Source: Enterobacteria phage vB_EcoM_IME281 | Reading direction: 5' to 3' (one strand) | Length of the DNA stretch: 64,000 nt | Sequence record: MH051913 | In this document: in pieces, positions 1 through 64,000 of the stretch | Layout: each line of letters starts with the position of its first letter | Position numbering within the stretch: the stretch's first letter is position 1 | The notes under the pieces: generated by a model | Told to the model about the DNA's origin: nothing | Seen by the model: the letters and a program-made list of their open reading frames with translations, nothing else | The model's database searches: none | Program-made: the position numbers and the translations under genes

Positions 1-471
1 TGGGCCTTCGTATTGAGGATAACGTTTTTCTGTATCGCCTTTATCATACCAAGTATACGGATTTTCCGGTGTGTTGACAAGATTCCAGAATTTCTCGCCT
101 TTTTCGTTTACATGGTAAAGGACCTGGTTTCCACCAGCAGTAGAATATCTTTGGATGGCTGCTTGGTAGGCGGCTTCTTGGCCGGTAATCCATCCATAAT
201 ACGGGTCGTATATATTATTACACATCAGTAGAACCCAATATAATTGGACATTGCCATAAAGAAGATGGGCTAATTCTTCCGGACGCGGGGCTCCATTGAT
301 ATAATAAGTTTTTAGTGTATAATTTTTAGCCACTCTATCAAAATATTCTTTATAATTTCTAAATATATCAGTCATCGGCACGCTCAATACATCGGCATTT
401 GTTAATGAGCCAGATTCTGGCTTGACTGTTTTTGATTCGTAATCGATAGGATCGAAAAATGAGAAGAGCAT
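1..471 (-). CDS. 53: baseplate wedge protein gp53-like (partial; runs off window start)
   Basis: Minus-strand frame open from ATG (complement of 469-471) to position 1, translated by hand with no stop; GGAGG 4 nt upstream; minus-strand TATAAATA at 499-506; synteny with gp4/gp2/gp3/gp1. Not in ORF track (no stop in window). Confidence 0.45.
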   Translation of the reverse strand, partial: MLFSFFDPIDYESKTVKPESGSLTNADVLSVPMTDIFRNYKEYFDRVAKNYTLKTYYINGAPRPEELAHLLYGNVQLYWVLLMCNNIYDPYYGWITGQEAAYQAAIQRYSTAGGNQVLYHVNEKGEKFWNLVNTPENPYTWYDKGDTEKRYPQYEGP

Positions 472-483
472 AGGGCCTCCGAG

Positions 484-491
484 TATAAATA
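484..491 (+). promoter_or_regulatory. late promoter TATAAATA for gp4
   Basis: Exact consensus 27 nt upstream of ATG 518. Confidence 0.6.
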
Positions 492-498
492 ATATTAA

Positions 499-506
499 TA
501 TTTATA
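499..506 (-). promoter_or_regulatory. late promoter TATAAATA (minus strand) for gp53
   Basis: Plus-strand TATTTATA is the minus-strand consensus, 28 nt upstream of minus-strand ATG at 471. Confidence 0.55.
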
Positions 507-517
507 AGGAGGCAACT

Positions 518-967
518 ATGGCTTACTCAGGGAAATTTAAACCTACCAACTTACAAAAATATAAAGGTGACTGGAAGAAAATCCAATATCGTTCCTCATG
601 GGAAGCATGGCTCATGCGTTGGCTTGACAATCATCCTAACGTAGTCCAATGGAACTCTGAAGAGGTAGTTATTCCGTATTTTAGTAATGCTGATGGAAAG
701 AAACGTCGATATTTTATGGACTTCTGGGTTAAGTTTGATAATGGCCAACAATTCTTTTTTGAAGTCAAACCTTTTAAAGAAACCCATCCTCCAGCGGCTC
801 CTGCTAAAATGACTACAGCCGCTAAAAAGAGATATATCAACGAACATTATACATGGAGTGTAAATAAAGATAAATGGAAAGCTGCTAAAGCTACAGCAGA
901 TAAAATGGGAATCAATTTTAGATTGATAACTGAAAACTCACTGAAAAAATTAGGATGGAAAGGATGA
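518..967 (+). CDS. 4: head completion protein gp4-like (149 aa)
   Basis: ORF with AAGGAGG RBS; TATAAATA late promoter at 484-491; size and position match T4 gp4 upstream of gp2. Confidence 0.5.
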
Positions 968-1791
968 GTATATTTTCCTACATCAATGAGGCCACTGAAA
1001 CCACAAAAGGTTCCAAGCCTACTCGTTCAGAGCAACAATGGATAGCTTTAGGTGTTGAATATGCCAAAGCTAAGGCCAAAGGTGTCTCGGCTAAGAAATT
1101 CGCTGAAGATAAAGGCATTAAGTATTCTAGCTTTACATCTGCGATGTCTCGATACTCGAGTCGAATTAAAACTGCTGTACAGGTCGAAAAACTCCAGAAG
1201 AAACCTGGCAATAAATTAACCAAAGCTGAACGTCAATTAATTTTGGTTAATAGTTTTAGAAAGAGTATTCGTGATAAGATTGCTAACGAAGGCGCTGCTG
1301 TAAACAATAAATCAGCTAAATGGTTTACAGAAACATTAAAGAAAGGAATTCGTGGACACCAGGTATCTAAACCATCTCCTGGTAAGCTTTATGCTTATAT
1401 CTATGACGCCAAACATAAGGATACCCTACCATACTGGGACAAATATCCATTAATCATTTATCTTGGGTTAGGTAAGCATAATCTGATGTACGGGTTGAAC
1501 TTACACTATATTCCACCTAAAGCACGTCAACAATTTCTAGAAGAATTGCTGAAGCAATACGCGAGTACGCCTACCATTACGAACTCGACTAAATTAAAAA
1601 TCGATTGGAGTAAGGTAAAAGGATTCGCTGGCACTGACGTGATGATTAAAGCTTATATCCCTGGAAATATCAAAGGACCTTTAGTAGAGATAAAACCTTC
1701 TGATTGGGCTAATGTCGTAATGATGCCTCTCCAGCAGTTCATGTCTAAAGGTAAGCGTTACTCAGCTCAGACAGTATGGAAGAACGCATAA
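955..1791 (+). CDS. 2: DNA end protector protein gp2-like (278 aa; start may be ATG at 964)
   Basis: ORF size (T4 gp2 274 aa) and synteny gp4-gp2-gp3-gp1; overlaps gp4 stop. Confidence 0.5.
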
Positions 1792-1939
1792 TAATCTATT
1801 ATCCCAGCCAGTTATTGAATGGAACAGACCTAGGACCATTATACACTGGCTAGGACTTAAGCAATATAGGAATCCTATGAACGGTTTATTTAACCAAACT
1901 AACACTACCAACTTTATCTTAGAGGTTAGTGACTCAGGA

Positions 1940-2467
1940 ATGACGCAGGCATTCAAATTGAACGTACAAGATGTAACACTACCGGGCATCCATATTCCGG
2001 TCTCAGACGTCCCAGGATCGACCCAAGGTATAAACCGTGCTAAACTGCCAGGTTCTACTGTAGAATTCGACCCTTTGATTGTGAACTTTCTTGTAGACCG
2101 CGAGTTGAAATCATGGCTGGACGTTTATAAATGGATGCTATCATTAAACAACTATGTAACACATGAATCTGAAGCCTGGCATCCTAAAGGTCAGCCTGAG
2201 GCTATCACCCTCCACATTCTTGATAACAACAAACAGAAAATCGTAATGAGCATTCATTACTACGGTGGTTGGCCATCCGACCTTTCCGAGATTCAGTACT
2301 CTTATAAAGAAGATTCCGACCCTGCGATAATCGCTACAGCAACATTCAACTTCAAATCGTTTGCTGTAGAAATAGATGGTACAATAGTTACAGGTCGTCC
2401 ACAAATTGATTCGTATGCCGAACAACGTGTGGCTCGTATGTCTATGCATCCATCTATGAGAAAATAA
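1940..2467 (+). CDS. 3: tail completion/sheath stabiliser gp3-like (175 aa)
   Basis: Internal ATG (M22 of track ORF 1877) gives T4 gp3 size (176 aa); synteny upstream of gene 1; start uncertain (1877 alternative). Confidence 0.4.
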   Translation: MTQAFKLNVQDVTLPGIHIPVSDVPGSTQGINRAKLPGSTVEFDPLIVNFLVDRELKSWLDVYKWMLSLNNYVTHESEAWHPKGQPEAITLHILDNNKQKIVMSIHYYGGWPSDLSEIQYSYKEDSDPAIIATATFNFKSFAVEIDGTIVTGRPQIDSYAEQRVARMSMHPSMRK

Positions 2468-3220
2468 TGAAACTAATATCAATTGTAGGAATCAAACGTA
2501 GCGGTAAGGATACCGTTGCTAACTATGTAATTGAGAATATGGATTCCGTAAAATTCCAACTCGCTGGTCCTATTAAAAAGTATCTGGCTGAAGCTTATGA
2601 ATACATATCTGATGACCCTGTATTCGACCGTAGCTATATGCCTAAACTTGATTTTAACTGTTTTGAAGGTATCGGTTACGACCGTGAAGAAATCATTCCT
2701 TTAAAACCATATGATGTGGTTGATATTTTTGAAAATGCTATTGTTAAGCTGAATAATATCCTTCCTATTCCCGGAATTGATGTTCGTACCGCATATCATT
2801 ATGGTCTTACCCCGGTCCAATATCTGTCTGAAGAAACAAAAGACCAGCTATTTGAAGTAATAAATAAAAATAACAATTGGTCAGTACGTCGTCTCATGCA
2901 GACCCTTGGGACTGATATTATTGTTAACCAATTTGATAAGATGTATTGGGTTAAGTTGTTCGCTTTAGACTATTTTGATAAAATATACTCTGATGCGAAA
3001 TACTATGTCGTACCTGATGTTCGTCAAACACATGAAATTGATTCGCTCAGAGCGATGGGTGCTACGATTATTCATGTAGTTCGCGCTGAAACCGGTCAAG
3101 TACAAGACTCGCACATCACTGAAGCGGGTCTACCAATTTTACCTGGTGACGTTGTTGTTGAAAATAACGGCACTCTTTCTGAACTATACACTACTATTGA
3201 TAAATTATTAGGAAATAAAA

Positions 3221-3228
<8 letters not shown>
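2467..3228 (+). CDS. 1: deoxynucleoside monophosphate kinase gp1
   Basis: P-loop GIKRSGKDT near N-terminus; strong similarity to recalled T4 gp1 (QLAGPIK, WSVRRLMQ, MYWVKLFALDY, ATIIHVVR). Confidence 0.85.
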
Positions 3229-4112
<884 letters not shown>

Positions 4113-4124
4113 TTTAAAAAAGGT

Positions 4125-4153
4125 GTTTACAAGGTCTATAGACATGATACTAT
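4125..4153 (+). promoter_or_regulatory. early promoter/stem-loop cassette (PeSL-like)
   Basis: GTTTAC, 17-nt spacer, TACTAT; conserved core GATACTATAGGCCTATCAA; palindrome GTCTATAGAC in spacer. Confidence 0.6.
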
Positions 4154-4190
4154 AGGCCTATCAAACCAAACCAACCACATGGAAATCAAA

Positions 4191-4415
4191 ATGAAAACTT
4201 ATCAAGAATTTATTACAGAAGCTAAAAAACACGAAGACCAACTGCCGGTTGTTACAAAAACCTTTGACGGTACATTGGCCGATTTTAAAAAAGTCCCTAG
4301 TGATAGGCTCGCTAAATTGACCGGGAGTATCGGTGAAAAAGATGGCAAGGTCACGTTTTCTGCTCAAGGTACAGCCAATCTTAAAAAACTTTTGAAAGCC
4401 GCTGGCGCAGAATAA
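4191..4415 (+). CDS. internal-protein-like, CTS family (74 aa)
   Basis: MKTYQEFITE|A N-terminus; preceded by early promoter cassette 4125-4153. Confidence 0.6.
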   Translation: MKTYQEFITEAKKHEDQLPVVTKTFDGTLADFKKVPSDRLAKLTGSIGEKDGKVTFSAQGTANLKKLLKAAGAE

Positions 4416-4416
4416 A

Positions 4417-4689
4417 ATGAAAACTTATCAAGAATTTATCGCTGAATCTATTCTTAATGAGGAAGTAAAAATTAACAAATCTGTTAAGACTATGATTGAT
4501 GATATAAATCATCTCTATAACATTGATTTGACTAATCATGTAACTTTAGGCAATAAGCGAAACTTTTTTGTATTTGATACTTCAGAACTTGACCAGAATC
4601 AAATTAACAATATTGAACGTTTTGCTAATGAAAAAGGGTTGCGCCACGAGACGGCTGGTTATAAAAAGTATGCAATTTATTTAAAATAA
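4417..4689 (+). CDS. internal-protein-like, CTS family (90 aa)
   Basis: MKTYQEFIAE|S N-terminus; tandem with two other CTS genes. Confidence 0.6.
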   Translation: MKTYQEFIAESILNEEVKINKSVKTMIDDINHLYNIDLTNHVTLGNKRNFFVFDTSELDQNQINNIERFANEKGLRHETAGYKKYAIYLK

Positions 4690-4691
4690 TT

Positions 4692-4721
4692 GTTTACAAT
4701 GGGCTTTAGTGATGATACTAT
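4692..4721 (+). promoter_or_regulatory. early promoter/stem-loop cassette
   Basis: GTTTAC, 18-nt spacer, TACTAT; GGGCT/AGCCC inverted repeat; conserved leader GAGTGATTGGAGAATAAAATG. Confidence 0.6.
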
Positions 4722-4757
4722 AGCCCTATCAAAACAAATGAGTGATTGGAGAATAAA

Positions 4758-4943
4758 ATGAAACGTTGTGAATTAATTAGAAATGTTACTGCACTGACCG
4801 CCGTTACTGCTTTTGGCTTTAGTATGTTTGCAGGATTCATGTTGGATTTGCTTACAACTTCCGAGAATACAATCTCTTTAGTAGTGGCATTCTTAATTGG
4901 TTCAATCTCTTTCGTTATGGATAAAATCTCTAAAGGTGAATAA
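4758..4943 (+). CDS. small membrane protein (61 aa)
   Basis: Hydrophobic helices; ATG after GGAG in conserved cassette leader (track used TTG at 4746). Confidence 0.5.
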   Translation: MKRCELIRNVTALTAVTAFGFSMFAGFMLDLLTTSENTISLVVAFLIGSISFVMDKISKGE

Positions 4944-5344
4944 TGAACGTTGAATATTATGTATATGCGGATTACGAAAATAATCCGTCTAAAGATGAAG
5001 ATAACCGTTTAGGTGTAGATGCTTTTGAATCCCCTGCAGCGGCATGGCAATGGGTTGAAAGAACTGATATTCCTTACCGTTATATTGAAGTTGTCGACCA
5101 CGCAGGAAACAAGTATCCTAAGGAAGCATATGTTCCTTCCGGAAAGGTAAATTTCCTTTTGTTTGCGGGTGATAATTATTATCCACGCGGCGGGTATACT
5201 GATTTAATCGCTAAAGCCTTCTCTGAAGATGAACTGCGCGATATCATTAAAGAAAACGAGAATAAGCCTCTTTACGGTTCTAATCGTTTTGGCTGGTGGC
5301 AGATTGTTAATGCCAATACCCACACTATTGTAGACGAGGGTTAA
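4943..5344 (+). CDS. hypothetical protein (133 aa)
   Basis: ORF track; ATGA stop/start coupling; no motif recognised. Confidence 0.5.
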   Translation: MNVEYYVYADYENNPSKDEDNRLGVDAFESPAAAWQWVERTDIPYRYIEVVDHAGNKYPKEAYVPSGKVNFLLFAGDNYYPRGGYTDLIAKAFSEDELRDIIKENENKPLYGSNRFGWWQIVNANTHTIVDEG

Positions 5345-5635
5345 ATGTTATACGTTAAGGTTACTAATCCAGAGAATGGCTATAAATCCGATCAGGTTGC
5401 AGCTGAGTTGTTGATTCGAAATTACGGCAAAGATGCTGTGCTTGATGTTCAACAGGTTAATATTGGCCGTAGTTCAAGCGATGTTAAACTCAAAGTTAAC
5501 AGCCAACGCTATAATTCTGTTAACTTTACTTTTTATACGGCAAATGAAAATGGGTTGGTCGAATATGACATCTTTAAAAATCCTTTGAAAATTGCTTCTA
5601 TTAAACTTGATTATATTAATATGTGGCCACAATGA
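5345..5635 (+). CDS. hypothetical protein (96 aa)
   Basis: ORF track; contiguous array. Confidence 0.5.
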   Translation: MLYVKVTNPENGYKSDQVAAELLIRNYGKDAVLDVQQVNIGRSSSDVKLKVNSQRYNSVNFTFYTANENGLVEYDIFKNPLKIASIKLDYINMWPQ

Positions 5636-6108
5636 ATATTAAATTCGGACAAATTATCCCTAAAGGTTATGCAATTGAAATTGAAACCTGGGAAAATGAT
5701 GGCGATAACTATAAAACCCAGACTGTATTTGGCGTAGAAGAACATGAAATCCAACAGTACAAATATATCCTAGAACTTTTCCATGGTTCTCATTGCAACA
5801 ACCCGGATAAATGTGGTAATTCGGAATGGGACGTAGTTAAGCATCTGGTTATTGCCCACATTGAATCGGGTGTAAAATCAGGCCAGTTGACCCCTGAATT
5901 TTTAGATAAGGCCCTCGGTATCCAAGACTTAGAAGCCTTGCTGAATGACGACGAGGAAGAATACTACTTGAATGAAGCCCTTACTGAGCTCCTTGGTATG
6001 GCTTGTGAATATGATGGTGATTTCATCCGTGTAATTTCTTACGTTAAGCTGTATATTATTGAAGAAGAAATTAAAATCCCTGATGTGAAAGCACTTGATA
6101 TGCTTTAA
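5632..6108 (+). CDS. hypothetical acidic protein (158 aa)
   Basis: First ATG in track ORF 5623 (GTG); overlaps upstream stop; D/E-rich C-terminal half. Confidence 0.5.
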   Translation: MNIKFGQIIPKGYAIEIETWENDGDNYKTQTVFGVEEHEIQQYKYILELFHGSHCNNPDKCGNSEWDVVKHLVIAHIESGVKSGQLTPEFLDKALGIQDLEALLNDDEEEYYLNEALTELLGMACEYDGDFIRVISYVKLYIIEEEIKIPDVKALDML

Positions 6109-6237
6109 GAATTATGTGATATTATTACTCTATCATTAATACCCTCTATTACCAAAGGTTCTTCCCTCAAAGAGCCTTTCATAATAGACAAGGTCTATTA
6201 ATCAAACTTACTTTACTTAATTTTATTTGAGGTGTTT

Positions 6238-6504
6238 ATGTTAGTATTAAAATTAGCTTTTTATGACCCAGAAACCAAGACAACAACTACTAAACGTTGT
6301 TCTATTTCATATGAATGCCAATTTGGCGAAGTTGAGACCGACGGCGAGCCCTTTATGGCAATTGCCGATAGCACATTCGCTAAACCAAAAATAATTCCAC
6401 TAGTTAATGCTGCGGCTTATCTGGTTGCTCCTGAAGAAATGACTTATCATACAATTCAGCACATGGCTAAAGATGATAATGCTCCTGCTGGATTTGTAAT
6501 TTAA
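6238..6504 (+). CDS. hypothetical protein (88 aa)
   Basis: ATG preceded by GAGGTG; track start 6232 is GTG. Confidence 0.45.
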   Translation: MLVLKLAFYDPETKTTTTKRCSISYECQFGEVETDGEPFMAIADSTFAKPKIIPLVNAAAYLVAPEEMTYHTIQHMAKDDNAPAGFVI

Positions 6505-6509
6505 ATTAA

Positions 6510-6583
6510 GGCCCTGTAGCTGGACGGTCAAGCGAGCGACTCATAATCGCTGGATGGTGGTTCGATTCCACCCAGGGCCACCA
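6510..6583 (+). tRNA. tRNA with CAT anticodon (Met or Ile2/lysidine)
   Basis: Hand-folded cloverleaf: acceptor GGCCCTG/CAGGGCC, anticodon stem AGCGA/TCGCT with loop CTCATAA, T-arm GGTGG-TTCGATT-CCACC, encoded CCA. Confidence 0.8.
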
Positions 6584-6587
6584 ATTT

Positions 6588-6662
6588 GGATGTGTAGCTC
6601 AGCGGTAGAGCAGTTGACTGTTAATCAATTGGTCCATGGTTCGAATCCATGCATGTCCGCCA
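6588..6662 (+). tRNA. tRNA-Asn (GTT anticodon)
   Basis: Hand-folded: D-stem GCTC/GAGC, anticodon loop CTGTTAA, T-arm CATGG-TTCGAAT-CCATG, acceptor with two G-U pairs, encoded CCA. Confidence 0.7.
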
Positions 6663-6666
6663 AATA

Positions 6667-6742
6667 CGAGGCATAGCTCAGAAGGAAGAGCAACGGTCTT
6701 CTAAACCGTAGGTCGTAGGTTCGATCCCTACTGTCTCGACCA
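6667..6742 (+). tRNA. tRNA-Arg (TCT anticodon)
   Basis: Hand-folded: D-stem GCTC/GAGC, anticodon stem ACGGT/ACCGT with loop CTTCTAA, T-loop TTCGATC, encoded CCA; T4 also encodes tRNA-Arg(UCU). Confidence 0.8.
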
Positions 6743-6945
6743 AACAAGAAACCGGGTCGCTACCGGTAAGTCGTCGGACTGAAGCTCCCTGAATAAGACC
6801 CGACTTTAAGGCGTACATGAGTTGACCTCTTAAAGTCCCTTATCTCACAGCTGAAACGGCGCACCGAACACTTGCCTAGCAGGTGGAACCCCGACAAGGT
6901 TACCCTAGGTGAAAGGCCCTTCCGAAAGGTTGGGCCTTTTTTTGT
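6743..6945 (+). ncRNA. candidate stable small RNA downstream of the tRNA cluster
   Basis: About 200 nt with no ORF, several local hairpins, ends in GAAA-loop terminator; T4 carries stable RNAs C and D at the equivalent position. Confidence 0.35.
6915..6943 (+). terminator. rho-independent terminator
   Basis: GGCCCTTCC-GAAA-GGTTGGGCC hairpin followed by a T7 run. Confidence 0.7.
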
Positions 6946-6952
6946 ATAAATA
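6945..6952 (+). promoter_or_regulatory. late promoter TATAAATA
   Basis: Exact T4 late promoter consensus 27 nt upstream of ATG 6979. Confidence 0.6.
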
Positions 6953-6978
6953 TACAGTAAACTAACTTAGGAAATAAT

Positions 6979-7533
6979 ATGAAACTTTTAAAATATTTGA
7001 GTTGGATTCTGTTGGTCCCACTAGATTTTATCTCTATGGTTCTAGCCGTTATCCTTGCGCCTTTTGTGGTTCCTTTTCATAATAAAAAGACTGGTAAATT
7101 GCCATACGGTTTTGATTGGATGATGACATACGATAATCCAATTGACGGCGATAAAGGTCATATTAAACGTTGGGCTAAAATCAGGAAAATGCCTGGTGGT
7201 GTTTATCTCCAGAGAGTAGCTTGGCTATGGCGAAATAAAGCTTATAACTTTGCTTATCATAAACTAGGCCGTGATTGTAGCTCGGAATTCCATTATCGTG
7301 GTAATCCTGACGTAGAATCAGGTTCTCCTGATAAAGCTCACCATGGTTGGTTGTGGATGTGGAATGATGACGCCTGGGGTGTATTTGCTTCAGTTCCTTA
7401 TCTTAAGGTCGGCGGAATCACATTTTACCTTCGCGTGTACTGTGGCTGGAAGCTTAAGAGTCTTTTGTCTCGTAAAATCCCTAAAGCTATGTTGGCCTTC
7501 CACGTGAACCCGTTCCGGTTCTACAAGAACTGA
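6979..7533 (+). CDS. Trp-rich protein with N-terminal transmembrane segment (184 aa), late-expressed
   Basis: Hydrophobic N-terminus; flanked on both sides by the same terminator/late-promoter module. Confidence 0.55.
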   Translation: MKLLKYLSWILLVPLDFISMVLAVILAPFVVPFHNKKTGKLPYGFDWMMTYDNPIDGDKGHIKRWAKIRKMPGGVYLQRVAWLWRNKAYNFAYHKLGRDCSSEFHYRGNPDVESGSPDKAHHGWLWMWNDDAWGVFASVPYLKVGGITFYLRVYCGWKLKSLLSRKIPKAMLAFHVNPFRFYKN

Positions 7534-7538
7534 TTTAC

Positions 7539-7565
7539 GGCCCTTCCGAAAGGTTGGGCCTTTTT
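7539..7565 (+). terminator. rho-independent terminator (copy of 6915-6943)
   Basis: Identical hairpin followed by T5 run. Confidence 0.7.
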
Positions 7566-7566
7566 G

Positions 7567-7574
7567 TATAAATA
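7567..7574 (+). promoter_or_regulatory. late promoter TATAAATA
   Basis: Exact consensus 29 nt upstream of ATG 7603. Confidence 0.6.
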
Positions 7575-7602
7575 GATAAGTTAATTAACACAGGAAACAA
7601 TA

Positions 7603-8220
7603 ATGAAAACTTACAATGAATTTTTGAACGAAAGCGTTCTGAATGAAGCCGGCGTGCGCATGACTAAAGATATGTGGCAAGCTGCTTATGATAAAATTTC
7701 CGGGACTAAAACCACTACCGAGTTCTTTAAAAACGTTTATGATATGTATGGTTTTGATACTAGTAGCCAGAAAGAATATTACAAAGCTTCCAAAGCTTTT
7801 AAAGATATCGTAGCCGGTGGCTCTACTAAGCCTGCTAAACCTGCTAAAGCTCCTGTTGCTAAACCTGCGGCTCAGCCCAAAGTTGCAGCACCGAAACCTA
7901 CACCTAAACCAGAACCTGTAAAAGAAGCTCCTAAATCTAAAATCAAGTTTGACACCAGCACTATAGTTAAAAAATATAACCAACTGGCTTCTTTAGTTTC
8001 TGAAATCGAATCTGAAACTAAACACCTTGTTCGTGAATTCAACGCTCTTCGTAACGGTCAACACATTAACAACCTGGATACCCCAGACCTGTATCGTCTC
8101 TATCTGACGGTTGAAGGCCTTAAGTATACCCAGCCTATGCGCGAAGAAATCAATAACAAACTTCGCCAAGCGGGCCGCATTGCTGGTGACGCAGCACAGT
8201 TCGAAAAGACTCGTAAATAA
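7603..8220 (+). CDS. internal-protein-like, CTS family, with Pro/Ala/Lys-rich linker (205 aa)
   Basis: MKTYNEFLNE|S N-terminus; PAKPAKAPVAKPAAQPKVAAPKPTPKPEP low-complexity linker; late promoter upstream. Confidence 0.6.
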   Translation: MKTYNEFLNESVLNEAGVRMTKDMWQAAYDKISGTKTTTEFFKNVYDMYGFDTSSQKEYYKASKAFKDIVAGGSTKPAKPAKAPVAKPAAQPKVAAPKPTPKPEPVKEAPKSKIKFDTSTIVKKYNQLASLVSEIESETKHLVREFNALRNGQHINNLDTPDLYRLYLTVEGLKYTQPMREEINNKLRQAGRIAGDAAQFEKTRK

Positions 8221-8225
8221 TGAAA

Positions 8226-8245
8226 GGAGACTTCGGTCTCCTTTT
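8226..8245 (+). terminator. rho-independent terminator
   Basis: GGAGAC-TTCG-GTCTCC hairpin plus T run. Confidence 0.65.
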
Positions 8246-8279
8246 AGGGGGTTTAATCTAAAAATAATTTCACAAAGTT

Positions 8280-8308
8280 GTTTACACCTCCTTTAAACAT
8301 GATACTAT
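8280..8308 (+). promoter_or_regulatory. early promoter/stem-loop cassette
   Basis: GTTTAC, 17 nt, TACTAT; core GATACTATAGACCTATCAAAACAACAGAGTGA. Confidence 0.6.
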
Positions 8309-8343
8309 AGACCTATCAAAACAACAGAGTGAAGGAGAGTAAA

Positions 8344-8607
8344 ATGGATAATTATGGTGAATTGTTTAATTTCTTTATGAAATGCGTTCCTGAAGAATTT
8401 GGTGCTACTGTTAACGATATTAAAGTTATCGGTCCTGAACACCCAGTGTATGAAACCTATGCAGTAATGGGTAATGAAGATGGACAGTGGTATACAATTA
8501 AAGTTGTGATTAGTATGTTCTCAGCTGAAGGCTACGCCAAATCGTCTACCAAAGTTTATCATGATAACGATTTTGATGCGGAAGAGTATTTCAATAATAT
8601 GAAATAA
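8344..8607 (+). CDS. hypothetical protein (87 aa)
   Basis: ATG after AAGGAGAG in cassette leader. Confidence 0.5.
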   Translation: MDNYGELFNFFMKCVPEEFGATVNDIKVIGPEHPVYETYAVMGNEDGQWYTIKVVISMFSAEGYAKSSTKVYHDNDFDAEEYFNNMK

Positions 8608-8609
8608 TT

Positions 8610-8639
8610 GTTTACATGGGCTCATGATTAAGATATTAT
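8610..8639 (+). promoter_or_regulatory. early promoter with hairpin
   Basis: GTTTAC then TATTAT; GGGCTCAT/ATGAGCCC inverted repeat around the -10. Confidence 0.5.
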
Positions 8640-8664
8640 GAGCCCATAATTTGAGGAGAACATA

Positions 8665-9063
8665 ATGAATATCGAAGATAAAGAAATGCAAGAGTTGTAT
8701 AATTCATTAACGCCTGAACAACAAAAAGCTGCCAAAGAATTAGAGAAAGCTCTTGCTTTCAACTTGGCAAAAACTGATTGGGCTGCCATGTATGAAGAAA
8801 AAACTAGATTAGAACTTGAAGCTGCTGAGAGAAATGAATGGATTGTCGAAACCAAGATTTCTGATGGTGGTTGCTCTGTTGAGGTGTCAGCTGTAGTTAA
8901 AGGCACTCATGGCGAAAAATCATGGGGTTGGCATAATGAAGCAAACAAACATATTGTTCTCTCAACGTCAAAAACTTATGGCCAAAGGGCTCCTGTATCC
9001 AAAGCTATTATTAAGCAAGCTCAATGGGAAGCCAATGAAATCTGCCTCGCAAAAATGAAATAA
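8665..9063 (+). CDS. hypothetical protein (132 aa)
   Basis: GAGGAG RBS; promoter cassette 8610-8639 upstream. Confidence 0.5.
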   Translation: MNIEDKEMQELYNSLTPEQQKAAKELEKALAFNLAKTDWAAMYEEKTRLELEAAERNEWIVETKISDGGCSVEVSAVVKGTHGEKSWGWHNEANKHIVLSTSKTYGQRAPVSKAIIKQAQWEANEICLAKMK

Positions 9064-9066
9064 AAT

Positions 9067-9096
9067 GTTTACATCCCTCAGAGGACAGGGTATAAT
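9067..9096 (+). promoter_or_regulatory. early promoter with hairpin
   Basis: GTTTAC, 18 nt, TATAAT; GAGGACA/TGTCCTC inverted repeat. Confidence 0.55.
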
Positions 9097-9138
9097 GTCC
9101 TCATGGATTATAAATCTTAATCAACTGAAGGAAATACT

Positions 9139-9732
9139 ATGAACACTTTAAAGAAAATCGTTGAATTCATCCGTTCTAAACTGGGTACTGCAATGGCTCA
9201 GAACCTGTCAATCGAAGACCAATACACCAAAGCTGCTTCTACCCTGATTGATAAGATTACTGAACTCCAGACTGCTCATGTTAAGTCCGTGAATGAAGAA
9301 AAACGTATTCGTGCGTTGGCTAATGAAAAAGACCAGCTTGCTGCTTCTAAAGAACGTGAAATTCGTAAACTGATTGCCGAAGGCGCTGATGTCCAGGTAC
9401 ATGCTAAACTTGGCCTCCTTTATCGTCGTACAGCTACTCAGCTTCGTAAGAAAGCCGATGATTATATCGAAATGCGTAATGAAATTAAACTGAAGGTCAA
9501 GGAACTTGATGACTCTCGTCAAGAACTGGCTGTTAAGCTCGAGTACATCCGTGAAACTCGTAATATGGCTGCCCTTGGTATTGCTACTGCCGATGATGTT
9601 GTTGAAATCGCTGCACTGACTAAGATTGATATTGAAGATACCCTGCTGCGTGTAGAAACGTTTAAAGGCCCACAAGTTGGAATGGATACGACTTCTGCCG
9701 ATATCGACGACTACATTAATTCACTTAAGTAA
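9139..9732 (+). CDS. coiled-coil protein, possible PspA/IM30-like (197 aa)
   Basis: Amphipathic N-terminal helix then long heptad-like charged coiled coil resembling PspA organisation; weak inference. Confidence 0.3.
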
Positions 9733-9739
9733 TGTTACT

Positions 9740-9762
9740 GGGAGACTTCGGTCTCCCTATTT
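9740..9762 (+). terminator. hairpin / weak terminator
   Basis: GGGAGAC-TTCG-GTCTCCC hairpin followed by TATTT. Confidence 0.45.
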
Positions 9763-9780
9763 GGAGGAGAGGAGAATATT

Positions 9781-10323
9781 ATGAGTTTATATGACGACCT
9801 GATATCAAATATTGATTGGTTTAAGCATAGTGGTCTTTCACATGAAACTAATTCAGTTCTTTATAGAATTCGCCAAGACTTAGGTTATTCCAATGATTTC
9901 TTAAGTCGAACAAATAGCCGTGGATACACTAGCAAATTACCTTTTATCTTTGCTTTAGCTGAGGACCTTTCTTTTGCAGAAGCTTTAGAAATTATTGACT
10001 TAAATCTGGGTATTCAACGAGTGGAATTCGCTGGATTATGCTATTCAGTATACGCTTTAAATGAACCGAGTGATTGTAAACAGCTTGTTGATGCTGACGA
10101 TGATTACCATTTAGTATGCTATTTGATGTTAGAAAATGGTGACCACTTTGGTATGGTCGACCGCCGCCCGAGTTATTCGGATATTAAAAATTACGATAAA
10201 GATGAGCTTATTATTTTGGCTAATGAGTATACATCAGAGATTCGAAAACAACAACGGAAGCTTAATCGTTTTATTGCTGAATGTCGCGAATACGCTAAAG
10301 AGGTTCAAAATGGAGCGGCCTAG
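9781..10323 (+). CDS. hypothetical protein (180 aa) with C-terminal FIAEC motif
   Basis: ORF track; C-terminal RFIAECREY resembles FIKEC tails of 10310 and 14739 products. Confidence 0.5.
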   Translation: MSLYDDLISNIDWFKHSGLSHETNSVLYRIRQDLGYSNDFLSRTNSRGYTSKLPFIFALAEDLSFAEALEIIDLNLGIQRVEFAGLCYSVYALNEPSDCKQLVDADDDYHLVCYLMLENGDHFGMVDRRPSYSDIKNYDKDELIILANEYTSEIRKQQRKLNRFIAECREYAKEVQNGAA

Positions 10324-10663
10324 TCTTTCATCACATGTTTATCAATTGACTGAATATGATATTGGTGCCAATTTATTATTAGGGATTGTTACAGCCATGC
10401 TTGGTGGCTTAATTGGCCTGGTAATGACCGTGGTTATGGCTGTAATCGAAGGAGTCACACCTATTGAGATGGGGTTCTATATGATAATCGCTCCGGCAGT
10501 TGTGGCCTATTTTATCCCTGTTGTGTATGATATTTGCCATACAAACGCTTTGAATGCTCCAATCCGTAAGAGATATGCTTTAGAGATGGCTAATTATAAT
10601 GAGTATGTAAATCAAACTAAACGTAATGACCTTGAAATCTTTATTAAGGAATGTAAATCATGA
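10310..10663 (+). CDS. membrane protein (117 aa) with C-terminal FIKECKS
   Basis: M59 of track ORF 10136, AGAGG RBS; two hydrophobic helices; ATGA coupling to next gene. Confidence 0.5.
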   Translation: MERPSLSSHVYQLTEYDIGANLLLGIVTAMLGGLIGLVMTVVMAVIEGVTPIEMGFYMIIAPAVVAYFIPVVYDICHTNALNAPIRKRYALEMANYNEYVNQTKRNDLEIFIKECKS

Positions 10664-10950
10664 ATAAAATTGAAATTGAAATCCCAGAACACAACGACGA
10701 GAAATCTGCAGAAAAGGCTATCTATGCTCTTCTGAATAAAGTGAATACCATCGAACATGAATGTGAAGCTATTGCCGATAAGTATGGTATCCAATTCGGT
10801 ACCGGTGATTATGGTTCAGGCCGTACATATTATCCTGTCGGTTATGAATGCTCCCAGTGGTTTAAAGATGAAATTGAAAACAACGGCGGTGAAGTTGAAA
10901 ATGGTGTCGTTACAGTTGGTGCTTGGGTCTCCTCTTCGGCAATGTGCTAA
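10660..10950 (+). CDS. small protein, WVSSS-C tandem paralog 1 (96 aa)
   Basis: Ends GAWVSSSAMC; first of five tandem paralogs. Confidence 0.55.
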   Translation: MNKIEIEIPEHNDEKSAEKAIYALLNKVNTIEHECEAIADKYGIQFGTGDYGSGRTYYPVGYECSQWFKDEIENNGGEVENGVVTVGAWVSSSAMC

Positions 10951-10959
10951 GGAAACGCT

Positions 10960-11241
10960 ATGATGAATGATTACCGTAAAAATAAAGAGCTGGCTGAAGC
11001 AGTAAATGATATTCATAAAGCTATTCGTCGTGCTGAGGAAATTGCAGACAAATATGAGACTCATTTTAATATATACCCTGCTCGCGGTATGGGCGGTGAC
11101 TATTATTCTCCTGGCGCCCTGAAAGCCGACCTTGCTCACTGGGAAGAATACGGTGAAGCTCAGTACGCTATTGTAAACCAACATGATTACACTACCAGCC
11201 TAGAAAATGGTGGATGGGTATCCTCTTCTTCTGAATGTTAA
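10960..11241 (+). CDS. small protein, WVSSS-C tandem paralog 2 (93 aa)
   Basis: Ends GGWVSSSSEC; shares ADKY motif with paralog 1. Confidence 0.55.
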   Translation: MMNDYRKNKELAEAVNDIHKAIRRAEEIADKYETHFNIYPARGMGGDYYSPGALKADLAHWEEYGEAQYAIVNQHDYTTSLENGGWVSSSSEC

Positions 11242-11250
11242 GGAATTATT

Positions 11251-11448
11251 ATGTCTCGTGAACTAGATTGTGCAATCCGTACTGCCGCGGCGGCTATTGA
11301 AAACGTTATCCAGATTTGCAAAGAAGAACGTGAAGAAGCTGATATCTATATCGATGGTCAACGTGACCTGGAACGTCATATCACGCTTTATAACGGTTGT
11401 ATTACTATTAGTGGTACCTCTTGGGTGTCCTCCTCTTACGAATGCTAA
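11251..11448 (+). CDS. small protein, WVSSS-C tandem paralog 3 (65 aa)
   Basis: Ends TSWVSSSYEC; TAAGGA stop/RBS junction. Confidence 0.55.
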   Translation: MSRELDCAIRTAAAAIENVIQICKEEREEADIYIDGQRDLERHITLYNGCITISGTSWVSSSYEC

Positions 11449-11457
11449 GGAAATAAA

Positions 11458-11667
11458 ATGACTATTGATGAAATTGAAAAACAAATCCGTGAATTAGTAC
11501 GTAAAGGTCAGTCCGTGGCTGACGAAACAGGTCAGCACTTCCACGCCGGCGGCGAAGAATATATTCCAGCTTCTAGTCCGGAATATGGCGATTACGAATG
11601 GGCCCGTGATGATTACGGTATTCCTGAAGGTGAAGGTTTCTGGTTTAGCTCCTCTATGTCTTGCTAA
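11458..11667 (+). CDS. small protein, WVSSS-C tandem paralog 4 (69 aa)
   Basis: Ends GFWFSSSMSC. Confidence 0.55.
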   Translation: MTIDEIEKQIRELVRKGQSVADETGQHFHAGGEEYIPASSPEYGDYEWARDDYGIPEGEGFWFSSSMSC

Positions 11668-11677
11668 GGTGATAAAA

Positions 11678-11902
11678 ATGACTGATATTAATGAATTAGA
11701 AAAAGCGGCACTTGAACTGGCTGCACTGTATAAGAAAGTAAAAGATATGGCTTCTGCTCAGGATTTTGGTGTTGAGCTCGACGATTATGACGGTGAAGTT
11801 CGTCTCGAAGATTGGCTGAATAGTTCTTGTTATGGTGAAGAAGCTGGTCGTACCTTCGTTGCTCGTGCCGATGGTAAAATCTGGTACCCAAGCTCATGCT
11901 AA
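11678..11902 (+). CDS. small protein, WVSSS-C tandem paralog 5 (74 aa)
   Basis: M32 of track ORF 11585; ends KIWYPSSC. Confidence 0.5.
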   Translation: MTDINELEKAALELAALYKKVKDMASAQDFGVELDDYDGEVRLEDWLNSSCYGEEAGRTFVARADGKIWYPSSC

Positions 11903-12123
11903 AATTGAAAAAACGATACATTCGTAAAATAAATGGTCTTCGCGATTATGCCAAAGGTTGGCCACTAAGTATTATTATGGCTGATAGACACCCACGTTAT
12001 AATACTGAGATGACTTATTACAAAAAGTACGATTCATATTGTCGGTCTAAAGCGGGTCGTTTAGATGGTTCTTATGAGGACTATTTTGGTAAAAAACCTA
12101 CTCGTGTTTCGTTAGGAAAATAA
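11896..12123 (+). CDS. hypothetical basic protein (75 aa)
   Basis: ORF track; start unclear. Confidence 0.3.
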   Translation: MLKLKKRYIRKINGLRDYAKGWPLSIIMADRHPRYNTEMTYYKKYDSYCRSKAGRLDGSYEDYFGKKPTRVSLGK

Positions 12124-12153
12124 TTTAACCACATGGATGTGATAGGAGGACTT

Positions 12154-12483
12154 ATGCATAAAGATTCAGTATTCAAATATCTTTTGAAAACAGATAAAGA
12201 ATTCTATATGAATGGGCAAGCTTTCTTGTTCGTTCGTGGTAAACGTGAGATGTTTTACAAATGCGACCTCTCAATGCACCATCATATGTATCACACCCAT
12301 GGCGAGCCTATACTGGGGTTCTCTGGTGACGAAACTAGACGTATAGCTATGTACTACGACCATTTTAAGCTCAATGATTGTGGTGACAACGCTTTGGTCT
12401 GGAATCCATCTTGGCGTCGTTGGGATACGGTAGACAACGATAAATTATTTTTAGAATATTGCAGAAGTGATGTACAGCTCTAA
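12154..12483 (+). CDS. hypothetical protein (109 aa)
   Basis: ATG after AGGAGGA RBS. Confidence 0.5.
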   Translation: MHKDSVFKYLLKTDKEFYMNGQAFLFVRGKREMFYKCDLSMHHHMYHTHGEPILGFSGDETRRIAMYYDHFKLNDCGDNALVWNPSWRRWDTVDNDKLFLEYCRSDVQL

Positions 12484-12526
12484 AAATACGTGTTACTATT
12501 ACCCTACACAAACATGAGGAGAACAT

Positions 12527-12766
12527 ATGTGGTATTACGCTCCGATGTCCGATAAGTCTAATGAACCGGTACGCATTACTCGTGCCAAGTTTAAAAAGAT
12601 TTATGGCTTTGCTTATAAGAAGTCTGATTACGGTGTTCGTTTTGAAGATGCTCACTGTATCAATGATCCTTATGCAGAAGAAATCTCTAATGAGATAATT
12701 CCTATCGTTGAGAGTAATTCCAATGATATGTGGGAATTACATAATACTTACGTTGCCGAAATTTAA
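12527..12766 (+). CDS. hypothetical protein (79 aa)
   Basis: GAGGAG RBS. Confidence 0.5.
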   Translation: MWYYAPMSDKSNEPVRITRAKFKKIYGFAYKKSDYGVRFEDAHCINDPYAEEISNEIIPIVESNSNDMWELHNTYVAEI

Positions 12767-12785
12767 GTTTACTGAGGAAAATATT

Positions 12786-13745
12786 ATGATGCTAGTTATT
12801 GGTTCTCGTGCACTGCACCACGCAGGTCTGATTGAAAATAAGTATATCGAAAATTCTGATTGGGATTTCATTGCCGACCAAGGCTCATGGAACCACTTTA
12901 AAGCTCGGATGTTCGGCGCCCATGTACACGTTGACAATCCTGATGTTCAGGCTTTCAAATGTATGCATAATGGTAAAGAAACCTATTTCGAAGCTTATAT
13001 CGTCCGTGCCCTGACTAATGTACGAGAAATTACCGGTGAGCTCCAAGATGAAGACTACACCTCAAGCTATCGTCTCCTGAAATATGCTGAAAATCATATT
13101 AAAAAGGACCGTCTTACAGGTTTCTATTGGGCGACGCCTGATATCTGTCTGGCTATCAAAACCTCTCATCGTTTCCTGAAGAATAATCCGTTCTTCTTGA
13201 AAACTATGTCCCACATCAAATACCTTCGTAATAAAGGTATCACCCTGAATGAAGAACTCCGGGAAATTATGCTGCAACGTCAAAAAGAAACGTTGAGCTA
13301 TTCCCATCCTAAATTGGATGTAAACAAATCATCGTTCTTTAATGATACCATTTATACGCTAGACCATGACTCCATCCATGAAGCAGTAGCATTGGCAGGG
13401 CGTCCTGCATATACCTTTTATATGAAGGAAGGTTCTGAAGTCATGACCTCTCGTGAGAAGTTCGAGGCTTTGCCTGAAGCTATTAAATTGGCTGGTGTGT
13501 ATGAAGAAACTTGTGTCCTGGCACTAGAACGTTCACAGGTTCCTAATGACTTCAATATTTCACCATCATTAAGTTTCTATATGGCTCTTGAGAAAGTGTG
13601 TACCTCAATCACTTCAGGTTGGTTCCGTGAGTACGCCTGGGAAAACTACCAAGCTGTGGTTAATATGTACAAGACTTTAGGTGAAAACGACTACATCAAA
13701 CGATTCCAAGACAACCATCATTTAATTCGTCCTTTCGAAAAATAA
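12786..13745 (+). CDS. hypothetical protein (319 aa), possible nucleotidyltransferase-like N-terminus
   Basis: GAGGAAAA RBS; N-terminal IGSRAL..DWDF loosely resembles GS..DxD NTase motif with long spacer; weak. Confidence 0.45.
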   Translation: MMLVIGSRALHHAGLIENKYIENSDWDFIADQGSWNHFKARMFGAHVHVDNPDVQAFKCMHNGKETYFEAYIVRALTNVREITGELQDEDYTSSYRLLKYAENHIKKDRLTGFYWATPDICLAIKTSHRFLKNNPFFLKTMSHIKYLRNKGITLNEELREIMLQRQKETLSYSHPKLDVNKSSFFNDTIYTLDHDSIHEAVALAGRPAYTFYMKEGSEVMTSREKFEALPEAIKLAGVYEETCVLALERSQVPNDFNISPSLSFYMALEKVCTSITSGWFREYAWENYQAVVNMYKTLGENDYIKRFQDNHHLIRPFEK

Positions 13746-13757
13746 TTGCACAAAACA

Positions 13758-13786
13758 GTGTACAAGGTCTATAGGTGTGATACTAT
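13758..13786 (+). promoter_or_regulatory. early promoter/stem-loop cassette
   Basis: GTGTAC, 17 nt, TACTAT; GGTCTATAG/CTATAGACC inverted repeat; near copy of 4125-4153. Confidence 0.55.
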
Positions 13787-13823
13787 AGACCTATCAAAAC
13801 AACAGAGTGAAATGGAGAATAAA

Positions 13824-14039
13824 ATGAAACTTTCTAACCAAGCAATCAACATGTTAAACGAAGTTCGTGCAGCTGGTGCTAAATGCCTGATGGTTAACAC
13901 TCGTGACGGTGACCTTCGTCAAGCATTTGGTGAATTGAAATCTGCTGACCTGGTTAAATGTTCAGTTGGTATTGGTAACGCACTTCGTGTATCCTTATCC
14001 CCTAAAGGTAAAATGTACTTTTCAACAAAAAGTAAGTGA
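13824..14039 (+). CDS. hypothetical protein (71 aa)
   Basis: ATG after GGAG in cassette leader (TGGAGAATAAAATG). Confidence 0.5.
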   Translation: MKLSNQAINMLNEVRAAGAKCLMVNTRDGDLRQAFGELKSADLVKCSVGIGNALRVSLSPKGKMYFSTKSK

Positions 14040-14049
14040 GGAAAATATT

Positions 14050-14739
14050 ATGAACGGCCCGAAAACTTTTAATTCTCAAGCTCGTGCAGTCGGTGGTTTT
14101 GCTCAAGATATCAGTAATGATATGATTAAAAATGAGCCTATGTTCTTTAATTGTGATGCTTATTTTGCTCATAAACACGGCGGTCCTATTACTCGTAGCT
14201 TTATTGAAAACCTGCCTGAAGATTGGCAATGTGGCCCTGATATTGTATTTGATTCCCGTGTACACATGTTAATGCCTGGCTGGTACCCTGCAATTCCAGG
14301 CTTCCACCATGATGATGTACCACGCCCGGATATTCCGGTCGGTCAACACTTTATTACCGCAGGGCAACCTGATTATGATAATCCTCGTTACCATTCTGAA
14401 CATATTCTTGGTCTTGTTAACGCTGATGTGTGTCCTACCCATTTTGCAACCGGAACTGCACAGTTCAGTCGGATTCCTGAAGGCGAACTTATCTATCGCC
14501 AGTGGCATAAAGAAGTTCTGGAAAAAATTGAGTCCAATGAATTAACCAAGTGGGATGCTCCTGACCGCACGTTACTCCAGTTTGATTGGCAGACATGGCA
14601 TACAGGTTCTCGTGCAGTAAGTAATGGGTGGCGCTGGTTTGGTCGTGTGTCTCGTAATACAGACCGTGTTAAAAAGATTACAAATGAAATCCGCGTTAAT
14701 GCTCAAGTATATCTGGAATTCCCTATGGAGGGCTGGTAA
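14050..14739 (+). CDS. hypothetical protein (229 aa), His-rich motifs
   Basis: GAGGAAAA RBS; FHHDD and HSEH motifs could indicate a metal-binding fold; weak. Confidence 0.45.
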   Translation: MNGPKTFNSQARAVGGFAQDISNDMIKNEPMFFNCDAYFAHKHGGPITRSFIENLPEDWQCGPDIVFDSRVHMLMPGWYPAIPGFHHDDVPRPDIPVGQHFITAGQPDYDNPRYHSEHILGLVNADVCPTHFATGTAQFSRIPEGELIYRQWHKEVLEKIESNELTKWDAPDRTLLQFDWQTWHTGSRAVSNGWRWFGRVSRNTDRVKKITNEIRVNAQVYLEFPMEGW

Positions 14740-15326
14740 TGGCCCTTTATGAACCTGGTTGTATGGGTATTGATACAAACTTCATCCGTCGGTCGGAAAA
14801 TGCTGGAATTATTATCCCAAGTGGTGAGACTATGATTATTAAAAAGTCCTGGCGAAATATAGATGACGGTGATGAAGGAATTTCAGCCAGTACAATAGAT
14901 TGGTCAGGTTGTACTGCCGAAATGAAACAGCTTTTAATTGAGGAATATAAAATGGGCTATATCGTAAACGGCTGGCAAGCGGAACCACATAAAGAACAGA
15001 CTCCAGACCCATTGATTTGTTATAGCAAAAAATACGGCTTCCGTGCATGGAGTGATGAATACGACAAATTGGTGAGTTCTAGATTCTATGTTTGGATGGG
15101 TATATTATTTTTCCCACTCCTAGGGTTTTTCCTGACAACAGATAATGACCTGCCTATTTGTGTATTCGCTTCAGCGATGTCTGCTGCTATCTTAGGTCTT
15201 ATCGCATCATTTTTATGGACATCGGTTATCGAAGTACCTTTTCGTATTTCTAAAGTTAAAAAGGTATATGATGATATCACTAAGAAAAATACATTAAACT
15301 CTTTTATTAAGGAATGTCGTAAATGA
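14739..15326 (+). CDS. hypothetical protein with C-terminal membrane segments and FIKECRK tail (195 aa)
   Basis: ORF track; C-terminal module shared with 10310 product. Confidence 0.5.
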   Translation: MALYEPGCMGIDTNFIRRSENAGIIIPSGETMIIKKSWRNIDDGDEGISASTIDWSGCTAEMKQLLIEEYKMGYIVNGWQAEPHKEQTPDPLICYSKKYGFRAWSDEYDKLVSSRFYVWMGILFFPLLGFFLTTDNDLPICVFASAMSAAILGLIASFLWTSVIEVPFRISKVKKVYDDITKKNTLNSFIKECRK

Positions 15327-15559
15327 GCATTGCAATTTATATTAAATCTGAGTCATGTGATTCATATCTATATTCCTATGATACCGGAACATCAGAAGAG
15401 AAAATTAAAGAAGACTTAGAAAGCGATATGGATATGTTCTGTCCTATTGGTGACTATATGCTTCAAGTGTCTGATAGTGAAAGTCCATCATCAGAAAATA
15501 GACTTCAAATTATTATGCAAGATATTTTTAAACAATCATGGGAACGAGACGATGGGTAA
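15323..15559 (+). CDS. hypothetical acidic protein (78 aa)
   Basis: ATGA overlap with upstream gene. Confidence 0.45.
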   Translation: MSIAIYIKSESCDSYLYSYDTGTSEEKIKEDLESDMDMFCPIGDYMLQVSDSESPSSENRLQIIMQDIFKQSWERDDG

Positions 15560-16001
15560 GAAAGCTAAGGAATTATCGGCAGGTATTTTATTCATGACCG
15601 TTGATAAAGAACTGGTCATGGGCCGTGTAACAGGCTCTCGTAATCCAGAGAACATGCGTCATAAATGGGACATTCCTAAAGGTCATGTCGAACCAGGCGA
15701 AGAGCCTATTCAAGCGGCAATGCGTGAAACCGAAGAAGAGATTGGATTCACAGCATACGATCCTGCATTCCTGAAAGACCTAGGTGAGTTCAAATATTCA
15801 AGCAATAAGAATCTACATCTGTTCTTATATACAGTGCCTGTGGAACACGAGCAGTTCAAGGATTGCAAATGTACGGCTTACCATACGTTCCCTGATGGTC
15901 GTACTATTCCTGAATTCGATGCGTTCGCCTTGATTAAACGTCCGCAATGGGAATATGTCATGGGTAAGTCGATGTTTAAGGTTTTAGATTCGCTCTTTTG
16001 A
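15552..16001 (+). CDS. nudE: Nudix hydrolase
   Basis: Nudix box GHVEPGEEPIQAAMRETEEEIG; position immediately upstream of lysozyme as T4 nudE; M36 of track ORF. Confidence 0.8.
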   Translation: MGKKAKELSAGILFMTVDKELVMGRVTGSRNPENMRHKWDIPKGHVEPGEEPIQAAMRETEEEIGFTAYDPAFLKDLGEFKYSSNKNLHLFLYTVPVEHEQFKDCKCTAYHTFPDGRTIPEFDAFALIKRPQWEYVMGKSMFKVLDSLF

Positions 16002-16009
16002 TATAAATA
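16002..16009 (+). promoter_or_regulatory. late promoter TATAAATA for gene e
   Basis: Exact consensus 23 nt upstream of ATG 16032, followed by ACCTCCT/AGGAGGT inverted repeat that covers the SD. Confidence 0.6.
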
Positions 16010-16031
16010 CCTCCTATACTCAGGAGGTATT

Positions 16032-16526
16032 ATGGATATTTTTGATATGTTACGTCAAGACGAAGGTCTTGATTTAAATCTTTATAAAGACACTGAAGGT
16101 TATTGGACTATTGGTATTGGCCAGTTAGTTACCAAGAACCCATCTAAAGATGTTGCTCGTGCTGAACTTGATAAGCTTATGGGCCGAGTTTGTAATGGTC
16201 GTATTACTATGGCTGAAGCCGAACAACTCTTTAACCGATCGGTTGAAAATGCTCGTAGAGCTATTCTGCGTAATCCTAAATTGAAACCTGTTTACGATGT
16301 ATTGGACGAAGTTCGTCGTTGTGCTTTAATTAACATGGTCTTCCAAATGGGTGAAGCAGGTGTAGCAGGGTTCACTAACTCTTTACGTATGCTCCAACAG
16401 AAACGTTGGAACGATGCGGCAGTTAACCTGGCTCAATCCCGTTGGTATAAACAAACCCCTAATCGTGCTAAGCGCGTGATTTCAACATTTAAAACAGGTA
16501 CTTGGAAAGCATATGAAAACTTATAA
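16032..16526 (+). CDS. e: endolysin (T4 lysozyme e)
   Basis: 164 aa; [56 protein letters not shown] near-collinear with T4 lysozyme. Confidence 0.95.
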
Positions 16527-16911
16527 TGAATTTATCGCAGAGAATGTAGTTCCTGCATCTAAAGAACTTCTGGCGATGTTTGAATCAGAAGAATTCACCG
16601 AAGAACTGAACGAGAACCTGACCCAGGCCACTCCTCAGGTTATTCGCGTTCGTAATGCCCTTCAGACTGGCATGCAGGCTCGTGTATCTAAGACTATGAA
16701 GCTGGCATTCACTACTTCTAAGAACGAAGACTATGGCGATGGTATCGCTATGAACACCGGACAGTATTATGTTGAGTGGAATGGCGAAACCGGTACTGCT
16801 AAGATTCGTCAGACACGTGCCGCTGGTGGCAAAATGCTGGACGTTAAATTGAACGTTAAAGAGAAAGACGTCGCAGCTTTGTTTAAGAATTGGATGAAAA
16901 CTTACAAATAA
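16513..16911 (+). CDS. internal-protein-like, CTS family (132 aa)
   Basis: [10 protein letters not shown]|N N-terminus; at the T4 ipIII/ipII locus beside e and denV. Confidence 0.6.
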
Positions 16912-16940
16912 GTTTACTTCTCCTGTAGGCATGATACTAT
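16912..16940 (+). promoter_or_regulatory. early promoter/stem-loop cassette upstream of denV
   Basis: GTTTAC, 17 nt, TACTAT; CTCCTGTAG/CTACAGGAG inverted repeat includes the SD. Confidence 0.65.
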
Positions 16941-16969
16941 AGACCTATCAACTACAGGAGATTAAAAAA

Positions 16970-17386
16970 ATGACTCGTATCAACCTTACCTTAGTATCTG
17001 AATTGGCTGACCAACACTTAATGGCTGAATATCGTGAATTACCACGTGTTTTCGGTGCAGTTCGTAAGCATGTTGCTAACGGTAAACGTGTTCGTGATTT
17101 TAAAATCAGTCCTACTTTTATCCTTGGCACAGGCCATGTTACATTCTTTTACGATAAGCTCGAATTTTTACGTAAGCGACAAATTGAGCTTATAGCCGAA
17201 TGTTTAAAACGTGGTTTTAATATCAAGGATACTACGGTCCAGGACATTAGTGATATTCCTCAGGAATTCCGTGGTGATTATGTTCCTCACGAAGCTTCTA
17301 TCGCTATTTCACAAGCCCGTTTAGACGAAAAAATTGCACAGCGCCCTACCTGGTACAAACATTATGGTAAGGCTATTTACGCTTAA
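16970..17386 (+). CDS. denV: endonuclease V (pyrimidine dimer DNA glycosylase)
   Basis: 138 aa; [28 protein letters not shown]... near-identical to recalled T4 DenV. Confidence 0.9.
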
Positions 17387-17428
17387 TTAAATCCGTGATA
17401 GAATACTTCTATCAACTTAAGGAATAAT

Positions 17429-17728
17429 ATGAAAACTTATCAAGAATTTATTACAGAAGCCAAAGCCCCTAAAGCATTTCAAATTGGAGTCCAAGGCACT
17501 TTAGACCAAGAATATGTTGACGCTATTGTAGCAAGCCTCGGTAAACAAGGTGTACAAGTGGATTTGGTTGATTTTACTAAAGGCAACACTTTTAATATTG
17601 TTACATCTAAAGGCTCTTTAGCTAAAGTTAAAAAGGCCTTTGGTGTAGCCCAAGCATACGAAATCGACCACTCTGAATTAGAAAATAAAGGTCGCCAGAA
17701 TACAATTAAAGGTTCTGGTTCTTTCTAA
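17429..17728 (+). CDS. internal-protein-like, CTS family (99 aa)
   Basis: MKTYQEFITE|A N-terminus. Confidence 0.6.
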   Translation: MKTYQEFITEAKAPKAFQIGVQGTLDQEYVDAIVASLGKQGVQVDLVDFTKGNTFNIVTSKGSLAKVKKAFGVAQAYEIDHSELENKGRQNTIKGSGSF

Positions 17729-17824
17729 TAAAGGCAAGCCGACCCTCTCCTCATGAACGTCGCGTCCTCTGAGTGATGGACCTTTCCCTACCTGTAATAA
17801 GGTCGAGCCCAAGTGCGGTAAAGG

Positions 17825-17853
17825 GTTTACATACGGATACATGGATGAATTAT
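17825..17853 (+). promoter_or_regulatory. possible early promoter
   Basis: GTTTAC with weak -10 (AATTAT). Confidence 0.3.
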
Positions 17854-17887
17854 GTGCCAAGGAACGGCCCCTCTACTGGAAACCACT

Positions 17888-18415
17888 ATGAAATTTTTAA
17901 CTCCCATTTATCTAACCTTAATGCACGCCTTCGCTGAACGCGCCATTGAACGTTTAGACTCGGACCAATATACCTGGTACGAACCCACTTCAAGAATGCA
18001 AGAGTTTGGTACTCTTCGACTTGACGGCGGGCGTCAAACAGGTAAAACAAGTGCCCTTGCCCAGTTCGCAGCTGATTGGGTTTCCAAGGGTAATGATGTG
18101 ATTGTTATGTCAAGTTCTTCGCATCGCTCACGAGAAATCTGTAATATAATAAAAAGGGTTTCTAAGGCCCAACCGCACCTTCAAGTAGAAGGTCCTGGGT
18201 TTGTTGTATATGATACCGTGCGTTCATTTTTAGACGAAGACAACTTCCATAAGTATCGTGGTCTATCAGTTACTCGATTATTGATTATTATCGAAGAGCC
18301 AATGCGCCTTCCATCGATGGATAAGTTCTATGAAGCTTACCAGGTAATGATTAACAAATTTATGTGCCAGGGTTCTAAACCTCTGCCACTGTTCTTTGTG
18401 ATAGGAATGCAATGA
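17888..18415 (+). CDS. P-loop NTPase-like hypothetical protein (175 aa)
   Basis: Walker A-like GGRQTGKTS; hydrophobic stretch LLIIIEE as possible Walker B. Confidence 0.45.
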   Translation: MKFLTPIYLTLMHAFAERAIERLDSDQYTWYEPTSRMQEFGTLRLDGGRQTGKTSALAQFAADWVSKGNDVIVMSSSSHRSREICNIIKRVSKAQPHLQVEGPGFVVYDTVRSFLDEDNFHKYRGLSVTRLLIIIEEPMRLPSMDKFYEAYQVMINKFMCQGSKPLPLFFVIGMQ

Positions 18416-18708
18416 TGACTGATGAAGAGCTTTTTGAGTTCTGCTATTTCTCACGTAAGGTTCGAAGAGAGGACCTTACTGCAAATTTCGAATATGCTTA
18501 TTTCTATCCATTAGAGTATGTATTCATGTCAGGGCCCTTTAAGGGCTCTCGTTTTAGATGTCATGCCCCAAGCATCCGATTAATGAAACAGGTTCCTTAC
18601 TTCACTCTCGAGTTCATCTCTGGGCCGTGTAAGGGTATTATTACTCGCAGTCTCTTGACGTATGACCAAGAGATTCATATGATTTCTGACTGGAAAAAAT
18701 ATGTCTAA
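18412..18708 (+). CDS. hypothetical protein (98 aa)
   Basis: ORF track; ATGA coupling. Confidence 0.45.
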   Translation: MMTDEELFEFCYFSRKVRREDLTANFEYAYFYPLEYVFMSGPFKGSRFRCHAPSIRLMKQVPYFTLEFISGPCKGIITRSLLTYDQEIHMISDWKKYV

Positions 18709-18919
18709 ATTGACTATTGAAGGTTCTGAAGAAGTTCTGAAGATGTTTGTTGACTGGTTCCACGAGCAAGGCGAACAAGGCTTTATGGAATGTTGGGGCG
18801 GCGGCCAATGGAATGGTAAAGAAATTGTTTACCCGACCACGTATATCTCTGTTAGTGGTGGATATGATGGCCTTCGTTTTGTAGAATATGATATTGCATC
18901 TGATGAGGAAGTAAAATGA
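18701..18919 (+). CDS. hypothetical protein (72 aa)
   Basis: ORF track. Confidence 0.45.
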   Translation: MSKLTIEGSEEVLKMFVDWFHEQGEQGFMECWGGGQWNGKEIVYPTTYISVSGGYDGLRFVEYDIASDEEVK

Positions 18920-19194
18920 TTGAAGATATCAAAGGTTACAAGCCGCATACCGACGATAAAATCGGTAAAGTGAATGCCATTAAAGATGCTGAAGTTCGAT
19001 TAGGCTTAATCTTTAAAGCATTAGAAGAAGAATACGTTGAAGCCTTTACATGCTCAGGTGTCGATAAAATGAGTGATGAAGAATTCGACCTCACTCATGA
19101 ACGTCTCGCCCAGATTCGTACGGCAATCGAACGCTTGAAAGAAGCATCCATGTGGGCCTGTCGTTCCGTTTTCCAACCTGAAGAAAAATACTAA
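18916..19194 (+). CDS. hypothetical protein (92 aa)
   Basis: ORF track; ATGA coupling. Confidence 0.45.
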   Translation: MIEDIKGYKPHTDDKIGKVNAIKDAEVRLGLIFKALEEEYVEAFTCSGVDKMSDEEFDLTHERLAQIRTAIERLKEASMWACRSVFQPEEKY

Positions 19195-19199
19195 AAGCA

Positions 19200-19228
19200 G
19201 TTTACATCTCCTGTAGACGTGGTACTAT
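19200..19228 (+). promoter_or_regulatory. early promoter/stem-loop cassette upstream of regB
   Basis: GTTTAC, 17 nt, TACTAT; CTCCTGTAG/CTACAGGAG inverted repeat; near-identical to 16912 copy. Confidence 0.65.
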
Positions 19229-19256
19229 AGACCTATCAACTACAGGAGATTACAAA

Positions 19257-19715
19257 ATGTCAGAAATTAATTCAGAAGTATTCATCCGCCGCAACAAATT
19301 ACGTCGTCAGTTCGAAACCGAATTTCGTGAACTTAACGCGTCCATCAAAAAAGCCGCCATTAAGAGCGGTGTCCCAGCTTTCTTTATTAAGTACTCTAAT
19401 CACTTGTTGGACCGTGCTATCCAACGTGAAATTGACGAAAAATATGTTTTCTCTTTGTTCAAGAAGCTCCATAACCATGTTAAAGAAATCCATGAATTTT
19501 TAATCCAGGAGCCTCTTCCTGACATAGAATCTGAAATTGTCCCAGGTAAAGTGTATCGTCCACTGCGTCTCGAGATTACTGATAAAACCTTATGGTTGGG
19601 TATGACCGTAGATCGTAAACATCCTGATAAAGGATATTCATTAAAATGTCGTATGGCATTTGTTAACTCTAAACGTTTAGAAGGTAAAACCAGCACGAAA
19701 GTAATCTATCTTTAA
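19257..19715 (+). CDS. regB: RegB site-specific endoribonuclease
   Basis: 152 aa; EVFIRRNKLRR..HLLDRAIQREIDE..RLEITD..CRMA matches recalled T4 RegB. Confidence 0.8.
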   Translation: MSEINSEVFIRRNKLRRQFETEFRELNASIKKAAIKSGVPAFFIKYSNHLLDRAIQREIDEKYVFSLFKKLHNHVKEIHEFLIQEPLPDIESEIVPGKVYRPLRLEITDKTLWLGMTVDRKHPDKGYSLKCRMAFVNSKRLEGKTSTKVIYL

Positions 19716-19727
19716 TAATGAGGTCTC

Positions 19728-20267
19728 ATGAAAAAAGTATTAGCCACTTTACTATTGACAGTTAGTATGTCTGCCTATAGCGTAGAGCCTACTTTCAGTA
19801 ATGAACAACTCGATAATTTACATTATGCGTATGCTTTCGGTGAACAATACCAAAAGTCGGGAAAGTTCAAAGAAAACCCTAATCAAAAAGGATTAGGATA
19901 TATAATGGCCGGATTATTATGGCAGGAATCATCTGCTGGAATTAATCAAGGTTTAAATAAAGATAAGCACCATGCTTATGGCATGTTCCAAAATTACTTG
20001 CCTACGTTAAGAAGTCGTGTTAAACAGGTAGGTTGGAAGATGTCAGACAAAGAAATAATCCGTATGGTCCAAAAACGACAGAACAGTGCCTCTTGGGCCT
20101 ACATTGAGCTGTCTTATTGGATTGATGTTCACAAAGGTGACCTGAGAAAAGCGATTGCTTCTTATAATGCGGGCTGGAATGTCAAAGCAGGCAGTAAATA
20201 TGCTTCCGAAGTTCTAGAAAAGGCCAATTACCTAAAATCTAAAAAGATGTTTGAGGCGGTGTATTAA
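19728..20267 (+). CDS. secreted lytic transglycosylase-like protein (179 aa)
   Basis: N-terminal signal peptide; LLWQESS with Glu, and AYNAGW motif resemble SLT domain. Confidence 0.45.
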   Translation: MKKVLATLLLTVSMSAYSVEPTFSNEQLDNLHYAYAFGEQYQKSGKFKENPNQKGLGYIMAGLLWQESSAGINQGLNKDKHHAYGMFQNYLPTLRSRVKQVGWKMSDKEIIRMVQKRQNSASWAYIELSYWIDVHKGDLRKAIASYNAGWNVKAGSKYASEVLEKANYLKSKKMFEAVY

Positions 20268-20624
20268 ATGATTAAGCAGATGACTATAGCGCTTATGTTG
20301 ATTGCTCCGGGAGTATTAGCGTCACAAGTTGATGATAGTAATAATTCAATTGTCGAGTATGCTACCCGTACAGCAAAAGATTATTGTCATCCGAGTAATA
20401 CTGAATGCATTATCGAATTCAGTTCAAAAATCACAGCTGCTTTTAAAGATGGCCAGAATGACGTAGAGCATCGCCGAATGAAAGAGAAAACTCTTTCTAA
20501 AAGATACGAGCAACGTCTAAACGTTACTGAATGTATTCCATCTGATAAAAAGTACAAAGAAATGTGCGCGTCTATGGTAGACAGACTCGTTGATTCATAC
20601 AATCGAGGATTAAATTCTAAATGA
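20268..20624 (+). CDS. secreted/periplasmic hypothetical protein (118 aa)
   Basis: Signal-peptide-like N-terminus MIKQMTIALMLIAPGVLA. Confidence 0.45.
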   Translation: MIKQMTIALMLIAPGVLASQVDDSNNSIVEYATRTAKDYCHPSNTECIIEFSSKITAAFKDGQNDVEHRRMKEKTLSKRYEQRLNVTECIPSDKKYKEMCASMVDRLVDSYNRGLNSK

Positions 20625-21100
20625 TTATTGATTATATTAAGGGCGATATTGTCGCCCTATTTCTCCAAGGTAATATTATTGCACACGGGTGCAACTGTTT
20701 CCACACAATGGGTTCTGGCGTAGCCGGACAGTTGGCAAAGGCTTATCCAAAAGTTTTAGAAATAGATAAAACCTCTACTGAATATGGTTCTCGTGATAAA
20801 TTAGGCAATATGTCTATTGTTTTTAAACATAAGCCTACAGGTTTTGGCATGTGCTATAACTTGTATACGCAATACGAACCAGGCCCTAATCTTGATTATG
20901 GCGCTTTAGTAAATTGTATGATAGAATTAAATCTACAAGCAGAAACCCTTTTGTTTAAACCAAGAATTTATATCCCTCGCATTGGTTGTGGTATTGCAGG
21001 TGGAGATTGGGAAAAGGTTTCTAAATTAATCAACATGTTTACTCCTGACATTGATCTGATAGTGGTGGATTATGAAAGCCCATTACCCGCATCCGTTTGA
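20621..21100 (+). CDS. macro domain protein (ADP-ribose binding/hydrolase fold)
   Basis: GDI..IAHGCNCFHTMGSGVAGQL and IGCGIAGG match macro-domain glycine-rich motifs. Confidence 0.5.
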   Translation: MIIDYIKGDIVALFLQGNIIAHGCNCFHTMGSGVAGQLAKAYPKVLEIDKTSTEYGSRDKLGNMSIVFKHKPTGFGMCYNLYTQYEPGPNLDYGALVNCMIELNLQAETLLFKPRIYIPRIGCGIAGGDWEKVSKLINMFTPDIDLIVVDYESPLPASV

Positions 21101-21284
21101 CCCTAAAAACAAAGCGGAAATTATTCGACGCTGGACCGAAACTCGAGTAACTAAATGTCCTATAAAAAGTCAACACAACACCGATAAATGGTATATTGGC
21201 GAATATGTTGAATATACTTTTATAGATAAAAATAAACGTAAACAGCACGTAGAAGAATATTGCTTAAAGGTACAATGGTTATGA
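21072..21284 (+). CDS. hypothetical protein (70 aa)
   Basis: ORF track; overlaps upstream gene by 29 nt. Confidence 0.35.
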   Translation: MKAHYPHPFDPKNKAEIIRRWTETRVTKCPIKSQHNTDKWYIGEYVEYTFIDKNKRKQHVEEYCLKVQWL

Positions 21285-21487
21285 GCCAAGCCCGAATTCT
21301 TAAAACGGCTAAATGTGAAAAATGCGAATGGCCAGTAATCGCAGCTTTATGCAACGATGAAATGGAATGTGAATTTGATTACTGGTGGTACTGTTCTAAT
21401 AAAGGATGTTCTAATCATAAGGGTGAAGGTTTTCATTCTGGTTATTGTGAACATCCTAAATTTGTGCGATATGGTGAACCTAAATGA
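21260..21487 (+). CDS. Cys-rich small protein (75 aa)
   Basis: CEKCEW..CNDEMEC..CSNKGCSNH..C arrangement suggests a zinc-binding fold. Confidence 0.45.
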   Translation: MLKGTMVMSQARILKTAKCEKCEWPVIAALCNDEMECEFDYWWYCSNKGCSNHKGEGFHSGYCEHPKFVRYGEPK

Positions 21488-21657
21488 GTTTGAGTAAAGA
21501 ACAAAAAGATAAATTGTTTGAGCTTATCCATGAGCTCATGGAACTTAATACAGAATGTGAATTTGATAACTCTCTAGACTGGGATTGGCATGCTGGTGAA
21601 GAAGATGAGTTTTCTAAAAAGGAAAATGAATTAATTGCTTATGTAAATAGTCTTTAA
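21484..21657 (+). CDS. hypothetical small acidic protein (57 aa)
   Basis: Not in ORF track (<60 aa); ATGA overlap with upstream stop; ends 10 nt before tk. Confidence 0.4.
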   Translation: MSLSKEQKDKLFELIHELMELNTECEFDNSLDWDWHAGEEDEFSKKENELIAYVNSL

Positions 21658-21666
21658 GAAGGTAAT

Positions 21667-22239
21667 ATGGCTCAACTTTATTTTCACTATGCTGCAATGA
21701 ATTCTGGGAAAACTGCTTCATTGCTAACAGCCGCTCATAACTACAAAGAACGCGGTATGGGCGTACTCCTTTTAAAGCCTGCGATAGACAATAGAGAATC
21801 AAGCCATAGCATTTCATCTCGTATAGGGATTAGCCAGGAGGCTAATGCAGTGACTCCGGATATGGACCTATACGAGTTCTATCGTTGGGCTGAATCTCAA
21901 AAAGATATCCACTGTGTATTTGTGGATGAAGCACAGTTCTTAGAACCGGCACAGATAAAACAACTGGCGAAGATAGTAGACAATTATAATGTTCCAGTTA
22001 TGTGCTATGGGCTAAGAACTGATTTTCAGGGTAAACTGTTTCCTGGCTCTGCTGAATTACTCGCTACAGCAGATAAACTCGTTGAGTACAAAGGTGTGTG
22101 CCACTGTGGCCGTAAAGCTACTATGACTGCTAGGGTCCAAGATGGTATCGCAATTAAGGACGGCGCCCAAGTTTCTATAGGTGGCAACGATTCTTACGTG
22201 TCATTGTGCAGGAAGCACTGGATAGAAATAACGAGTTGA
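21667..22239 (+). CDS. tk: thymidine kinase
   Basis: GAMNSGKT P-loop, FVDEAQF, C-terminal CxCGxxA..R zinc motif; 190 aa; T4 synteny. Confidence 0.9.
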   Translation: MAQLYFHYAAMNSGKTASLLTAAHNYKERGMGVLLLKPAIDNRESSHSISSRIGISQEANAVTPDMDLYEFYRWAESQKDIHCVFVDEAQFLEPAQIKQLAKIVDNYNVPVMCYGLRTDFQGKLFPGSAELLATADKLVEYKGVCHCGRKATMTARVQDGIAIKDGAQVSIGGNDSYVSLCRKHWIEITS

Positions 22240-22246
22240 GGGTACT

Positions 22247-22525
22247 ATGGACCTAAATTCAAAGATTTTAATTCTAGCGTTCGCTGTGGCTATTTCTTAC
22301 ATTGTTCTTTCGCCTATCATGGATGATGCGGCTTACAAAAGAGAGATAGAAGTTGTAGCAGCGACGTATAATGCTAATAATAAAGAATGCCCTAATAAAA
22401 ATGGAATGGATTTAATTAAAGCACATTATATGCTTTCCATTACCTCGCCTATACAGAGGAATTGGGTTGAATATAATTTTAACGACGTGTTCTATTCTTA
22501 TTGTCGTAAGCTTAAAAAGCTATAA
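22247..22525 (+). CDS. hypothetical protein with N-terminal TM helix (92 aa)
   Basis: ORF track; hydrophobic N-terminus. Confidence 0.45.
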   Translation: MDLNSKILILAFAVAISYIVLSPIMDDAAYKREIEVVAATYNANNKECPNKNGMDLIKAHYMLSITSPIQRNWVEYNFNDVFYSYCRKLKKL

Positions 22526-22528
22526 ATA
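22521..22528 (+). promoter_or_regulatory. possible late promoter TATAAATA
   Basis: Exact octamer but about 90 nt upstream of next ATG. Confidence 0.3.
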
Positions 22529-22618
22529 GTAATACTAACCGTAGAGCTTTAGCTTTTGGTAATCGCTATCGGTTAAGGCCGAAAGGCAAATTCGTATAAA
22601 ATAACAAAGGACTTTTGT

Positions 22619-22912
22619 ATGGGTATTTTCCGTACAGTGGCTTGTATCCTTATGATTGGATGTTTAAGCCCAACATCTTCACTAGCAAACAAATCCGACC
22701 CTAAATTGATGGACGCCTTTGCTAGTAGTGCGATGCCAGTTTATGCGCAAATGAGTAAACCTAGTGTAAAGGCCTCCGAAGACTACTGGGCTTATGTAAC
22801 TGCTTCTTGGAAAATTTCAAATTGCAATACAATAGAGTCTTGCTCGATTGAAGGTCGGGCTATCGGAGAACGATACGCTAAACTAATGAAGGTAGATGAT
22901 GAAATTCAATGA
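22619..22912 (+). CDS. putative lipoprotein (97 aa)
   Basis: Signal peptide with lipobox-like LIGC. Confidence 0.45.
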   Translation: MGIFRTVACILMIGCLSPTSSLANKSDPKLMDAFASSAMPVYAQMSKPSVKASEDYWAYVTASWKISNCNTIESCSIEGRAIGERYAKLMKVDDEIQ

Positions 22913-23282
22913 TTTCGTACTTAGTCGAGGGACTGAAGTAGATTCTTATATTGGTTGGCTGTTGGTTTCTTTAGCCTATTTTAAGTCAGCCCATTTGGAA
23001 ACCAAAAGCTATGCAAGACACAAAGCATATGACTTCTATTATACAGAAGTTCAAGGACCACTAGACCAGTTCAGTGAACAGTATTTAGGATTTAGTGGCA
23101 AAGAATATAAAGCATCACTACCATCTGCTTCAGAACTGCCTAAAGACCCCATAGATTTTCTTGATGAACTTATTAAAGCGTCTGATAAAATCTACAAAAA
23201 TCTTCCTAAGGCCATCCAATCGACTTTGGACGACATCACTGGTGTCTTTTACCAGACTAAGTATTTGTTAACGTTAGAATAA
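22896..23282 (+). CDS. hypothetical protein (128 aa)
   Basis: ORF track; followed by terminator. Confidence 0.45.
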   Translation: MMKFNDFVLSRGTEVDSYIGWLLVSLAYFKSAHLETKSYARHKAYDFYYTEVQGPLDQFSEQYLGFSGKEYKASLPSASELPKDPIDFLDELIKASDKIYKNLPKAIQSTLDDITGVFYQTKYLLTLE

Positions 23283-23287
23283 TCAAA

Positions 23288-23314
23288 GGTCTCACTTCGG
23301 TGGGACCTTTTTTC
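23288..23314 (+). terminator. rho-independent terminator
   Basis: GGTCTCAC-TTCG-GTGGGACC hairpin plus T6. Confidence 0.65.
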
Positions 23315-23322
23315 GTTTAGGT

Positions 23323-23351
23323 GTTTACTTCCTCTAGGAACGTGATACTAT
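23323..23351 (+). promoter_or_regulatory. early promoter/stem-loop cassette
   Basis: GTTTAC, 17 nt, TACTAT; core GTGATACTATAGACCTATCAACTA. Confidence 0.6.
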
Positions 23352-23379
23352 AGACCTATCAACTAATGAGGAGAACAGT

Positions 23380-23616
23380 ATGAAACTTACAAGTACTACG
23401 GTTTCATTGGAATATGAAATCAATAACCGCCTCCTTGAGATTAAGATATTCGACGACCGAAGTATCTTTGCTGACTACCGAGGGTACAGAATTCGCCTAG
23501 AAAAGGACGAGCTCAAGGAACCACGGCTCCTTAAAGACACATTAAAGGGATGTGGGTGTAAGCTGAAGACCACTCAAGCCCAAGAATTAATTTCTACTAT
23601 CAACAAATACTGGTGA
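23380..23616 (+). CDS. hypothetical protein (78 aa)
   Basis: GAGGAG RBS; cassette promoter upstream. Confidence 0.5.
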   Translation: MKLTSTTVSLEYEINNRLLEIKIFDDRSIFADYRGYRIRLEKDELKEPRLLKDTLKGCGCKLKTTQAQELISTINKYW

Positions 23617-23620
23617 TATT

Positions 23621-23803
23621 ATGTTAACTACTGAACAGATTGAGAAAATTATTAAACTCGCCCAGCATATTGAAAACGCATCCAATGACCTAGCTGTTGA
23701 ATATTGCGAAGGTTATTCATATTCTGGAATAGAGCAGTGTAAACGAGATTTGGCTAATTCTAAAGCGGCCTTGGTTGAGTATCTTAATGAGTTGAAAGCA
23801 TAA
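23621..23803 (+). CDS. hypothetical protein (60 aa)
   Basis: ORF track. Confidence 0.4.
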   Translation: MLTTEQIEKIIKLAQHIENASNDLAVEYCEGYSYSGIEQCKRDLANSKAALVEYLNELKA

Positions 23804-23924
23804 TGGCTGATGGCACAGGAGCCTGAAGATGATTTACTATCTTGAACCTTGGGCTTGGTCAACAATGATTATAGGCCCTATTTTAATCGGTTTATTCTTT
23901 TCATGGTTAGTGAGGAAATTGTAA

Positions 23925-24122
23925 ATGTTATACGATCCAAATGGTTGTTCTGAAGATGGTGTGATTGCCCTTTTAGCAGATGTTGAAGAATCTGACGATG
24001 ACGTCTTTGTTAAAGATTGGGAAGAAAAAGGTGGAATCACGCTCCAACAAGAAAATGATATGATTTGTCTGAATGCAGACCAAGTCGAAGAGCTTTATAG
24101 TATTTTAAAACATAACCGTTGA
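23925..24122 (+). CDS. hypothetical acidic protein (65 aa)
   Basis: ORF track; GAGGAA RBS. Confidence 0.4.
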   Translation: MLYDPNGCSEDGVIALLADVEESDDDVFVKDWEEKGGITLQQENDMICLNADQVEELYSILKHNR

Positions 24123-24132
24123 GGAATAGAAA

Positions 24133-24693
24133 ATGATTATTGAAACAACTGAATTGTTTGGCGAACTGTCCGCTGAAGTAGTTAATAACGCAATTGAGCT
24201 TTCACAAGAAGACGATAAAATCGTACTGACTATCGCTGATATTAAACCGCTTTATGATTTAATGGTTTTAGATAGACACGATTATCTTAACGGTCGGGCT
24301 AGTGCTCCTATCGATATCAATGATGATATGTTTGCCTATATCTATAAAAATGAAACCGGGTTTAATCTGGAAAATGGTATTGAATGTCTGAGCATCAGCG
24401 ATTCTGATAAATTCTTTGATTGTATTTTCAAACTGTTCCAGGAAGAATGCAAGCCGGAAGTTGAATGGAAAGTCCCTGGCCAAGATGCCGTGATTCGTTC
24501 TAGTGAAACCTTTGAAGGTGATGAAGAAGAACTGAATTATGATACTGAATTAACCGTGTATCAACATCAGGGCCGTGATTTGTTATCCTTGACCCAAAGA
24601 CACGATGGTGAAAGTGAAGTGGTATTTACTAAAGACGAACTAAAAGTTTTAGTCTCTTATCTGAACTCTGTTATCCCAACTATGAACTCTTAA
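24133..24693 (+). CDS. hypothetical strongly acidic protein (186 aa)
   Basis: ORF track; D/E-rich. Confidence 0.5.
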   Translation: MIIETTELFGELSAEVVNNAIELSQEDDKIVLTIADIKPLYDLMVLDRHDYLNGRASAPIDINDDMFAYIYKNETGFNLENGIECLSISDSDKFFDCIFKLFQEECKPEVEWKVPGQDAVIRSSETFEGDEEELNYDTELTVYQHQGRDLLSLTQRHDGESEVVFTKDELKVLVSYLNSVIPTMNS

Positions 24694-24703
24694 GGAAAAT
24701 ATT

Positions 24704-25162
24704 ATGATTATGATTATCAATGCAAACTCTTGGCACGCTAAACTTCATGACCGTTTTTATGACAGTCATTCTCGACCGCACTCTTTATGTGCTTACTTCT
24801 GGAAAATGGTTTGGGCTTGTTTTGCTTGTGCTGTTGTTGCAGGTAGTACGCTTTTTGGATTAACTGTTGCAGGTGTTGGTGTATTAGAGCATTTCTTTGT
24901 ATTAAGTACCCCTGTTCTGTTGAGTCTAGGGTTTGTTTTAGGATTGGTTGCAATAGCTCTTATTATTGCGCTATCCATTGGTTTGGCATTCGGTGCGATG
25001 AATTTACACGCATGGTATGATGCCCGTAGAGAAGAAAAGGAATGGCAACGTATTCAAGCTGAGCGTGAAGGCCGAGAAACTAAAGAAAACATCGTTATTC
25101 AATACATTAAAGCTCGTAAATCTAAGGTCTGTCCGGTAATCCACTTCGAGGACAAAGAATGA
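24704..25162 (+). CDS. integral membrane protein (152 aa)
   Basis: Multiple hydrophobic helices. Confidence 0.5.
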   Translation: MIMIINANSWHAKLHDRFYDSHSRPHSLCAYFWKMVWACFACAVVAGSTLFGLTVAGVGVLEHFFVLSTPVLLSLGFVLGLVAIALIIALSIGLAFGAMNLHAWYDARREEKEWQRIQAEREGRETKENIVIQYIKARKSKVCPVIHFEDKE

Positions 25163-26169
25163 GAACAGTTATGAAAGGCTACTTCGGTAGTCACCTTTAT
25201 GGAACAAGTACTCCAGAATCTGATGTTGATTTTAAAGAAATCTTTGTTCCACATCCGCGTGATATTCTGTTAGGTACGGCTATGAACCATACCAACCTGA
25301 ATACGAATAACACTGCTTCCAAAAACACTAAAGATGATGTTGACCACGAGCTTTACAGCCTGAAATATTTCTTTAAACTGGCGGCAGATGGCGAAACCGT
25401 TGCTCTGGATATGCTCCACACTCCACCTGAAATGGTGGTTAAATCTGATTTACCTGGTGTATGGAAATTTATCCAAGACAATCGTTCTCGGTTCTATACG
25501 ACTAACATGAAAGCCTATTTAGGGTACGTCCGTAAGCAAGCTTCTAAATATGGTGTTAAGGGTTCTCGACTAGCTGCACTGCGTGGTGTACTGGCTATTG
25601 TTAACCAGATTCCTGAACAGTGGGTCGATTATCAAGAAGGAATCCCTGATAGACTTCGTCGTACTAAGGTAGAAGATATCAAACACAGACTCCCTGAAAA
25701 TGAGTTCTGTGAATGGGTATTCCATAACCATGAGAAAACAGGTCCGCAAACGTTCTATACTGTTCTAGGACGTAAGTACCAAACTACTTTGTCTTTAATC
25801 GAGCTCAAGCAATCTCTGAATAAGCTCGATGCTGAATATGGTGAACGTGCCCGTAAAGCTGAAGCTAACGAAGGTATTGACTGGAAAGCTCTGAGCCATG
25901 CTTATCGGGCTGGGTATCAATTGTTGGAAATCTACCAAACAGGCGACCTGGTATTCCCATTGCGCGAAGCCTCTATCATTAAGCTGATTAAGGCCGGTGA
26001 ACTTCCATTTAAAGAGGTCCAAGAACTTCTTGAAGACACTGTTGATTTAGTCGAAGTACTGGCTATCCAGGCTCATAAGAACGGTATGCCTGCTAAGGTA
26101 GATATGAAGTTCTGGGACAAGTTTGTTGAAGAGGTATACCTTGACAACCACAACTCTTATTATCGATAA
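25159..26169 (+). CDS. nucleotidyltransferase-fold protein (336 aa)
   Basis: N-terminal YFGSHLYGTSTPESDVDF fits the hG[GS]x9-13DhD pol-beta-type NTase signature. Confidence 0.55.
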   Translation: MRTVMKGYFGSHLYGTSTPESDVDFKEIFVPHPRDILLGTAMNHTNLNTNNTASKNTKDDVDHELYSLKYFFKLAADGETVALDMLHTPPEMVVKSDLPGVWKFIQDNRSRFYTTNMKAYLGYVRKQASKYGVKGSRLAALRGVLAIVNQIPEQWVDYQEGIPDRLRRTKVEDIKHRLPENEFCEWVFHNHEKTGPQTFYTVLGRKYQTTLSLIELKQSLNKLDAEYGERARKAEANEGIDWKALSHAYRAGYQLLEIYQTGDLVFPLREASIIKLIKAGELPFKEVQELLEDTVDLVEVLAIQAHKNGMPAKVDMKFWDKFVEEVYLDNHNSYYR

Positions 26170-26176
26170 CGAAGAA

Positions 26177-26365
26177 ATGAAGGTCTTTTTATCATATGGA
26201 AGACCCCATAAAACCCGACGTTGGTATCTTGAAGCTGTCTGTAAAGAAACCGGACGTCGAGTCAATATCAAGTACGTGTGCAAACCTACGCCTAAACAGA
26301 CAAGACAATTTGTTAACTGGGCTATAAATGATATACGCTTCCATAATTTTTGGAGCGCAATTTAG
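26177..26365 (+). CDS. hypothetical small basic protein (62 aa)
   Basis: M19 of track ORF 26123; followed by terminator; weak RBS. Confidence 0.3.
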   Translation: MKVFLSYGRPHKTRRWYLEAVCKETGRRVNIKYVCKPTPKQTRQFVNWAINDIRFHNFWSAI

Positions 26366-26386
26366 GAACCTTCGGGTTCCTTTTTT
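26365..26386 (+). terminator. rho-independent terminator
   Basis: GGAACC-TTCG-GGTTCC plus T6. Confidence 0.7.
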
Positions 26387-26405
26387 GGGTTTAGTGCAAA
26401 AAAGA

Positions 26406-26434
26406 GTTTACACCCTCGTAGAGCATGTTATTAT
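26406..26434 (+). promoter_or_regulatory. early promoter/stem-loop cassette
   Basis: GTTTAC, 17 nt, TATTAT; degenerate core GTTATTATGGACCTATCAA. Confidence 0.55.
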
Positions 26435-26471
26435 GGACCTATCAAATCTACTGAGTGAAATGGAGAATATA

Positions 26472-27452
26472 ATGTTAACTATCAAAATCAACAAAGGTAT
26501 CTATCGCGGTAATGTAATCTCCGGTACGTTCATGAGTTCAGGTAAAACCTGGTTCCCTAATAAAATTCATGAATCCGAAGCTCACCTCGGTGATGGTAAG
26601 GTATTTGTACAGATTGATGGTGTTGAACGTGGTGTATGGGTGTTCAAATGTGACGTTGAAATGGAAGGTGCTGAAGCTCCTGCAATGGTTACTGAATCCG
26701 CTGAAGAAATGAAACATCGCATCAACAAACGTTTTAAAGTAATGAACATGATGACTAACGGAATCATCGATGGTAAAATTCGTTCCCTTATCATCTCTGG
26801 TGCCGCAGGTATTGGTAAAACTTATTCTTTGGATAAAGCATTACAGAATGCCCACGAAAATGAAACTATCGAATATAAATCAATCAACGGAAAGATTAGT
26901 GGAATCGGTCTTTACGAGCAGCTTTGGAATAACCGCGGCCCTAATAGTGTTCTTCTTATCGATGATGTTGATGTATTCTCTGATATGGATATCCTGAACC
27001 TGTTAAAAGCAGCATTGGATACCGGTGAAAAACGTAAGGTGTGCTGGAGCACTTCAAGTTCTTATCTCGATGATAAAAATATCGATAAAGAATTCGAATA
27101 CGAAGGCACCATCGTGTTCATCACCAACGTTGATATTGACCGTGAATTAGAGCGTGGAACTAAACTTGCTCCGCACCTCCAGGCTTTAGTATCTCGTTCA
27201 GTTTACTTAGACCTCGGAGTTCACTCTAACGAAGAGATTATGGTTCGTGTTGAAGACGTTATCCTGTCCACTGATATGATGCAAAATCGAGGTCTGACCG
27301 ATGCTGAGACTTATCAAGCACTGGCATGGATGAAGGCTAATGTATCTCGTCTTCGTAACGTATCATTACGTACAGCTCTTTATCTGGCGGACTTCATTGC
27401 CACCGATAAAAATGACTGGAACGAAATTGCTGAAGTTACACTTCTGAAATAA
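26472..27452 (+). CDS. AAA+ ATPase-like protein (326 aa)
   Basis: Walker A ISGAAGIGKTY, Walker B VLLIDDVD; M49 of track ORF with GGAG RBS. Confidence 0.6.
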   Translation: MLTIKINKGIYRGNVISGTFMSSGKTWFPNKIHESEAHLGDGKVFVQIDGVERGVWVFKCDVEMEGAEAPAMVTESAEEMKHRINKRFKVMNMMTNGIIDGKIRSLIISGAAGIGKTYSLDKALQNAHENETIEYKSINGKISGIGLYEQLWNNRGPNSVLLIDDVDVFSDMDILNLLKAALDTGEKRKVCWSTSSSYLDDKNIDKEFEYEGTIVFITNVDIDRELERGTKLAPHLQALVSRSVYLDLGVHSNEEIMVRVEDVILSTDMMQNRGLTDAETYQALAWMKANVSRLRNVSLRTALYLADFIATDKNDWNEIAEVTLLK

Positions 27453-27461
27453 AGGTGAATT

Positions 27462-27803
27462 ATGTTTGAACAATTTATTTACAATCTTTATAAAGCAGGT
27501 TTGGCCCATCGTGATGCCATGAAACAGTCCGTCGAGGACTATGATAAAGAAGTTATCGACGGATATACTAATAGAGTTTATAAAACAGATTGTGAAGAAG
27601 GAGATTACAAGAGACTGCTCTTGGCTGCGAAGACCCAGGCCTTAATAAATCTAGACCGTAAGCAGGTAAAGTTGGCAGGCGACTTCCGAGGTGAACTCTG
27701 CGCCATCAGGAATGAATATCGCATTCGTATTGAACATCAACGGAAACCTAATACCCAATCAGCGTGGTTTAGTGGACATGCCGGTGAAAAAAGTTTCTAT
27801 TAG
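27462..27803 (+). CDS. hypothetical protein (113 aa)
   Basis: ORF track. Confidence 0.45.
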   Translation: MFEQFIYNLYKAGLAHRDAMKQSVEDYDKEVIDGYTNRVYKTDCEEGDYKRLLLAAKTQALINLDRKQVKLAGDFRGELCAIRNEYRIRIEHQRKPNTQSAWFSGHAGEKSFY

Positions 27804-27805
27804 TT

Positions 27806-27834
27806 GTTTACATCTCCAGTAGAAATGATACTAT
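27806..27834 (+). promoter_or_regulatory. early promoter/stem-loop cassette
   Basis: GTTTAC, 17 nt, TACTAT; CTCCAGTAG/CTACTGGAG inverted repeat. Confidence 0.65.
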
Positions 27835-27860
27835 AGACCTATCAACTACTGGAGGTTATC

Positions 27861-28385
27861 ATGAACGCTAAAGATATTTTTTCACTGATTAATTTTAACA
27901 ATGGTAATTTCAAATCTGAAAAACAAAGCAAGTTCTTTAACGACGTTGCTTGTGGTAATGAGATTACCGTATCTGGAGGAGAGATTTACAAAAGCCGTTG
28001 GAACTGGATTGTTGTCATTGATTCAGTTGGTATTGTAGAGCTCTATAAAAACACTAACAAAAAACGTACTCTTCACTGGAGTCGTGAAACCAATCAAGCT
28101 TATCAAGCTGAACGTAACAAACGTTTAATGCCTACCGAATCTGACCTGGCAAACGTTAAATCTGATATCGCTTATTTCGATAATCTGATTGCCGAGGAAC
28201 AAGCGGTTATTGATAAGTTTGATGAAATCAAAGCTTGTAAAGAGATTCCTGAATTCATGCGGGAATCAGTAAATGAACAGTACGCCCTCACTTCAGGTCG
28301 TATCGAGCAGTACAAATCACAACGAGCTGAACGCCAAGCTCTGCTTCAGAAATTTGAAGAGCGTTTAAAGACGGTTCTCGCATAA
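27861..28385 (+). CDS. hypothetical protein (174 aa)
   Basis: GGAGG RBS; cassette promoter upstream. Confidence 0.5.
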   Translation: MNAKDIFSLINFNNGNFKSEKQSKFFNDVACGNEITVSGGEIYKSRWNWIVVIDSVGIVELYKNTNKKRTLHWSRETNQAYQAERNKRLMPTESDLANVKSDIAYFDNLIAEEQAVIDKFDEIKACKEIPEFMRESVNEQYALTSGRIEQYKSQRAERQALLQKFEERLKTVLA

Positions 28386-28448
28386 ACGCTTTATACCAAG
28401 GATGGTATAATGGTTCTAGGTTCTTAATTACTTACTGAGGAAATTATT

Positions 28449-29294
28449 ATGTCACAGGCAATTAATCAAATTCGTTCTGAAGTTAAAAAAGTTGTTAAAT
28501 TTGGTCGTATTCCTAGTTCTAAAGAAGTGGTTGAAAAGGTCCTATATATGATGTGGGACAAGTTCAATGTTTGTACTGTTAAAGATGACTTCACTAAAAT
28601 CTTTGACAAGACTAAAGGTTCGTTTACGTTAGAAGACCGAGTCATGAAAACCCTTCGTAAAACGGGTATGTTGTCTCGTGCTAATGCCAAAATTATTCTT
28701 AAAAATTATAACAAAGGCTACGACCTCTATGGTCGTTTAATCCCGGCGATGTCATTTGATGAAGTTGTTCAAGACCTTCATGCCAACCAACGACGTCTAC
28801 TGGCGCTTGGCGCTCGACTTGCAAAAGGTCAAGATAAGCAAATGCCATTTAAGACTAATGGTTCGGGTGATTGGATTATCTTTAATATTGTTAACCACCC
28901 TGGAAATGAAAATGAGTACACCATTTCAACTTTTAGTGGTTGCCAATATGACAACTGGAAGTTCCATCTGCGCTTGGCCCTATCTGAATTAGAACAACAC
29001 AGTGTTCTTAGTTTTGGTGATGCTGAAACTGGAGTAGGTCAACGTATTAAACTTTATAAAATTAAAGACCTGGCTGAAGAGCATTCAGAACAAGCTCCTA
29101 AAATGGAACCTGTACCAGTGCGAAGCAATGAGAAACATCAAGCCCAGATTGAGTATTTTAGCAATTTGCTTACTTGCTTGAATGTTACAATCCAACAACA
29201 AGATGATGAGATTTTCCGACTCTCTGGTCTGAATGCCAAAGCTAAGGCTGAACGCCAGAAATATATCGATATCCTAAATCTTCTTAAGGATTAA
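28449..29294 (+). CDS. hypothetical protein (281 aa)
   Basis: GAGGAAA RBS. Confidence 0.5.
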   Translation: MSQAINQIRSEVKKVVKFGRIPSSKEVVEKVLYMMWDKFNVCTVKDDFTKIFDKTKGSFTLEDRVMKTLRKTGMLSRANAKIILKNYNKGYDLYGRLIPAMSFDEVVQDLHANQRRLLALGARLAKGQDKQMPFKTNGSGDWIIFNIVNHPGNENEYTISTFSGCQYDNWKFHLRLALSELEQHSVLSFGDAETGVGQRIKLYKIKDLAEEHSEQAPKMEPVPVRSNEKHQAQIEYFSNLLTCLNVTIQQQDDEIFRLSGLNAKAKAERQKYIDILNLLKD

Positions 29295-29378
29295 TTATGG
29301 AATGGCTCGCTGTTCTTGGATATGTAATCGTAGCCACGGGTGTTCTGAGGCTAATTTTCTCAAACATTGTAGGTTAAT

Positions 29379-29594
29379 ATGGAAATCTTAGGTTTTATTC
29401 TCCTTTACTTTGTGCTAGGATTTATGACGACCTTTATCATTCATAAATCAGGTGATTGGAATCCAATCGAAATTGAATCAAGCTATGATGCAGTATTCAT
29501 TACACTAGTATGGCCCCTACTTTGGGTTGTTTTGGTCATTATGATGGTGTTTTGGCCTATTGCTAAATTCTATGAAAAATTATTTGGACTTTAA
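29379..29594 (+). CDS. small membrane protein (71 aa)
   Basis: Two hydrophobic helices. Confidence 0.45.
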   Translation: MEILGFILLYFVLGFMTTFIIHKSGDWNPIEIESSYDAVFITLVWPLLWVVLVIMMVFWPIAKFYEKLFGL

Positions 29595-29595
29595 T

Positions 29596-30477
29596 ATGAA
29601 CATTAAAACACGTAAAGAATACTCTATATACGACCATGACACTACTCGTCGTATCGCTATTGACCGGTTAGCAGACTTTGGTTATATTTGTAATGGTAAT
29701 TATACTTATGGCGTAGGACGTAAAGGAACTTATATCGGTTCTTTGAACGATTATTGCCGTTGCCCAGCCCACCTGTTTGGTGCAACATTGCGGGCTAATA
29801 TCAAAGACCTCTTGGCTACCGCAGGACGTATTTCTACGGTTCCTGTTAATATCAAAAGTATTAATTTTACGGCTCGTAACCTAGTCATTAATATTCTGCC
29901 TGATGGTATTCAAGTTCGTTTCCGTCCCACCTCAAAAGGCAATAAAGCCCTTCGTGAAGCATTCGAAACCTTATTCAGGGAAGCAATGACTCGTATTAAG
30001 GCAGTAGAATCATATAAAGTTACAACCGATGAATATGCCGATTGTTCTGGGCGAGCAGATGCAGTTTATTTTAATGTTAAACTAGCTCGCGAATATCTTT
30101 TATCTTATGCCCCTTATCAACCCCAACAAAAGGACCCACAAATGGAACGTCGTATATCTATCGCTACCTCTACAGTATCATGTGACAGTGTAGGCCAGTA
30201 TGCAGCCTATGACAAATTCAAAACCACTGCTGTGCCTAGTCCATTCAATTCCGAACCATATCATTGGAAAATTAAACCTGATAATTCTTTGGTTGTTACT
30301 AACCCTACGATGAAACCTATTGAGACCTATTATGCAGATAGCATTCAGGAATCAATCCACCGTTTAAATGGTCAGATTGAAGATGAGAAAAAGAGCATTC
30401 AAGACGTATTGACCCGCATCAAGAATATGGAAAACCAGCGTGACAAGCTCAGCGCGGCACTATTAGCTCTAAAATAG
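29596..30477 (+). CDS. hypothetical protein (293 aa)
   Basis: M13 of track ORF 29560; C-terminal coiled coil. Confidence 0.5.
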   Translation: MNIKTRKEYSIYDHDTTRRIAIDRLADFGYICNGNYTYGVGRKGTYIGSLNDYCRCPAHLFGATLRANIKDLLATAGRISTVPVNIKSINFTARNLVINILPDGIQVRFRPTSKGNKALREAFETLFREAMTRIKAVESYKVTTDEYADCSGRADAVYFNVKLAREYLLSYAPYQPQQKDPQMERRISIATSTVSCDSVGQYAAYDKFKTTAVPSPFNSEPYHWKIKPDNSLVVTNPTMKPIETYYADSIQESIHRLNGQIEDEKKSIQDVLTRIKNMENQRDKLSAALLALK

Positions 30478-30478
30478 T

Positions 30479-30508
30479 GTTTACATCCAAGGACGGATGG
30501 AGTATAAT
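30479..30508 (+). promoter_or_regulatory. early promoter
   Basis: GTTTAC, 18 nt, TATAAT. Confidence 0.55.
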
Positions 30509-30536
30509 CCTTTTATCAACTACTGAGGAGAATATC

Positions 30537-31547
30537 ATGACCCGTACTGAATACATCAATGCCTTTACTAAGTATATCACTGACAATACCCCTCCATTAA
30601 CACCGTATGAGGTGATAGTTTCTAATATCAATAAATGGGTAGACCAAATTGATAAAGCATTATCCAATTGTTTCAAAGATGAAATCGAAAAGATTGCAGG
30701 CCGTTTGTTTATTTCTGATATCGTAGATACATTTAAAGGTTCTCGACTGCTTTCACGGTTGGTCAATAAGGATATCCTTTCAGAGTTTGGCAAAGAGAAA
30801 CACCCAGGTTCCAGCCACGTTGTTAGCTACCAATGGTTTGGTGATGTTTTAAAAAGCTATATCAAAATGAAAGGTACCGACCCTAAGGGCTTATTTCCTT
30901 TACGTTGGGCCGGTGAATTTAAGGCTAACTCCGCATTAATTCTAAAAGCAGCAACCAAAACCTTTGTAAAGGGTGATTGTCGTACTATCCACCCTATGGC
31001 TGATGGCATGATTAAAACAAACAACTATAAAGGGAAGGTGCTTATTTCTATTATTTGGTCGCCTAGTTGGAAACCTAAAGAAGTTGAAGTTTCGAAATAC
31101 CAAGATATTTCCTACAATACCCTGAATATTGTAGAACAAGCTTTAGCTTTGATGGATACAGTAGAGAAATATGAGATTCAAGAAATCAACCACCACTTAG
31201 GCTGGAAAGGATATGAAGTTTTAGTAACAGTTCGCGAAATCAAATGCCCTGTTCCAAAAACCGACGCTGAAATTTACCAAGAAAAATGTGAGGAAATTGT
31301 GAACACTGATAAAGAGCCTGCAACCTTAGAAGACTTGATTGATGAGCTGAATGGCCCAAGGCTACTGGCCTGTGCACCAATTACTAAATCCAAGCCGCCA
31401 GAAGTAGTTGCTCTGGAAAAAGCATATAAAGATGCCCTTGCTATCAACAAAAAACTGACCGGACAATATACTGCTGCCAAGAAACTTTGGGAAGAGTCTA
31501 CCAATCGTCTGGATAAACTGGAACAAGCCCTGGAGCTGTTGAAATGA
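30537..31547 (+). CDS. hypothetical protein (336 aa)
   Basis: M21 of track ORF (GTG 30477); GAGGAG RBS; C-terminal coiled coil. Confidence 0.5.
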   Translation: MTRTEYINAFTKYITDNTPPLTPYEVIVSNINKWVDQIDKALSNCFKDEIEKIAGRLFISDIVDTFKGSRLLSRLVNKDILSEFGKEKHPGSSHVVSYQWFGDVLKSYIKMKGTDPKGLFPLRWAGEFKANSALILKAATKTFVKGDCRTIHPMADGMIKTNNYKGKVLISIIWSPSWKPKEVEVSKYQDISYNTLNIVEQALALMDTVEKYEIQEINHHLGWKGYEVLVTVREIKCPVPKTDAEIYQEKCEEIVNTDKEPATLEDLIDELNGPRLLACAPITKSKPPEVVALEKAYKDALAINKKLTGQYTAAKKLWEESTNRLDKLEQALELLK

Positions 31548-31765
31548 AATACCAATTAGCTGACGATATTGACCAAACTATTCCTGATTGGAATGCTGTT
31601 ATTAAAATTGTCGAACGTCGTGAAAAAGCTTCTAAGAATGTTCCAAACTGTCCTATGTGTGGAACTGAACAGGTCCAGTTGGTTCAATGGCGCCATAATC
31701 CGCTTCAGTATAAATGCCGCCATTGTAAACACCGATTTGAGCGAGACGAAAATGGCAAAGCGTAA
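31544..31765 (+). CDS. zinc-ribbon small protein (73 aa)
   Basis: CPMCG..x15..CRHCKH two CxxC pairs. Confidence 0.45.
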
Positions 31766-31988
31766 AGAATATGTAGAGGCCGCCGATAAGGCGGTTCGTG
31801 AACTTACTCTGGCTTATTATAAAGAGCATGGTAAATTCCCGGACAGTTATTCAGTATTGAAATCTGCTTTAACTCGTTCATATAATAATATGCGTTCAGA
31901 AGTTTATGATATTATGGACAAACATAAAGAACAAACCGGTCAATACCCGGATTATACTGAGACCTTCAAACAAGTATTAGGAATTTAA
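31752..31988 (+). CDS. hypothetical protein (78 aa)
   Basis: M62 of track ORF 31569; start uncertain. Confidence 0.35.
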
Positions 31989-31989
31989 A

Positions 31990-32253
31990 ATGTTTAAAAT
32001 TTATGGTTATGATTCAAATATTCATCGTTGTGTTTTCTGTGATAATGCTAAACGTTTTTTGGATGTTAAGAAACAACCTTACGAATTCATCAACGTTATG
32101 CCAGAAAAAGGTGTGTTTGATGATGAGAAGATTGCTCAACTCCTGGCTGCACTTGGTCGCGAATCTCAAATCGGTTTGACTATGCCGCAAGTATTTGCCC
32201 CTGACGGAACTTCTATTGGTGGCTTCGACCAACTGCGAGAATATTTCAAATGA
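31990..32253 (+). CDS. nrdC: glutaredoxin/thioredoxin NrdC
   Basis: 87 aa; MFKIYGYDSNIHRCVFCDNAKR..LTMPQVFAPDG..GGFDQLREYFK close to recalled T4 NrdC; CVFC redox motif. Confidence 0.9.
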   Translation: MFKIYGYDSNIHRCVFCDNAKRFLDVKKQPYEFINVMPEKGVFDDEKIAQLLAALGRESQIGLTMPQVFAPDGTSIGGFDQLREYFK

Positions 32254-32411
32254 TTGAATTAATGTTGGGTATTTTGTATCTTATCATTGGCATTGGTTAT
32301 GCTAAGACCTTAGCTAAATTGGATGATTCCGGTGATTTTTGTGGGTGGTTGACGTCTATGATTTGTTGGCCTTTATTTCTGGTTGGTGCTTCATTCTGGA
32401 ACTTCAAATGA
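32250..32411 (+). CDS. small membrane protein (53 aa)
   Basis: Not in ORF track; ATGA overlaps at both ends; hydrophobic. Confidence 0.4.
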   Translation: MIELMLGILYLIIGIGYAKTLAKLDDSGDFCGWLTSMICWPLFLVGASFWNFK

Positions 32412-32584
32412 CCGAATTTGATACAGCTTATGAAACCTGCGCAGGAGAGTTTGATACTCCTGCCCCTAGTAAAGAAACCGTATTGGCAAATCTCCCGGTT
32501 TGGTTAAAAGAAGAAGCCAACGAATGGGGCTGGACTGATACCTGTGTACGTGACCAACTATTTGAATTTATGGCGGAGTTATGA
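32408..32584 (+). CDS. hypothetical acidic protein (58 aa)
   Basis: M24 of track ORF 32339; ATGA coupling. Confidence 0.4.
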   Translation: MTEFDTAYETCAGEFDTPAPSKETVLANLPVWLKEEANEWGWTDTCVRDQLFEFMAEL

Positions 32585-32889
32585 TTGAATTAAATGAACA
32601 GACTATTTTTCTAGGTGATGGTACTGAAGATGACCTGGAATATAAACTATACGAGTATATGGTTTGGTTGGCTAAAGCAGAAGGTATTGACTTTGTTGTG
32701 GCTAATCCATATGGCGAGAACACCGTTGTAATCGGTGGCACTGCTTATGAAGTCCAATGGCAATACGTTGGGCTTGAATCTGAAGAATTTGAAGAAGATG
32801 AACATGGTGATTGGCATCCAATCGGTCCTTGGTATTGGGAAGACGGTGAACCCGATTTTGAAGTATCAAGTTGGTGGCGTGACCATTAA
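32581..32889 (+). CDS. hypothetical acidic Trp-rich protein (102 aa)
   Basis: ORF track. Confidence 0.45.
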   Translation: MIELNEQTIFLGDGTEDDLEYKLYEYMVWLAKAEGIDFVVANPYGENTVVIGGTAYEVQWQYVGLESEEFEEDEHGDWHPIGPWYWEDGEPDFEVSSWWRDH

Positions 32890-33005
32890 GCCCTGGTATA
32901 CCGCTCGATGGGAAACCGTCGAGCCAGAGGAACCGGTTTACAACGATTCCGAAATAGATTATAATGAACCTTCAAACAATGATTTAATCGATATGGAGTT
33001 TGGAT

Positions 33006-33179
33006 ATGAGTACCAAAATTGAAGTTGGCCGTCATAAAGGCCGTCTGATTGAACATTCACTTTACGAATTGTCGGATTCCCGTAAGTTACCTGATGAAGA
33101 ATCTGCTTTAATTTTTGCTGCAGCCGATTATATTCATTGGCTTGAAGCTCAACTTCGCTTTTCCGATGAGGCCTTCTGA
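33006..33179 (+). CDS. hypothetical protein (57 aa)
   Basis: Not in ORF track; stop overlaps ATG of next gene. Confidence 0.35.
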   Translation: MSTKIEVGRHKGRLIEHSLYELSDSRKLPDEESALIFAAADYIHWLEAQLRFSDEAF

Positions 33180-33481
33180 TGAATTTATTTGAATTTGAAG
33201 GTAAAACTGTTCGTATTACTGAAGAAGATGTCGACCATTATGTTGACTGGCCTGAATTAAACGGCAATCGCGGTTTTGAGTCAGGCGAGCTCTGTGAAGG
33301 TGCTGAAGTTAAAATCTTGAAGGTGGAGATTTCTCCATGGGGCAATCCTGAAATCATTGGCGTAACTGCTATCGAATTCAATGGTAAGGTATACGAATAC
33401 ACTAAAGAAATGTTTGAAGATACTAAAGCTTCATTCTGGTGTTTTTGGACTAACGATGATAATGAATTTGAGGTCGCATGA
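33179..33481 (+). CDS. hypothetical protein (100 aa)
   Basis: ORF track. Confidence 0.45.
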   Translation: MNLFEFEGKTVRITEEDVDHYVDWPELNGNRGFESGELCEGAEVKILKVEISPWGNPEIIGVTAIEFNGKVYEYTKEMFEDTKASFWCFWTNDDNEFEVA

Positions 33482-33663
33482 AAACTGCATTAGTCTATAC
33501 CGAAAAGTTAAATGGTGACAAAGTCTGGAAACTTCTTATTAAAGGAAGTCCTACCGACCAGTTTATGGCCACCTGTATTGGATTGTATACTCGTCCTACT
33601 AAAAAGATGATTCGTCAATTTAAACGGTTACATCGCTCGTTTTATAGTACATTCGAAAAATAA
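33478..33663 (+). CDS. hypothetical basic protein (61 aa)
   Basis: ORF track. Confidence 0.4.
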   Translation: MKTALVYTEKLNGDKVWKLLIKGSPTDQFMATCIGLYTRPTKKMIRQFKRLHRSFYSTFEK

Positions 33664-33698
33664 TAAATACCCTTATCTAATACAGGTAAGGGTTTATT

Positions 33699-34172
33699 AT
33701 GTTGTTGACTGGTAAATTATACAAAGAAGAAAAACAAAAACTTTATGATGCACAGGATGGTAAGTGTTTAATCTGTACCCGTGAATTAAACCCTGATGTT
33801 CAAAGCAACCACCTTGACCATGACCACGAATTAAACGGGCCAAAAGCTGGTAAGGTTCGTGGGTTACTATGCAACCTGTGTAATGCCGCAGAAGGACAAA
33901 TGAAGCATAAGTTTAACCGCTCCGGTCTTAAAGGTCAAAACGTTGACTACCTCGAATGGTTAGAGAATTTGCTTGTCTATCTGAAATCTGATTATACTGA
34001 AAACAATATCCATCCTAATTTCGTTCCTGATAAAACCAAAGAGTTCAGTAGATTAGGTAAGGAAGAAATGATTGCTGAAATGCTTTCACACGGAATGACT
34101 TATAATGAATCTGACACAAAGAAACAAATGGTCGATTCATTTAAAAAACAACTGAGGAAATCGCTTAAATGA
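33699..34172 (+). CDS. 49: endonuclease VII (Holliday junction resolvase)
   Basis: 157 aa; MLLTGKLYKEEKQK..CLIC..HLDHDHELNGPKAGKVRGLLCNLCNAAEG near-identical to recalled T4 gp49. Confidence 0.9.
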   Translation: MLLTGKLYKEEKQKLYDAQDGKCLICTRELNPDVQSNHLDHDHELNGPKAGKVRGLLCNLCNAAEGQMKHKFNRSGLKGQNVDYLEWLENLLVYLKSDYTENNIHPNFVPDKTKEFSRLGKEEMIAEMLSHGMTYNESDTKKQMVDSFKKQLRKSLK

Positions 34173-34282
34173 TTAATTTTTATGCCTTAACCGAATCTAT
34201 GAACGATATTATCCGGCGCATGGGTGTTGAGTATCCTGCTCAATGGTTATTTGTTGTAACTAATACATGGACTATCGTATGA
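34169..34282 (+). CDS. hypothetical micro-protein (37 aa)
   Basis: Not in ORF track; GAGGA RBS; ATGA overlaps at both ends. Confidence 0.3.
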   Translation: MINFYALTESMNDIIRRMGVEYPAQWLFVVTNTWTIV

Positions 34283-34494
34283 ATAAATTTCGTAATGCTG
34301 CTTCTGATATCCTGGCCAATATTACATTTGTCCTGTTTATTGTGTGCCTTTTAATCCTGGTTATCCCATTTGGATTGCTGTTCGTTATTATTGGTGCATT
34401 GAGTACTGAAAAGGGTCTTGAAGAGTCTGAGTTCGACAAACGAATCCAGGCTGTTCATAGTGTTATTTCTAAAATGATGAAGGTGAAAGAATGA
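34279..34494 (+). CDS. small membrane protein (71 aa)
   Basis: M5 of track ORF 34267; central hydrophobic helix. Confidence 0.45.
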   Translation: MNKFRNAASDILANITFVLFIVCLLILVIPFGLLFVIIGALSTEKGLEESEFDKRIQAVHSVISKMMKVKE

Positions 34495-34787
34495 AACGTT
34501 TTGAAGAGTATGTAGCTTTGAATTGGACCGCATGGGACAAGTTCGGTAATGACTGGTACTTCCATGACTGTGACCTGAACCCTGAATTCTTTAAAGGTAA
34601 GGAAGACGACCTTAAGGACATCTATGCTCTGTCAGAGATTCATGGTATTAAACCAACGGTTTATTTCTCTTTTGATGACACGGGTTTCCTTATCCAGATT
34701 TACGTCCCATACGGAACTAATGAAGACGAAGTTATCAAAACTTGGGACTACCAAGGAGTTATTTCCTGTGGACCAAAAGTTAACTAA
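34491..34787 (+). CDS. hypothetical protein (98 aa)
   Basis: ORF track. Confidence 0.45.
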   Translation: MKRFEEYVALNWTAWDKFGNDWYFHDCDLNPEFFKGKEDDLKDIYALSEIHGIKPTVYFSFDDTGFLIQIYVPYGTNEDEVIKTWDYQGVISCGPKVN

Positions 34788-35085
34788 AATTGAGATTTAC
34801 GGTATCCCTGAGACAGTCATGCGCTGTCCAGGGTGCATTGCAGTTCTATCGCTCCTAAATTCCCTTTCTATCCAATATACTTTCTATCCTGTGATTAACC
34901 AGACGCCGTCAGGCGCAGTATATGATAAGCCTCTTATAGTATCATTGGCCAAACGTGCCGGCTTCAAGAGCTTAGCTATACGCTATCCTGTAATCTTTGT
35001 TGATAATAAGAAAATAGAAAATATTCCTGCCTTCAAATCCCTTTTGATTGAGCTTGGCTATGACCGAGATTTAATTGAAGATTAG
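34768..35085 (+). CDS. glutaredoxin-like protein (about 105 aa; GTG start inferred)
   Basis: IEIYGIPETVMRCPGCIAV CxxC motif like NrdC/NrdH N-terminus; AAGGAG 9 nt upstream of GTG 34768; ATG 34720 alternative. Confidence 0.4.
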   Translation: MDQKLTKIEIYGIPETVMRCPGCIAVLSLLNSLSIQYTFYPVINQTPSGAVYDKPLIVSLAKRAGFKSLAIRYPVIFVDNKKIENIPAFKSLLIELGYDRDLIED

Positions 35086-35086
35086 T

Positions 35087-35115
35087 GTTTACTTCCTCTC
35101 CTCACGTGTTATAGT
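35087..35115 (+). promoter_or_regulatory. early promoter/stem-loop cassette
   Basis: GTTTAC, 17 nt, TATAGT; CCTCACGTGT/ACACATGAGG inverted repeat. Confidence 0.55.
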
Positions 35116-35144
35116 CTATCCTATCAACACATGAGGAGAACATT

Positions 35145-35321
35145 ATGACTATCCAAGATAAAGAAATTAAAGTCAACCAGTATTATTCAATCAACGGCAA
35201 AGCTGTTCTAGTAACTGAAATATCTAGCCTAGACGTGTGGTATACCATAATTGACCTTAATATTAAAATGATTTGTGACCGTGGTGTATTTTGTTCGATA
35301 GCTAAGGAAATTAAATTATGA
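35145..35321 (+). CDS. hypothetical protein (58 aa)
   Basis: Not in ORF track; GAGGAG RBS after promoter cassette 35087-35115. Confidence 0.4.
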   Translation: MTIQDKEIKVNQYYSINGKAVLVTEISSLDVWYTIIDLNIKMICDRGVFCSIAKEIKL

Positions 35322-35572
35322 GCCTGAAATTGCATTCAATGAAAAATGTCATCACCCTTAATCTGGATGATGAGCGCCTAATTTTTCTCACCGTCACTGA
35401 TAAGAATATTGAAATTGCAAATGGTCCTAAGACTTATTGCTGTCCTGTTAAGAATTGGAAGCATGTAACCTTTTTGACCCTGACCGACCGTCTGAAAGAC
35501 CTTAAGTTGGATTTGGATATCAAAGACATCCAGTACATTAAAAACCTTATTGGATACAAACTGTTGAGGTAA
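35318..35572 (+). CDS. hypothetical protein (84 aa)
   Basis: ORF track. Confidence 0.45.
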   Translation: MSLKLHSMKNVITLNLDDERLIFLTVTDKNIEIANGPKTYCCPVKNWKHVTFLTLTDRLKDLKLDLDIKDIQYIKNLIGYKLLR

Positions 35573-35574
35573 CT

Positions 35575-35868
35575 ATGGGTAAAACTATCCGTCGTAAAGA
35601 ATTGCCATCTAGAGATTTTAATTGCATTGCTAGACGTAAAGCACCTGATGGCGTATCGGAAGAAACTTTGAATGAAAATATCTTCCGGTCAGATAAATGG
35701 AAACGCTTTAGCGGCGTTGATTCTGAAGTTAAGAATGAAATGAACCGCCAACTTCGTAAAGAAGTGAGAAAACTGAAAAAAGATGTTTACAGCGACGATG
35801 AACCTGATTACAATACTTCTCATCGAGTTGCAAAACGTAAATCAAACGAATGCTATCGTTACAGCTGA
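35575..35868 (+). CDS. hypothetical basic protein (97 aa)
   Basis: ORF track. Confidence 0.45.
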   Translation: MGKTIRRKELPSRDFNCIARRKAPDGVSEETLNENIFRSDKWKRFSGVDSEVKNEMNRQLRKEVRKLKKDVYSDDEPDYNTSHRVAKRKSNECYRYS

Positions 35869-35875
35869 GGAAAAT

Positions 35876-36007
35876 ATGAATATCAAACGTATGCTTTTTA
35901 AACAAGGATTATACACTTTAAATGTTACTCCAAAAGGCGATACGACTAAGTGGTCAGTAAATGACTGGATTAAATTTATTGATGAAAATGGCAACTGGAA
36001 AATTTAA
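35876..36007 (+). CDS. hypothetical micro-protein (43 aa)
   Basis: M32 of track ORF 35783; GAGGAAAA RBS. Confidence 0.35.
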   Translation: MNIKRMLFKQGLYTLNVTPKGDTTKWSVNDWIKFIDENGNWKI

Positions 36008-36208
36008 ATGAATCCTGAATCTAAATTATCACAACGAATTGCTGAAGCCCGTCGTCAGTTCTTTGAAAATATGATAGCTCAAGGTATTGATGACGAAGTT
36101 TTTCTAAACTGGTTTTGGAATAACAAATATTCAAAATGCGCAGGAGCAATATTAATATCAGCCGCAATGATGTATGAAGGTTGGAAAGGTGCATTAGCAC
36201 AAAAATAG
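36008..36208 (+). CDS. hypothetical protein (66 aa)
   Basis: ORF track. Confidence 0.4.
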   Translation: MNPESKLSQRIAEARRQFFENMIAQGIDDEVFLNWFWNNKYSKCAGAILISAAMMYEGWKGALAQK

Positions 36209-36237
36209 TTTACAAACTCTTGGGACCAGAGTATAAT
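36208..36237 (+). promoter_or_regulatory. early promoter with hairpin
   Basis: GTTTAC, 18 nt, TATAAT; GGACCA/TGGTCC inverted repeat. Confidence 0.55.
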
Positions 36238-36277
36238 GGTCCTATGGATTATAAATTTTTAAACTGAGGAAATTATT

Positions 36278-36607
36278 ATGTCACAAGCTATTAAAAACGT
36301 ACTGAACTCTTTCGCTTTCGATAAAGTTAATGAACTGATGAAAACTGGCTTTGTAACTCCTCAGGTTCTTGACCAATGGGTTGCTGAACTGTTACCAATC
36401 ATGCACTCTAAAGACCAAAAAATTGGTAAGAACGGTATTCGTGAAATCCTGGTTCAATATATTCTCGACGAGTTTGATGTGGCCGCCTTTGGTGTCGAAT
36501 CTAAAGCTTGGCAGCCAGGTGAAATCACAGACAAAACCATCCGTCGTATGAAGAATCAACGTAAGAAAAAATTCGTTGACCTGAAAATTGTTAAGGCAGC
36601 TAAATGA
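36278..36607 (+). CDS. hypothetical protein (109 aa)
   Basis: GAGGAAA RBS; cassette promoter 36208-36237. Confidence 0.5.
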   Translation: MSQAIKNVLNSFAFDKVNELMKTGFVTPQVLDQWVAELLPIMHSKDQKIGKNGIREILVQYILDEFDVAAFGVESKAWQPGEITDKTIRRMKNQRKKKFVDLKIVKAAK

Positions 36608-36852
36608 GTAATTTGCCTGAAGATGTATCGGTTATAATAGTCCTTAAAGCTTTAGCCGGTTTCCAACGTACCCCTATGATGAATAATAGTGAAACCATTA
36701 TAAAAGCGGCTAATATGCTAAGTGGAAGTCATCGCGATTTCAGGATATTTCCTATAAGCTCTAAGACCACTTATATGAAAATGCCCGATCCTAAAATAGC
36801 TTGGGATGAAGGCATGACATTAAATGAATTTGAGGATTATTTAAATGATTAA
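36604..36852 (+). CDS. hypothetical protein (82 aa)
   Basis: ORF track; ATGA coupling. Confidence 0.45.
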   Translation: MSNLPEDVSVIIVLKALAGFQRTPMMNNSETIIKAANMLSGSHRDFRIFPISSKTTYMKMPDPKIAWDEGMTLNEFEDYLND

Positions 36853-37111
36853 AATAAAACTCTCTAATTACGATAAAAACTTGGAAATGATTGCTATGAA
36901 AGAAGAACTCCTGAATGATGTCCGCTTTACAGGTTATGCAGTCCAATTTAATGGTGATGGGGCTCTCCAGATTGAAGGTGGCCACTTTATTATCGAATAT
37001 GAATTTAAACGGTACTGGCTATACGCTAAAGATGAAGTTGGCGGTATTGATTACGTCGATGAGTTTGATAATCTTGATGATGCATTAGAAGGAGCTCGAT
37101 TCCTACAATGA
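36845..37111 (+). CDS. hypothetical protein (88 aa)
   Basis: ORF track. Confidence 0.45.
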   Translation: MIKIKLSNYDKNLEMIAMKEELLNDVRFTGYAVQFNGDGALQIEGGHFIIEYEFKRYWLYAKDEVGGIDYVDEFDNLDDALEGARFLQ

Positions 37112-37371
37112 AACCCATATCCACCACCCTCGCTTATGAAGGTCTCGGATTTTTCTTAATAGATAACTGTATGGATGTTGAGTTTGTTTGTGGTGAGACT
37201 TCTTTAGTATGGAAGTCTCATATTTCCAAATACAACCATCGGGATTATCCGGAACTTTTTAAAGAATTTTGCGGATATATGTCCGAACATGGATGTACTG
37301 ATACAATTTCTTATCCCGAGTTCATACAAATCCTTGAAACAGTATTTAAGGCTTATTGCTTACTCCGTTGA
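37108..37371 (+). CDS. hypothetical protein (87 aa)
   Basis: ORF track. Confidence 0.45.
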   Translation: MKPISTTLAYEGLGFFLIDNCMDVEFVCGETSLVWKSHISKYNHRDYPELFKEFCGYMSEHGCTDTISYPEFIQILETVFKAYCLLR

Positions 37372-37398
37372 TGCTTTAAACGGGTCTCCAAATACTAT
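37372..37398 (+). promoter_or_regulatory. candidate MotA-dependent middle promoter for gene 55
   Basis: MotA-box-like TGCTTTA, 14-nt gap, TACTAT (TATAAT also at 37401-37406). Confidence 0.4.
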
Positions 37399-37437
37399 GA
37401 TATAATAGACCTATGATTTGAGTTATCTGAGGTAACA

Positions 37438-37995
37438 ATGACCGAAATTAAACTGACTAAAAATAACTATGTAAATAATAAGGAGCTTCTGAAAGCCATT
37501 ACCCAGTGGAAAACAGAACTCCGAGAAAATACCGACCCTAATAAAATAGTTCGTCAGAACGACGTTATCGGCTTGGCTATTATGCTCATTGCTGAAGGCC
37601 TTTCTAAGCGTTTCAACTTCTCCGGATATACCCAATCTTGGAAGCAAGAAATGATTGCTGATGGAATCGAAGCCTCTATTAAAGGTCTTCATAACTTCGA
37701 CGAAACAAAATACGACAACCCACATGCATATATCACTATGGCTTGTTTTAATGCCTTTGTTCAGCGTATCAAGAAAGAACGTAAAGAAATGGCAAAGAAA
37801 TACAGCTACTTCGTCCATAACGTTTATGACGCCAATGACGACGACATGGTAGGTATCGCAGATGAAACTTTTATCCAGGATATTTACGACAAAATGACTC
37901 AGTATGAAACCTCTTTAGTTAAAGCGCTAGGGTCTGATAAGAGCGCCGAATCTAAAGTTGGTGAGCTGGATTTTTTATATGGAACTCAAGATTAA
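37438..37995 (+). CDS. 55: late transcription sigma factor gp55
   Basis: 185 aa; [62 protein letters not shown] matches recalled T4 gp55. Confidence 0.9.
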
Positions 37996-38206
37996 CCTGG
38001 TAGGCCTTTTAGAAGAAGTAGATGGAGAGTATTCGGCAATTCCTTATGTTCTTAAAATGTATCTTAAGGATATTGCCAAGCTTCCTATTGTAATAGACCC
38101 AAAACACCCTGATTCGGTAGAAATTAAAGCTGAAAAAGGAACATTAACTTATAACTATCACGTTACCGACGAAGATTTTTATATAAAACTGAATTACAAG
38201 GATTAA
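37979..38206 (+). CDS. hypothetical protein (75 aa)
   Basis: M8 of track ORF 37958; weak RBS. Confidence 0.35.
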
Positions 38207-38207
38207 T

Positions 38208-38519
38208 ATGCAAAGCACCGACATTTCTCAATTGACCGAAGAGCAAATTGAAGAAGCCCAGAAGCGTTTAGAAGAGAATAATGCTAAAGAAGCCGCTTCT
38301 CAAGCTGCCAAAATTCTTAAAAAGAATGCCCGTGAAATTAAGCGTCTTAATACACACGCACAGGGCGCTGTTCTCGAAAACAATTTCGAAGCTTACAAAT
38401 ATGCTATAATTAAATTACGTGGTATTTACCGTCAACCAACTACTGACGAAATCGTTAGAGTTATGTGGGAAACTACGCGTAAACAGATTTGGGAAATTAT
38501 CAATGGCGCTAGTAAATAA
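38208..38519 (+). CDS. hypothetical protein (103 aa)
   Basis: ORF track. Confidence 0.45.
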   Translation: MQSTDISQLTEEQIEEAQKRLEENNAKEAASQAAKILKKNAREIKRLNTHAQGAVLENNFEAYKYAIIKLRGIYRQPTTDEIVRVMWETTRKQIWEIINGASK

Positions 38520-38703
38520 ACCCTTTAAACGGCTTCTTATTGGAGCCGCCTTCAGACTTCGCTCATACGGTAATATTTGTATTAAGCAGACTGAAACCGA
38601 ATATAAAATGGTTGGGCAGTATTCCGATGAAATTTTTCGGATTGAGCCTGTAGCCAAGGTTTGGGTTGATTCACATCAACTTAAGAAGTGGTGGCAACGA
38701 TGA
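38503..38703 (+). CDS. hypothetical basic protein (66 aa)
   Basis: M29 of track ORF 38419. Confidence 0.3.
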   Translation: MALVNKPFKRLLIGAAFRLRSYGNICIKQTETEYKMVGQYSDEIFRIEPVAKVWVDSHQLKKWWQR

Positions 38704-38803
38704 TAACATGGACAGGTGGCTAATGAAAGACGAACATCCGGATTTTTAAGCTATGAATGACGAATACGAAAAAGTTTAAGAGGTTTTATGAATGACGAAT
38801 TCG

Positions 38804-38965
38804 ATGGATTTTGATAAGATTAAATCTGACAAAAATGAGATGATACTTAAATTTGAAGCTGCTCGTATTAAAGCGGAAAATGAAGGTACTATTACCTATA
38901 AGCCTATCAAGTTCAGGTCTTCTCATGAACCTCTGTATGGCGTATTAATTGGTAAAGGAGCTTAG
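38804..38965 (+). CDS. hypothetical protein (53 aa)
   Basis: Not in ORF track; follows three tandem 8-codon mini-ORFs; stop lies inside terminator hairpin. Confidence 0.35.
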   Translation: MDFDKIKSDKNEMILKFEAARIKAENEGTITYKPIKFRSSHEPLYGVLIGKGA

Positions 38966-38976
38966 GCTCCTTTTTT
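38957..38976 (+). terminator. rho-independent terminator
   Basis: GGAGC-TTAG-GCTCC plus T6. Confidence 0.6.
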
Positions 38977-39019
38977 GCTTTATATTCGGATGATAAAATG
39001 AACCAACTGAGGAGAACAT

Positions 39020-39163
39020 ATGGAATTACTTTTAGGATATGTCGTGTTATTCATGGCATTCTACACATTCACACGAGCCTGTTGGATAGGATTCTTTTCT
39101 ACTCCTGATGGGTTCATCTCAATAATTTTATTTTGCATTGCGATAACGGTGCTCGGCTTATGA
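39020..39163 (+). CDS. small membrane protein (47 aa)
   Basis: Not in ORF track; GAGGAGAA RBS; stop overlaps gp47 ATG (ATGA); hydrophobic. Confidence 0.4.
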   Translation: MELLLGYVVLFMAFYTFTRACWIGFFSTPDGFISIILFCIAITVLGL

Positions 39164-40182
39164 AAATATTAAACACTGGTGACTGGCACCTTGGAGTGAA
39201 GGCCGATGATGTGTGGGTACAAAATATCCAACGTCAAGGTATCCAAGACGCTATCAATTATTCTAAAGCAAATGGTATTACCGTGTGGATTCAATACGGT
39301 GATATCTTTGACGTTCGTAAAGCAATTACCCATAAGTGTATGGAATTCGCTCGCGAAATCTCTGATTTGCTTAAAGCTAATGGCATTACCATGTATACCA
39401 TTGTTGGTAATCATGATATGCACTACAAAAATACCTTGACTCCTAACGCAGCTTCTGAAGTTCTGGGTAAATATGACCATATCAAGGTTATTGAGAAACC
39501 TACTACGGTTAACTTTGATGGCACCGAAATTGATTTGATTCCATGGATGTGTGAAGAAAACACTACTGATATCATGGACCATATCAAAAATACCACAGCA
39601 GATTTCTGTATTGGACATTGGGAATTAAATGGTTTCTATTTCTATAAAGGAATGAAATCTCATGGTTTAGAACCTGATTTCCTTAAAAAGTATAAGCAAG
39701 TTTGGTCAGGTCACTTCCACACTATTTCTGATGCAGCAAACGTCAAGTACATTGGTACTCCATGGACCCTTACTGCAGGTGATGAGAACGACCCTCGTGG
39801 TTTCTGGATTTTCGATACCGAAACTCATAAAATGGATTTCATCATTAATGAAACCTGTTGGCATCGTAAGATTCATTATCCTAACGAGACTATCGATTAC
39901 AAAGATTTTACAAATATCGCAGTTCGTGTTATAGTCGATAAAATCGATGACGGTCTTACTAAGTTCGAATCAGAGCTTGAAAAGGTTGTTCACTCTTTAC
40001 GTATTGTGTCTAAGGTAGATAATAGTGTTGATATCGATGATTCTGAAGAGGAAGACGAAGTTAAATCCCTCTTGGATATGATGTATGATTATATCGATGC
40101 CCTTCCTGATGGCCACACTGAAGCCGATGTTAAAGCCCTTAAGACTATGGCTGCACAACTTTATAATGAGGTTACACGATGA
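39160..40182 (+). CDS. 47: recombination endonuclease subunit gp47 (Mre11-like)
   Basis: 340 aa; MKILNTGDWHLGVK..GDIFD..GNHD phosphoesterase motifs; near-collinear with recalled T4 gp47. Confidence 0.9.
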   Translation: MKILNTGDWHLGVKADDVWVQNIQRQGIQDAINYSKANGITVWIQYGDIFDVRKAITHKCMEFAREISDLLKANGITMYTIVGNHDMHYKNTLTPNAASEVLGKYDHIKVIEKPTTVNFDGTEIDLIPWMCEENTTDIMDHIKNTTADFCIGHWELNGFYFYKGMKSHGLEPDFLKKYKQVWSGHFHTISDAANVKYIGTPWTLTAGDENDPRGFWIFDTETHKMDFIINETCWHRKIHYPNETIDYKDFTNIAVRVIVDKIDDGLTKFESELEKVVHSLRIVSKVDNSVDIDDSEEEDEVKSLLDMMYDYIDALPDGHTEADVKALKTMAAQLYNEVTR

Positions 40183-40442
40183 CTTTAGATGAATTCAAAA
40201 AATCGGGACTTGAACTGGAACACGACTGTATAGTTATTGATGATGATGGTCAACCTAGTACAATTAAGTTCTGGTTTGAAGCCGTGAGCACTCGTGATAC
40301 CGGCGAGCTTATTAAAGTTTATGTTGCTACCGATTGGGCTGTAGAATTTAGCTTTAATGTAATGGTAGATGATACTCCAGAAACATTAATTCATATGGCT
40401 GAATCATGCATCAAGGATGCTTATAACGATGAAGACTTTTAA
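40179..40442 (+). CDS. hypothetical acidic protein (87 aa)
   Basis: ORF track; between 47 and 46. Confidence 0.45.
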   Translation: MTLDEFKKSGLELEHDCIVIDDDGQPSTIKFWFEAVSTRDTGELIKVYVATDWAVEFSFNVMVDDTPETLIHMAESCIKDAYNDEDF

Positions 40443-42111
40443 GTTAAAGAAAGTAACGTATAAAAATATTATGTCGGTCGGGCAGCAGCCCATTACAATC
40501 CAACTTGATAAGGTCCAAAAGACCTTAGTCACTGGTAAAAATGGTGCAGGGAAATCAACATTCCTTGAAGCTGTAACATTTGCTCTGTTCGGTAAGCCTT
40601 TTCGTGATGTTAAGAAAGGGCAGTTGATTAACTCAAGTAACAAGAAAGACCTTTTGGTCGAACTGTGGATGGAATATGATGTCAAAGAATACTATATCAA
40701 ACGCGGGCAAAAACCCAACGTTTTTGAAATCTCTTGTGACGGTGAACGTCTTGATGAATCTGCCAGCAGTAAAGACTTCCAAGCGGAATTTGAACAGCTT
40801 ATCGGAATGTCCTACGCAAGCTTCAAACAAATTGTCGTACTCGGCACAGCTGGATATACCCCTTTTATGGGCCTATCCACTCCTGCAAGAAGAAAACTCG
40901 TCGAAGACCTCTTAGAGGTTTCCGTATTAGCGGATATGGATAAGTTGAACAAATCTTTGATTCGTGAGACTAATAGCCAAATCCAAGTAATAGACGTTAA
41001 GCAAGATTCTATTACCCAACAAATTAAAATTTATAATGACAACGAAGAACGCCAACGTAAATTATCTGGCGAGAACGCGGCCCGTCTACAATTAATGTAT
41101 GATGAGCTCGTTAAAGAAGCCAGGACTGCGAAGGCGAGCATAGAATCCCTGACTGATGAATTACTCAATGTTATCGTAGATGATGACCCTAGCGATTCCA
41201 TGAGTGACCTGAGTAATAAAGGATTTGCAATCAAAAATGATATGGCAACCTTTACAAAGGTGGTTAAGTTATACGAAACCGGTGGTCACTGCCCTACGTG
41301 TATGCAAGGGTTAGAAGAGCATGGTAATATCCTTACTAAAATTAAGGATAAAAACTTTGAGCTTCAAAAATCTTTGGATAAGATTAATGAGCAATACCAA
41401 GAGCTCAAGCTCATTAAAGACCAAGTAACCGAACAACGCAATAAAGCATTGGCTATTAAATCTCAGATAGCTACTCATAAGCAGCAAGCCATTACTGCTG
41501 TAGAGAAAGCCAAAAAGGTTAAGGTATTAATTGACCAAGCGGCAGCTGAGTTCGTAAGTAATGCCGAAGAGATTGCTGCGCTTCAAGCAGAGCTTGATAA
41601 AATCGTCTCTACCAAATCGTCCTTGGTAATGGAAAAATATCATCGTGGAATTCTGACAGAAATGTTGAAGGATGCAGGTATTAAAGGTTCCATTATTAAG
41701 AAATACATTCCTATCTTTAATAAGCAGATTAATTCTTATTTGAAGATTATGGAAGCGGACTACGTCTTTACCCTAGACGAAGAATTCAATGAGACGATTA
41801 AATCACGTGGACGTGAAGACTTTAGTTATGCTTCATTTTCACAGGGTGAGAAAGCACGTATTGATATCGCACTACTTTTTACCTGGCGTGATATTGCTGA
41901 AAAAGTCAGTGGAGTCCACATTAGTACATTAGTGTTGGATGAAGTTTTTGATGGAGCAGTTGACGCTGAGGCTGTTAAGGCGATTGCAAGTATTCTTAAT
42001 AGTCTTGAAGACAGTAATGTTTTTATAATCAGCCACAGGGACCATGACCCTCAAGCATATGGTCAGCATTTACAAATGAAAAAGGTTGGTCGATTTACAA
42101 TTATGGAATAA
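40429..42111 (+). CDS. 46: recombination endonuclease subunit gp46 (Rad50/SbcC-like ATPase)
   Basis: 560 aa from M5 of track ORF, same length as T4 gp46; Walker A GKNGAGKST, CxxC hook, C-terminal LILDEVFDG. Confidence 0.9.
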   Translation: MKTFKLKKVTYKNIMSVGQQPITIQLDKVQKTLVTGKNGAGKSTFLEAVTFALFGKPFRDVKKGQLINSSNKKDLLVELWMEYDVKEYYIKRGQKPNVFEISCDGERLDESASSKDFQAEFEQLIGMSYASFKQIVVLGTAGYTPFMGLSTPARRKLVEDLLEVSVLADMDKLNKSLIRETNSQIQVIDVKQDSITQQIKIYNDNEERQRKLSGENAARLQLMYDELVKEARTAKASIESLTDELLNVIVDDDPSDSMSDLSNKGFAIKNDMATFTKVVKLYETGGHCPTCMQGLEEHGNILTKIKDKNFELQKSLDKINEQYQELKLIKDQVTEQRNKALAIKSQIATHKQQAITAVEKAKKVKVLIDQAAAEFVSNAEEIAALQAELDKIVSTKSSLVMEKYHRGILTEMLKDAGIKGSIIKKYIPIFNKQINSYLKIMEADYVFTLDEEFNETIKSRGREDFSYASFSQGEKARIDIALLFTWRDIAEKVSGVHISTLVLDEVFDGAVDAEAVKAIASILNSLEDSNVFIISHRDHDPQAYGQHLQMKKVGRFTIME

Positions 42112-42127
42112 GCCTCTTATTGAGGCT
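42111..42127. terminator. hairpin between convergent genes (possible bidirectional terminator)
   Basis: AGCCTC-TTATT-GAGGCT; T-rich flank on plus strand only. Confidence 0.4.
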
Positions 42128-42833
42128 TCATTTTACAGTTATCGAAATGCCAACGATTCATATTACCGGAATTCCCTTGTTTACCACAATGAGGGCATTC
42201 TACCTTCTTTTCTGATTTTTTGCGTCCGTTAGGATTTTTCTTACAAAAAACTTTATGAGCCGCAATAACACAGGATTTTCCTGAAAGGCCACAGAATTCA
42301 CATTCCACAATTTTATGGACCATGTTTTCTAGGCCTTTCTTTATTTTTAATTTTTGCTCTTCAGATATAGAGCGGTCTACTTTATTAGGGCCTTTAGGAC
42401 AGTTATCGAAATGCCATCTGTTCATATTGCCTACCAATCCAGTTTTGCCACAGTGTGGACAGGTAACTCTAGGCTTTTTTAAAGCGGAAATTGACATTTT
42501 CTTTCTGGTTTCTTCCGAGAATTCTTTATCCTTTTGGGCTTCTGAATTCTTACGACGAAGCCATCCAAATAATTTATTTTTAGACCTATCAGCTTTTGGT
42601 GAGCTAACTGTCATCATTCTTGCTGCATAGACTAACGATGCGTTATCTGGATGGATTTTAACTAACAACTGGTGAGCCAAGTAATGTTCTTCAGGTGTTA
42701 AGTCTACCAAGTTTAAAGCGTCATCCGTCCCACCCATGCATTGTGGTATAATGTGATGACGTTCTTTATAGGTAGTTAAATTTCTATTAACTGCTCGTTG
42801 AATAAGCTTTTCGTATATTGATTTATAATTCAT
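42117..42833 (-). mobile_element. free-standing HNH homing endonuclease gene (238 aa)
   Basis: Only opposite-strand gene in the replication block; MNYKSIYEKL start typical of T4 Mob/Seg enzymes; HNH core HHIIPQCMGGTDDALNLVDLTPEEHYLAH; two C-terminal repeats CPHCGK..GNMNRWHFDNC; inserted where T4 has only 45.2. Confidence 0.75.
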
Positions 42834-42876
42834 TATCAAATCCTTATTTGACACAGCGACCGATAAAGATATTTAT

Positions 42877-43071
42877 ATGGCTTCCAATTTTATAACAGGC
42901 CAGCATTTGTTGGCCGTTCCAGAAATAAAGAGATATGTTTTAGTTAACAACTTCTCTGGAGACGAACATCTTGTTACTGAAGATTATCTCCAAAATGCTT
43001 TTAAGTCAGAATATGTTACAATCATGTCAAATAGAAATCCAGCATGGTTTGTCTATGAGTACTTTGATTAA
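42877..43071 (+). CDS. hypothetical protein (64 aa)
   Basis: ORF track; size and position similar to T4 45.2. Confidence 0.35.
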   Translation: MASNFITGQHLLAVPEIKRYVLVNNFSGDEHLVTEDYLQNAFKSEYVTIMSNRNPAWFVYEYFD

Positions 43072-43073
43072 AT

Positions 43074-43097
43074 TGCTTTAAAATATTGATTTATAAT
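43074..43097 (+). promoter_or_regulatory. candidate MotA-dependent middle promoter
   Basis: MotA-box-like TGCTTTA, 11-nt gap, TATAAT. Confidence 0.45.
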
Positions 43098-43127
43098 ACA
43101 TTTACCAACTAAATGAGAGAAAATATT

Positions 43128-43547
43128 ATGTTTGCTACTTCTAATGGCGTTACCGTTAAAGATATCCAAGTTAAAACCATCCGTACTGATTCCAACCCAC
43201 ATAATCAGAACCGTATCCGTAAATCATGGGTACTGAATATTGATACCGACTCTGCACGCCGACTGCAGTCTCTTCCACAAGAAACCAAGTTTATGCTGTA
43301 CAGTATCATCGATAATGATGTATCTGATAAGTGGATTGAAATCATGCGTAAACACTTTAAAGATTCTTTGGCTGCAGGTGCTAAACTTGTTATCGACCGC
43401 GACGGTTCTGAACGTTTAGAAGATGATTATTGCGTCGACCCTGATGAGCAGTTGCTTGAAGCCGGTTCTATTATTGCTTCCAAGATTCCAGAGTATATTG
43501 AATCTCTGCCTGAATCAATCCGTAAACAAATGATCGTAATTGCTTAA
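43128..43547 (+). CDS. rpbA: RNA polymerase binding protein RpbA-like (139 aa)
   Basis: Position between gp46 and gp45 as T4 rpbA; M6 of track ORF; assignment positional. Confidence 0.45.
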   Translation: MFATSNGVTVKDIQVKTIRTDSNPHNQNRIRKSWVLNIDTDSARRLQSLPQETKFMLYSIIDNDVSDKWIEIMRKHFKDSLAAGAKLVIDRDGSERLEDDYCVDPDEQLLEAGSIIASKIPEYIESLPESIRKQMIVIA

Positions 43548-43572
43548 TAATTTGACTTGATAAGGAAACATT

Positions 43573-44271
43573 ATGAAATTCTCTAAAGAAACCCTGAACA
43601 TTCTTAAAAACTTCTCTGGTATTAACCCAGGCATTATGCTTAAACCAGGTAACACCATTCTGACCCGATCTGTTACCGGTGCAAGTTATGGTGAAGCTAC
43701 TGTAAGTGATACCTTCGATATCGAAGCAGCAATCTATGATTTGAATGGCTTCTTAAGTATTCTGTCTTTGGTATCGGAAAGTGCTGAAGTTTCGGTAAGT
43801 GAAGACCAAACAACATTAATTATTAAAGACCAACGTTCAACAATTAAGTGGCCTATTGCCGACCCAAGCACAATCGCATTCCCAAGTAAAGCTATTCCGT
43901 TCCCTGTGGCCGAAGTTATTTTCGACCTGAAAGCCGAAGATTATCAACAGTTGATGCGTGTGTCCTCTGGTCTGAGTATTGATACATTTGCAATCACTGT
44001 AGACGATGGTAAAATTGTTATCAACGGTTATAAACAAGTCGACGATAAAGAATTAACTCGCCCATTGTATTCTCTGGTCGTGGCCGACCATGATGGTCCT
44101 GACTTTAAGTTCATCATTAACAAAACCAATATGAAAATGATGCCTGCTGATTATCATGTGTTGTTATGGGCGCGCGGTGAAGGTCAGGATGCTCGATTTG
44201 CAGCTAAGTTTGAAGGTACACAAGCTTCTTATGTATTAGCTATGGAAGCAGGCTCAAGCCACTCGTTCTAA
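43573..44271 (+). CDS. 45: sliding clamp gp45
   Basis: 232 aa; MKFSKETLNILKNF..NPGIMLK..AIYDLNGFL..ITVDDGKIVINGY matches recalled T4 gp45. Confidence 0.9.
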   Translation: MKFSKETLNILKNFSGINPGIMLKPGNTILTRSVTGASYGEATVSDTFDIEAAIYDLNGFLSILSLVSESAEVSVSEDQTTLIIKDQRSTIKWPIADPSTIAFPSKAIPFPVAEVIFDLKAEDYQQLMRVSSGLSIDTFAITVDDGKIVINGYKQVDDKELTRPLYSLVVADHDGPDFKFIINKTNMKMMPADYHVLLWARGEGQDARFAAKFEGTQASYVLAMEAGSSHSF

Positions 44272-44332
44272 AGCATAGGGAGGAATTTCCTCCCTTGGAG
44301 TATAATGTAAAAACAAACCTGAGGAAATTAAT

Positions 44333-45292
44333 ATGCTTACAGTAAATAATAATGAATTCATGTGGGAACAGAAATATCGTCCAGGTACTTTATCTGAATG
44401 TATTCTGCCTGCTCATGATAAAGAAACTCTCCAAGCCATTGTTAATAAGGGCCTAATCCCTAACATTATCCTAGTCTCTGCTTCACCAGGCACAGGTAAA
44501 ACTACCGTGGCTAAAGCATTGTGTGCTGATACAAATTCAGACATGTTGTTTGTTAACGGTTCCGACTGTCGTATTGATTTCGTTCGTAACGAACTTACTC
44601 GTTTTGCATCTTCTAAATCTATCGAAGGTAAACGTAAGGTAATTGTTATTGACGAATTCGACCGTGCTGGTGTTGCTGAAGCTCAACGCCACCTTCGTTC
44701 ATTCTTAGAGGCCTATTCCTCAAACTGTTCTGTAATTATTACAGCAAACAATATTGATGGTATCATCGGTCCACTTCAATCCCGTTGTCGTGTAATTAAA
44801 TTTGGTGAAGCCACTCCAGCTGACCAAACAGCCATGATGAAAGAAATGATTCATCGTGCCGTAGCAATTTGTAAAAACGAAAATATCGAAGTCGAAGACC
44901 TTAAAGTTATTGCGGCTTTAGTTAAACAAAACTTCCCTGACTTCCGTAAAACAGTTAACCAACTGGACCGTTATTCCTCAAGTGGTAAAATCGATACAGG
45001 CATTTTGAGTATTGTAATGAATACCAATTCGCCTATTGATGAAGTAGTGGCTGCACTGAAAGATAAAAACTTTAAAGAACTCCGTGCATTAGCTCCTCGT
45101 CATGTCAATGATTATGCCAACTTTATTATGGCATTGGCTAACGAACTCTATGGTAAATTGCCTGGACCAAGCATTGTTAGAATGTATGAAATCATCGGTG
45201 AAAATAACCAATACCATGGTATTGCTGCTAACCCAGAAATTCACCTGACTTATCTGTTTATCCAACTTGCTCTGGAGCTCCAATGGCTATAA
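44333..45292 (+). CDS. 44: clamp loader large subunit gp44 (AAA+)
   Basis: 319 aa; Walker A SPGTGKTT, Walker B VIVIDEFDR, SRC motif QSRCRV; strong match to recalled T4 gp44. Confidence 0.95.
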   Translation: MLTVNNNEFMWEQKYRPGTLSECILPAHDKETLQAIVNKGLIPNIILVSASPGTGKTTVAKALCADTNSDMLFVNGSDCRIDFVRNELTRFASSKSIEGKRKVIVIDEFDRAGVAEAQRHLRSFLEAYSSNCSVIITANNIDGIIGPLQSRCRVIKFGEATPADQTAMMKEMIHRAVAICKNENIEVEDLKVIAALVKQNFPDFRKTVNQLDRYSSSGKIDTGILSIVMNTNSPIDEVVAALKDKNFKELRALAPRHVNDYANFIMALANELYGKLPGPSIVRMYEIIGENNQYHGIAANPEIHLTYLFIQLALELQWL

Positions 45293-45855
45293 GTCTTTTT
45301 GATGATGACGTTGAACTGAATGAACATGAAGTTGCTTGGAAACAACGTAACGACGCTGCTATTCAAGCCTTAGCCGATTCATTTAAAGAAAAGGCTGAAA
45401 ACGAATTGTTTGCCATTATGAACGATATCACATACGGTAAAAAACAACGTAACTTGGCTCAATCGGAAAACTATAATCAATTTTGGCTAGATAATAGTTT
45501 GAGCCAACACGTAGATTGCATTATGCAAGCCGCGATGGTTAACTGTCTTAAACTTGATGACCAAAGTCACTTCAATTATCTTTTACATGCTGTTCCCAAG
45601 GGTAAGAGATTTGGTAAATGGGCTAAGGCCCATGATGATGAAGTTAGTGTAGTTTTTATTACTCGTTTATTGATGAAATACCATTCAATTAATAATGATG
45701 ACGCTTATCGTTATCTCGAGACTTATAAAATTAAAGGCCATCTTCCAGCAATGCTTAAGAAGATGAAAGGGTTGGTTACGGACGAGTTCCTGAAATCCGT
45801 AACTAAAAATGTGAAAGAACAAAAAGACTTGAAAAAGAAAGCATTGGAATGGTAA
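45283..45855 (+). CDS. 62: clamp loader small subunit gp62
   Basis: 190 aa; NEHEVAW..DSFKEKAENE..SHFNYLLHAVPKGKRFGKWAK..KGLVTDEFLK..TKNVKEQK matches recalled T4 gp62. Confidence 0.8.
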   Translation: MAISLFDDDVELNEHEVAWKQRNDAAIQALADSFKEKAENELFAIMNDITYGKKQRNLAQSENYNQFWLDNSLSQHVDCIMQAAMVNCLKLDDQSHFNYLLHAVPKGKRFGKWAKAHDDEVSVVFITRLLMKYHSINNDDAYRYLETYKIKGHLPAMLKKMKGLVTDEFLKSVTKNVKEQKDLKKKALEW

Positions 45856-45861
45856 ATTAAA

Positions 45862-46224
45862 ATGATTGAAATTACTCTGAAACAACCTGAAGACTTTTTG
45901 AAAGTGAAAGAGACCCTGACTCGTATGGGTATCGCTAATAATAAAGAAAAGAAACTATATCAATCCTGTCACATTTTGCAAAAGCAAGGACGGTATTATA
46001 TTGTCCACTTTAAAGAGATGTTGCGTATGGATGGCCGCCAGGTAGATATCGATGGTGAAGACTACCAACGTCGTGATTCTATCGCCCAGCTTCTTAAGGA
46101 TTGGGGACTTATTGATATAGTAGACGATTCTGAATTGTTCGAAATTACTAATAATTTCCGTGTCATTTCCTTTAAACAGAAAAATGACTGGGAACTATTG
46201 TCTAAGTATACGATTGGTAATTAA
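45862..46224 (+). CDS. regA: translational repressor RegA
   Basis: 120 aa; MIEITLKQPEDFLKVKETLTRMGIANNKEK..YQSCHILQK..LRMDGRQV..NNFRVISFKQK matches recalled T4 RegA. Confidence 0.85.
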   Translation: MIEITLKQPEDFLKVKETLTRMGIANNKEKKLYQSCHILQKQGRYYIVHFKEMLRMDGRQVDIDGEDYQRRDSIAQLLKDWGLIDIVDDSELFEITNNFRVISFKQKNDWELLSKYTIGN

Positions 46225-46225
46225 T

Positions 46226-46441
46226 ATGATTCTTGAAATTGAAACGTGTGAACGTCTTAAAGAGGTGTATGGGCTTTCACCAACTCAAACTGTTTTTGAC
46301 CTTTCCGAAGAGCTCCAAATAGAATTTCAAAAGGACCACCATAAGTTACTACATCCAGGTCAGCAAGTCTTCCAGGCTATGATTAAAACTAAAGACGAAG
46401 ATGGCAATCCGACTATTAAACGCTTGACAATAGAAATTTAA
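46226..46441 (+). CDS. hypothetical protein (71 aa)
   Basis: M23 of track ORF 46160; followed by terminator. Confidence 0.4.
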   Translation: MILEIETCERLKEVYGLSPTQTVFDLSEELQIEFQKDHHKLLHPGQQVFQAMIKTKDEDGNPTIKRLTIEI

Positions 46442-46445
46442 GCAA

Positions 46446-46465
46446 AGGGACTTCGGTCCCTTTTT
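46446..46465 (+). terminator. rho-independent terminator
   Basis: AGGGAC-TTCG-GTCCC plus T5. Confidence 0.65.
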
Positions 46466-46523
46466 GGAGTATAATGATTCATCAACAAATAAAAGACAAT
46501 CACTCGTCTATAAAGGAAATGAA

Positions 46524-49235
46524 ATGCAAGAATTCTATTTGACAGTCGAACAAATCGGTGATAATATTCTCGAACGTTACATCGATAAAAATGGTAACGA
46601 ACGTAGTCGTGAAGTTCCTTACAAGCCTACAATGTTTATGCATGCTAACCCAGAGCAAGCCGTAAAATATATTGACATCTACGGTAAGGGCTGTGTTAAG
46701 AAAGAATTCGATTCAATGCGCGATGCTTCTCAGTGGATGAAGCGCATGGACGATATGGGTCTCGAAGCCCTTGGTATGGACGACTATAAATTAGCCTATT
46801 TGTCTGATACCTATCGTAAAGAAATCAAGTATGATTCTTCCAAGATTCGTATTGCTAACTTCGACATCGAGGTAACATCCCCTGATGGATTCCCTGAACC
46901 TGCCCAGGCTAAACATCCTATCGATGCCATTACTCACTACGACTCGATTGATGATAAATTCTATGTATTTGACCTTTTAGTTTCACCTTACGGTACGGTC
47001 GAAGAGTGGTCGATTAAAATCGCTGAGAAACTCCAAGACGAAGGTGGTGACGAAGTTCCACAAGAAATCATTGACAAAATCGTTTATCTTCCGTTTAATT
47101 CTGAAGAAGAAATGATGCTTGAGTATCTGAATTTCTGGCAACAGAAAACTCCTGTGATTTTGACTGGATGGAACGTTGAATCATTTGACGTGCCATACGT
47201 TTATAACCGTCTGAAAAATCTGTTTGGTGAGAACACTGCTAAGCGATTAAGCCCACATCGTAAGACTCGTGTTAAAGTTATCGAGAATATGTACGGTGTT
47301 CGCGAAATTATTACACTGTTCGGTATCTCTGTTCTGGATTATATCGACCTTTATAAAAAATTCAGCTTTACTAACCAGCCTTCTTATTCTCTGGATTATG
47401 TTTCTGAATATGAATTGAAAGTAGGTAAGTTGAAATATGATGGTCCTATCTCCAAGTTACGTGAGACGAACCACCAACGATATATTTCCTATAACATTAT
47501 CGACGTATATCGTGTTGTGCAGATTGATATGAAACGCCAGTTCATTCTTCTTAGTCTGGACATGGGTTACTATGCCAAGATGCAGATTCAGTCGGTGTTC
47601 AGTCCAATTAAGACTTGGGACGCTATTATCTTTAATAGCCTTAAAGAACAGGGTAAAGTTATTCCTCAGGCCAAATCGCATGCGGTTCAACCTTATCCAG
47701 GTGCTTTCGTTAAGGAACCTATTCCTAACGCGTACAAATATGTAATGAGTTTCGACCTTACATCTCTGTACCCGAGTATCATTCGACAAGTGAATATAAG
47801 CCCAGAGACCATCGCAGGCACATTCGCCAACGCACCGATACATGAATATATTGCCGGAACTGCTCCGCGTCCTAGCGACACCTACAGTTGCTCTCCTAAC
47901 GGCATGATGTACTATAAAGACCGTGACGGTGTGATTCCTACAGAAATCACGAAGGTGTTCTTACAGCGTAAAGAACATAAAGGTTATATGCTTGCAGCTC
48001 AACGTAATGGTGAGTTAATTAAAGAAGCATTAGAAAATCCTAATCTGTCTGTTGATAGTCCACTGGATATCGATTATCGTTTCGACTTCTCTGACGAAAT
48101 CAAAGCTCAGATTAAAAAATTGTCAGCATCTTCTTTAAAAGAAATGTTGTTCAAAGCCGAACGTACTGAAGTCGCAGGTATGACTGCTCAGATTAACCGT
48201 AAGTTGCTTATCAACTCCCTTTATGGTGCACTTGGTAACGTATGGTTCCGTTACTATGACCTCAGGAACGCAACTGCAATCACATTGTTTGGTCAAATGG
48301 CCCTCCAATGGATTGAACGTAAGGTTAACGAATATCTGAATGGCGTGTGCAAGACTGAAAACCAGAAGTTCGTGCTCTATGGTGATACTGACTCCATTTA
48401 TGTTAAGGCTGACGCAATCATCAATAAAGTAGGCGAAGACAAATTCCGTGATACCAACCATTGGGTAGACTTCTTAGATAAATTTGCACGTGAACGTATG
48501 GAACCGGCTATTGATGCAGGCTTCCGTGAGATGTGCGAATACATGAACAACAAACAGCACTTGATGTTCATGGACCGAGAAGCTATCGCTGGTCCTCCGC
48601 TTGGTTCTAAAGGTCTTGGTGGATTCTGGACAGGCAAGAAACGTTATGCACTGAACGTTTGGGACATGGAAGGTACTCGTTATGCCGAACCACACTTGAA
48701 AATCATGGGTCTCGAAACTCAGAAATCAAGTACGCCTAAAGCGGTTCAGAAAGCACTGAAAGAATGTATCCGTCGTATGCTTCAAGAAGGCGAGGCTTCT
48801 TTGCAAGAATATTTCAAACAGTTTAATAAGGAATTTAACGAATTAGACTATGTAAGCATTGCTGCAGTATCCAGTGCTAACAACATCGAGAAATATAATG
48901 AAGGCGGATTCCCTGGTTCTAAATGCCCGTACCACATCAAAGGTTGCTTAGCTTACATGCGTGCTTCTGCTGGTGATTTGACTATGCCTCGTATCGTTGA
49001 TGGTGAAAAGGTATATGTACTGCCACTTAAAGAAGGCAACCCGTTCGGTGAAGCTTGTATGGCATGGCCGTCAGGTATTGAACTTCCGATTCAGATTCGT
49101 GACCAAGTCCTCCGTTGGATGGACTACAACGTACTGTTCCAAAAGACCTTTATCAAACCTCTGACCGGTTTTACTGAGTCTGCTAAAATCGACTACGAGA
49201 AAAAAGCAACATTATTTGACATGTTTGACTTTTAA
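46524..49235 (+). CDS. 43: DNA polymerase gp43 (family B)
   Basis: 903 aa from ATG 46524 (track started at TTG 46464); exonuclease FDIEV, pol motifs SLYPSI and YGDTDS; near-collinear with recalled RB69/T4 gp43. Confidence 0.97.
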   Translation: MQEFYLTVEQIGDNILERYIDKNGNERSREVPYKPTMFMHANPEQAVKYIDIYGKGCVKKEFDSMRDASQWMKRMDDMGLEALGMDDYKLAYLSDTYRKEIKYDSSKIRIANFDIEVTSPDGFPEPAQAKHPIDAITHYDSIDDKFYVFDLLVSPYGTVEEWSIKIAEKLQDEGGDEVPQEIIDKIVYLPFNSEEEMMLEYLNFWQQKTPVILTGWNVESFDVPYVYNRLKNLFGENTAKRLSPHRKTRVKVIENMYGVREIITLFGISVLDYIDLYKKFSFTNQPSYSLDYVSEYELKVGKLKYDGPISKLRETNHQRYISYNIIDVYRVVQIDMKRQFILLSLDMGYYAKMQIQSVFSPIKTWDAIIFNSLKEQGKVIPQAKSHAVQPYPGAFVKEPIPNAYKYVMSFDLTSLYPSIIRQVNISPETIAGTFANAPIHEYIAGTAPRPSDTYSCSPNGMMYYKDRDGVIPTEITKVFLQRKEHKGYMLAAQRNGELIKEALENPNLSVDSPLDIDYRFDFSDEIKAQIKKLSASSLKEMLFKAERTEVAGMTAQINRKLLINSLYGALGNVWFRYYDLRNATAITLFGQMALQWIERKVNEYLNGVCKTENQKFVLYGDTDSIYVKADAIINKVGEDKFRDTNHWVDFLDKFARERMEPAIDAGFREMCEYMNNKQHLMFMDREAIAGPPLGSKGLGGFWTGKKRYALNVWDMEGTRYAEPHLKIMGLETQKSSTPKAVQKALKECIRRMLQEGEASLQEYFKQFNKEFNELDYVSIAAVSSANNIEKYNEGGFPGSKCPYHIKGCLAYMRASAGDLTMPRIVDGEKVYVLPLKEGNPFGEACMAWPSGIELPIQIRDQVLRWMDYNVLFQKTFIKPLTGFTESAKIDYEKKATLFDMFDF

Positions 49236-49237
49236 GT

Positions 49238-49267
49238 GTTTACATACCACATGGAACGTGGTAGTAT
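49238..49267 (+). promoter_or_regulatory. early promoter upstream of imm-like gene
   Basis: GTTTAC, 18 nt, TAGTAT; CCTATCAACTACATGAGGA leader resembles cassette core. Confidence 0.5.
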
Positions 49268-49297
49268 CCTTCCTATCAACTACATGAGGAAATTATA

Positions 49298-49534
49298 ATG
49301 GAAGCTTTAATCGTTAGTGCTGGTGTTTTAGGATTCGGTTCTCTGGTTATTATGTTCATTGGTTACTTTTTACCATGGATTCTGGCCCTTCTGCGAGGCA
49401 CTCGTAGCAATGTCGGAATCTTCTTCCTTAATCTCCTGTTAGGGTGGACGATGATTGGTTGGGTAGTGGCTTTAATCTGGGCTATCGTCGCTGAACGTAA
49501 ATCAAACGCACAAATCATTATCGTTAAACAATGA
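49298..49534 (+). CDS. imm: superinfection immunity protein Imm-like (78 aa)
   Basis: Two TM helices; immediately downstream of gene 43 as T4 imm; positional. Confidence 0.5.
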   Translation: MEALIVSAGVLGFGSLVIMFIGYFLPWILALLRGTRSNVGIFFLNLLLGWTMIGWVVALIWAIVAERKSNAQIIIVKQ

Positions 49535-49668
49535 AGATAATTATTTTATTTCTTATAATGGCTGCCTTTACCGTTTATTGGGCAGTGGCAATTCCTCCAA
49601 TGATTCCAACATTAATCATGGGATGGATTATTCTTATAGCACAAATTAAGTATAACTGTTTTAATTGA
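49531..49668 (+). CDS. small membrane protein (45 aa)
   Basis: Not in ORF track; ATGA overlap with imm stop; hydrophobic. Confidence 0.4.
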   Translation: MKIIILFLIMAAFTVYWAVAIPPMIPTLIMGWIILIAQIKYNCFN

Positions 49669-49675
49669 GGATATT

Positions 49676-50176
49676 ATGAAAAAGTTAATTATCGCAATGA
49701 GTATGCTCCTATCAGGTTGCGCAGTCCAATATGGTGATGCAGTTTCTGCTGATGAAGTTGGTAAAGCTCGTATCGCAGCTGAACAGAAACAATTCGACGG
49801 CGAAATGAAATTCCGTGCCGGTTCTGGACTTGTGTACACCCGAGCTAATAATCAATGTGGTAATAACTGTGCAAAATATGCTCAAAGGGAAATCGAATTC
49901 CAACGTGAACAAGAGTCTAAGCGTGAAGCGGTACTAGCCAAACACCAGGCAGAAATGAAGCGCCAAGATGATTTGTACAAAAAGCAGAAACTGTATGCCA
50001 TGTGTGTAAACCATATCAATCTACAGATTTCTGTCCACGAGGCTCGTTATTACGAAATGCTCGAAACCGAGAGCTTCGATAAGGCTCGTGATTATAAGAA
50101 ACAAATCAACAAGCTTAAGACCAAAGTGCCTGCTGCAGTAGAACAGTGCATGGAATACGGTAAAGATAAGATTTAA
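49676..50176 (+). CDS. putative lipoprotein with coiled coil (166 aa)
   Basis: Signal peptide with lipobox LLSGC. Confidence 0.5.
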   Translation: MKKLIIAMSMLLSGCAVQYGDAVSADEVGKARIAAEQKQFDGEMKFRAGSGLVYTRANNQCGNNCAKYAQREIEFQREQESKREAVLAKHQAEMKRQDDLYKKQKLYAMCVNHINLQISVHEARYYEMLETESFDKARDYKKQINKLKTKVPAAVEQCMEYGKDKI

Positions 50177-50237
50177 GCAATAGAAATTTATTAAAAAATA
50201 GTGTATAATGTACCTACATTCACTTGAGGAACAGATA

Positions 50238-51911
50238 ATGAAAAAGGTTGTTATTTTAGGCGCAGGTCTTGGCTCACGGTTGTATCCAATTACTAACGAA
50301 ATCCCAAAGGTATTGGTTAACTACAAACAACATACGGTATTAAAACATTTGTATGATTTGTATAGTAACCAATCAGATGAAATTATTCTGGTTATTCACA
50401 GCAAATTTAACGACCTCGTTAAAGGCTATATTAAATCCATTAACATGATTACTGGTGATAAGCCTAAATTCACTATTCGTAACGTTGATGTTGCTAATGG
50501 TTCAGCTCATGCTATCGATTGCATTGCCGAAGATATCATTGGCCATAATGTCCTGTTTAACTGGTGTGACATCATTCCTATCGGTCATAAAGTTGAATGG
50601 GGTAACGACTATTGTTATACCTATGGAACTGACTGTCGCTTTACATTTGAAGAACCGTACTTACGTGAAATTGGTACCGGTGGCGGTGTAGTTGGTTTGT
50701 ATCAGGTAGCCAATTGGACAGGTTTCGACCGTTCTAATTATGGCGAAGACCTTGCTGATAACCTGGATTCAATGGTCTATTTGACTGAACGTAAACTGGA
50801 TTTTGTAGTTGATGTCGGTGACAAATTGAAACTTGCCAAGGCCCATGAAGATTCTGAAATTAACCGTGAATTTAATAAATTAGAGTTCACCGAGAATCTG
50901 GCTATTAAAGTACCAACTAACGAATTAGGTAAAGAAATTCAATCTAAAGAAATCAATTGGTATAATTCTATTGATTCTGAATTCGTTCCTAGCATTGTAG
51001 ACTTTTCTCCAGGCGAATTCATTAAAATGGAACGTATCTTTGGTCGTACCATGGCAGATGCCTACCGGTTTATGTCCAAAGAAACTAAAGTCCTCATGGT
51101 TTATAAGGTCATTAGTGCATTACGTTCATTCGGTGGAACTATCGATAACCCGTCCGATGAGCAGTGGTATTCCGATGTTAAGAAAGAAGTATTGGACAAG
51201 GTCCTTATTCGTAATGCTTCTATTGCCGGATTGATTGAAGGCTTTGCTCCACAGGGCATTACCCATGTTAACGATTTCAAAGTAGGCGACCCCGAAAAAC
51301 TTCTCCGCCATGCACTAGAAATTCTGTCCGAACATAAAGAACCGTACCAACTTATTCACGGCGACCCGCACTACAGTAATATTATGTTGTCGGATGAAGG
51401 TGATATTAAAATCATCGACCCGCGTGGTTATTTTGGTAATAGTTCTAAAGGCCCTGCGATTTATGATGAAGCTAAGGTGCTTTATTCTATCGATGGCTAT
51501 GACAAATTTAACTCAGACCCTCTATGGGGTGGATTAACTCGTAACGGAACCCGTGTATTCGTTGATATCGAAAAGGTTATGCCTTTAGACGATATTCCTA
51601 TGTGCACATTTAAGCACAAGCTCTGGATTGCTGTTATTTGGATGGCTCTGGCAGGTTACTTTAAGAATAACCCTCTGAAAGCTCTGGGTGCTTATTATAA
51701 CGGTTTGTATCAACTGAGTGTGCTGCTTAAGCGGCATCCTCGTAAGCGTAAGCTTATCACAGGTGAATTTGTCGATGAAGTTCGTGACCCTATCACGGCT
51801 CAAATTATTACTCGTTGCCCTGATAAGTGGGTTTTGCTTGACCAGGAAACTGGTGTAAAATATAAACCTACAGGTTCTACTGAACTCCACAAACAATGGA
51901 AGAAAATTTAA
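50238..51911 (+). CDS. bifunctional sugar-1-phosphate nucleotidyltransferase / APH-type kinase (557 aa)
   Basis: N-terminal ILGAGLGSRLYPIT..PKVLV matches NDP-sugar pyrophosphorylase G-x-G-x-R signature; C-terminal LIHGDPHYSNIML..IIDPRGYFG matches HGDxHxxN kinase motif; GAGGAA RBS (M11 of track ORF). Confidence 0.6.
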   Translation: MKKVVILGAGLGSRLYPITNEIPKVLVNYKQHTVLKHLYDLYSNQSDEIILVIHSKFNDLVKGYIKSINMITGDKPKFTIRNVDVANGSAHAIDCIAEDIIGHNVLFNWCDIIPIGHKVEWGNDYCYTYGTDCRFTFEEPYLREIGTGGGVVGLYQVANWTGFDRSNYGEDLADNLDSMVYLTERKLDFVVDVGDKLKLAKAHEDSEINREFNKLEFTENLAIKVPTNELGKEIQSKEINWYNSIDSEFVPSIVDFSPGEFIKMERIFGRTMADAYRFMSKETKVLMVYKVISALRSFGGTIDNPSDEQWYSDVKKEVLDKVLIRNASIAGLIEGFAPQGITHVNDFKVGDPEKLLRHALEILSEHKEPYQLIHGDPHYSNIMLSDEGDIKIIDPRGYFGNSSKGPAIYDEAKVLYSIDGYDKFNSDPLWGGLTRNGTRVFVDIEKVMPLDDIPMCTFKHKLWIAVIWMALAGYFKNNPLKALGAYYNGLYQLSVLLKRHPRKRKLITGEFVDEVRDPITAQIITRCPDKWVLLDQETGVKYKPTGSTELHKQWKKI

Positions 51912-52294
51912 TGTCGCATCGAGTAGAAAATAAGCCACATTTATGTTTTGATATCGATAACACAATCACGATTTGGAACCATGACCGTGATTATGAGAAC
52001 TTTAAACCGGACACCGAAATGGTGTCCATGATTAATAAGCTTTATGATGAAGGGTACGAGATTACATTATTCACTGCCCGCGGCATGACTTCATGTGGCC
52101 CAGGTCGAATCTTGGTTGAAGTAGTTCCTGCATTGGTTAAGAACCTTGAAAAGATTGGATTGAAATATCATAATCTGCTTACGCATAAGCCGAGTTATAC
52201 TTTTATCATCGATGACCGAGCAATCCGTCCTGACCACTTTAAAGAAATGGTTCGTGAAGGAACTCTTGATAGTTATAAGGCCTATCATCCATGA
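51911..52294 (+). CDS. HAD-family phosphatase-like protein (127 aa)
   Basis: Motif I CFDIDNTIT; motif II-like LFTARG; TAATG coupling to upstream gene. Confidence 0.5.
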   Translation: MSHRVENKPHLCFDIDNTITIWNHDRDYENFKPDTEMVSMINKLYDEGYEITLFTARGMTSCGPGRILVEVVPALVKNLEKIGLKYHNLLTHKPSYTFIIDDRAIRPDHFKEMVREGTLDSYKAYHP

Positions 52295-52827
52295 ATCCAA
52301 AAATCATTGTTATAGACGGCCCGGATAATTCCGGGAAGTCCACTTTAATTAAAAATCTGTTATCCAATAAGAAATACCGCCTTATTGATTTTCCTAAAAA
52401 GATTAATGGCAAGTGTATTTCATTAGGAACTGATAACGATAAGGCTTTAGTTGAAACTCTGTATAAGTTTTTAGACCCTAATTTCGTTTATATCCTTGAC
52501 CGTGGTTATCCAAGTAATATTGTTTACTCAGGATTCCTTCGTGGTGAAATGGACCCTTATGTAGAACTGGAAGATTGGAAAGGGTTTAAATCCGAATTTA
52601 ACGTTATCGAGGTTATTTTAACTCGCAATCCATTAGACGAAGACTTCGAAGACGACCTTATTAAATTAACCAAAGATGAGTTCAACCTAACTATCCGGCA
52701 ATACGAAACATGTTTTGAAAACGTGTTTAAAATCTTAAATCATGACGGCCATAATAATTTGCTTAATGTTGATATGGTAGAATTAAAACGTCTGAACGAA
52801 TATATTGAAAATAAGGTGAATAAATGA
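52291..52827 (+). CDS. P-loop nucleotide/nucleoside kinase-like protein (178 aa)
   Basis: Walker A VIDGPDNSGKST near N-terminus, like thymidylate/dNMP kinases. Confidence 0.5.
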   Translation: MNPKIIVIDGPDNSGKSTLIKNLLSNKKYRLIDFPKKINGKCISLGTDNDKALVETLYKFLDPNFVYILDRGYPSNIVYSGFLRGEMDPYVELEDWKGFKSEFNVIEVILTRNPLDEDFEDDLIKLTKDEFNLTIRQYETCFENVFKILNHDGHNNLLNVDMVELKRLNEYIENKVNK

Positions 52828-53522
52828 AACACATTACCGCTGTTAGTTTTGAAAATGCATTTAAACAAATGAACGAAGAAATCCTGGAAGCTCCACAGTT
52901 TGCAGTTGATTCTCGTATCGGACGTTGTTATGAAATTGGTTCTGCTTCGGTAGAAGTACTGGATGCAAGCACCTATAAATTCACCGACCCACGTATCAAT
53001 CGTATTAGTTATGAATATGCCGAATCCTTTTGGAAATTTATGATTTCTGGTGGTACTGACGCTGCCGAAGCATTTAAGGAATACCCTAATGTTGCTAAGT
53101 TCATTGATAAGCCGAAAAGTGATGTATTGCCTGCAAACTTCAACACTTTCTATGGACCTCGAATTGTGGCCCAACTCCCAGCCCTACTTAAAGAGCTTAA
53201 AGAAAAGGCTAACTCGCGAAGAGTTGTGTTCCAGATTCTCCAAGAACAAGACCAAGCCCTCCTTGATTCTGACGAATCCTTAGAATATCCTTGCACCGAT
53301 TCGGTAACGTATTATATTCGTGACGGACGTTTGTATGCACACACCCATATGCGTTCACAAAACTGCGCCGTTGTTATGCAGCTGGATTTCTATCTGCAGG
53401 GTAAACTGATGGCATTTATTGCTGAACAGTGTGGTGTCGGTTTAGGTACATATTCCCACACCATGGTAAGTGCACACGTGTTTGAACGTGATTTTGACTA
53501 CGTCCGAGGTTTCCTGAAATGA
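52824..53522 (+). CDS. 42: thymidylate synthase-fold pyrimidine hydroxymethylase (probable dCMP hydroxymethylase)
   Basis: YPCT active-site Cys context and HMRSQNCAVVMQLDFY..HTMVSAHVF align with thymidylate synthase family (MYQRSCD..NIASY..DTHLY); occupies gene 42 position. Confidence 0.55.
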   Translation: MKHITAVSFENAFKQMNEEILEAPQFAVDSRIGRCYEIGSASVEVLDASTYKFTDPRINRISYEYAESFWKFMISGGTDAAEAFKEYPNVAKFIDKPKSDVLPANFNTFYGPRIVAQLPALLKELKEKANSRRVVFQILQEQDQALLDSDESLEYPCTDSVTYYIRDGRLYAHTHMRSQNCAVVMQLDFYLQGKLMAFIAEQCGVGLGTYSHTMVSAHVFERDFDYVRGFLK

Positions 53523-54412
53523 GTTTGTTTATCGTTCCTATTTTCAGTATGCGTAGTTACGAAACAGGTGAATATGCCGTCCTTAAGGACGGCAATTTTC
53601 AACTCCATTTAAATCGTGCTCGTCCAGGTGATTATCTGGCTTATCCTAGAAATTCGAGCGATATCAAAGAATGCATTGAATTATTCCCAGAACTGAATTT
53701 CGTACCACTTTGGTATAAAGAAAATGCTTATGAAACCCGTAAACATTTCTGGTCTGAAAATGAGTTTGTAGTCGATTCACTAATCGAATACTATGATTGC
53801 TCAGGACTGGTGACCGATATCACCGGTTATGATGGTGCTCATACTGTACAATTCAACTTTAATATCACAATGGACCCTGAAGTTCCTCGTTATTATATCG
53901 ACGAGTTCATTGATATTGATGTGGCTTCAGTTGAACGTTCACTTTATACTACAGTCTTGAATCAATGCCAGAAAGACGTCCTGGTGTCACGAGGTGCATC
54001 CTCTGATAAGATTTTTGTAGACCAAAAGGTAATTAATCCTGCAGTAATTGAGCGTTACTCTGAAGGTCTAGCGCCTATTAAAATTGATGGTATTTTCCAT
54101 CCATTCCGTATTTCGGATAAGTGTTATCAATTCGAAAGAGTTGTAGACCAAGCTGCCGCTGAAGGTGCTCGTCTTTATATCACCGACCCTAATGATTCAT
54201 TTAAGCGCGAAGACTATCGTCCTGATGTAGAGATTATTAAATTCAAACCGAGTAAGGTTGAATATTATCAAATTCTGAAATCAAGACCACATATCATTTA
54301 TCATGAGAACCCAGGTTTAGTATTCCATCCTGGTCTGGCTGAATTCATTTATTTCGGTGCCAATATTCATTCTGAATACGAAATGCCACGTTATGAGGAC
54401 GTAGTATGCTAG
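53519..54412 (+). CDS. hypothetical protein (297 aa), candidate DNA sugar transferase by position
   Basis: Sits where T4 has beta-gt, downstream of the NDP-sugar module; no glycosyltransferase motif recognised. Confidence 0.4.
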   Translation: MSLFIVPIFSMRSYETGEYAVLKDGNFQLHLNRARPGDYLAYPRNSSDIKECIELFPELNFVPLWYKENAYETRKHFWSENEFVVDSLIEYYDCSGLVTDITGYDGAHTVQFNFNITMDPEVPRYYIDEFIDIDVASVERSLYTTVLNQCQKDVLVSRGASSDKIFVDQKVINPAVIERYSEGLAPIKIDGIFHPFRISDKCYQFERVVDQAAAEGARLYITDPNDSFKREDYRPDVEIIKFKPSKVEYYQILKSRPHIIYHENPGLVFHPGLAEFIYFGANIHSEYEMPRYEDVVC

Positions 54413-54537
54413 GTCCTCTATTGCTTTTTATAGGTTTGGTATTATTCTCTTTCGGAGCCTTGCTATTATTAGTGTGGCTCGAGAAACGAGAAGTTCGGAA
54501 GATAGTCGATAAGGCTATCAACCGAGGAATTAAGTAA
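54406..54537 (+). CDS. small membrane protein (43 aa)
   Basis: Not in ORF track; GAGGAC RBS; hydrophobic. Confidence 0.35.
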   Translation: MLGPLLLFIGLVLFSFGALLLLVWLEKREVRKIVDKAINRGIK

Positions 54538-54614
54538 TGCTGTAGCTGTGAAGTGATATAATTACCCTATCTTAAAACGTGAGAAAAATATAATGATGCC
54601 TATGGAAAAATATA

Positions 54615-55787
54615 ATGTCTGATTTAAAATCCCGTTTGATTAAAGCTTCTACTTCTAAAATGACTGCCGACCTGACCAAATCTAAATTGTTTAATGGTCG
54701 TGACGAAGTTCCTACTCGTATTCCTATGCTTAATATTGCATTGGGTGGTGCGTTGAATGCAGGCTTACAATCAGGTTTGACAATCTTTGCTGCACCGTCT
54801 AAACACTTTAAAACGTTGTTTGGATTAACTATGGTTGCGGCATATATGAAGAAATATCCAGACGCAATTTGCTTGTTCTATGACTCTGAGTTCGGTGCTT
54901 CAGAATCTTATTTCCGTTCAATGGGTGTTGACCTGGAACGTGTAGTTCATACGCCAATCCAGTCAGTCGAACAACTGAAGGTTGACATGACCAACCAATT
55001 AGAAGAAATTACTCGTGGTGAAAAGGTTATTATCTTTATCGACTCCATCGGTAACACTGCTTCTAAGAAAGAAACCGAAGATGCTTTGAACGAGAAAGTT
55101 GTAGGTGATATGACTCGTGCTAAGTCTCTGAAATCTCTGTTCCGTATCGTAACACCTTATCTGACTATCAAGGATATTCCTTGCGTAGCAATTAACCATA
55201 CGGCTATGGAAATTGGTGGAATGTATCCTAAAGAGATTATGGGTGGCGGTACTGGTATTCTGTACTCTGCTTCTACCGTATTCTTTATCTCTAAACGTCA
55301 GGTTAAAGATGGTACCGAGCTCACTGGTTATGACTTCACCCTGAAGGCCGAAAAATCTCGTACTGTTAAAGAGAAATCAACGTTCCCAATTACTGTGAAC
55401 TTTGAAGGCGGTATCGACCCGTTTAGTGGTCTGCTCGAAATGGCTACTGATATCGGTTTTGTCGTGAAACCTAAAGCCGGTTGGTATAATCGTGCATTCC
55501 TTGACGAAACCACGGGTGAAATGGTTCAAGAAGAAAAAGCATGGCGTGCTAAAGCTACCGATTGCGTTGAGTTCTGGGGACCGCTGTTTAAACATGCTCC
55601 GTTCCGTGAAGCAATCGAGAATAAGTATAAGCTCGGTGCAATTAATTCTATTAAAGAAGTTGACGATGCAGTGAACGACCTTATTAACTCTCGTGTCTCT
55701 AAGAACGTTGCTGTTAAATTAGGTGGAAATACCCAAAGCGCCGCTGATATCGAAAACGATTTAGAAGAGATGGATTTAGATGACTGA
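54615..55787 (+). CDS. uvsX: UvsX recombinase (RecA-like)
   Basis: 390 aa; MSDLKSRLIKASTSK..; Walker A GPSKHFKT; near-collinear with recalled T4 UvsX. Confidence 0.95.
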   Translation: MSDLKSRLIKASTSKMTADLTKSKLFNGRDEVPTRIPMLNIALGGALNAGLQSGLTIFAAPSKHFKTLFGLTMVAAYMKKYPDAICLFYDSEFGASESYFRSMGVDLERVVHTPIQSVEQLKVDMTNQLEEITRGEKVIIFIDSIGNTASKKETEDALNEKVVGDMTRAKSLKSLFRIVTPYLTIKDIPCVAINHTAMEIGGMYPKEIMGGGTGILYSASTVFFISKRQVKDGTELTGYDFTLKAEKSRTVKEKSTFPITVNFEGGIDPFSGLLEMATDIGFVVKPKAGWYNRAFLDETTGEMVQEEKAWRAKATDCVEFWGPLFKHAPFREAIENKYKLGAINSIKEVDDAVNDLINSRVSKNVAVKLGGNTQSAADIENDLEEMDLDD

Positions 55788-56109
55788 TTTATCTGATTTA
55801 GATAATTTTGTTAAAGACACTGAAGAGGGTCCTAGTGACCCTCGTTATTATGAGAAATCGTTAGATATAATCCGTAAGTCAATGGGTTCGGTTAAGCAGG
55901 AAATTATGCTTACTTTACCCGATGGCACTGCTCACATCGTTTATGTGATGAATATTGTTATTGAGAAAGATGGAAAAGTGTCGGTTGATTTCGGAACGCC
56001 TTCCGAAGACCGAAAAGAAGAGCTAGCGCTTCATGTAGAAAAATGTGTTACAATGCAAATACAAGAAGAACTGGATAAAATTAAATCTAAGAGGTGGTGG
56101 AAGTGGTAG
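55780..56109 (+). CDS. 40: gp40-like protein (109 aa)
   Basis: Size and position between uvsX and 41 as T4 gene 40; positional. Confidence 0.5.
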   Translation: MTDLSDLDNFVKDTEEGPSDPRYYEKSLDIIRKSMGSVKQEIMLTLPDGTAHIVYVMNIVIEKDGKVSVDFGTPSEDRKEELALHVEKCVTMQIQEELDKIKSKRWWKW

Positions 56110-57533
56110 AAACTATTTTGGCTCAACTGCTAGGCAATAGTGATTATTTCACTAAGGTCTGGCCTTATATGAATGATTCTTATTTTGACCAGGGTCCGGC
56201 AAAGACCCTTTTCAAAGAAATCAAAAAACATGTCAATGAATATAATGCGGTGCCTTCTAAAAATGCTTTGAGTATTGCATTAGATAACAGCACCCTTTCA
56301 GAAGTTGAACATCAAGGAGCTAAAGAGCTTTTAAATTCTCTGAATGCAGGCCCTGAAGACCAAGAATGGTTGGTTAAAGAGACAGAGAAATATGTTCAGA
56401 AGGCAGCGATGTATAATGCCACTTCAAAAATTATTGAAATTCAAACTAATGCAGACCTTCCGGTTGAGCAACAAAATAGAAAACTCCCAGGTATTGGTGC
56501 TATTCCAGATATCATGCGTGATGCATTATCGATTTGTTTCGATTCTGAATTAGGCCACGACTGGATGGATGACTATGAAGAACGTTTTAAAAGTTATTCT
56601 GATAAAGCCTGTAAGGTTCCATTCCGTCTTAATATTCTGAACAAGATTACTAAGGGTGGCGCTGAGTTTGGTACTGAAAACGTATTGTTGGCAGGAACAA
56701 ACGTAGGTAAGTCTCTTGGACTGTGTTCATTGGCTGCTGATTACCTTCAATCAGGTTATGATGTTCTTTATATCTCCATGGAGATGGCAGAGGAAGTATG
56801 TGCTAAGCGTATCGATGCTAACCTTCTGGATGTATCACTGGATGATATCGATGATGGTCACGTCTCATGGCCTGAATATAAAGCTAAGATGGATAAGTGG
56901 CGTTCAACTGCTACTTTAGGTCGTTTAAAGATTAAACAGTACCCTACTGGTGGTGCTAATGCCGATACATTCCGTGCATTATTAAACGAATACAAGCTCA
57001 AACAAAACTTTGTCCCACAGGTCGTTATCGTCGACTACCTGGCCATCTGTGCATCTTCTCGTACGAAAGTTTTCTCTGAAAACAGTTACGGATTGATTAA
57101 GATGGTTGCTGAAGAACTACGTGGGCTTGCAGTAGAGAAGAAATTATTGCTGTGGACGGCAGCCCAGACTACTCGTGGTGCGAACGTTGCAGCCGAAATC
57201 GATATGGCCGATATTGCTGAATCTTTTGGTATTGCACATACTGCAGACTTCATGTTAGGTGTGGTCGAGACAGAAGAGTTTGCTCAGATGGGTATGCAAA
57301 TGGTTAAGCAGCTTAAATCTCGTTATGGTGATAAGAGCTACTACAACAAATTTAAGATTGGTGTTAAGAAAGGAAACCAGCGTTGGTATGAAGTTGAAGA
57401 CGATTCCAACCCAGGCCCTGTGAACACCGTTCGTGAGGCTACAGGTGAAATGAATCGCCAAGCTGAAGTCAATCGCCAGACACGTGTTAATAGAAGTGAT
57501 TTAGACGATTTAGCAGCATCTATCAAATTTTAA
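56103..57533 (+). CDS. 41: replicative DNA helicase gp41 (GTG start inferred)
   Basis: Walker A GTNVGKS, Walker B VVIVDYL; strong match to recalled T4 gp41; GTG 56103 gives MVETIL (T4 MVEIIL), 476 aa; track starts at GTG 56094. Confidence 0.9.
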   Translation: MVETILAQLLGNSDYFTKVWPYMNDSYFDQGPAKTLFKEIKKHVNEYNAVPSKNALSIALDNSTLSEVEHQGAKELLNSLNAGPEDQEWLVKETEKYVQKAAMYNATSKIIEIQTNADLPVEQQNRKLPGIGAIPDIMRDALSICFDSELGHDWMDDYEERFKSYSDKACKVPFRLNILNKITKGGAEFGTENVLLAGTNVGKSLGLCSLAADYLQSGYDVLYISMEMAEEVCAKRIDANLLDVSLDDIDDGHVSWPEYKAKMDKWRSTATLGRLKIKQYPTGGANADTFRALLNEYKLKQNFVPQVVIVDYLAICASSRTKVFSENSYGLIKMVAEELRGLAVEKKLLLWTAAQTTRGANVAAEIDMADIAESFGIAHTADFMLGVVETEEFAQMGMQMVKQLKSRYGDKSYYNKFKIGVKKGNQRWYEVEDDSNPGPVNTVREATGEMNRQAEVNRQTRVNRSDLDDLAASIKF

Positions 57534-57552
57534 GGAGCTTCGGCTCCTTTTT
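57534..57552 (+). terminator. rho-independent terminator
   Basis: GGAGC-TTCG-GCTCC plus T5. Confidence 0.65.
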
Positions 57553-57561
57553 GTTTTAAGG

Positions 57562-57590
57562 GTTTACATCTCCTATAGGCATGATACTAT
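57562..57590 (+). promoter_or_regulatory. early promoter/stem-loop cassette
   Basis: GTTTAC, 17 nt, TACTAT; core GCATGATACTATAGACCTATCAAC identical to 16912 copy. Confidence 0.65.
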
Positions 57591-57614
57591 AGACCTATCA
57601 ACTTGGAGAACAAA

Positions 57615-57932
57615 ATGAAAACTATCGATTGTAAAGCAGAACATAAAGTGTATTACCACGGAAGTTGTAGTGATGCTAATATTGGTAATATGCTTTGTCC
57701 TCCTGAGGAAACAGGAGTTCTGTCTGAAACTGGTCGTAAGAAAAACCTGAATCGTGTATTCTTTACTGAGGATATTGGTTTGGCTAAGATTTATGCTGGA
57801 CGAGCTGCTCGTTCAGTGGGAGGAGAACCTCGTCTTTATCGTGTAATTGCTCCGGTAGATGTGGTTTGTTTAAATGATACTAAAGGCGCTACGGTATATC
57901 ATGCCGAATGGGCCTTCTGTGAGGAAATCTAA
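57615..57932 (+). CDS. hypothetical protein (105 aa), cassette-driven insertion upstream of dmd
   Basis: ATG after GGAGAACAAA in cassette leader (track used TTG 57603); contains HGS, AKIYAG and YHAEW motifs. Confidence 0.5.
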   Translation: MKTIDCKAEHKVYYHGSCSDANIGNMLCPPEETGVLSETGRKKNLNRVFFTEDIGLAKIYAGRAARSVGGEPRLYRVIAPVDVVCLNDTKGATVYHAEWAFCEEI

Positions 57933-58136
57933 ATGTTTAAATTAGAGATCGTAGTGTTTATTGGTTGGTTTGAAAATGGTAATATGTTTACCAAAGAAAC
58001 TGCGCTGGATGTTAGTGACCAAAAAATGATTGAATGGGTTACAGTGCAGTATGCAGAAGTGAATAATGCACTGGTGAAAGCCTTTGTTAATGACAATAAA
58101 GTTTTTGAATATGATGCCCGCATTGAGGAAATCTAA
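57933..58136 (+). CDS. dmd: Dmd antitoxin (inhibitor of host RnlA/LsoA RNase toxins)
   Basis: 67 aa; VVFIGWFENGNMFTKE..QYAEVNNALVKAFVNDNKV matches recalled T4 Dmd; between 41 and 61. Confidence 0.8.
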   Translation: MFKLEIVVFIGWFENGNMFTKETALDVSDQKMIEWVTVQYAEVNNALVKAFVNDNKVFEYDARIEEI

Positions 58137-58277
58137 ATGGAAGAAGTAGAATGTGTAGTGTGCGGCTGTTCAGTTTGTGAAGACGAAGCCGTTTTTGACG
58201 CGTATGATAATGCGACTTGTTTAGACTGTGACAGTGAATTCGAAGAAATTGCTCATAAACATGAAGACGAGGAATAA
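58137..58277 (+). CDS. zinc-ribbon micro-protein (46 aa)
   Basis: Not in ORF track; CVVCGCSVC...CLDC four-Cys motif; fills gap exactly between neighbours. Confidence 0.45.
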   Translation: MEEVECVVCGCSVCEDEAVFDAYDNATCLDCDSEFEEIAHKHEDEE

Positions 58278-58574
58278 ATGAATATTCAAATTATGAAGCC
58301 TGTTAAAAGTGGCTTTTGGGACCGGTCTTTCGGTAAGCATAAGATTTATGCAGATCGTATTAACAGTCGCTGGGAACTTGTCCTTTCTCAGGAAACTAAA
58401 GGCGAAATGGATTTTGTAGAGTTCTACGAATTCGATGTTCGTCCTACTAAGCGCCAGATTCGTCAGTGCAAAAAAGCTTTTCGTGCTTATGTTGGTGGTG
58501 AGGTTCTCCGTCGTCAACGTCGTCTGATAATGGAATCACAGTTAGTAACTTTAGATTACGCTAAAGTAAAATAA
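58278..58574 (+). CDS. hypothetical basic protein with RPTKRQ motif (98 aa)
   Basis: ORF track; VRPTKRQIRQCKKAFRAYV shared with 59363 product. Confidence 0.45.
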   Translation: MNIQIMKPVKSGFWDRSFGKHKIYADRINSRWELVLSQETKGEMDFVEFYEFDVRPTKRQIRQCKKAFRAYVGGEVLRRQRRLIMESQLVTLDYAKVK

Positions 58575-58576
58575 GT

Positions 58577-58606
58577 GTTTACAACGGTCTATGGTAGTGA
58601 TACTAT
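58577..58606 (+). promoter_or_regulatory. early promoter/stem-loop cassette
   Basis: GTTTAC, 18 nt, TACTAT; core GTGATACTATAGACCTATCAACTAATGAGGAG. Confidence 0.6.
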
Positions 58607-58634
58607 AGACCTATCAACTAATGAGGAGTTAAAA

Positions 58635-58928
58635 ATGAAAAAGTTATTAATCGCAGCAATCCTTACAGTAGCATCATGTGGCACAGCTCCAGTTACAGCT
58701 GGGTTGGATAAAGACCTTTGTGAATGGTCTATGACTGCAGACCAAGAATCAGTTGAACATCAGATTTATGCTGATATCATGAACATCACTAAACGTGACC
58801 GTCCTGATATGGTTAAAGAAGTATCCGACCAATTGGCTTCTAGCGGTGTTATGCAGTATAACTATGTTCTGTACTGTGATGCTAATTTCGATAACAAAAA
58901 TATCGTTAAAGAGGTGACAGGTGAATAA
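58635..58928 (+). CDS. putative periplasmic lipoprotein (97 aa)
   Basis: M21 of track ORF; signal peptide with lipobox-like VASC; size and position similar to T4 sp (61.3), positional only. Confidence 0.4.
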   Translation: MKKLLIAAILTVASCGTAPVTAGLDKDLCEWSMTADQESVEHQIYADIMNITKRDRPDMVKEVSDQLASSGVMQYNYVLYCDANFDNKNIVKEVTGE

Positions 58929-59361
58929 GATTAACAGAAATTTGGTTATCAAAAAACTTCGTTGTAAAAATCCAAATGCCCAGGCATACAGAATGTATTG
59001 GAGCGACGACCATCAATACCTGGGTTATTTTATTGTTGATAGCGATGATAGGATTGTATTTGCCCATAAACTTCTTAATAGAGAATTAAACCACTGGCAA
59101 GAACTTATTGCTGTTAAGTCTAAATTATTTTCGCGCAATACAATACACCAATTGGTTTATTTTTTCGCTGATGGTTTTCCTGACAAGGTTGAATTTGAAG
59201 GATTCGAATTTAAAGATATCCTCCCGGACAATGAATTTAACGACTGCGTTAATATGGATATCCCTAGCAAGTATATCAAAAACAGTCTGTTGAAAATTCT
59301 GGAAGCTCCGGTTTATTCAATCGACGACCAGATTTTTAATGCCTTTATGAATCGAGGTTGA
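58921..59361 (+). CDS. hypothetical protein (146 aa; GTG start)
   Basis: ORF track; AGAGG RBS before GTG. Confidence 0.4.
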   Translation: MNKINRNLVIKKLRCKNPNAQAYRMYWSDDHQYLGYFIVDSDDRIVFAHKLLNRELNHWQELIAVKSKLFSRNTIHQLVYFFADGFPDKVEFEGFEFKDILPDNEFNDCVNMDIPSKYIKNSLLKILEAPVYSIDDQIFNAFMNRG

Positions 59362-59362
59362 T

Positions 59363-59584
59363 ATGTTTGTTTTAACTCAATTCTCTAAAGCGGTATATGG
59401 TTACTCTTGTCAGTGGGAAGTCTTTATTGATTCTCCTTCACCTAAGTATGGTGTTTTTGGACGAGTAACTACTCAAGCTTATGTTGCACGGCCAACTAAG
59501 CGCCAGCTTCGTAAACTTAAAAAGGCCCATCGTCAACTGATTAAAAGAAGGGAACAATATGAGTGCAATGTGTACGGGCTCTAA
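59363..59584 (+). CDS. hypothetical basic protein with RPTKRQ motif (73 aa)
   Basis: ORF track; ARPTKRQLRKLKKAHRQLI paralogous to 58278 product. Confidence 0.45.
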   Translation: MFVLTQFSKAVYGYSCQWEVFIDSPSPKYGVFGRVTTQAYVARPTKRQLRKLKKAHRQLIKRREQYECNVYGL

Positions 59585-59750
59585 GATTTCTGTATTCGAG
59601 TTGTTCGAAGAATATGAAATCGTATCAAAAGACCAAGAAGCTATCCATGTTATTGCTGATGATGGTGTGACCTGGATTATCCCACTTTACCACGAAGATA
59701 CGTACGAAGTCACTGACGCCAACGGTGACAAAGCTATTTTCGTAATATAA
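59559..59750 (+). CDS. hypothetical protein (63 aa)
   Basis: ORF track. Confidence 0.4.
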   Translation: MSAMCTGSKISVFELFEEYEIVSKDQEAIHVIADDGVTWIIPLYHEDTYEVTDANGDKAIFVI

Positions 59751-59766
59751 ATAAGGCCAGGAGCCT

Positions 59767-59928
59767 ATGAAATCTTTTAAAGAAGTTATGAACGAAGATA
59801 TGGTCGCAGGCGATGCTGGTGGAAATCCATCTAATATTGCCTCCGGAACTACCTCAGGCGCAGTCGTCAACAAAGGGCCTGAACAAATCCCATCTAAAAA
59901 GCGTAAAGAAAAATCCGAAAACGAATGA
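59767..59928 (+). CDS. hypothetical low-complexity protein (53 aa)
   Basis: Not in ORF track; AGGAG RBS; Gly/Ser-rich then basic tail. Confidence 0.4.
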   Translation: MKSFKEVMNEDMVAGDAGGNPSNIASGTTSGAVVNKGPEQIPSKKRKEKSENE

Positions 59929-59966
59929 TATAATGGCTCTATTAATTTAGAGCCCAAGGAAAAATA

Positions 59967-60995
59967 ATGTCATATGTCGATAGAGAATTTGCTGTACGTG
60001 CCTTGAATTACCAACCTAAATTCAGACAAGTAACTGGTAGTGATTTTAAATTAAATTGTCGTTGTCGTGTATGCGGTGACTCCCAAAAGGATGAGAACAA
60101 AGCTCGTTTTTGGGCCTATCCGGCCAATGACGGTTCCATTATGTTGCATTGTTTTAACTGCGACTATTCAGCAGGAATTAAGAAGTACCTATATGAATAT
60201 GAGCCTGATTTATATCGCGAATATATTCTTGAGAAACATAAAGAGCAATCGTTCGGGAGACAAGCTGCACCTAAGGTGGAGATATCTGAAAAAATTAAAG
60301 CTAAGATGCCTGTCATCGAAAAGCTTAATTTCTGCGAACGATTAGATAGAATGCCGAAGGACCATCCTATTATCAAATATGTGACGCTGCGTTGCATTCC
60401 TGAAAATAAATGGAATCGACTATGGTTTACTAAAGAATGGCCTGCATTGGTTAACTCAGTTAATCCAGGGACCTATTCTAAAGAAATGCCTGAGCCTCGT
60501 TTGGTTATTCCTATTTTCAATAAGGATAAACAAATAGAAAGTTTCCAGGGTCGAGCTTTACGTAAAGATGCTCCACAAAAATATATTACAATAAAAGCTC
60601 ATGACCAAGCTACAAAAATATATGGAATGGATACGGTTGATGAACGTCAATTGGTATGGGTTATGGAAGGACCGATTGATTCTTTATTTGTCCCTAATGC
60701 CATAGCAATTACTGGCGGGTCTTTGGACTTGGCTATGGTTCCATGTAAAGAAACTCGTGCTTGGGTAATGGACAATGAACCCCGTCATCCTGACACAATT
60801 AAGCGTATGCAACGATTAGTTGATGCCGGCGAAAGGGTCCTATTCTGGGACAAGGCTCCATGGCCTTCTAAAGATATAAATGATATGGTTATGAAAGATA
60901 AAGCTGATATAAATGATATATTGGCGTATATGAAAGCTAATATAGCCCAAGGTCTAATGGCAAAAATGAGGCTTTCAAAATATTCTAAAATTTAG
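59967..60995 (+). CDS. 61: DNA primase gp61
   Basis: 342 aa (same as T4 gp61); N-terminal zinc ribbon CRCRVCGDS..CFNCDY; position after 41. Confidence 0.85.
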   Translation: MSYVDREFAVRALNYQPKFRQVTGSDFKLNCRCRVCGDSQKDENKARFWAYPANDGSIMLHCFNCDYSAGIKKYLYEYEPDLYREYILEKHKEQSFGRQAAPKVEISEKIKAKMPVIEKLNFCERLDRMPKDHPIIKYVTLRCIPENKWNRLWFTKEWPALVNSVNPGTYSKEMPEPRLVIPIFNKDKQIESFQGRALRKDAPQKYITIKAHDQATKIYGMDTVDERQLVWVMEGPIDSLFVPNAIAITGGSLDLAMVPCKETRAWVMDNEPRHPDTIKRMQRLVDAGERVLFWDKAPWPSKDINDMVMKDKADINDILAYMKANIAQGLMAKMRLSKYSKI

Positions 60996-61192
60996 ACAGG
61001 AACTCCGCTAAAGAATCCAATTATGCTTAATACGTGTTCCATTGTAACCGCTGGTAAAATTACCCCTTGGCTAGCGGCTACAGGAACTACTAAAAGATTC
61101 CAAAGGAATACGTCTAGCGCAAGAAAACCTAACATCATTTTCTTGTCTTTCTTTTCAGCCAATTTCCAGATTTGGTAAAAAATACTACCCAT
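60992..61192 (-). CDS. small hydrophobic protein on opposite strand (66 aa)
   Basis: Minus-strand ORF with AGGAGGA RBS 4 nt upstream of ATG; hydrophobic C-terminal half. Confidence 0.5.
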   Translation of the reverse strand: MGSIFYQIWKLAEKKDKKMMLGFLALDVFLWNLLVVPVAASQGVILPAVTMEHVLSIIGFFSGVPV

Positions 61193-61221
61193 GTTATCCT
61201 CCTGTTAAATTAATATTTATT

Positions 61222-61245
61222 CGCTTTAATCTAGCAGTTTATAAT
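61222..61245 (+). promoter_or_regulatory. possible middle promoter for gene 56
   Basis: Imperfect MotA box CGCTTTA, 11-nt gap, TATAAT. Confidence 0.3.
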
Positions 61246-61286
61246 TATCTAACTTACTAACAAATGAATTGATAAGGAAAAATATA

Positions 61287-61808
61287 ATGGCTCATTTTAA
61301 TGAATGTTCTCAACTGATTGCCGGTGCCGATAAAGCTGAAGAAGCTTATTTTAATGCTCTGATTCACGAAGATAAAGACCCTCTGCAGGTTATGCTTGAT
61401 ATGCAGAAATCTTTGCAGGTTCGTTTAGCTAAAGATAAGCCTGAATATAATCGTCATCCTGATGATTTGGCCACTGCGGGTGAAGTTGTCGATTGGCTTC
61501 GCAACCAGAAAGATTATATTGATGACGAATTCCGTGAACTTATGACTTCTCTTGGTGGTATGAGCAATGGTGAAAAAGATGCATCTGCAGTATGGAAGCC
61601 TTGGAAAGCTCAACATGCTGAACGTCGTGAAACCCTGATTAACGATTTGTCTCCTGAAGACCAGCTCGAAATTAAATTCGAAATGATTGATATTCTGCAC
61701 TTTGTTCTGAATATGTTCCAGGGTCTTGGACTGACCGCTGAAGAAATCTTTAAACTGTATTACCTGAAAAATGCCGAGAACTTTGCTCGTCAAGACCGAG
61801 GTTATTAA
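61287..61808 (+). CDS. 56: dCTP pyrophosphatase gp56
   Basis: 173 aa; MAHFNEC..DKDPLQVMLDMQ..IDDEFRELMTSLG..SPEDQLEIKFE..EEIFKLYYLKNAENFARQDRGY matches recalled T4 gp56. Confidence 0.85.
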   Translation: MAHFNECSQLIAGADKAEEAYFNALIHEDKDPLQVMLDMQKSLQVRLAKDKPEYNRHPDDLATAGEVVDWLRNQKDYIDDEFRELMTSLGGMSNGEKDASAVWKPWKAQHAERRETLINDLSPEDQLEIKFEMIDILHFVLNMFQGLGLTAEEIFKLYYLKNAENFARQDRGY

Positions 61809-61810
61809 GT

Positions 61811-61818
61811 TATAAATA
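61811..61818 (+). promoter_or_regulatory. late promoter TATAAATA for soc
   Basis: Exact consensus 32 nt upstream of ATG 61850. Confidence 0.55.
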
Positions 61819-61849
61819 CACCTGTAATTAAACAACAAAGGAGTTAATT

Positions 61850-62083
61850 ATGGGTGGTTTCGTTAATATCAAAACCTTTACACATCCAGCTGGTGAAGGT
61901 AAAGAAGTTAAAGGTGTTGAAGTATCTGTCCCGTTTGAAATCTATTCAAACGAGCATCGTATTGCGAATGCACACTATCAGACATTTCCTTCTGAAAAGG
62001 CGGCATACACTACTGTAGTAACTGATGCAGCCGATTGGCGAACTAAGAACGCGGCGATGTTTACGCCTACCCCAGTAGTTTAA
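61850..62083 (+). CDS. soc: small outer capsid protein Soc
   Basis: 77 aa; FVNIKTF..AHYQTFPSEKAAY matches recalled T4 Soc; late promoter upstream. Confidence 0.75.
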   Translation: MGGFVNIKTFTHPAGEGKEVKGVEVSVPFEIYSNEHRIANAHYQTFPSEKAAYTTVVTDAADWRTKNAAMFTPTPVV

Positions 62084-62089
62084 TTATAA

Positions 62090-62111
62090 GGAACCTTCGG
62101 GTTCCTTTTTT
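62090..62111 (+). terminator. rho-independent terminator
   Basis: GGAACC-TTCG-GGTTCC plus T6 (same hairpin as 26365-26386). Confidence 0.7.
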
Positions 62112-62121
62112 GGTTTTAAGG

Positions 62122-62151
62122 GTTTACTTTCTAAGAAGGTTATGTTAAGAT
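62122..62151 (+). promoter_or_regulatory. possible early promoter
   Basis: TTTTAAGGGTTTAC shared with 57562 copy; weak -10. Confidence 0.35.
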
Positions 62152-62179
62152 GGTCTCTTATCTTATAGAGGAGAATGCT

Positions 62180-62389
62180 ATGTTAAATCGTTGGATTAAA
62201 CCAAATAAAACTTTAGATGAAATTATCGCTAATCATGTATTGAAAAAGTACTTCTATACGCCTTGGTATACCGAAGTTATTGTCCATTCATTTATGATGC
62301 ATGAAGACGGTTCTATCGAATTTAATGCCGAAATCCGTCACGAGACTGATGATATTGATAAAGTTGAATTTAAACGAGGTTTCCTATGA
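62180..62389 (+). CDS. hypothetical protein (69 aa)
   Basis: M11 of track ORF; GAGGAGAA RBS. Confidence 0.45.
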   Translation: MLNRWIKPNKTLDEIIANHVLKKYFYTPWYTEVIVHSFMMHEDGSIEFNAEIRHETDDIDKVEFKRGFL

Positions 62390-62703
62390 TTCGTTGGCTT
62401 AAGAATTTTTTCAAGACCAAACCTGGTGAAGGGGTGGTTCCTATCTCAGGTCTGAAGGAATATGTTTATGTGGGCGATGGTATGATGGAAGAAGTTATAC
62501 GGCAACCTGAAAAAGCAGGTAATGTGGGCCTGGGTGCCCTTCCTTTGAATTCTAAAAAGTTTAAAGAACATTTAGAAGCTCGTCGCACAAGCCATATTGA
62601 TAGTACTCCTATTATGGTTGCGGCTGCTGTTAGTTCATGGACCGGCGATTCGTCTTATTCTGACTCAGGAAGCTGCGGCTCATCGTCCGGCTCGTGTGAT
62701 TGA
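62386..62703 (+). CDS. hypothetical protein with Ser/Gly/Cys-rich tail (105 aa)
   Basis: ORF track; C-terminal [19 protein letters not shown]. Confidence 0.45.
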   Translation: MIRWLKNFFKTKPGEGVVPISGLKEYVYVGDGMMEEVIRQPEKAGNVGLGALPLNSKKFKEHLEARRTSHIDSTPIMVAAAVSSWTGDSSYSDSGSCGSSSGSCD

Positions 62704-62903
62704 TGAAACCTTTATCATGGCTTAAAGATTGGCTAGACCGTCCTGGTGATTATCTTGATGACGGGTGGTTGGACCAAGCTAATGCAGAAATGAAACGCGA
62801 GTCCGAAGAATGGATTCTTAAAGGTATCCGTGAAGAACGCGAAAAGAAATTAGAACGCGAAGCTCTTAGAATTATGCGTGACATCTATGGGGATAAATCA
62901 TGA
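62700..62903 (+). CDS. hypothetical protein (67 aa)
   Basis: ORF track; ATGA coupling. Confidence 0.45.
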
Positions 62904-63067
62904 CTACTGAAGAGGCCGAAAAACAAGCTAAAGAGGCACTGGATTTGCTTCTTAAAATTGGTAGTAAAATGATGGAAGAAAACGAGAAATACATCCAAGA
63001 AAATAAAATTCCGGATGGTCCTTTAGTAGGTAAACTAAAAAGAGGAAAATATAATGAAAGTCTATGA
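62900..63067 (+). CDS. hypothetical protein (55 aa)
   Basis: Not in ORF track; ATGA overlap with upstream stop; overlaps next ORF by 14 nt. Confidence 0.3.
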
Positions 63068-63542
63068 ACTCGAATTCCATGTACGTGATTCTGCCGGACA
63101 AACGCGTCCTTATGATGCTACGGTGTGTCTTATCTTTGTCGACAATGGTATGAATTCTATAACCCAGTTAGAAACACGATTAAAAGATATTAAGCTGCCA
63201 GAAAATATTATGATGAAGGCGTATCATAATAAAAATGTTGATGTTGCTGAAGGTTGTCCTTTTAGCCTGGCTGAAGCATTACATATCAAGGGTTATCGCC
63301 ATCCGGACCCGGATGGCGAAGGAACAATGGACATTTTCTATAAAGATACCGATAGAATGTCCAACGAACGTCTTAAAGGTCGTACTTATCTTATTTCCGC
63401 TACCGAAGACCTTATTGAAGTTGAACGTCAGATTTGGAAGCACTTTGATATTGGATTGCGCTTTACCATGACTGAAGACGCTATTCGTGATGCTAAGGTA
63501 CGAGCTCGTATGTACGAGTACGGTCCTATCGGTGGTTACTAA
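63054..63542 (+). CDS. hypothetical protein (162 aa)
   Basis: AGAGGAAAA RBS. Confidence 0.5.
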
Positions 63543-63730
63543 TGGACTTATTTGATATGTTTGTCATTCCGGACCCTGAGCCTGAAACAACTCAGGAGCC
63601 GCCTGTTGACCTTGTCAACGAACTTGATATGATTATACGGAAGCATGGTTTTAAGTTGCCTAAAGAGGTCCTTAGTGACCTTGCTTCTTATTACTTAGAC
63701 CCTCCACCCTGGGCTCCTTGGGTAAAATAA
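63542..63730 (+). CDS. hypothetical protein (62 aa)
   Basis: ORF track. Confidence 0.4.
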   Translation: MDLFDMFVIPDPEPETTQEPPVDLVNELDMIIRKHGFKLPKEVLSDLASYYLDPPPWAPWVK

Positions 63731-63733
63731 AGT

Positions 63734-63761
63734 TTTACACCTCCTCCCTTCATGTTATAAT
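63734..63761 (+). promoter_or_regulatory. early promoter with hairpin
   Basis: TTTTAC -35-like, TATAAT; inverted repeat covers the SD GGAGG. Confidence 0.45.
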
Positions 63762-63785
63762 GACCTCTAAATCACTGGAGGTCAT

Positions 63786-64000
63786 ATGAACATCGAACAA
63801 AAATGTCTTTATCAAGACCGAATCAATTCCAAATTTTCAAAATCTGAACAAGCCTTGTTAGAGAAATGTCTGGATGCCAAAAAGGACCCTAACTTCCATT
63901 ACGACCTTGACAAACTGGTTCGTAAGCATGTTACTTCGGCCGTTCCCGTAGAGTTGTATCGTGGGATTACCACCAGAGAACTTGAGCAATTAGAGCTCCT
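63786..64000 (+). CDS. hypothetical protein (partial; runs off window end)
   Basis: ATG after GGAGG in cassette-like leader; open to window end; LYRG motif near the end, function not assignable. Confidence 0.4.
   Translation, partial: MNIEQKCLYQDRINSKFSKSEQALLEKCLDAKKDPNFHYDLDKLVRKHVTSAVPVELYRGITTRELEQLEL

Follow-up and report, generated by a model that had tools for sequence, protein, structure and literature searches.

The 105-residue protein encoded between helicase gene 41 and dmd in Enterobacteria phage vB_EcoM_IME281 (record MH051913) is, as modelled, a minimal Arr-like ADP-ribosyltransferase (ART) fold with a core of ~95 residues, and is neither an Arr nor a strict H-Y-E enzyme. Comparison of its homologues shows that the motifs of the predicted NAD pocket are invariant and that the canonical catalytic acid is missing. 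The same sequence comparisons show a phage-restricted protein under strong purifying selection. We propose that it works as a stand-alone, minimal, Arr-related ART, an immediate-early effector that would use NAD+ to act on a host or defence target, and we give this reading a probability of roughly 0.55. What we say below of the target and of the acceptor chemistry is pure inference.

We analyzed a stretch of 64,000 nucleotides of this genome (the window). Its gene order is that of a T4-like phage of the Dhakavirus (JS98/JS10) type, running from uvsX (54615-55787) through genes 40 and 41, the ART ORF, dmd and small ORFs to the primase gene 61 (59967-60995), and the 900 bases around the locus are 94-96% identical to phages NC-G, EcWhh-1, JS10 and JS98. 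The locus has the following features.

56094-57533: gene 41, with a DnaB_C match
57532..57559, + strand: intrinsic terminator of gene 41, hairpin AAGGAGC-UUCG-GCUCCUU followed by TTTGTTTT
57562..57592, + strand: T4-type early (sigma-70) promoter, -35 GTTTACA and extended -10 TGaTACTAT
57605..57608, + strand: Shine-Dalgarno sequence GGAG, 6 nt 5' of the ATG at 57615, as read from the sequence
57615..57932, + strand: gene for the 105-aa protein with the predicted Arr-like mini ART fold (phrog_2110; homologue of JS98 orf34 and RB69 orf040c)
57920..57935, + strand: left 16-nt direct repeat TGAGGAAATCTAAATG, at the ART/dmd junction, comprising the Shine-Dalgarno sequence, EEI codons, TAA and ATG
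57933..58136, + strand: dmd, 67 aa, antitoxin-like inhibitor of RnlA/LsoA, Pfam PF17587 match
58124..58139, + strand: right 16-nt direct repeat TGAGGAAATCTAAATG, at the junction of dmd and the 46-aa ORF
58137..58277, + strand: 46-aa Cys-rich (zinc-ribbon-like) ORF, phrog_13952, joined straight to the ART gene in some relatives
58278..58574, + strand: TifA (gp61.4) homologue, DUF7279, final gene ahead of the next early promoter

The hairpin (57532-57549) overlaps the stop codon of gene 41 and has seven pairs, four of them GC, and a loop of four; its folding energy is -11.6 kcal/mol (z = -2.1 against shuffled sequences). The promoter is made up of GTTTACA at 57562-57568, a 16-nt spacer, TG at 57582-57583 and TACTAT at 57585-57590. 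A 31-nt consensus derived from it has six copies in the 64-kb window and none in 100 shuffles, so the promoter belongs to a set of early-promoter units that the phage repeats. The early promoter that comes next (58578-58606) precedes spackle. A scan of the window found no further promoter or terminator motif from the ART gene through dmd, the 46-aa ORF and the TifA homologue, a run along which stop and start codons abut (the gap between the ART gene and dmd is 0 nt). Read directly from the sequence, the ART gene is the predicted first gene of an immediate-early transcription unit that ends with the TifA homologue.

Together, the hairpin and the promoter (57532-57592) combine a terminator stem-loop with an early promoter beside variable genes, in the manner of the PeSLs (promoter-early stem-loops), the composite terminator/promoter motifs that border variable genes in T4-type phages (Comeau, Arbiol and Krisch; PMC4122927). 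Related phages keep the early promoter 5' of the ART gene, and a promoter of the sigma-70/early type lies immediately 5' of the gene in nearly all lineages, or at least in most. Where the gene follows gene 41, the hairpin stem changes compensatorily among relatives and the UUCG loop is retained. A preliminary description of this DNA had placed a terminator, an early promoter and the 105-aa ORF between gene 41 and dmd, and all three are there. It had taken them together as a cassette inserted relative to T4, where dmd was said to follow gene 41 directly. The T4 dmd gene does lie just 58 bp 3' of gene 41, and at this locus the ART gene is missing from T4 and its close relatives, which do have Dmd. 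Because the 58-bp gap in T4 also holds an early promoter (GTTTACA...TATAGT) right before dmd, what the window adds relative to T4 is the hairpin plus the ORF, whereas the promoter is no addition.

Differences between copies of the ORF are concentrated at third codon positions, with 1/1/9 substitutions at positions one, two and three at 96% nucleotide identity and 22/22/57 at 68%, and ORF 57615-57932 is therefore a real gene. Its product matches phrog_2110 over the full length (E 3e-60), and JS98 carries it as orf34, annotated 'similar to RB69 orf040c hypothetical protein'. Searches with tblastn found the gene in 608 deposited phage records, including phages of Escherichia (216), Klebsiella (116), Acinetobacter (68) and Aeromonas (62), as well as Enterobacter, Cronobacter, Vibrio and other phages, and a large protein database held 120 clusters of homologues. 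Identity is 64-75% over all these host groups and 65-75% among the copies of coliphages, Acinetobacter phages and Aeromonas phages. By comparison, a scan of 185,579 bacterial and archaeal species genomes returned three loci, two of them on phage-sized contigs of 167-178 kb and the third on a 3-kb fragment. Recent foreign acquisition of the gene was weighed and rejected on account of its G+C content of 40.9%, which is that of the core genes 41 and uvsX, together with its wide distribution in the same slot.

The family spans phages of Acinetobacter, Aeromonas and Vibrio as well as coliphages, and the ORF is not novel, as it had at first been called. Some depositors annotate it as 'putative ADP-ribosyl transferase', and its pairing with Dmd has been published. 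The gene, the family and the ART prediction are thus known rather than new, since public records and one survey paper already contain them. In that paper, Iyer, Burroughs, Anantharaman and Aravind (2022, Viruses 14:1977; PMC9503650) describe a 'p0068-like' ART that occurs with Dmd in enterophages as a putative toxin-antitoxin (TA) system, assign the p0068 family to the HY-[EDQ] clade and interpret it as the TA toxin. The published family has the same gene order, with the ART right upstream of Dmd in T4-like phages of Escherichia, Shigella and Salmonella, and judged by this arrangement it is almost certainly identical to the phage ART studied here. A literature search did not find the name p0068 in other papers, and no experimental work on the protein was found in the searchable literature. 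Our analysis adds that the published TA reading with Dmd misfits the distribution of the gene, that the catalytic triad first suggested for the protein fails, and that dmd rather than the ART gene seems to be mobile.

The structure of the ART protein was modelled from a 35-sequence alignment with a mean pLDDT of 87.7. The elements of the model run in the order beta-1 (13-18), beta-2 (48-51), helix (54-68) and then beta-3 to beta-6, and its split beta-sheet core, the mark of the ART superfamily, can be superimposed on solved ARTs. Foldseek put three Arr structures on top (2hw2: E 3e-3, probability 1.0, TMq 0.62) and gave no other credible match. The Pfam Arr-ms profile (PF12120) scored the protein at 17.5 bits, under the cut-off of 25, over profile positions 1-59 of 99, and scored the same domain within larger fusion proteins at 25.5-31.5 bits, above the cut-off. 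An hhalign comparison of the family with Arr-ms over residues 14-109 gave E 0.007 and one with the CthTpt1 C-lobe gave E 0.03, both of them weak. A single-sequence search of the PDB returned Arr alone (E 0.7), and a search of PDB sequences with the family profile returned no matches. Because similarity at the sequence level is weak, the fold assignment rests on the structure comparison together with sub-threshold and transitive Pfam matches. On these grounds the original guess of an ART was right, and the Foldseek comparison that had been suggested along with it found the ART fold, with Arr ranked first.

That guess had been based on three motifs, HGS (15-17), AKIYAG (57-62) and YHAEW (95-99), which occur in the protein in this order and were taken to recall the H-Y-E class. 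Conservation was assessed in 151 representatives clustered at 50% identity, drawn from an exhaustive profile search that yielded 243 clusters at E <= 0.001. Y14, H15, G16, [TS]17, P29, P30, T33, E38, R41, K43, V48, F49, T51, A57, Y60, A61, G69, G70, P72, G91, V94 and A100 are invariant or almost so. H15 and G16 do not vary, residue 17 is Ser or Thr in 144 of 144 representatives, and H15-G16-S17 corresponds to the classical first ART motif, the beta-1 His in an H-G-[ST] context. At the beta-2 position, H-Y-E enzymes and Arr (Y49) have Tyr and Tpt1 has His; here residue 49 is Phe in 141 of 150 representatives and Tyr in the other nine. Y60 lies eleven residues after F49 and corresponds to the downstream aromatic of the Y-x10-Y pair known from diphtheria toxin and PARPs. 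The position of E98 is not conserved (Pro in 45, Asp in 31 and Ser in 11 of 109 representatives). Strand beta-5 starts at T93/V94 and has no catalytic Glu, Asp or Gln at its start, and the family alignment contains no conserved acidic residue after E38. Of the suggested triad, H15-G16-[ST]17 and Y60 therefore stand as invariant residues, whereas the beta-2 residue is F49 and E98 is not conserved. Activity of the protein is not assured, because the canonical catalytic acid is not conserved.

The family also has an invariant basic loop, E38-x-G-R41-K-K43-N44. R41 was tried as the counterpart of the catalytic Arg of Tpt1 and rejected, since the loop lengths differ and nothing aligns.

Invariant ligand-pocket residues, with no conserved Asp or Glu at the canonical catalytic position, might also be expected of a non-catalytic protein that has lost its catalytic acid and binds NAD+ or ADP-ribose ligands. 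Such a protein would sequester NAD-derived immune signals or NAD+ itself, much as Tad-type sponges do, and the very small size of the ART protein and its early-type promoter agree with this. We nevertheless think it unlikely that the protein is a sponge. The invariant E38, R41 and K43 could serve catalysis or substrate binding, and the domain stands among enzymes in polyvalent proteins. Moreover, ARTs without the Glu can be active, as are the H-H-h clade of Tpt1 and PARPs lacking this residue.

Arr is the nearest family both by sequence and by Foldseek (PF12120; PDB 2HW2, 9IAF) and has the same minimal ART core. Features common to both are HG[ST] on beta-1, an aromatic-x-T on beta-2 and, in the HMM alignment, the E-x-G-R loop. 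A genuine Arr function would mean that the phage protein ADP-ribosylates rifamycin-type RNA-polymerase inhibitors and so shields the host RNA polymerase that the phage needs, a role that Iyer et al. discuss for Arr genes of actinophages. For the protein studied here, such a function is highly improbable. The NCBIfam profile rifampin_ARR (NF033144) gives 16.1 bits against a cut-off of 130, and no fusion-protein homologue approaches this equivalog cut-off either; the Pfam match is limited to the first 59 profile positions. Whereas Arr has ~143 aa, the phage ART has 105 and ends just after the last core strand, without the C-terminal segment (residues ~110-143) that completes the rifampin site in Arr. 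Y49 of Arr is replaced by Phe. Conservation of D84, as part of DPN[VL], reaches 100% among true Arrs, whose contacts with rifampin include C-terminal residues (PMC6092378). The loop matching this catalytic D84 is N87-D88-T89 in the phage ART and is variable: 35 of 120 representatives have Asp at position 88. The phage ART further differs from Arr in being phage-encoded and phage-restricted and in having an early-type promoter.

The ART domain recurs in polyvalent phage proteins of 500-3900 aa, in company with ART-PolyVal, NUDIX, Toprim, GNAT and CHAP domains. Examples are a Toprim + ART protein of 618 aa, a GNAT + Toprim + ART protein of 1046 aa, a protein of 1955 aa in which ART-PolyVal precedes this ART domain and NUDIX, and, at 2900-3900 aa, proteins that carry CHAP or ART-PolyVal domains. 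Iyer and colleagues are said to have regarded polyvalent proteins, in 2017, as effectors that enter along with the DNA. PADLOC gave no defence-system match for the ART domain, its matches being solely to the Toprim part of one fusion.

One jumbo-phage ART fusion adjoins a Thg1-like gene, and one polyvalent protein also has a weak KptA-like segment. In Klebsiella, Enterobacter, RB43 and Aeromonas phages, moreover, the ART gene lies at another site, after a conserved ORF of ~300 aa, and an Rnl2-type RNA ligase is encoded ~1.4 kb downstream. These neighbours, and the operon shared with RNase-toxin inhibitors in our window, might suit a Tpt1-like enzyme of RNA end processing or repair, which would remove RNA phosphates or cap them with ADP-ribose after cleavage by a host RNase toxin. 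Several points make this very unlikely. The ART gene and the RNA ligase do not form an operon there, and the window has no such neighbourhood. Tpt1/KptA has two lobes and an R-H-R-R tetrad, whereas the phage ART is a single 105-aa domain with neither; it lacks the N-terminal RNA-binding lobe, which in Tpt1 holds three of the four catalytic R-H-R-R residues. What the phage ART has in common with the NAD+-binding C-lobe of Tpt1/KptA is the YHGT motif and the want of a catalytic Glu at the third position, and sequence similarity is confined to YHGT, the only part that hhalign aligns with the CthTpt1 C-lobe.

Other phage ARTs were also compared. AcrF11 is a small, phage-encoded ART too and acts as an anti-CRISPR, but its target (Csy1) and host context differ, and no sequence kinship was shown. 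Alt, ModA and ModB of T4 resemble the phage ART in being ARTs of T4-type phages for host takeover that are expressed early or injected. Unlike it, they are far bigger members of the R-S-E clade that modify or RNAylate proteins, and they have no sequence homology to it. If active, the phage ART would be among the smallest ARTs known and would give T4-type phages, besides Alt, ModA and ModB, an ADP-ribosylating function of a fourth type.

In the reading that we prefer, an NAD+-using effector, the protein would bind NAD+ through the invariant H15-G16-[ST]17, F49-x-T51 and Y60-A61 and would pass ADP-ribose to a host or defence-related target shortly after DNA entry. It would thus serve host takeover or counter-defence, and would not be a toxin directed at the phage itself. 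More speculatively, the acceptor may be a nucleic acid or a small molecule, somewhat sooner than a protein side chain, because the nearest kin are Arr, which modifies a small-molecule hydroxyl, and Tpt1, which acts on an RNA phosphate, and because the basic loop is invariant. An anti-defence role is plausible in view of the early-type promoter, the neighbouring dmd and tifA homologues and the polyvalent fusions. A bolder version, which we hold to be possible though doubtful, would make the protein the founding stand-alone representative of a minimal, Glu-less ART module that polyvalent injected proteins contain as well. It would use the invariant E38/R41/K43 loop to ADP-ribosylate an acceptor other than protein, such as a nucleic-acid end, a nucleotide-derived immune signal or a small molecule, as a broad immediate-early counter-defence of the Straboviridae.

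The dmd product scores 72 bits with the Pfam Dmd profile (cut-off 27) and is 58% identical to T4 Dmd. The product of ORF 58278-58574 is 38% identical to T4 gp61.4 (E 6e-17), which is TifA, an inhibitor of the ToxN RNase (PMC10853763), and a second TifA paralogue is encoded at 59363-59584. Since the Dmd and TifA homologues share its run, the ART gene comes first in an early operon that encodes inhibitors of host toxin RNases, and because such inhibitors are proven ones, the gene is a reasonable candidate for counter-defence screens.

The region is hyperplastic, and in such a region anti-defence neighbours are weak evidence of role.

The proposal of Iyer et al. (2022; PMC9503650) makes a different use of this neighbourhood: ART and Dmd would form a type II TA pair, the ART being a toxin that possibly acts on RNA and the adjacent Dmd its dedicated antitoxin. 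The two genes are adjacent on one predicted transcript with no gap, they occur in the same order in Escherichia, Shigella and Salmonella phages, and Dmd is a known antitoxin mimic. We examined 67 IMG/VR loci encoding an ART homologue with an iterated Dmd profile (jackhmmer) over a range of 4 kb. A Dmd homologue was adjacent in nine of them, and none was found within 4 kb in the other 58. The gene downstream of ART is variously Dmd, the 46-aa Cys-rich/Zn-ribbon ORF, a lipoprotein-like ORF, a small membrane protein or an unrelated ORF. Because there is no conserved partner gene, an obligate toxin-antitoxin pair is unlikely; a conserved downstream partner, as a possible antitoxin of any kind, was rejected because of the same variability.

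Host ranges argue against the TA pair as well. The phage collection contains 796 Dmd records, almost all from Escherichia, Shigella, Yersinia and Salmonella phages among the host groups listed, and most of them, that of T4 among them, belong to groups that lack the ART. Conversely, phages of Klebsiella, Acinetobacter, Aeromonas and Enterobacter make up about half of the ART records, and the first three of these groups (116, 68 and 62 records) are absent among the ten commonest Dmd host groups listed. Instead of the consistent co-occurrence and adjacency of a TA system, the distributions of ART and Dmd over host groups are largely disjoint. The phage ART data therefore fit neither the conserved E/D/Q nor the obligate pairing with Dmd of the published p0068 reading, and we consider a TA pair quite improbable.

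The direct repeats at the two ends of dmd bear on the same point. The copies are exact, and their 15-mer occurs at these two sites alone in the 64 kb, against 0.02 occurrences expected. The repeat flanks dmd in six related loci, where the slot is occupied by two different dmd alleles. Three other loci have a single repeat copy that links the ART gene straight to the 46-aa ORF, exactly like the right-hand junction of the window. This sequence pattern suggests that the swapped-in or mobile cassette is dmd rather than the ART gene, which is hardly expected of a dedicated antitoxin. The simplest reading is that the ART gene followed by the 46-aa ORF is the older order, and that recombination at the microhomology brought dmd in, or can loop it out. 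The preliminary description had the ORF inserted in front of dmd; since it is dmd that is bounded by direct repeats, that account is doubtful, and the direction of insertion was probably the reverse. The repeat also accounts for a likeness between the two proteins, for it includes the EEI codons with which both the ART gene and this dmd end. The Dmd of the window accordingly has a C-terminal IEEI tail, whereas T4 Dmd is without it and ends earlier, in CRG.

In the window, dmd is bounded by two exact copies of a 16-nt direct repeat, each comprising an SD sequence, EEI codons, TAA and ATG.

Features from dmd onwards in the window
57920-57935 and 58124-58139: exact 16-nt direct repeat on both sides of dmd
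58137-58277: 46-aa ORF, acidic and Cys-rich (CxxC...CxxC), phrog_13952
58278-58574: gp61.4/TifA paralogue 1, 38% identity to T4 gp61.4, matching Pfam DUF7279
58578-58606: second early-promoter match, TTTACA-17-TACTAT, upstream of a spackle (sp) homologue
58578-58928: spackle homologue region, including its promoter
59363-59584: gp61.4/TifA paralogue 2, 35% identity to T4 gp61.4

Across related IMG/VR loci (L002-L006, L009, L015, L017 and L018), the same repeat-bounded slot holds two different dmd alleles, and in other relatives a single copy of the repeat links the ADP-ribosyltransferase-fold (ART) gene straight to the 46-aa ORF. Together, the repeats, the two alleles in one slot and these direct joins suggest that cassettes are exchanged at the dmd slot through junction microhomology. 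Where dmd is absent, the 46-aa ORF is the commonest head-to-tail fusion neighbour of the ART gene; it is conserved and carries no annotation in JS98. Some Mosigvirus-like phages encode a further, longer Dmd-related ORF (110-113 aa) directly 3' of dmd, recovered by jackhmmer (E about 1e-14; L009 4532-4873 and L013 4492-4824), and the annotation of phage fDHCT2 lists dmd_1 and dmd_2.

Both TifA paralogues contain the motif RPTKRQ[IL]R. T4 gp61.4 is TifA, an inhibitor of the ToxN RNase (PMC10853763).

The 31-nt early-promoter consensus GTTTACWTCTCCT...TGnTAYTATAG occurs six times on the plus strand of the window (at 8280, 16912, 19200, 23323, 27806 and 57562), where chance predicts none. They belong to the PeSL type, composites of a terminator stem-loop and an early promoter (PMC4122927), and may mark other variable early cassettes. 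The T4 41-dmd spacer carries a 9-bp inverted repeat, GACAAGACT...AGTCTTGTC, across the dmd early promoter's -10 element (L069 3555-3612, minus strand). We take the gene that follows the 58578-58606 promoter to be spackle, from the JS98 annotation and the T4 Sp sequence; it likely starts at 58635, with a lipoprotein-type signal (MKKLL), rather than at the GTG at 58575.

In Klebsiella, Enterobacter, RB43 and Aeromonas phages, a conserved ORF of ~250-300 aa (cluster c13) lies directly 5' of the ART gene (L020 3067-3972; homologues in L019-L028, L039, L041, L044, L052 and L056). It matched nothing in Pfam or NCBIfam; its strings KYLINSVFG and VDEIAY are reminiscent of family-B polymerase motifs B and C. 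One jumbo-phage contig of 320 kb encodes an ART fusion protein of 288 aa, and immediately 3' of its gene lies a member of the Thg1 (tRNA-His guanylyltransferase) family (L060 4345-5094; Pfam 1.7e-27).

The mini-ART of giant polyvalent phage proteins (P0134, P0136, P0149, P0162, L061 and L064) repeatedly has another ART domain of a different kind (Pfam ART-PolyVal) 100-200 residues or less away, and is also found close to NUDIX, Toprim, GNAT or CHAP domains. Three segments of the YH[GA]T type occur in L064, and one of these weakly resembles KptA.

Follow-up and report, generated by a model that had tools for sequence, protein, structure and literature searches.

What do two small basic open reading frames that share one short motif encode, and are they related to each other? 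The window analyzed herein, 64,000 nucleotides of Enterobacteria phage vB_EcoM_IME281 (record MH051913; one strand, 5' to 3'), derives from a JS98-like Dhakavirus. On its plus strand, it carries an ORF of 98 amino acids at 58278..58574 (ORF98) and an ORF of 73 amino acids at 59363..59584 (ORF73), which a preliminary description had proposed to be paralogs with a common RPTKRQ[IL]R motif, suggestive of nucleic-acid binding, in otherwise different proteins. The coordinates and strand of both ORFs are confirmed, and the peptides quoted from them, VRPTKRQIRQCKKAFRAYV and ARPTKRQLRKLKKAHRQLI, are correct. Our results reveal that ORF98 and ORF73 are real, homologous genes under purifying selection that belong to the TifA family (Pfam DUF7279), a family that has already been described and of which members nearly identical to these two were cloned and assayed in earlier work.

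A shared signature and a common family

The motif spans R55-R69 of ORF98 (RPTKRQIRQCKKAFR; 58440..58484, plus strand), with a Pro-Thr helix cap and the basic residues K58, R59, and R62, and R43-R57 of ORF73 (RPTKRQLRKLKKAHR; 59489..59533, plus strand), with the same cap followed by K46, R47, and R50. Judged from sequence, this arrangement, in which K, R, and R come after a Pro-Thr helix cap, is the one published as the signature of TifA. Specifically, P56, T57, K58, R59, and R62 of ORF98 are the equivalents of TifA P53, T54, K55, R56, and R59 (5 of 5 kept), and the same five TifA residues are retained in ORF73 as P44, T45, K46, R47, and R50 (again 5 of 5). Both proteins are basic overall (pI ~10), and in ORF73, counting from the cap, 10 of the first 20 residues are K or R. 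Across 34 aligned family members, the P is invariant, and the T and R each occur in at least 90%.

Several lines of evidence place this similarity beyond chance. BLASTP aligned ORF98 with ORF73 at E = 4e-6 over 43 residues, and their Smith-Waterman score was 63, against 24.7 +/- 4.6 in shuffles, with 2 of 20,000 shuffles reaching it. The pattern [RK]PT[KRPS][KR][QM].[RH] had four matches when the window was translated in all six frames, each of them in a family member, and none in residue shuffles. Further, an HMM of published TifA homologs, built without the ORFs of the window and searched against its 1,285 stop-to-stop segments, recovered ORF98 at E = 1e-30 and ORF73 at E = 6e-23, with noise starting at E ~0.8. 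The profile search that had been recommended gave the same answer, in that ORF98 (60.1 bits) and ORF73 (67.5 bits) both passed the gathering score of DUF7279 (PF23945; 24.5 bits). Orthologs of both occur in hundreds of phage genomes (tblastn). The two are thus paralogs, sharing one Pfam family, one predicted fold, and matches to T4 gp61.4 by tblastn. The view that they are otherwise different is right at the level of sequence (~10% identity before the motif); however, Pfam aligns ~50 residues of each, and the predicted folds are the same.

Individually, ORF98 matched phrog_2375 at 4e-31 and, in a tblastn comparison with a phage collection, T4 61.4 at 38% identity over 97 amino acids (E 1e-8); over the full length, it is 38-46% identical to T4 TifA, and its C-terminal tail, QLVTLDYAKVK, resembles QFVTCDYAEILK of that protein. 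ORF73 matched phrog_3272 at 9e-25 and T4 61.4 at 35.5% identity over 62 amino acids (E 5e-5), and it retains the hairpin motif FGRV of T4 TifA, in the region that includes residue 41, which tunes ToxN binding. Both genes are conserved at the protein level, with a dN/dS of 0.07 for ORF98 against VR7 (35 synonymous and 18 non-synonymous differences) and of 0.06 for ORF73 against JS98, the same value being obtained against VR7. A minus-strand ORF at 58221-58517 mirrors ORF98, and the substitution pattern favors the plus frame. In the comparison with JS98, dN for ORF98 was 0.38, versus 0.004-0.03 for the flanking genes, a contrast that marks the ORF98 locus as a swapped cassette; such an exchange fits a gene engaged in an arms race.

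Predicted fold

The AlphaFold2 models, predictions that were run with the alignment of 34 sequences, gave strands at residues 2-6, 32-40, and 43-52 and a helix at 58-97 for ORF98 (pLDDT 77.9), and strands at 2-8, 17-26, and 30-40 and a helix at 46-70 for ORF73 (pLDDT 84.4). The helix starts right behind the Pro-Thr cap in both, and the models match the published TifA fold, a predicted three-stranded sheet with a C-terminal basic helix. With Foldseek, both matched one common set of T4-like phage proteins, and the ORF98 model also matched the IME08 ortholog of ORF73. Against the PDB, Foldseek returned no known fold (best match at E of 1.5), and a family profile matched no PDB sequence; the family has no solved structure in the PDB.

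Genomic neighborhood

ORF98 and ORF73 are located in the interval from gene 41 to gene 61, which also contains dmd and spackle (sp); this bears out the placement originally assigned to them. Specifically, dmd, encoding the antitoxin against RnlA/LsoA, occupies 57933..58136 on the plus strand (Pfam Dmd 5e-20; phrog_2102 5e-32) and is separated from ORF98 by a single 46-amino-acid ORF with a CxxC...CxxC pattern (ORF46; 58137-58277). ORF98 occupies the position of T4 tifA/61.4, downstream of dmd, and is the final gene of the unit ORF109-dmd-ORF46-ORF98. ORF73 is only loosely next to dmd, being located 1.2 kb further downstream, past sp and ORF146, in the unit sp-ORF146-ORF73-ORF63-61.1; its start codon is 1 nt past the stop of ORF146, and there is a 26-nt overlap between its 3' end and the start of ORF63.

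A consensus scan returned two promoter-like sites on the plus strand with the same hexamers, TTTACA and a TG-extended TACTAT. One, at 57563..57590 with a 16 nt spacer, lies past the terminator-like hairpin of gene 41 (57532-57549) and may act as an early promoter for ORF109-dmd-ORF46-ORF98, by analogy to the T4 dmd-tifA early promoter (PMC9391042). The other, at 58578..58606 with a 17 nt spacer, directly follows the ORF98 stop and is a candidate promoter for sp-ORF146-ORF73-ORF63-61.1.

TifA and other known systems

In T4, gene 61.4 is tifA (ToxN inhibitory factor A), the product of which inhibits ToxN, a bacterial suicide RNase, and co-precipitates with it (PMC9391042), and the TifA proteins of T2, T4, T6, and RB69 all inhibit ToxN (Srikant et al. 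2022 eLife, PMC9391042; Guegler et al. 2024 NAR, PMC10853763). Mutagenesis of RB69 and T4 TifA revealed that RNA co-purification, ToxN rescue, and co-immunoprecipitation all depend on the PT cap and K55/R56/R59 (PMC10853763). The idea of nucleic-acid binding agrees with these experiments on homologs (PMC10853763), the five residues being kept, and by analogy to them, ORF98 and ORF73 would themselves bind RNA. The variable region has been proposed to set toxin specificity (Guegler et al. 2024, PMC10853763), and each TifA has been proposed to be tuned to its cognate ToxN (PMC9391042).

Close relatives of both proteins described herein have been assayed. TifA of vB_EcoM_005 equals ORF73 at 71 of 73 residues (97% identical), and TifA of VR7 is 82-85% identical to ORF98, while for the JS98 protein encoded at the corresponding position, identity to ORF98 is 53-57%. 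The tifA genes of vB_EcoM_005, VR7, and JS98 (Table S2), tested by co-expression as single representatives of "phylogenetic clusters", neutralized none of seven type III toxins, namely six ToxN homologs and E. coli TenpN; among these were ToxNs of E. coli, Shigella, and Klebsiella against which the TifA proteins of T4 and RB69 are active. Expression of vB_EcoM_005 TifA was confirmed by immunoblot in those tests (PMC10853763). We thus classify ORF98 and ORF73 as members of a sequence family and not as ToxN inhibitors, because their nearest relatives were negative against the six ToxN homologs and TenpN.

The resemblance to TifA (T4 gp61.4, UniProt Y02A; RB69, T2, and T6) comprises DUF7279, the PT-K-R-x-x-R helix start, the predicted fold, and the early-gene neighborhood by dmd and sp, with the T4-type C-terminal tail found also in ORF98. 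However, identity between T4/RB69 TifA and ORF98/ORF73 is only 26-46%, ORF98 lacks the PPFG-type hairpin that carries residue 41 in TifA, and ORF73, unlike tifA, is not adjacent to dmd. Annotators of JS98 and VR7 labeled the orthologs "similar to T4 gp61.4", and the VR7 GenBank record labels both types as gp61.4-like. The main texts of PMC9391042 and PMC10853763 do not discuss the presence of ORF98-type and ORF73-type genes in one genome. In the literature, we found no mention of DUF7279 as a term, and publications since 2024 that name both TifA and ToxN report no new targets.

Two other phage strategies are comparable. Dmd (T4 gp61.5) is a small early phage protein that neutralizes a host RNase toxin and comes from the same cluster as ORF98; however, it belongs to an unrelated family (PF17587), binds its toxin directly, a contact not known to require RNA, and is encoded in the window by its own gene 140 bp upstream of ORF98. 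Phages can also escape ToxIN through pseudo-ToxI RNA repeats (Blower et al. 2012, as cited in PMC9391042), which, like TifA, are a phage-encoded means of neutralizing a type III toxin, but consist of RNA tandem repeats and not of protein. Such an RNA mimic was rejected for this locus for lack of a tandem array of ~36-nt repeats resembling toxI and of an Rfam match. Specifically, 57000-60500 contained no tandem repeats, the whole window contained only six short two-copy arrays, and Rfam at E up to 0.1 gave no match in or near the locus.

Two further family members in the window

The HMM scans raised the number of TifA-family members in the window from two to four, and the additional two are new here. 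The third gene (33478..33663, plus strand; 61 amino acids; RPTKKMIRQFKRLHR) scored 59.2 bits against DUF7279 and lies directly upstream of gene 49 (endonuclease VII, 33699-34172), with a terminator-like hairpin behind it (33669-33693). It matched phrog_3272, the PHROG that it has in common with ORF73, at 7e-34, has homologs in 363 phage records, many of them from Tequatrovirus, and shows a dN/dS of 0.10 against EcWhh-1. The fourth, with the motif KPTPKQTRQF (26177..26365, plus strand; 62 amino acids; DUF7279 38.7 bits; phrog_8921 at 6e-34), is the most divergent of the four and is frequently unannotated in public records. It lies between an NrdC.11-like gene (25159-26169) and an NrdC.10-like gene, with a terminator-like hairpin at 26364-26381, has homologs in 210 phage records, chiefly from Klebsiella and Enterobacter T4-like phages, and has a dN/dS of 0.08 against VR26. 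Its helix is far less basic, with a net charge of +2 from the PT cap onward, and the protein may not bind RNA as TifA does. All four genes thus show a dN/dS of 0.06-0.10, and NCBIfam had no model matching any of the four. In the nearest relative, EcWhh-1, scanned from 1 to 150 kb, there were only three orthologs, all in the range of the window, with the fourth paralog absent.

The paralogs diverge mostly outside the helix. In the sheet, identity is 79% among members of one paralog group but ~13% between groups; for the helix start, the corresponding values are 89% and ~49%. The family genes occupy accessory-gene regions with known counter-defense genes (dmd, sp, and the adfA position). Of the four paralogs, at least three sit beside such genes, two in the 41-61 interval and one in the 49.x region, which houses the anti-OLD gene gp49.2 (PMC13096335). 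The host-interaction role originally suggested for the first two is supported. The preliminary description had missed the named and experimentally studied TifA family, the prior tests of near-identical proteins, and the two further members.

Possible functions and alternative explanations

We consider it likely that ORF98 and ORF73 are two of four TifA-family RNA-tethered inhibitors with differing host targets. The family consists of small early proteins of T4-like phages, and in such a model, the helix, capped by Pro-Thr and opening with K-R-x-x-R, would bind RNA, by homology with T4 and RB69 TifA, while contact with a particular host protein would be made through the sheet and hairpin, the parts that vary from one paralog to another. 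A host RNA-cleaving defense toxin would thereby be tethered onto abundant cellular RNA as an inactive ribonucleoprotein and disarmed, such that phage transcripts would survive. The anti-defense role and the distinct targets are put forward conditionally, the only functional data on close relatives being negative. The sheet identity of 79% within groups and 13% between them, together with the negative ToxN and TenpN tests, argues for different targets rather than redundancy. More tentatively, TifA could be, rather than a lone "anti-ToxIN gene", the founder of a multigene family of such inhibitors, with up to four paralogs per genome, each acting on a different RNA-targeting immune nuclease of the host; we regard this extension as possible, though doubtful. 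If true, a common RNA-binding helix would be combined with four sheet surfaces that are unrelated to one another and are conserved only among members of one group, and the targets would be defense systems without a known phage inhibitor, because close relatives of at least two paralogs leave ToxN and TenpN untouched.

A narrower explanation is that ORF98, ORF73, or both are strict ToxN inhibitors, tuned to natural ToxN variants of Dhakavirus hosts that fall outside the published panel. The location of ORF98 at the T4 tifA position, its identity to T4 TifA that extends into the C-terminal tail, the FGRV hairpin of ORF73, and the proposed tuning of each TifA to its cognate ToxN (PMC9391042) would all be accommodated. 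However, the VR7, vB_EcoM_005, and JS98 relatives neutralized 0 of 6 ToxN homologs, nor did they neutralize TenpN, and carrying four of these inhibitors in a single genome would be redundant in view of the 13% identity in the specificity region, such that we view this explanation as rather unlikely. Quite unlikely, too, is that the proteins are general RNA-binding proteins that serve the RNA metabolism of the phage itself (mRNA stabilization, RNA chaperoning, or translational control) and have no host defense target. While this would fit both the absence of anti-toxin activity in the tested close homologs and the fact that the RNA-binding helix start is the sole part conserved in all paralogs, it leaves unexplained why a different sheet surface is kept in each group, why the genes are patchily distributed (paralog 4 is missing from EcWhh-1, and paralog 3 was deleted in T4), and why a cassette was exchanged at the ORF98 locus. 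Further, the founding member, TifA, requires a specific protein partner.

The same basic character (pI ~10) could instead point to small DNA-binding regulators of phage or host transcription, especially as RB69 TifA binds short ssDNA and dsDNA in vitro with an affinity similar to that for RNA (PMC10853763). Neither Pfam nor Foldseek against the PDB, however, returned a helix-turn-helix or any other DNA-binding fold, and we hold such a role to be highly improbable. There is next to no likelihood that lysine/arginine-rich stretches match by chance or that the ORFs are not genes. The ORFs are short, and basic low-complexity helices can align by chance, as the few shuffles that reached the observed score illustrate, but both ORFs exceed the curated Pfam threshold by more than 35 bits, the independent HMM and the orthologs in hundreds of phage genomes concur, dN/dS is 0.06-0.07, and the models are confident and concordant. 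Together, the shuffles, dN/dS, and the scores from Pfam and the HMM thus refute both chance similarity and non-coding ORFs.

The motif itself calls for no further explanation, being the RNA-binding helix of TifA as defined by experiment. The family as a whole has practical consequences. The presence of four paralogs within 64 kb provides a concrete short list of candidate anti-defense proteins with a plausible common mechanism. Further, tifA has been handled as one gene per phage (PMC9391042, PMC10853763), whereas this phage carries four members, and the family may be sampled incompletely when one tifA gene is knocked out or one "representative" homolog is examined.

A minor observation concerns T4, in which the scan for family members covered 17.6-22.8 kb and 44-56 kb only. 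At its end, T4 pin retains what is left of a deleted TifA paralog, from which the 16-residue tail of T4 Pin derives; it is paralog 3 that was deleted in the T4 reference strain, and the deletion altered the C-terminus of Pin.

The TifA family in the gene 41-61 interval

The window belongs to a Dhakavirus, a T4-type coliphage resembling JS98. Over positions 57500-60000, its megablast identity is 97% with Escherichia phage EcWhh-1, 96% with UP19 and 94% with JS98. On the + strand, the gene 41 helicase ends at 57533 and is followed by ORF109 (57603-57932), dmd (57933-58136), a 46-aa CxxC...CxxC ORF (ORF46; 58137-58277), ORF98 (98 aa; 58278-58574), spackle (sp; 58635-58928), ORF146 (58921-59361), ORF73 (73 aa; 59363-59584), ORF63 (59559-59750), 61.1 (59767-59928) and the gene 61 primase (59967-60995). 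ORF98 and ORF73 had been put forward in the preliminary description as small basic paralogs; the coordinates given there are exact and the quoted peptides correct, and the similarity of the two ORFs extends beyond chance, as BLASTP, Smith-Waterman shuffles, Pfam, PHROG and an independent HMM agree. The BLASTP E-value between the two is 4e-6, and their Smith-Waterman score is 63, compared with 24.7 +/- 4.6 for shuffled sequences (2/20,000 shuffles scored as high). Both exceed the curated cut-off of 24.5 bits for Pfam DUF7279 (PF23945), at 60.1 bits for ORF98 and 67.5 bits for ORF73, and their PHROGs, phrog_2375 and phrog_3272, respectively, are related (both of unknown function), each ORF also matching the family of the other. 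An HMM of TifA (ToxN inhibitory factor A, T4 gp61.4), built from eleven homologs of one published table with the window ORFs left out, found ORF98 at E = 1e-30 and ORF73 at 6e-23 among 1,285 stop-to-stop window segments. Both are genes under purifying selection, with dN/dS of 0.07 for ORF98 (vs VR7) and 0.06 for ORF73 (vs JS98 and vs VR7), similar to the neighbours dmd, sp and 61.1.

In T4, escape from the type III toxin-antitoxin system toxIN involves amplification of dmd-tifA, and TifA co-precipitates with ToxN (PMC9391042). The family hallmark is a conserved Pro-Thr cap followed by a basic cluster; with the variants P53A/T54A and K55A/R56A/R59A, RNA no longer co-purifies, and both ToxN rescue and co-immunoprecipitation of ToxN are lost. 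It is proposed that ToxN becomes trapped on abundant RNA, for example 16S rRNA (PMC10853763). The motif RPTKRQ[IL]R, previously noted as common to the two ORFs, is exactly this element, its hallmark residues being P56, T57, K58, R59 and R62 in ORF98 and P44, T45, K46, R47 and R50 in ORF73. Further, across 50,697 phage records searched by tblastn, both ORFs matched T4 gene 61.4, and the JS98 gene at the ORF98 position is annotated 61.4. AlphaFold2 models built on a 34-sequence family alignment reproduce the published TifA fold for both proteins, with predicted strands at 2-6, 32-40 and 43-52 and a helix at 58-97 in ORF98 (pLDDT 77.9), and strands at 2-8, 17-26 and 30-40 and a helix at 46-70 in ORF73 (pLDDT 84.4). 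Among predicted viral structures, Foldseek gave one shared set of T4-like phage proteins for the two models, and the ORF98 model also matched the IME08 ortholog of ORF73; among solved structures, none resembled either ORF. The family is small and made of short proteins: searched by profile, 1.84 billion representative proteins yielded no more than 79 clusters with E of 0.001 or lower, almost all of 48-130 aa. The output of this search carries no names, taxonomy or genomic context, and every match that could be named (from tblastn and Foldseek) was a phage protein.

The finding as stated is already known: the family is curated in Pfam, its founder is named, the role of the motif is defined and near-identical proteins have been assayed; the VR7 GenBank record already marks its ORF98-type and ORF73-type genes as similar to T4 gp61.4. 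We found no discussion of several TifA-family genes in one genome; the main text of neither primary paper (PMC9391042, PMC10853763) uses the word "paralog" or considers a phage genome with several tifA genes. It is this coexistence, and the targets of the coexisting proteins, that is worth following.

Two further paralogs in the window

An HMM scan of the whole window revealed two more family genes, giving four members, not two. Paralog 3 (33478-33663; 61 aa, RPTKKMIRQFKRLHR) lies just upstream of gene 49, scores 59.2 bits against DUF7279 and shares its PHROG with ORF73, while paralog 4 (26177-26365; 62 aa, KPTPKQTRQF) lies between NrdC.11-like and NrdC.10-like genes and scores 38.7 bits (phrog_8921). 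In a six-frame translation of the window, the motif pattern occurred four times, all in the four family genes, where zero occurrences were expected. Both genes are conserved: paralog 3 turned up in 363 phage records, many of them of Tequatrovirus (75-80% identity), and paralog 4 in 210, mostly T4-like phages of Klebsiella, Enterobacter and Serratia; dN/dS was 0.10 for paralog 3 and 0.08 for paralog 4 (vs VR26). A scan of 1-150 kb of EcWhh-1, the nearest relative, recovered three members, all in the genome part covered by the window, and did not find paralog 4. Many public records carry no annotated feature for paralog 4, for example RefSeq Klebsiella phage JD18 (NC_028686.1) and Escherichia phages QL01, RZ and dhabil. 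The mechanical ORF of the NrdC.10-like P-loop protein (26328-27452) overlaps paralog 4, the terminator-like hairpin behind it and, at 26407-26434, a promoter-like site; the ATG near 26454 (MDLSNLL...) is probably where this protein really begins.

In T4, the counterpart of paralog 3 has been lost by a deletion. In Tequatrovirus HY01 the order is pin (148 aa), a 58-aa TifA-like gene and gene 49, and DNA alignment (HY01 1050-1720; T4T 2840-3375, minus strand) revealed a clean 137-bp deletion in T4. Gone are the final 3 codons of pin with its stop and ~42 codons from the start of the TifA-like gene, whose last 16 codons now continue pin in frame. T4 pin looks like a deletion-fusion, and its product's C-terminus (...MIQQYKRLHQMFYNT) is therefore the tail end of a lost TifA paralog.

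Divergence, exchange and possible targets

Identities computed over four ortholog groups from the family alignment were 79% within and 13% between groups for the sheet before the motif, and 89% within and 49% between groups for the sixteen residues from R/K-P-T onward; thus, each paralog has kept its own sheet surface, and the helix start is common. The variable region has been suggested to set toxin specificity (PMC10853763). Residue 41 of the hairpin tunes ToxN binding, and the T4-like FGRV hairpin is kept in ORF73 and absent from ORF98. All four proteins have a pI of 10.0-10.5, the helix of paralog 4 being far less basic (counted from the PT cap, its net charge is +2). On comparison of alleles, the ORF98 locus behaves as an exchangeable, or recombination, cassette: dN to JS98 is 0.38 in ORF98 and 0.004-0.03 in the flanking genes, whose proteins are 94-99% identical to those of JS98, and the closest relative of ORF98 is in VR7, of another genus, Gaprivervirus. 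Across the locus compared (58137-58574 vs JS98, EcWhh-1 and VR7), dS already reaches ~2.0 within ORF46, upstream of ORF98. In the EcWhh-1 allele of ORF98 ("UNVERIFIED" record), a premature stop codon cuts off the final 11 residues.

Close relatives have already been assayed in the neutralisation panel of Guegler et al. (sequences in their Table S2; PMC10853763). The tifA product of vB_EcoM_005 is identical to ORF73 at 71/73 residues, and those of vB_EcoM_VR7 and JS98 (the latter at the ORF98 position) are 82-85% and 53-57% identical to ORF98, respectively. Four closely related ToxNs were neutralised only by the T2, T4, T6 and RB69 proteins; high expression was confirmed for two proteins of the panel, and the strain list includes a FLAG-tagged vB_EcoM_005 strain (PMC10853763). 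ORF98 and ORF73 are, by sequence, members of the TifA family, and the label "ToxN inhibitor" finds no support for them, because their near relatives in the panel are not among the neutralising proteins.

We consider it probable that all four proteins are TifA-type RNA-binding adaptors, acting as RNA-tethered inhibitors. Through the basic helix they would attach to abundant RNA, and the sheet peculiar to each paralog would lock an RNA-cleaving defence protein of the host into an inactive complex; the targets would differ from paralog to paralog. Strict ToxN inhibitors, tuned to ToxN alleles outside the published panel, would fit the synteny and T4-like tail of ORF98, but the published negative results make this reading unlikely. 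The same negative toxin tests, together with the helix common to the paralogs, agree with housekeeping RNA-binding proteins; patchy presence, cassette exchange and group-specific surfaces agree poorly with such a role, which we regard as somewhat more doubtful still. A role as DNA-binding regulators is very improbable, and chance similarity, at odds with the agreement among searches, deserves practically no credence.

Inferred expression context and neighbouring genes

T4 dmd-tifA is transcribed from an early promoter (PMC9391042). In the window, two promoter-like sites, identified by consensus match only, have identical hexamers (TTTACA and a TG-extended TACTAT): one (57563-57590) follows a terminator-like hairpin (57532-57549) and precedes ORF109-dmd-ORF46-ORF98, and the other (58578-58606) precedes sp-ORF146-ORF73. 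Terminator-like hairpins also lie 3' of paralogs 3 and 4; VR26 retains that of paralog 4, with its T-run (26364-26381), and both arms of the stem have changed there.

ORF46, which lies between dmd and the tifA-like gene, encodes an acidic protein (phrog_13952); T4 has nothing at this position and VR7 a different 110-aa ORF. Upstream of dmd, ORF109 encodes a phrog_2110 protein for which three libraries agree on rifampin ADP-ribosyltransferase (Arr) as the best, though weak, match: Pfam Arr-ms at E 0.005 (top match), NCBIfam at E 0.008 (sole match) and, among PDB sequences, Arr 2hw2/9iaf at E ~0.6 (sole match). With its pattern YYHGS ... VFFTED...A..YA, ORF109 could be a candidate mini ADP-ribosyltransferase inside an anti-toxin gene cluster; genes of this type are named "nucleotidyltransferase" in some records. 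Finally, ORF146 occupies the position of T4 adfA/61.2 (anti-DarT factor) and resembles AdfA only in its last ~15-28 residues, which match the C-terminus of AdfA (E 0.007 in Pfam and 3e-5 for phrog_4122), and VR7 has both an ORF146-type gene and a short 61.2-like gene.
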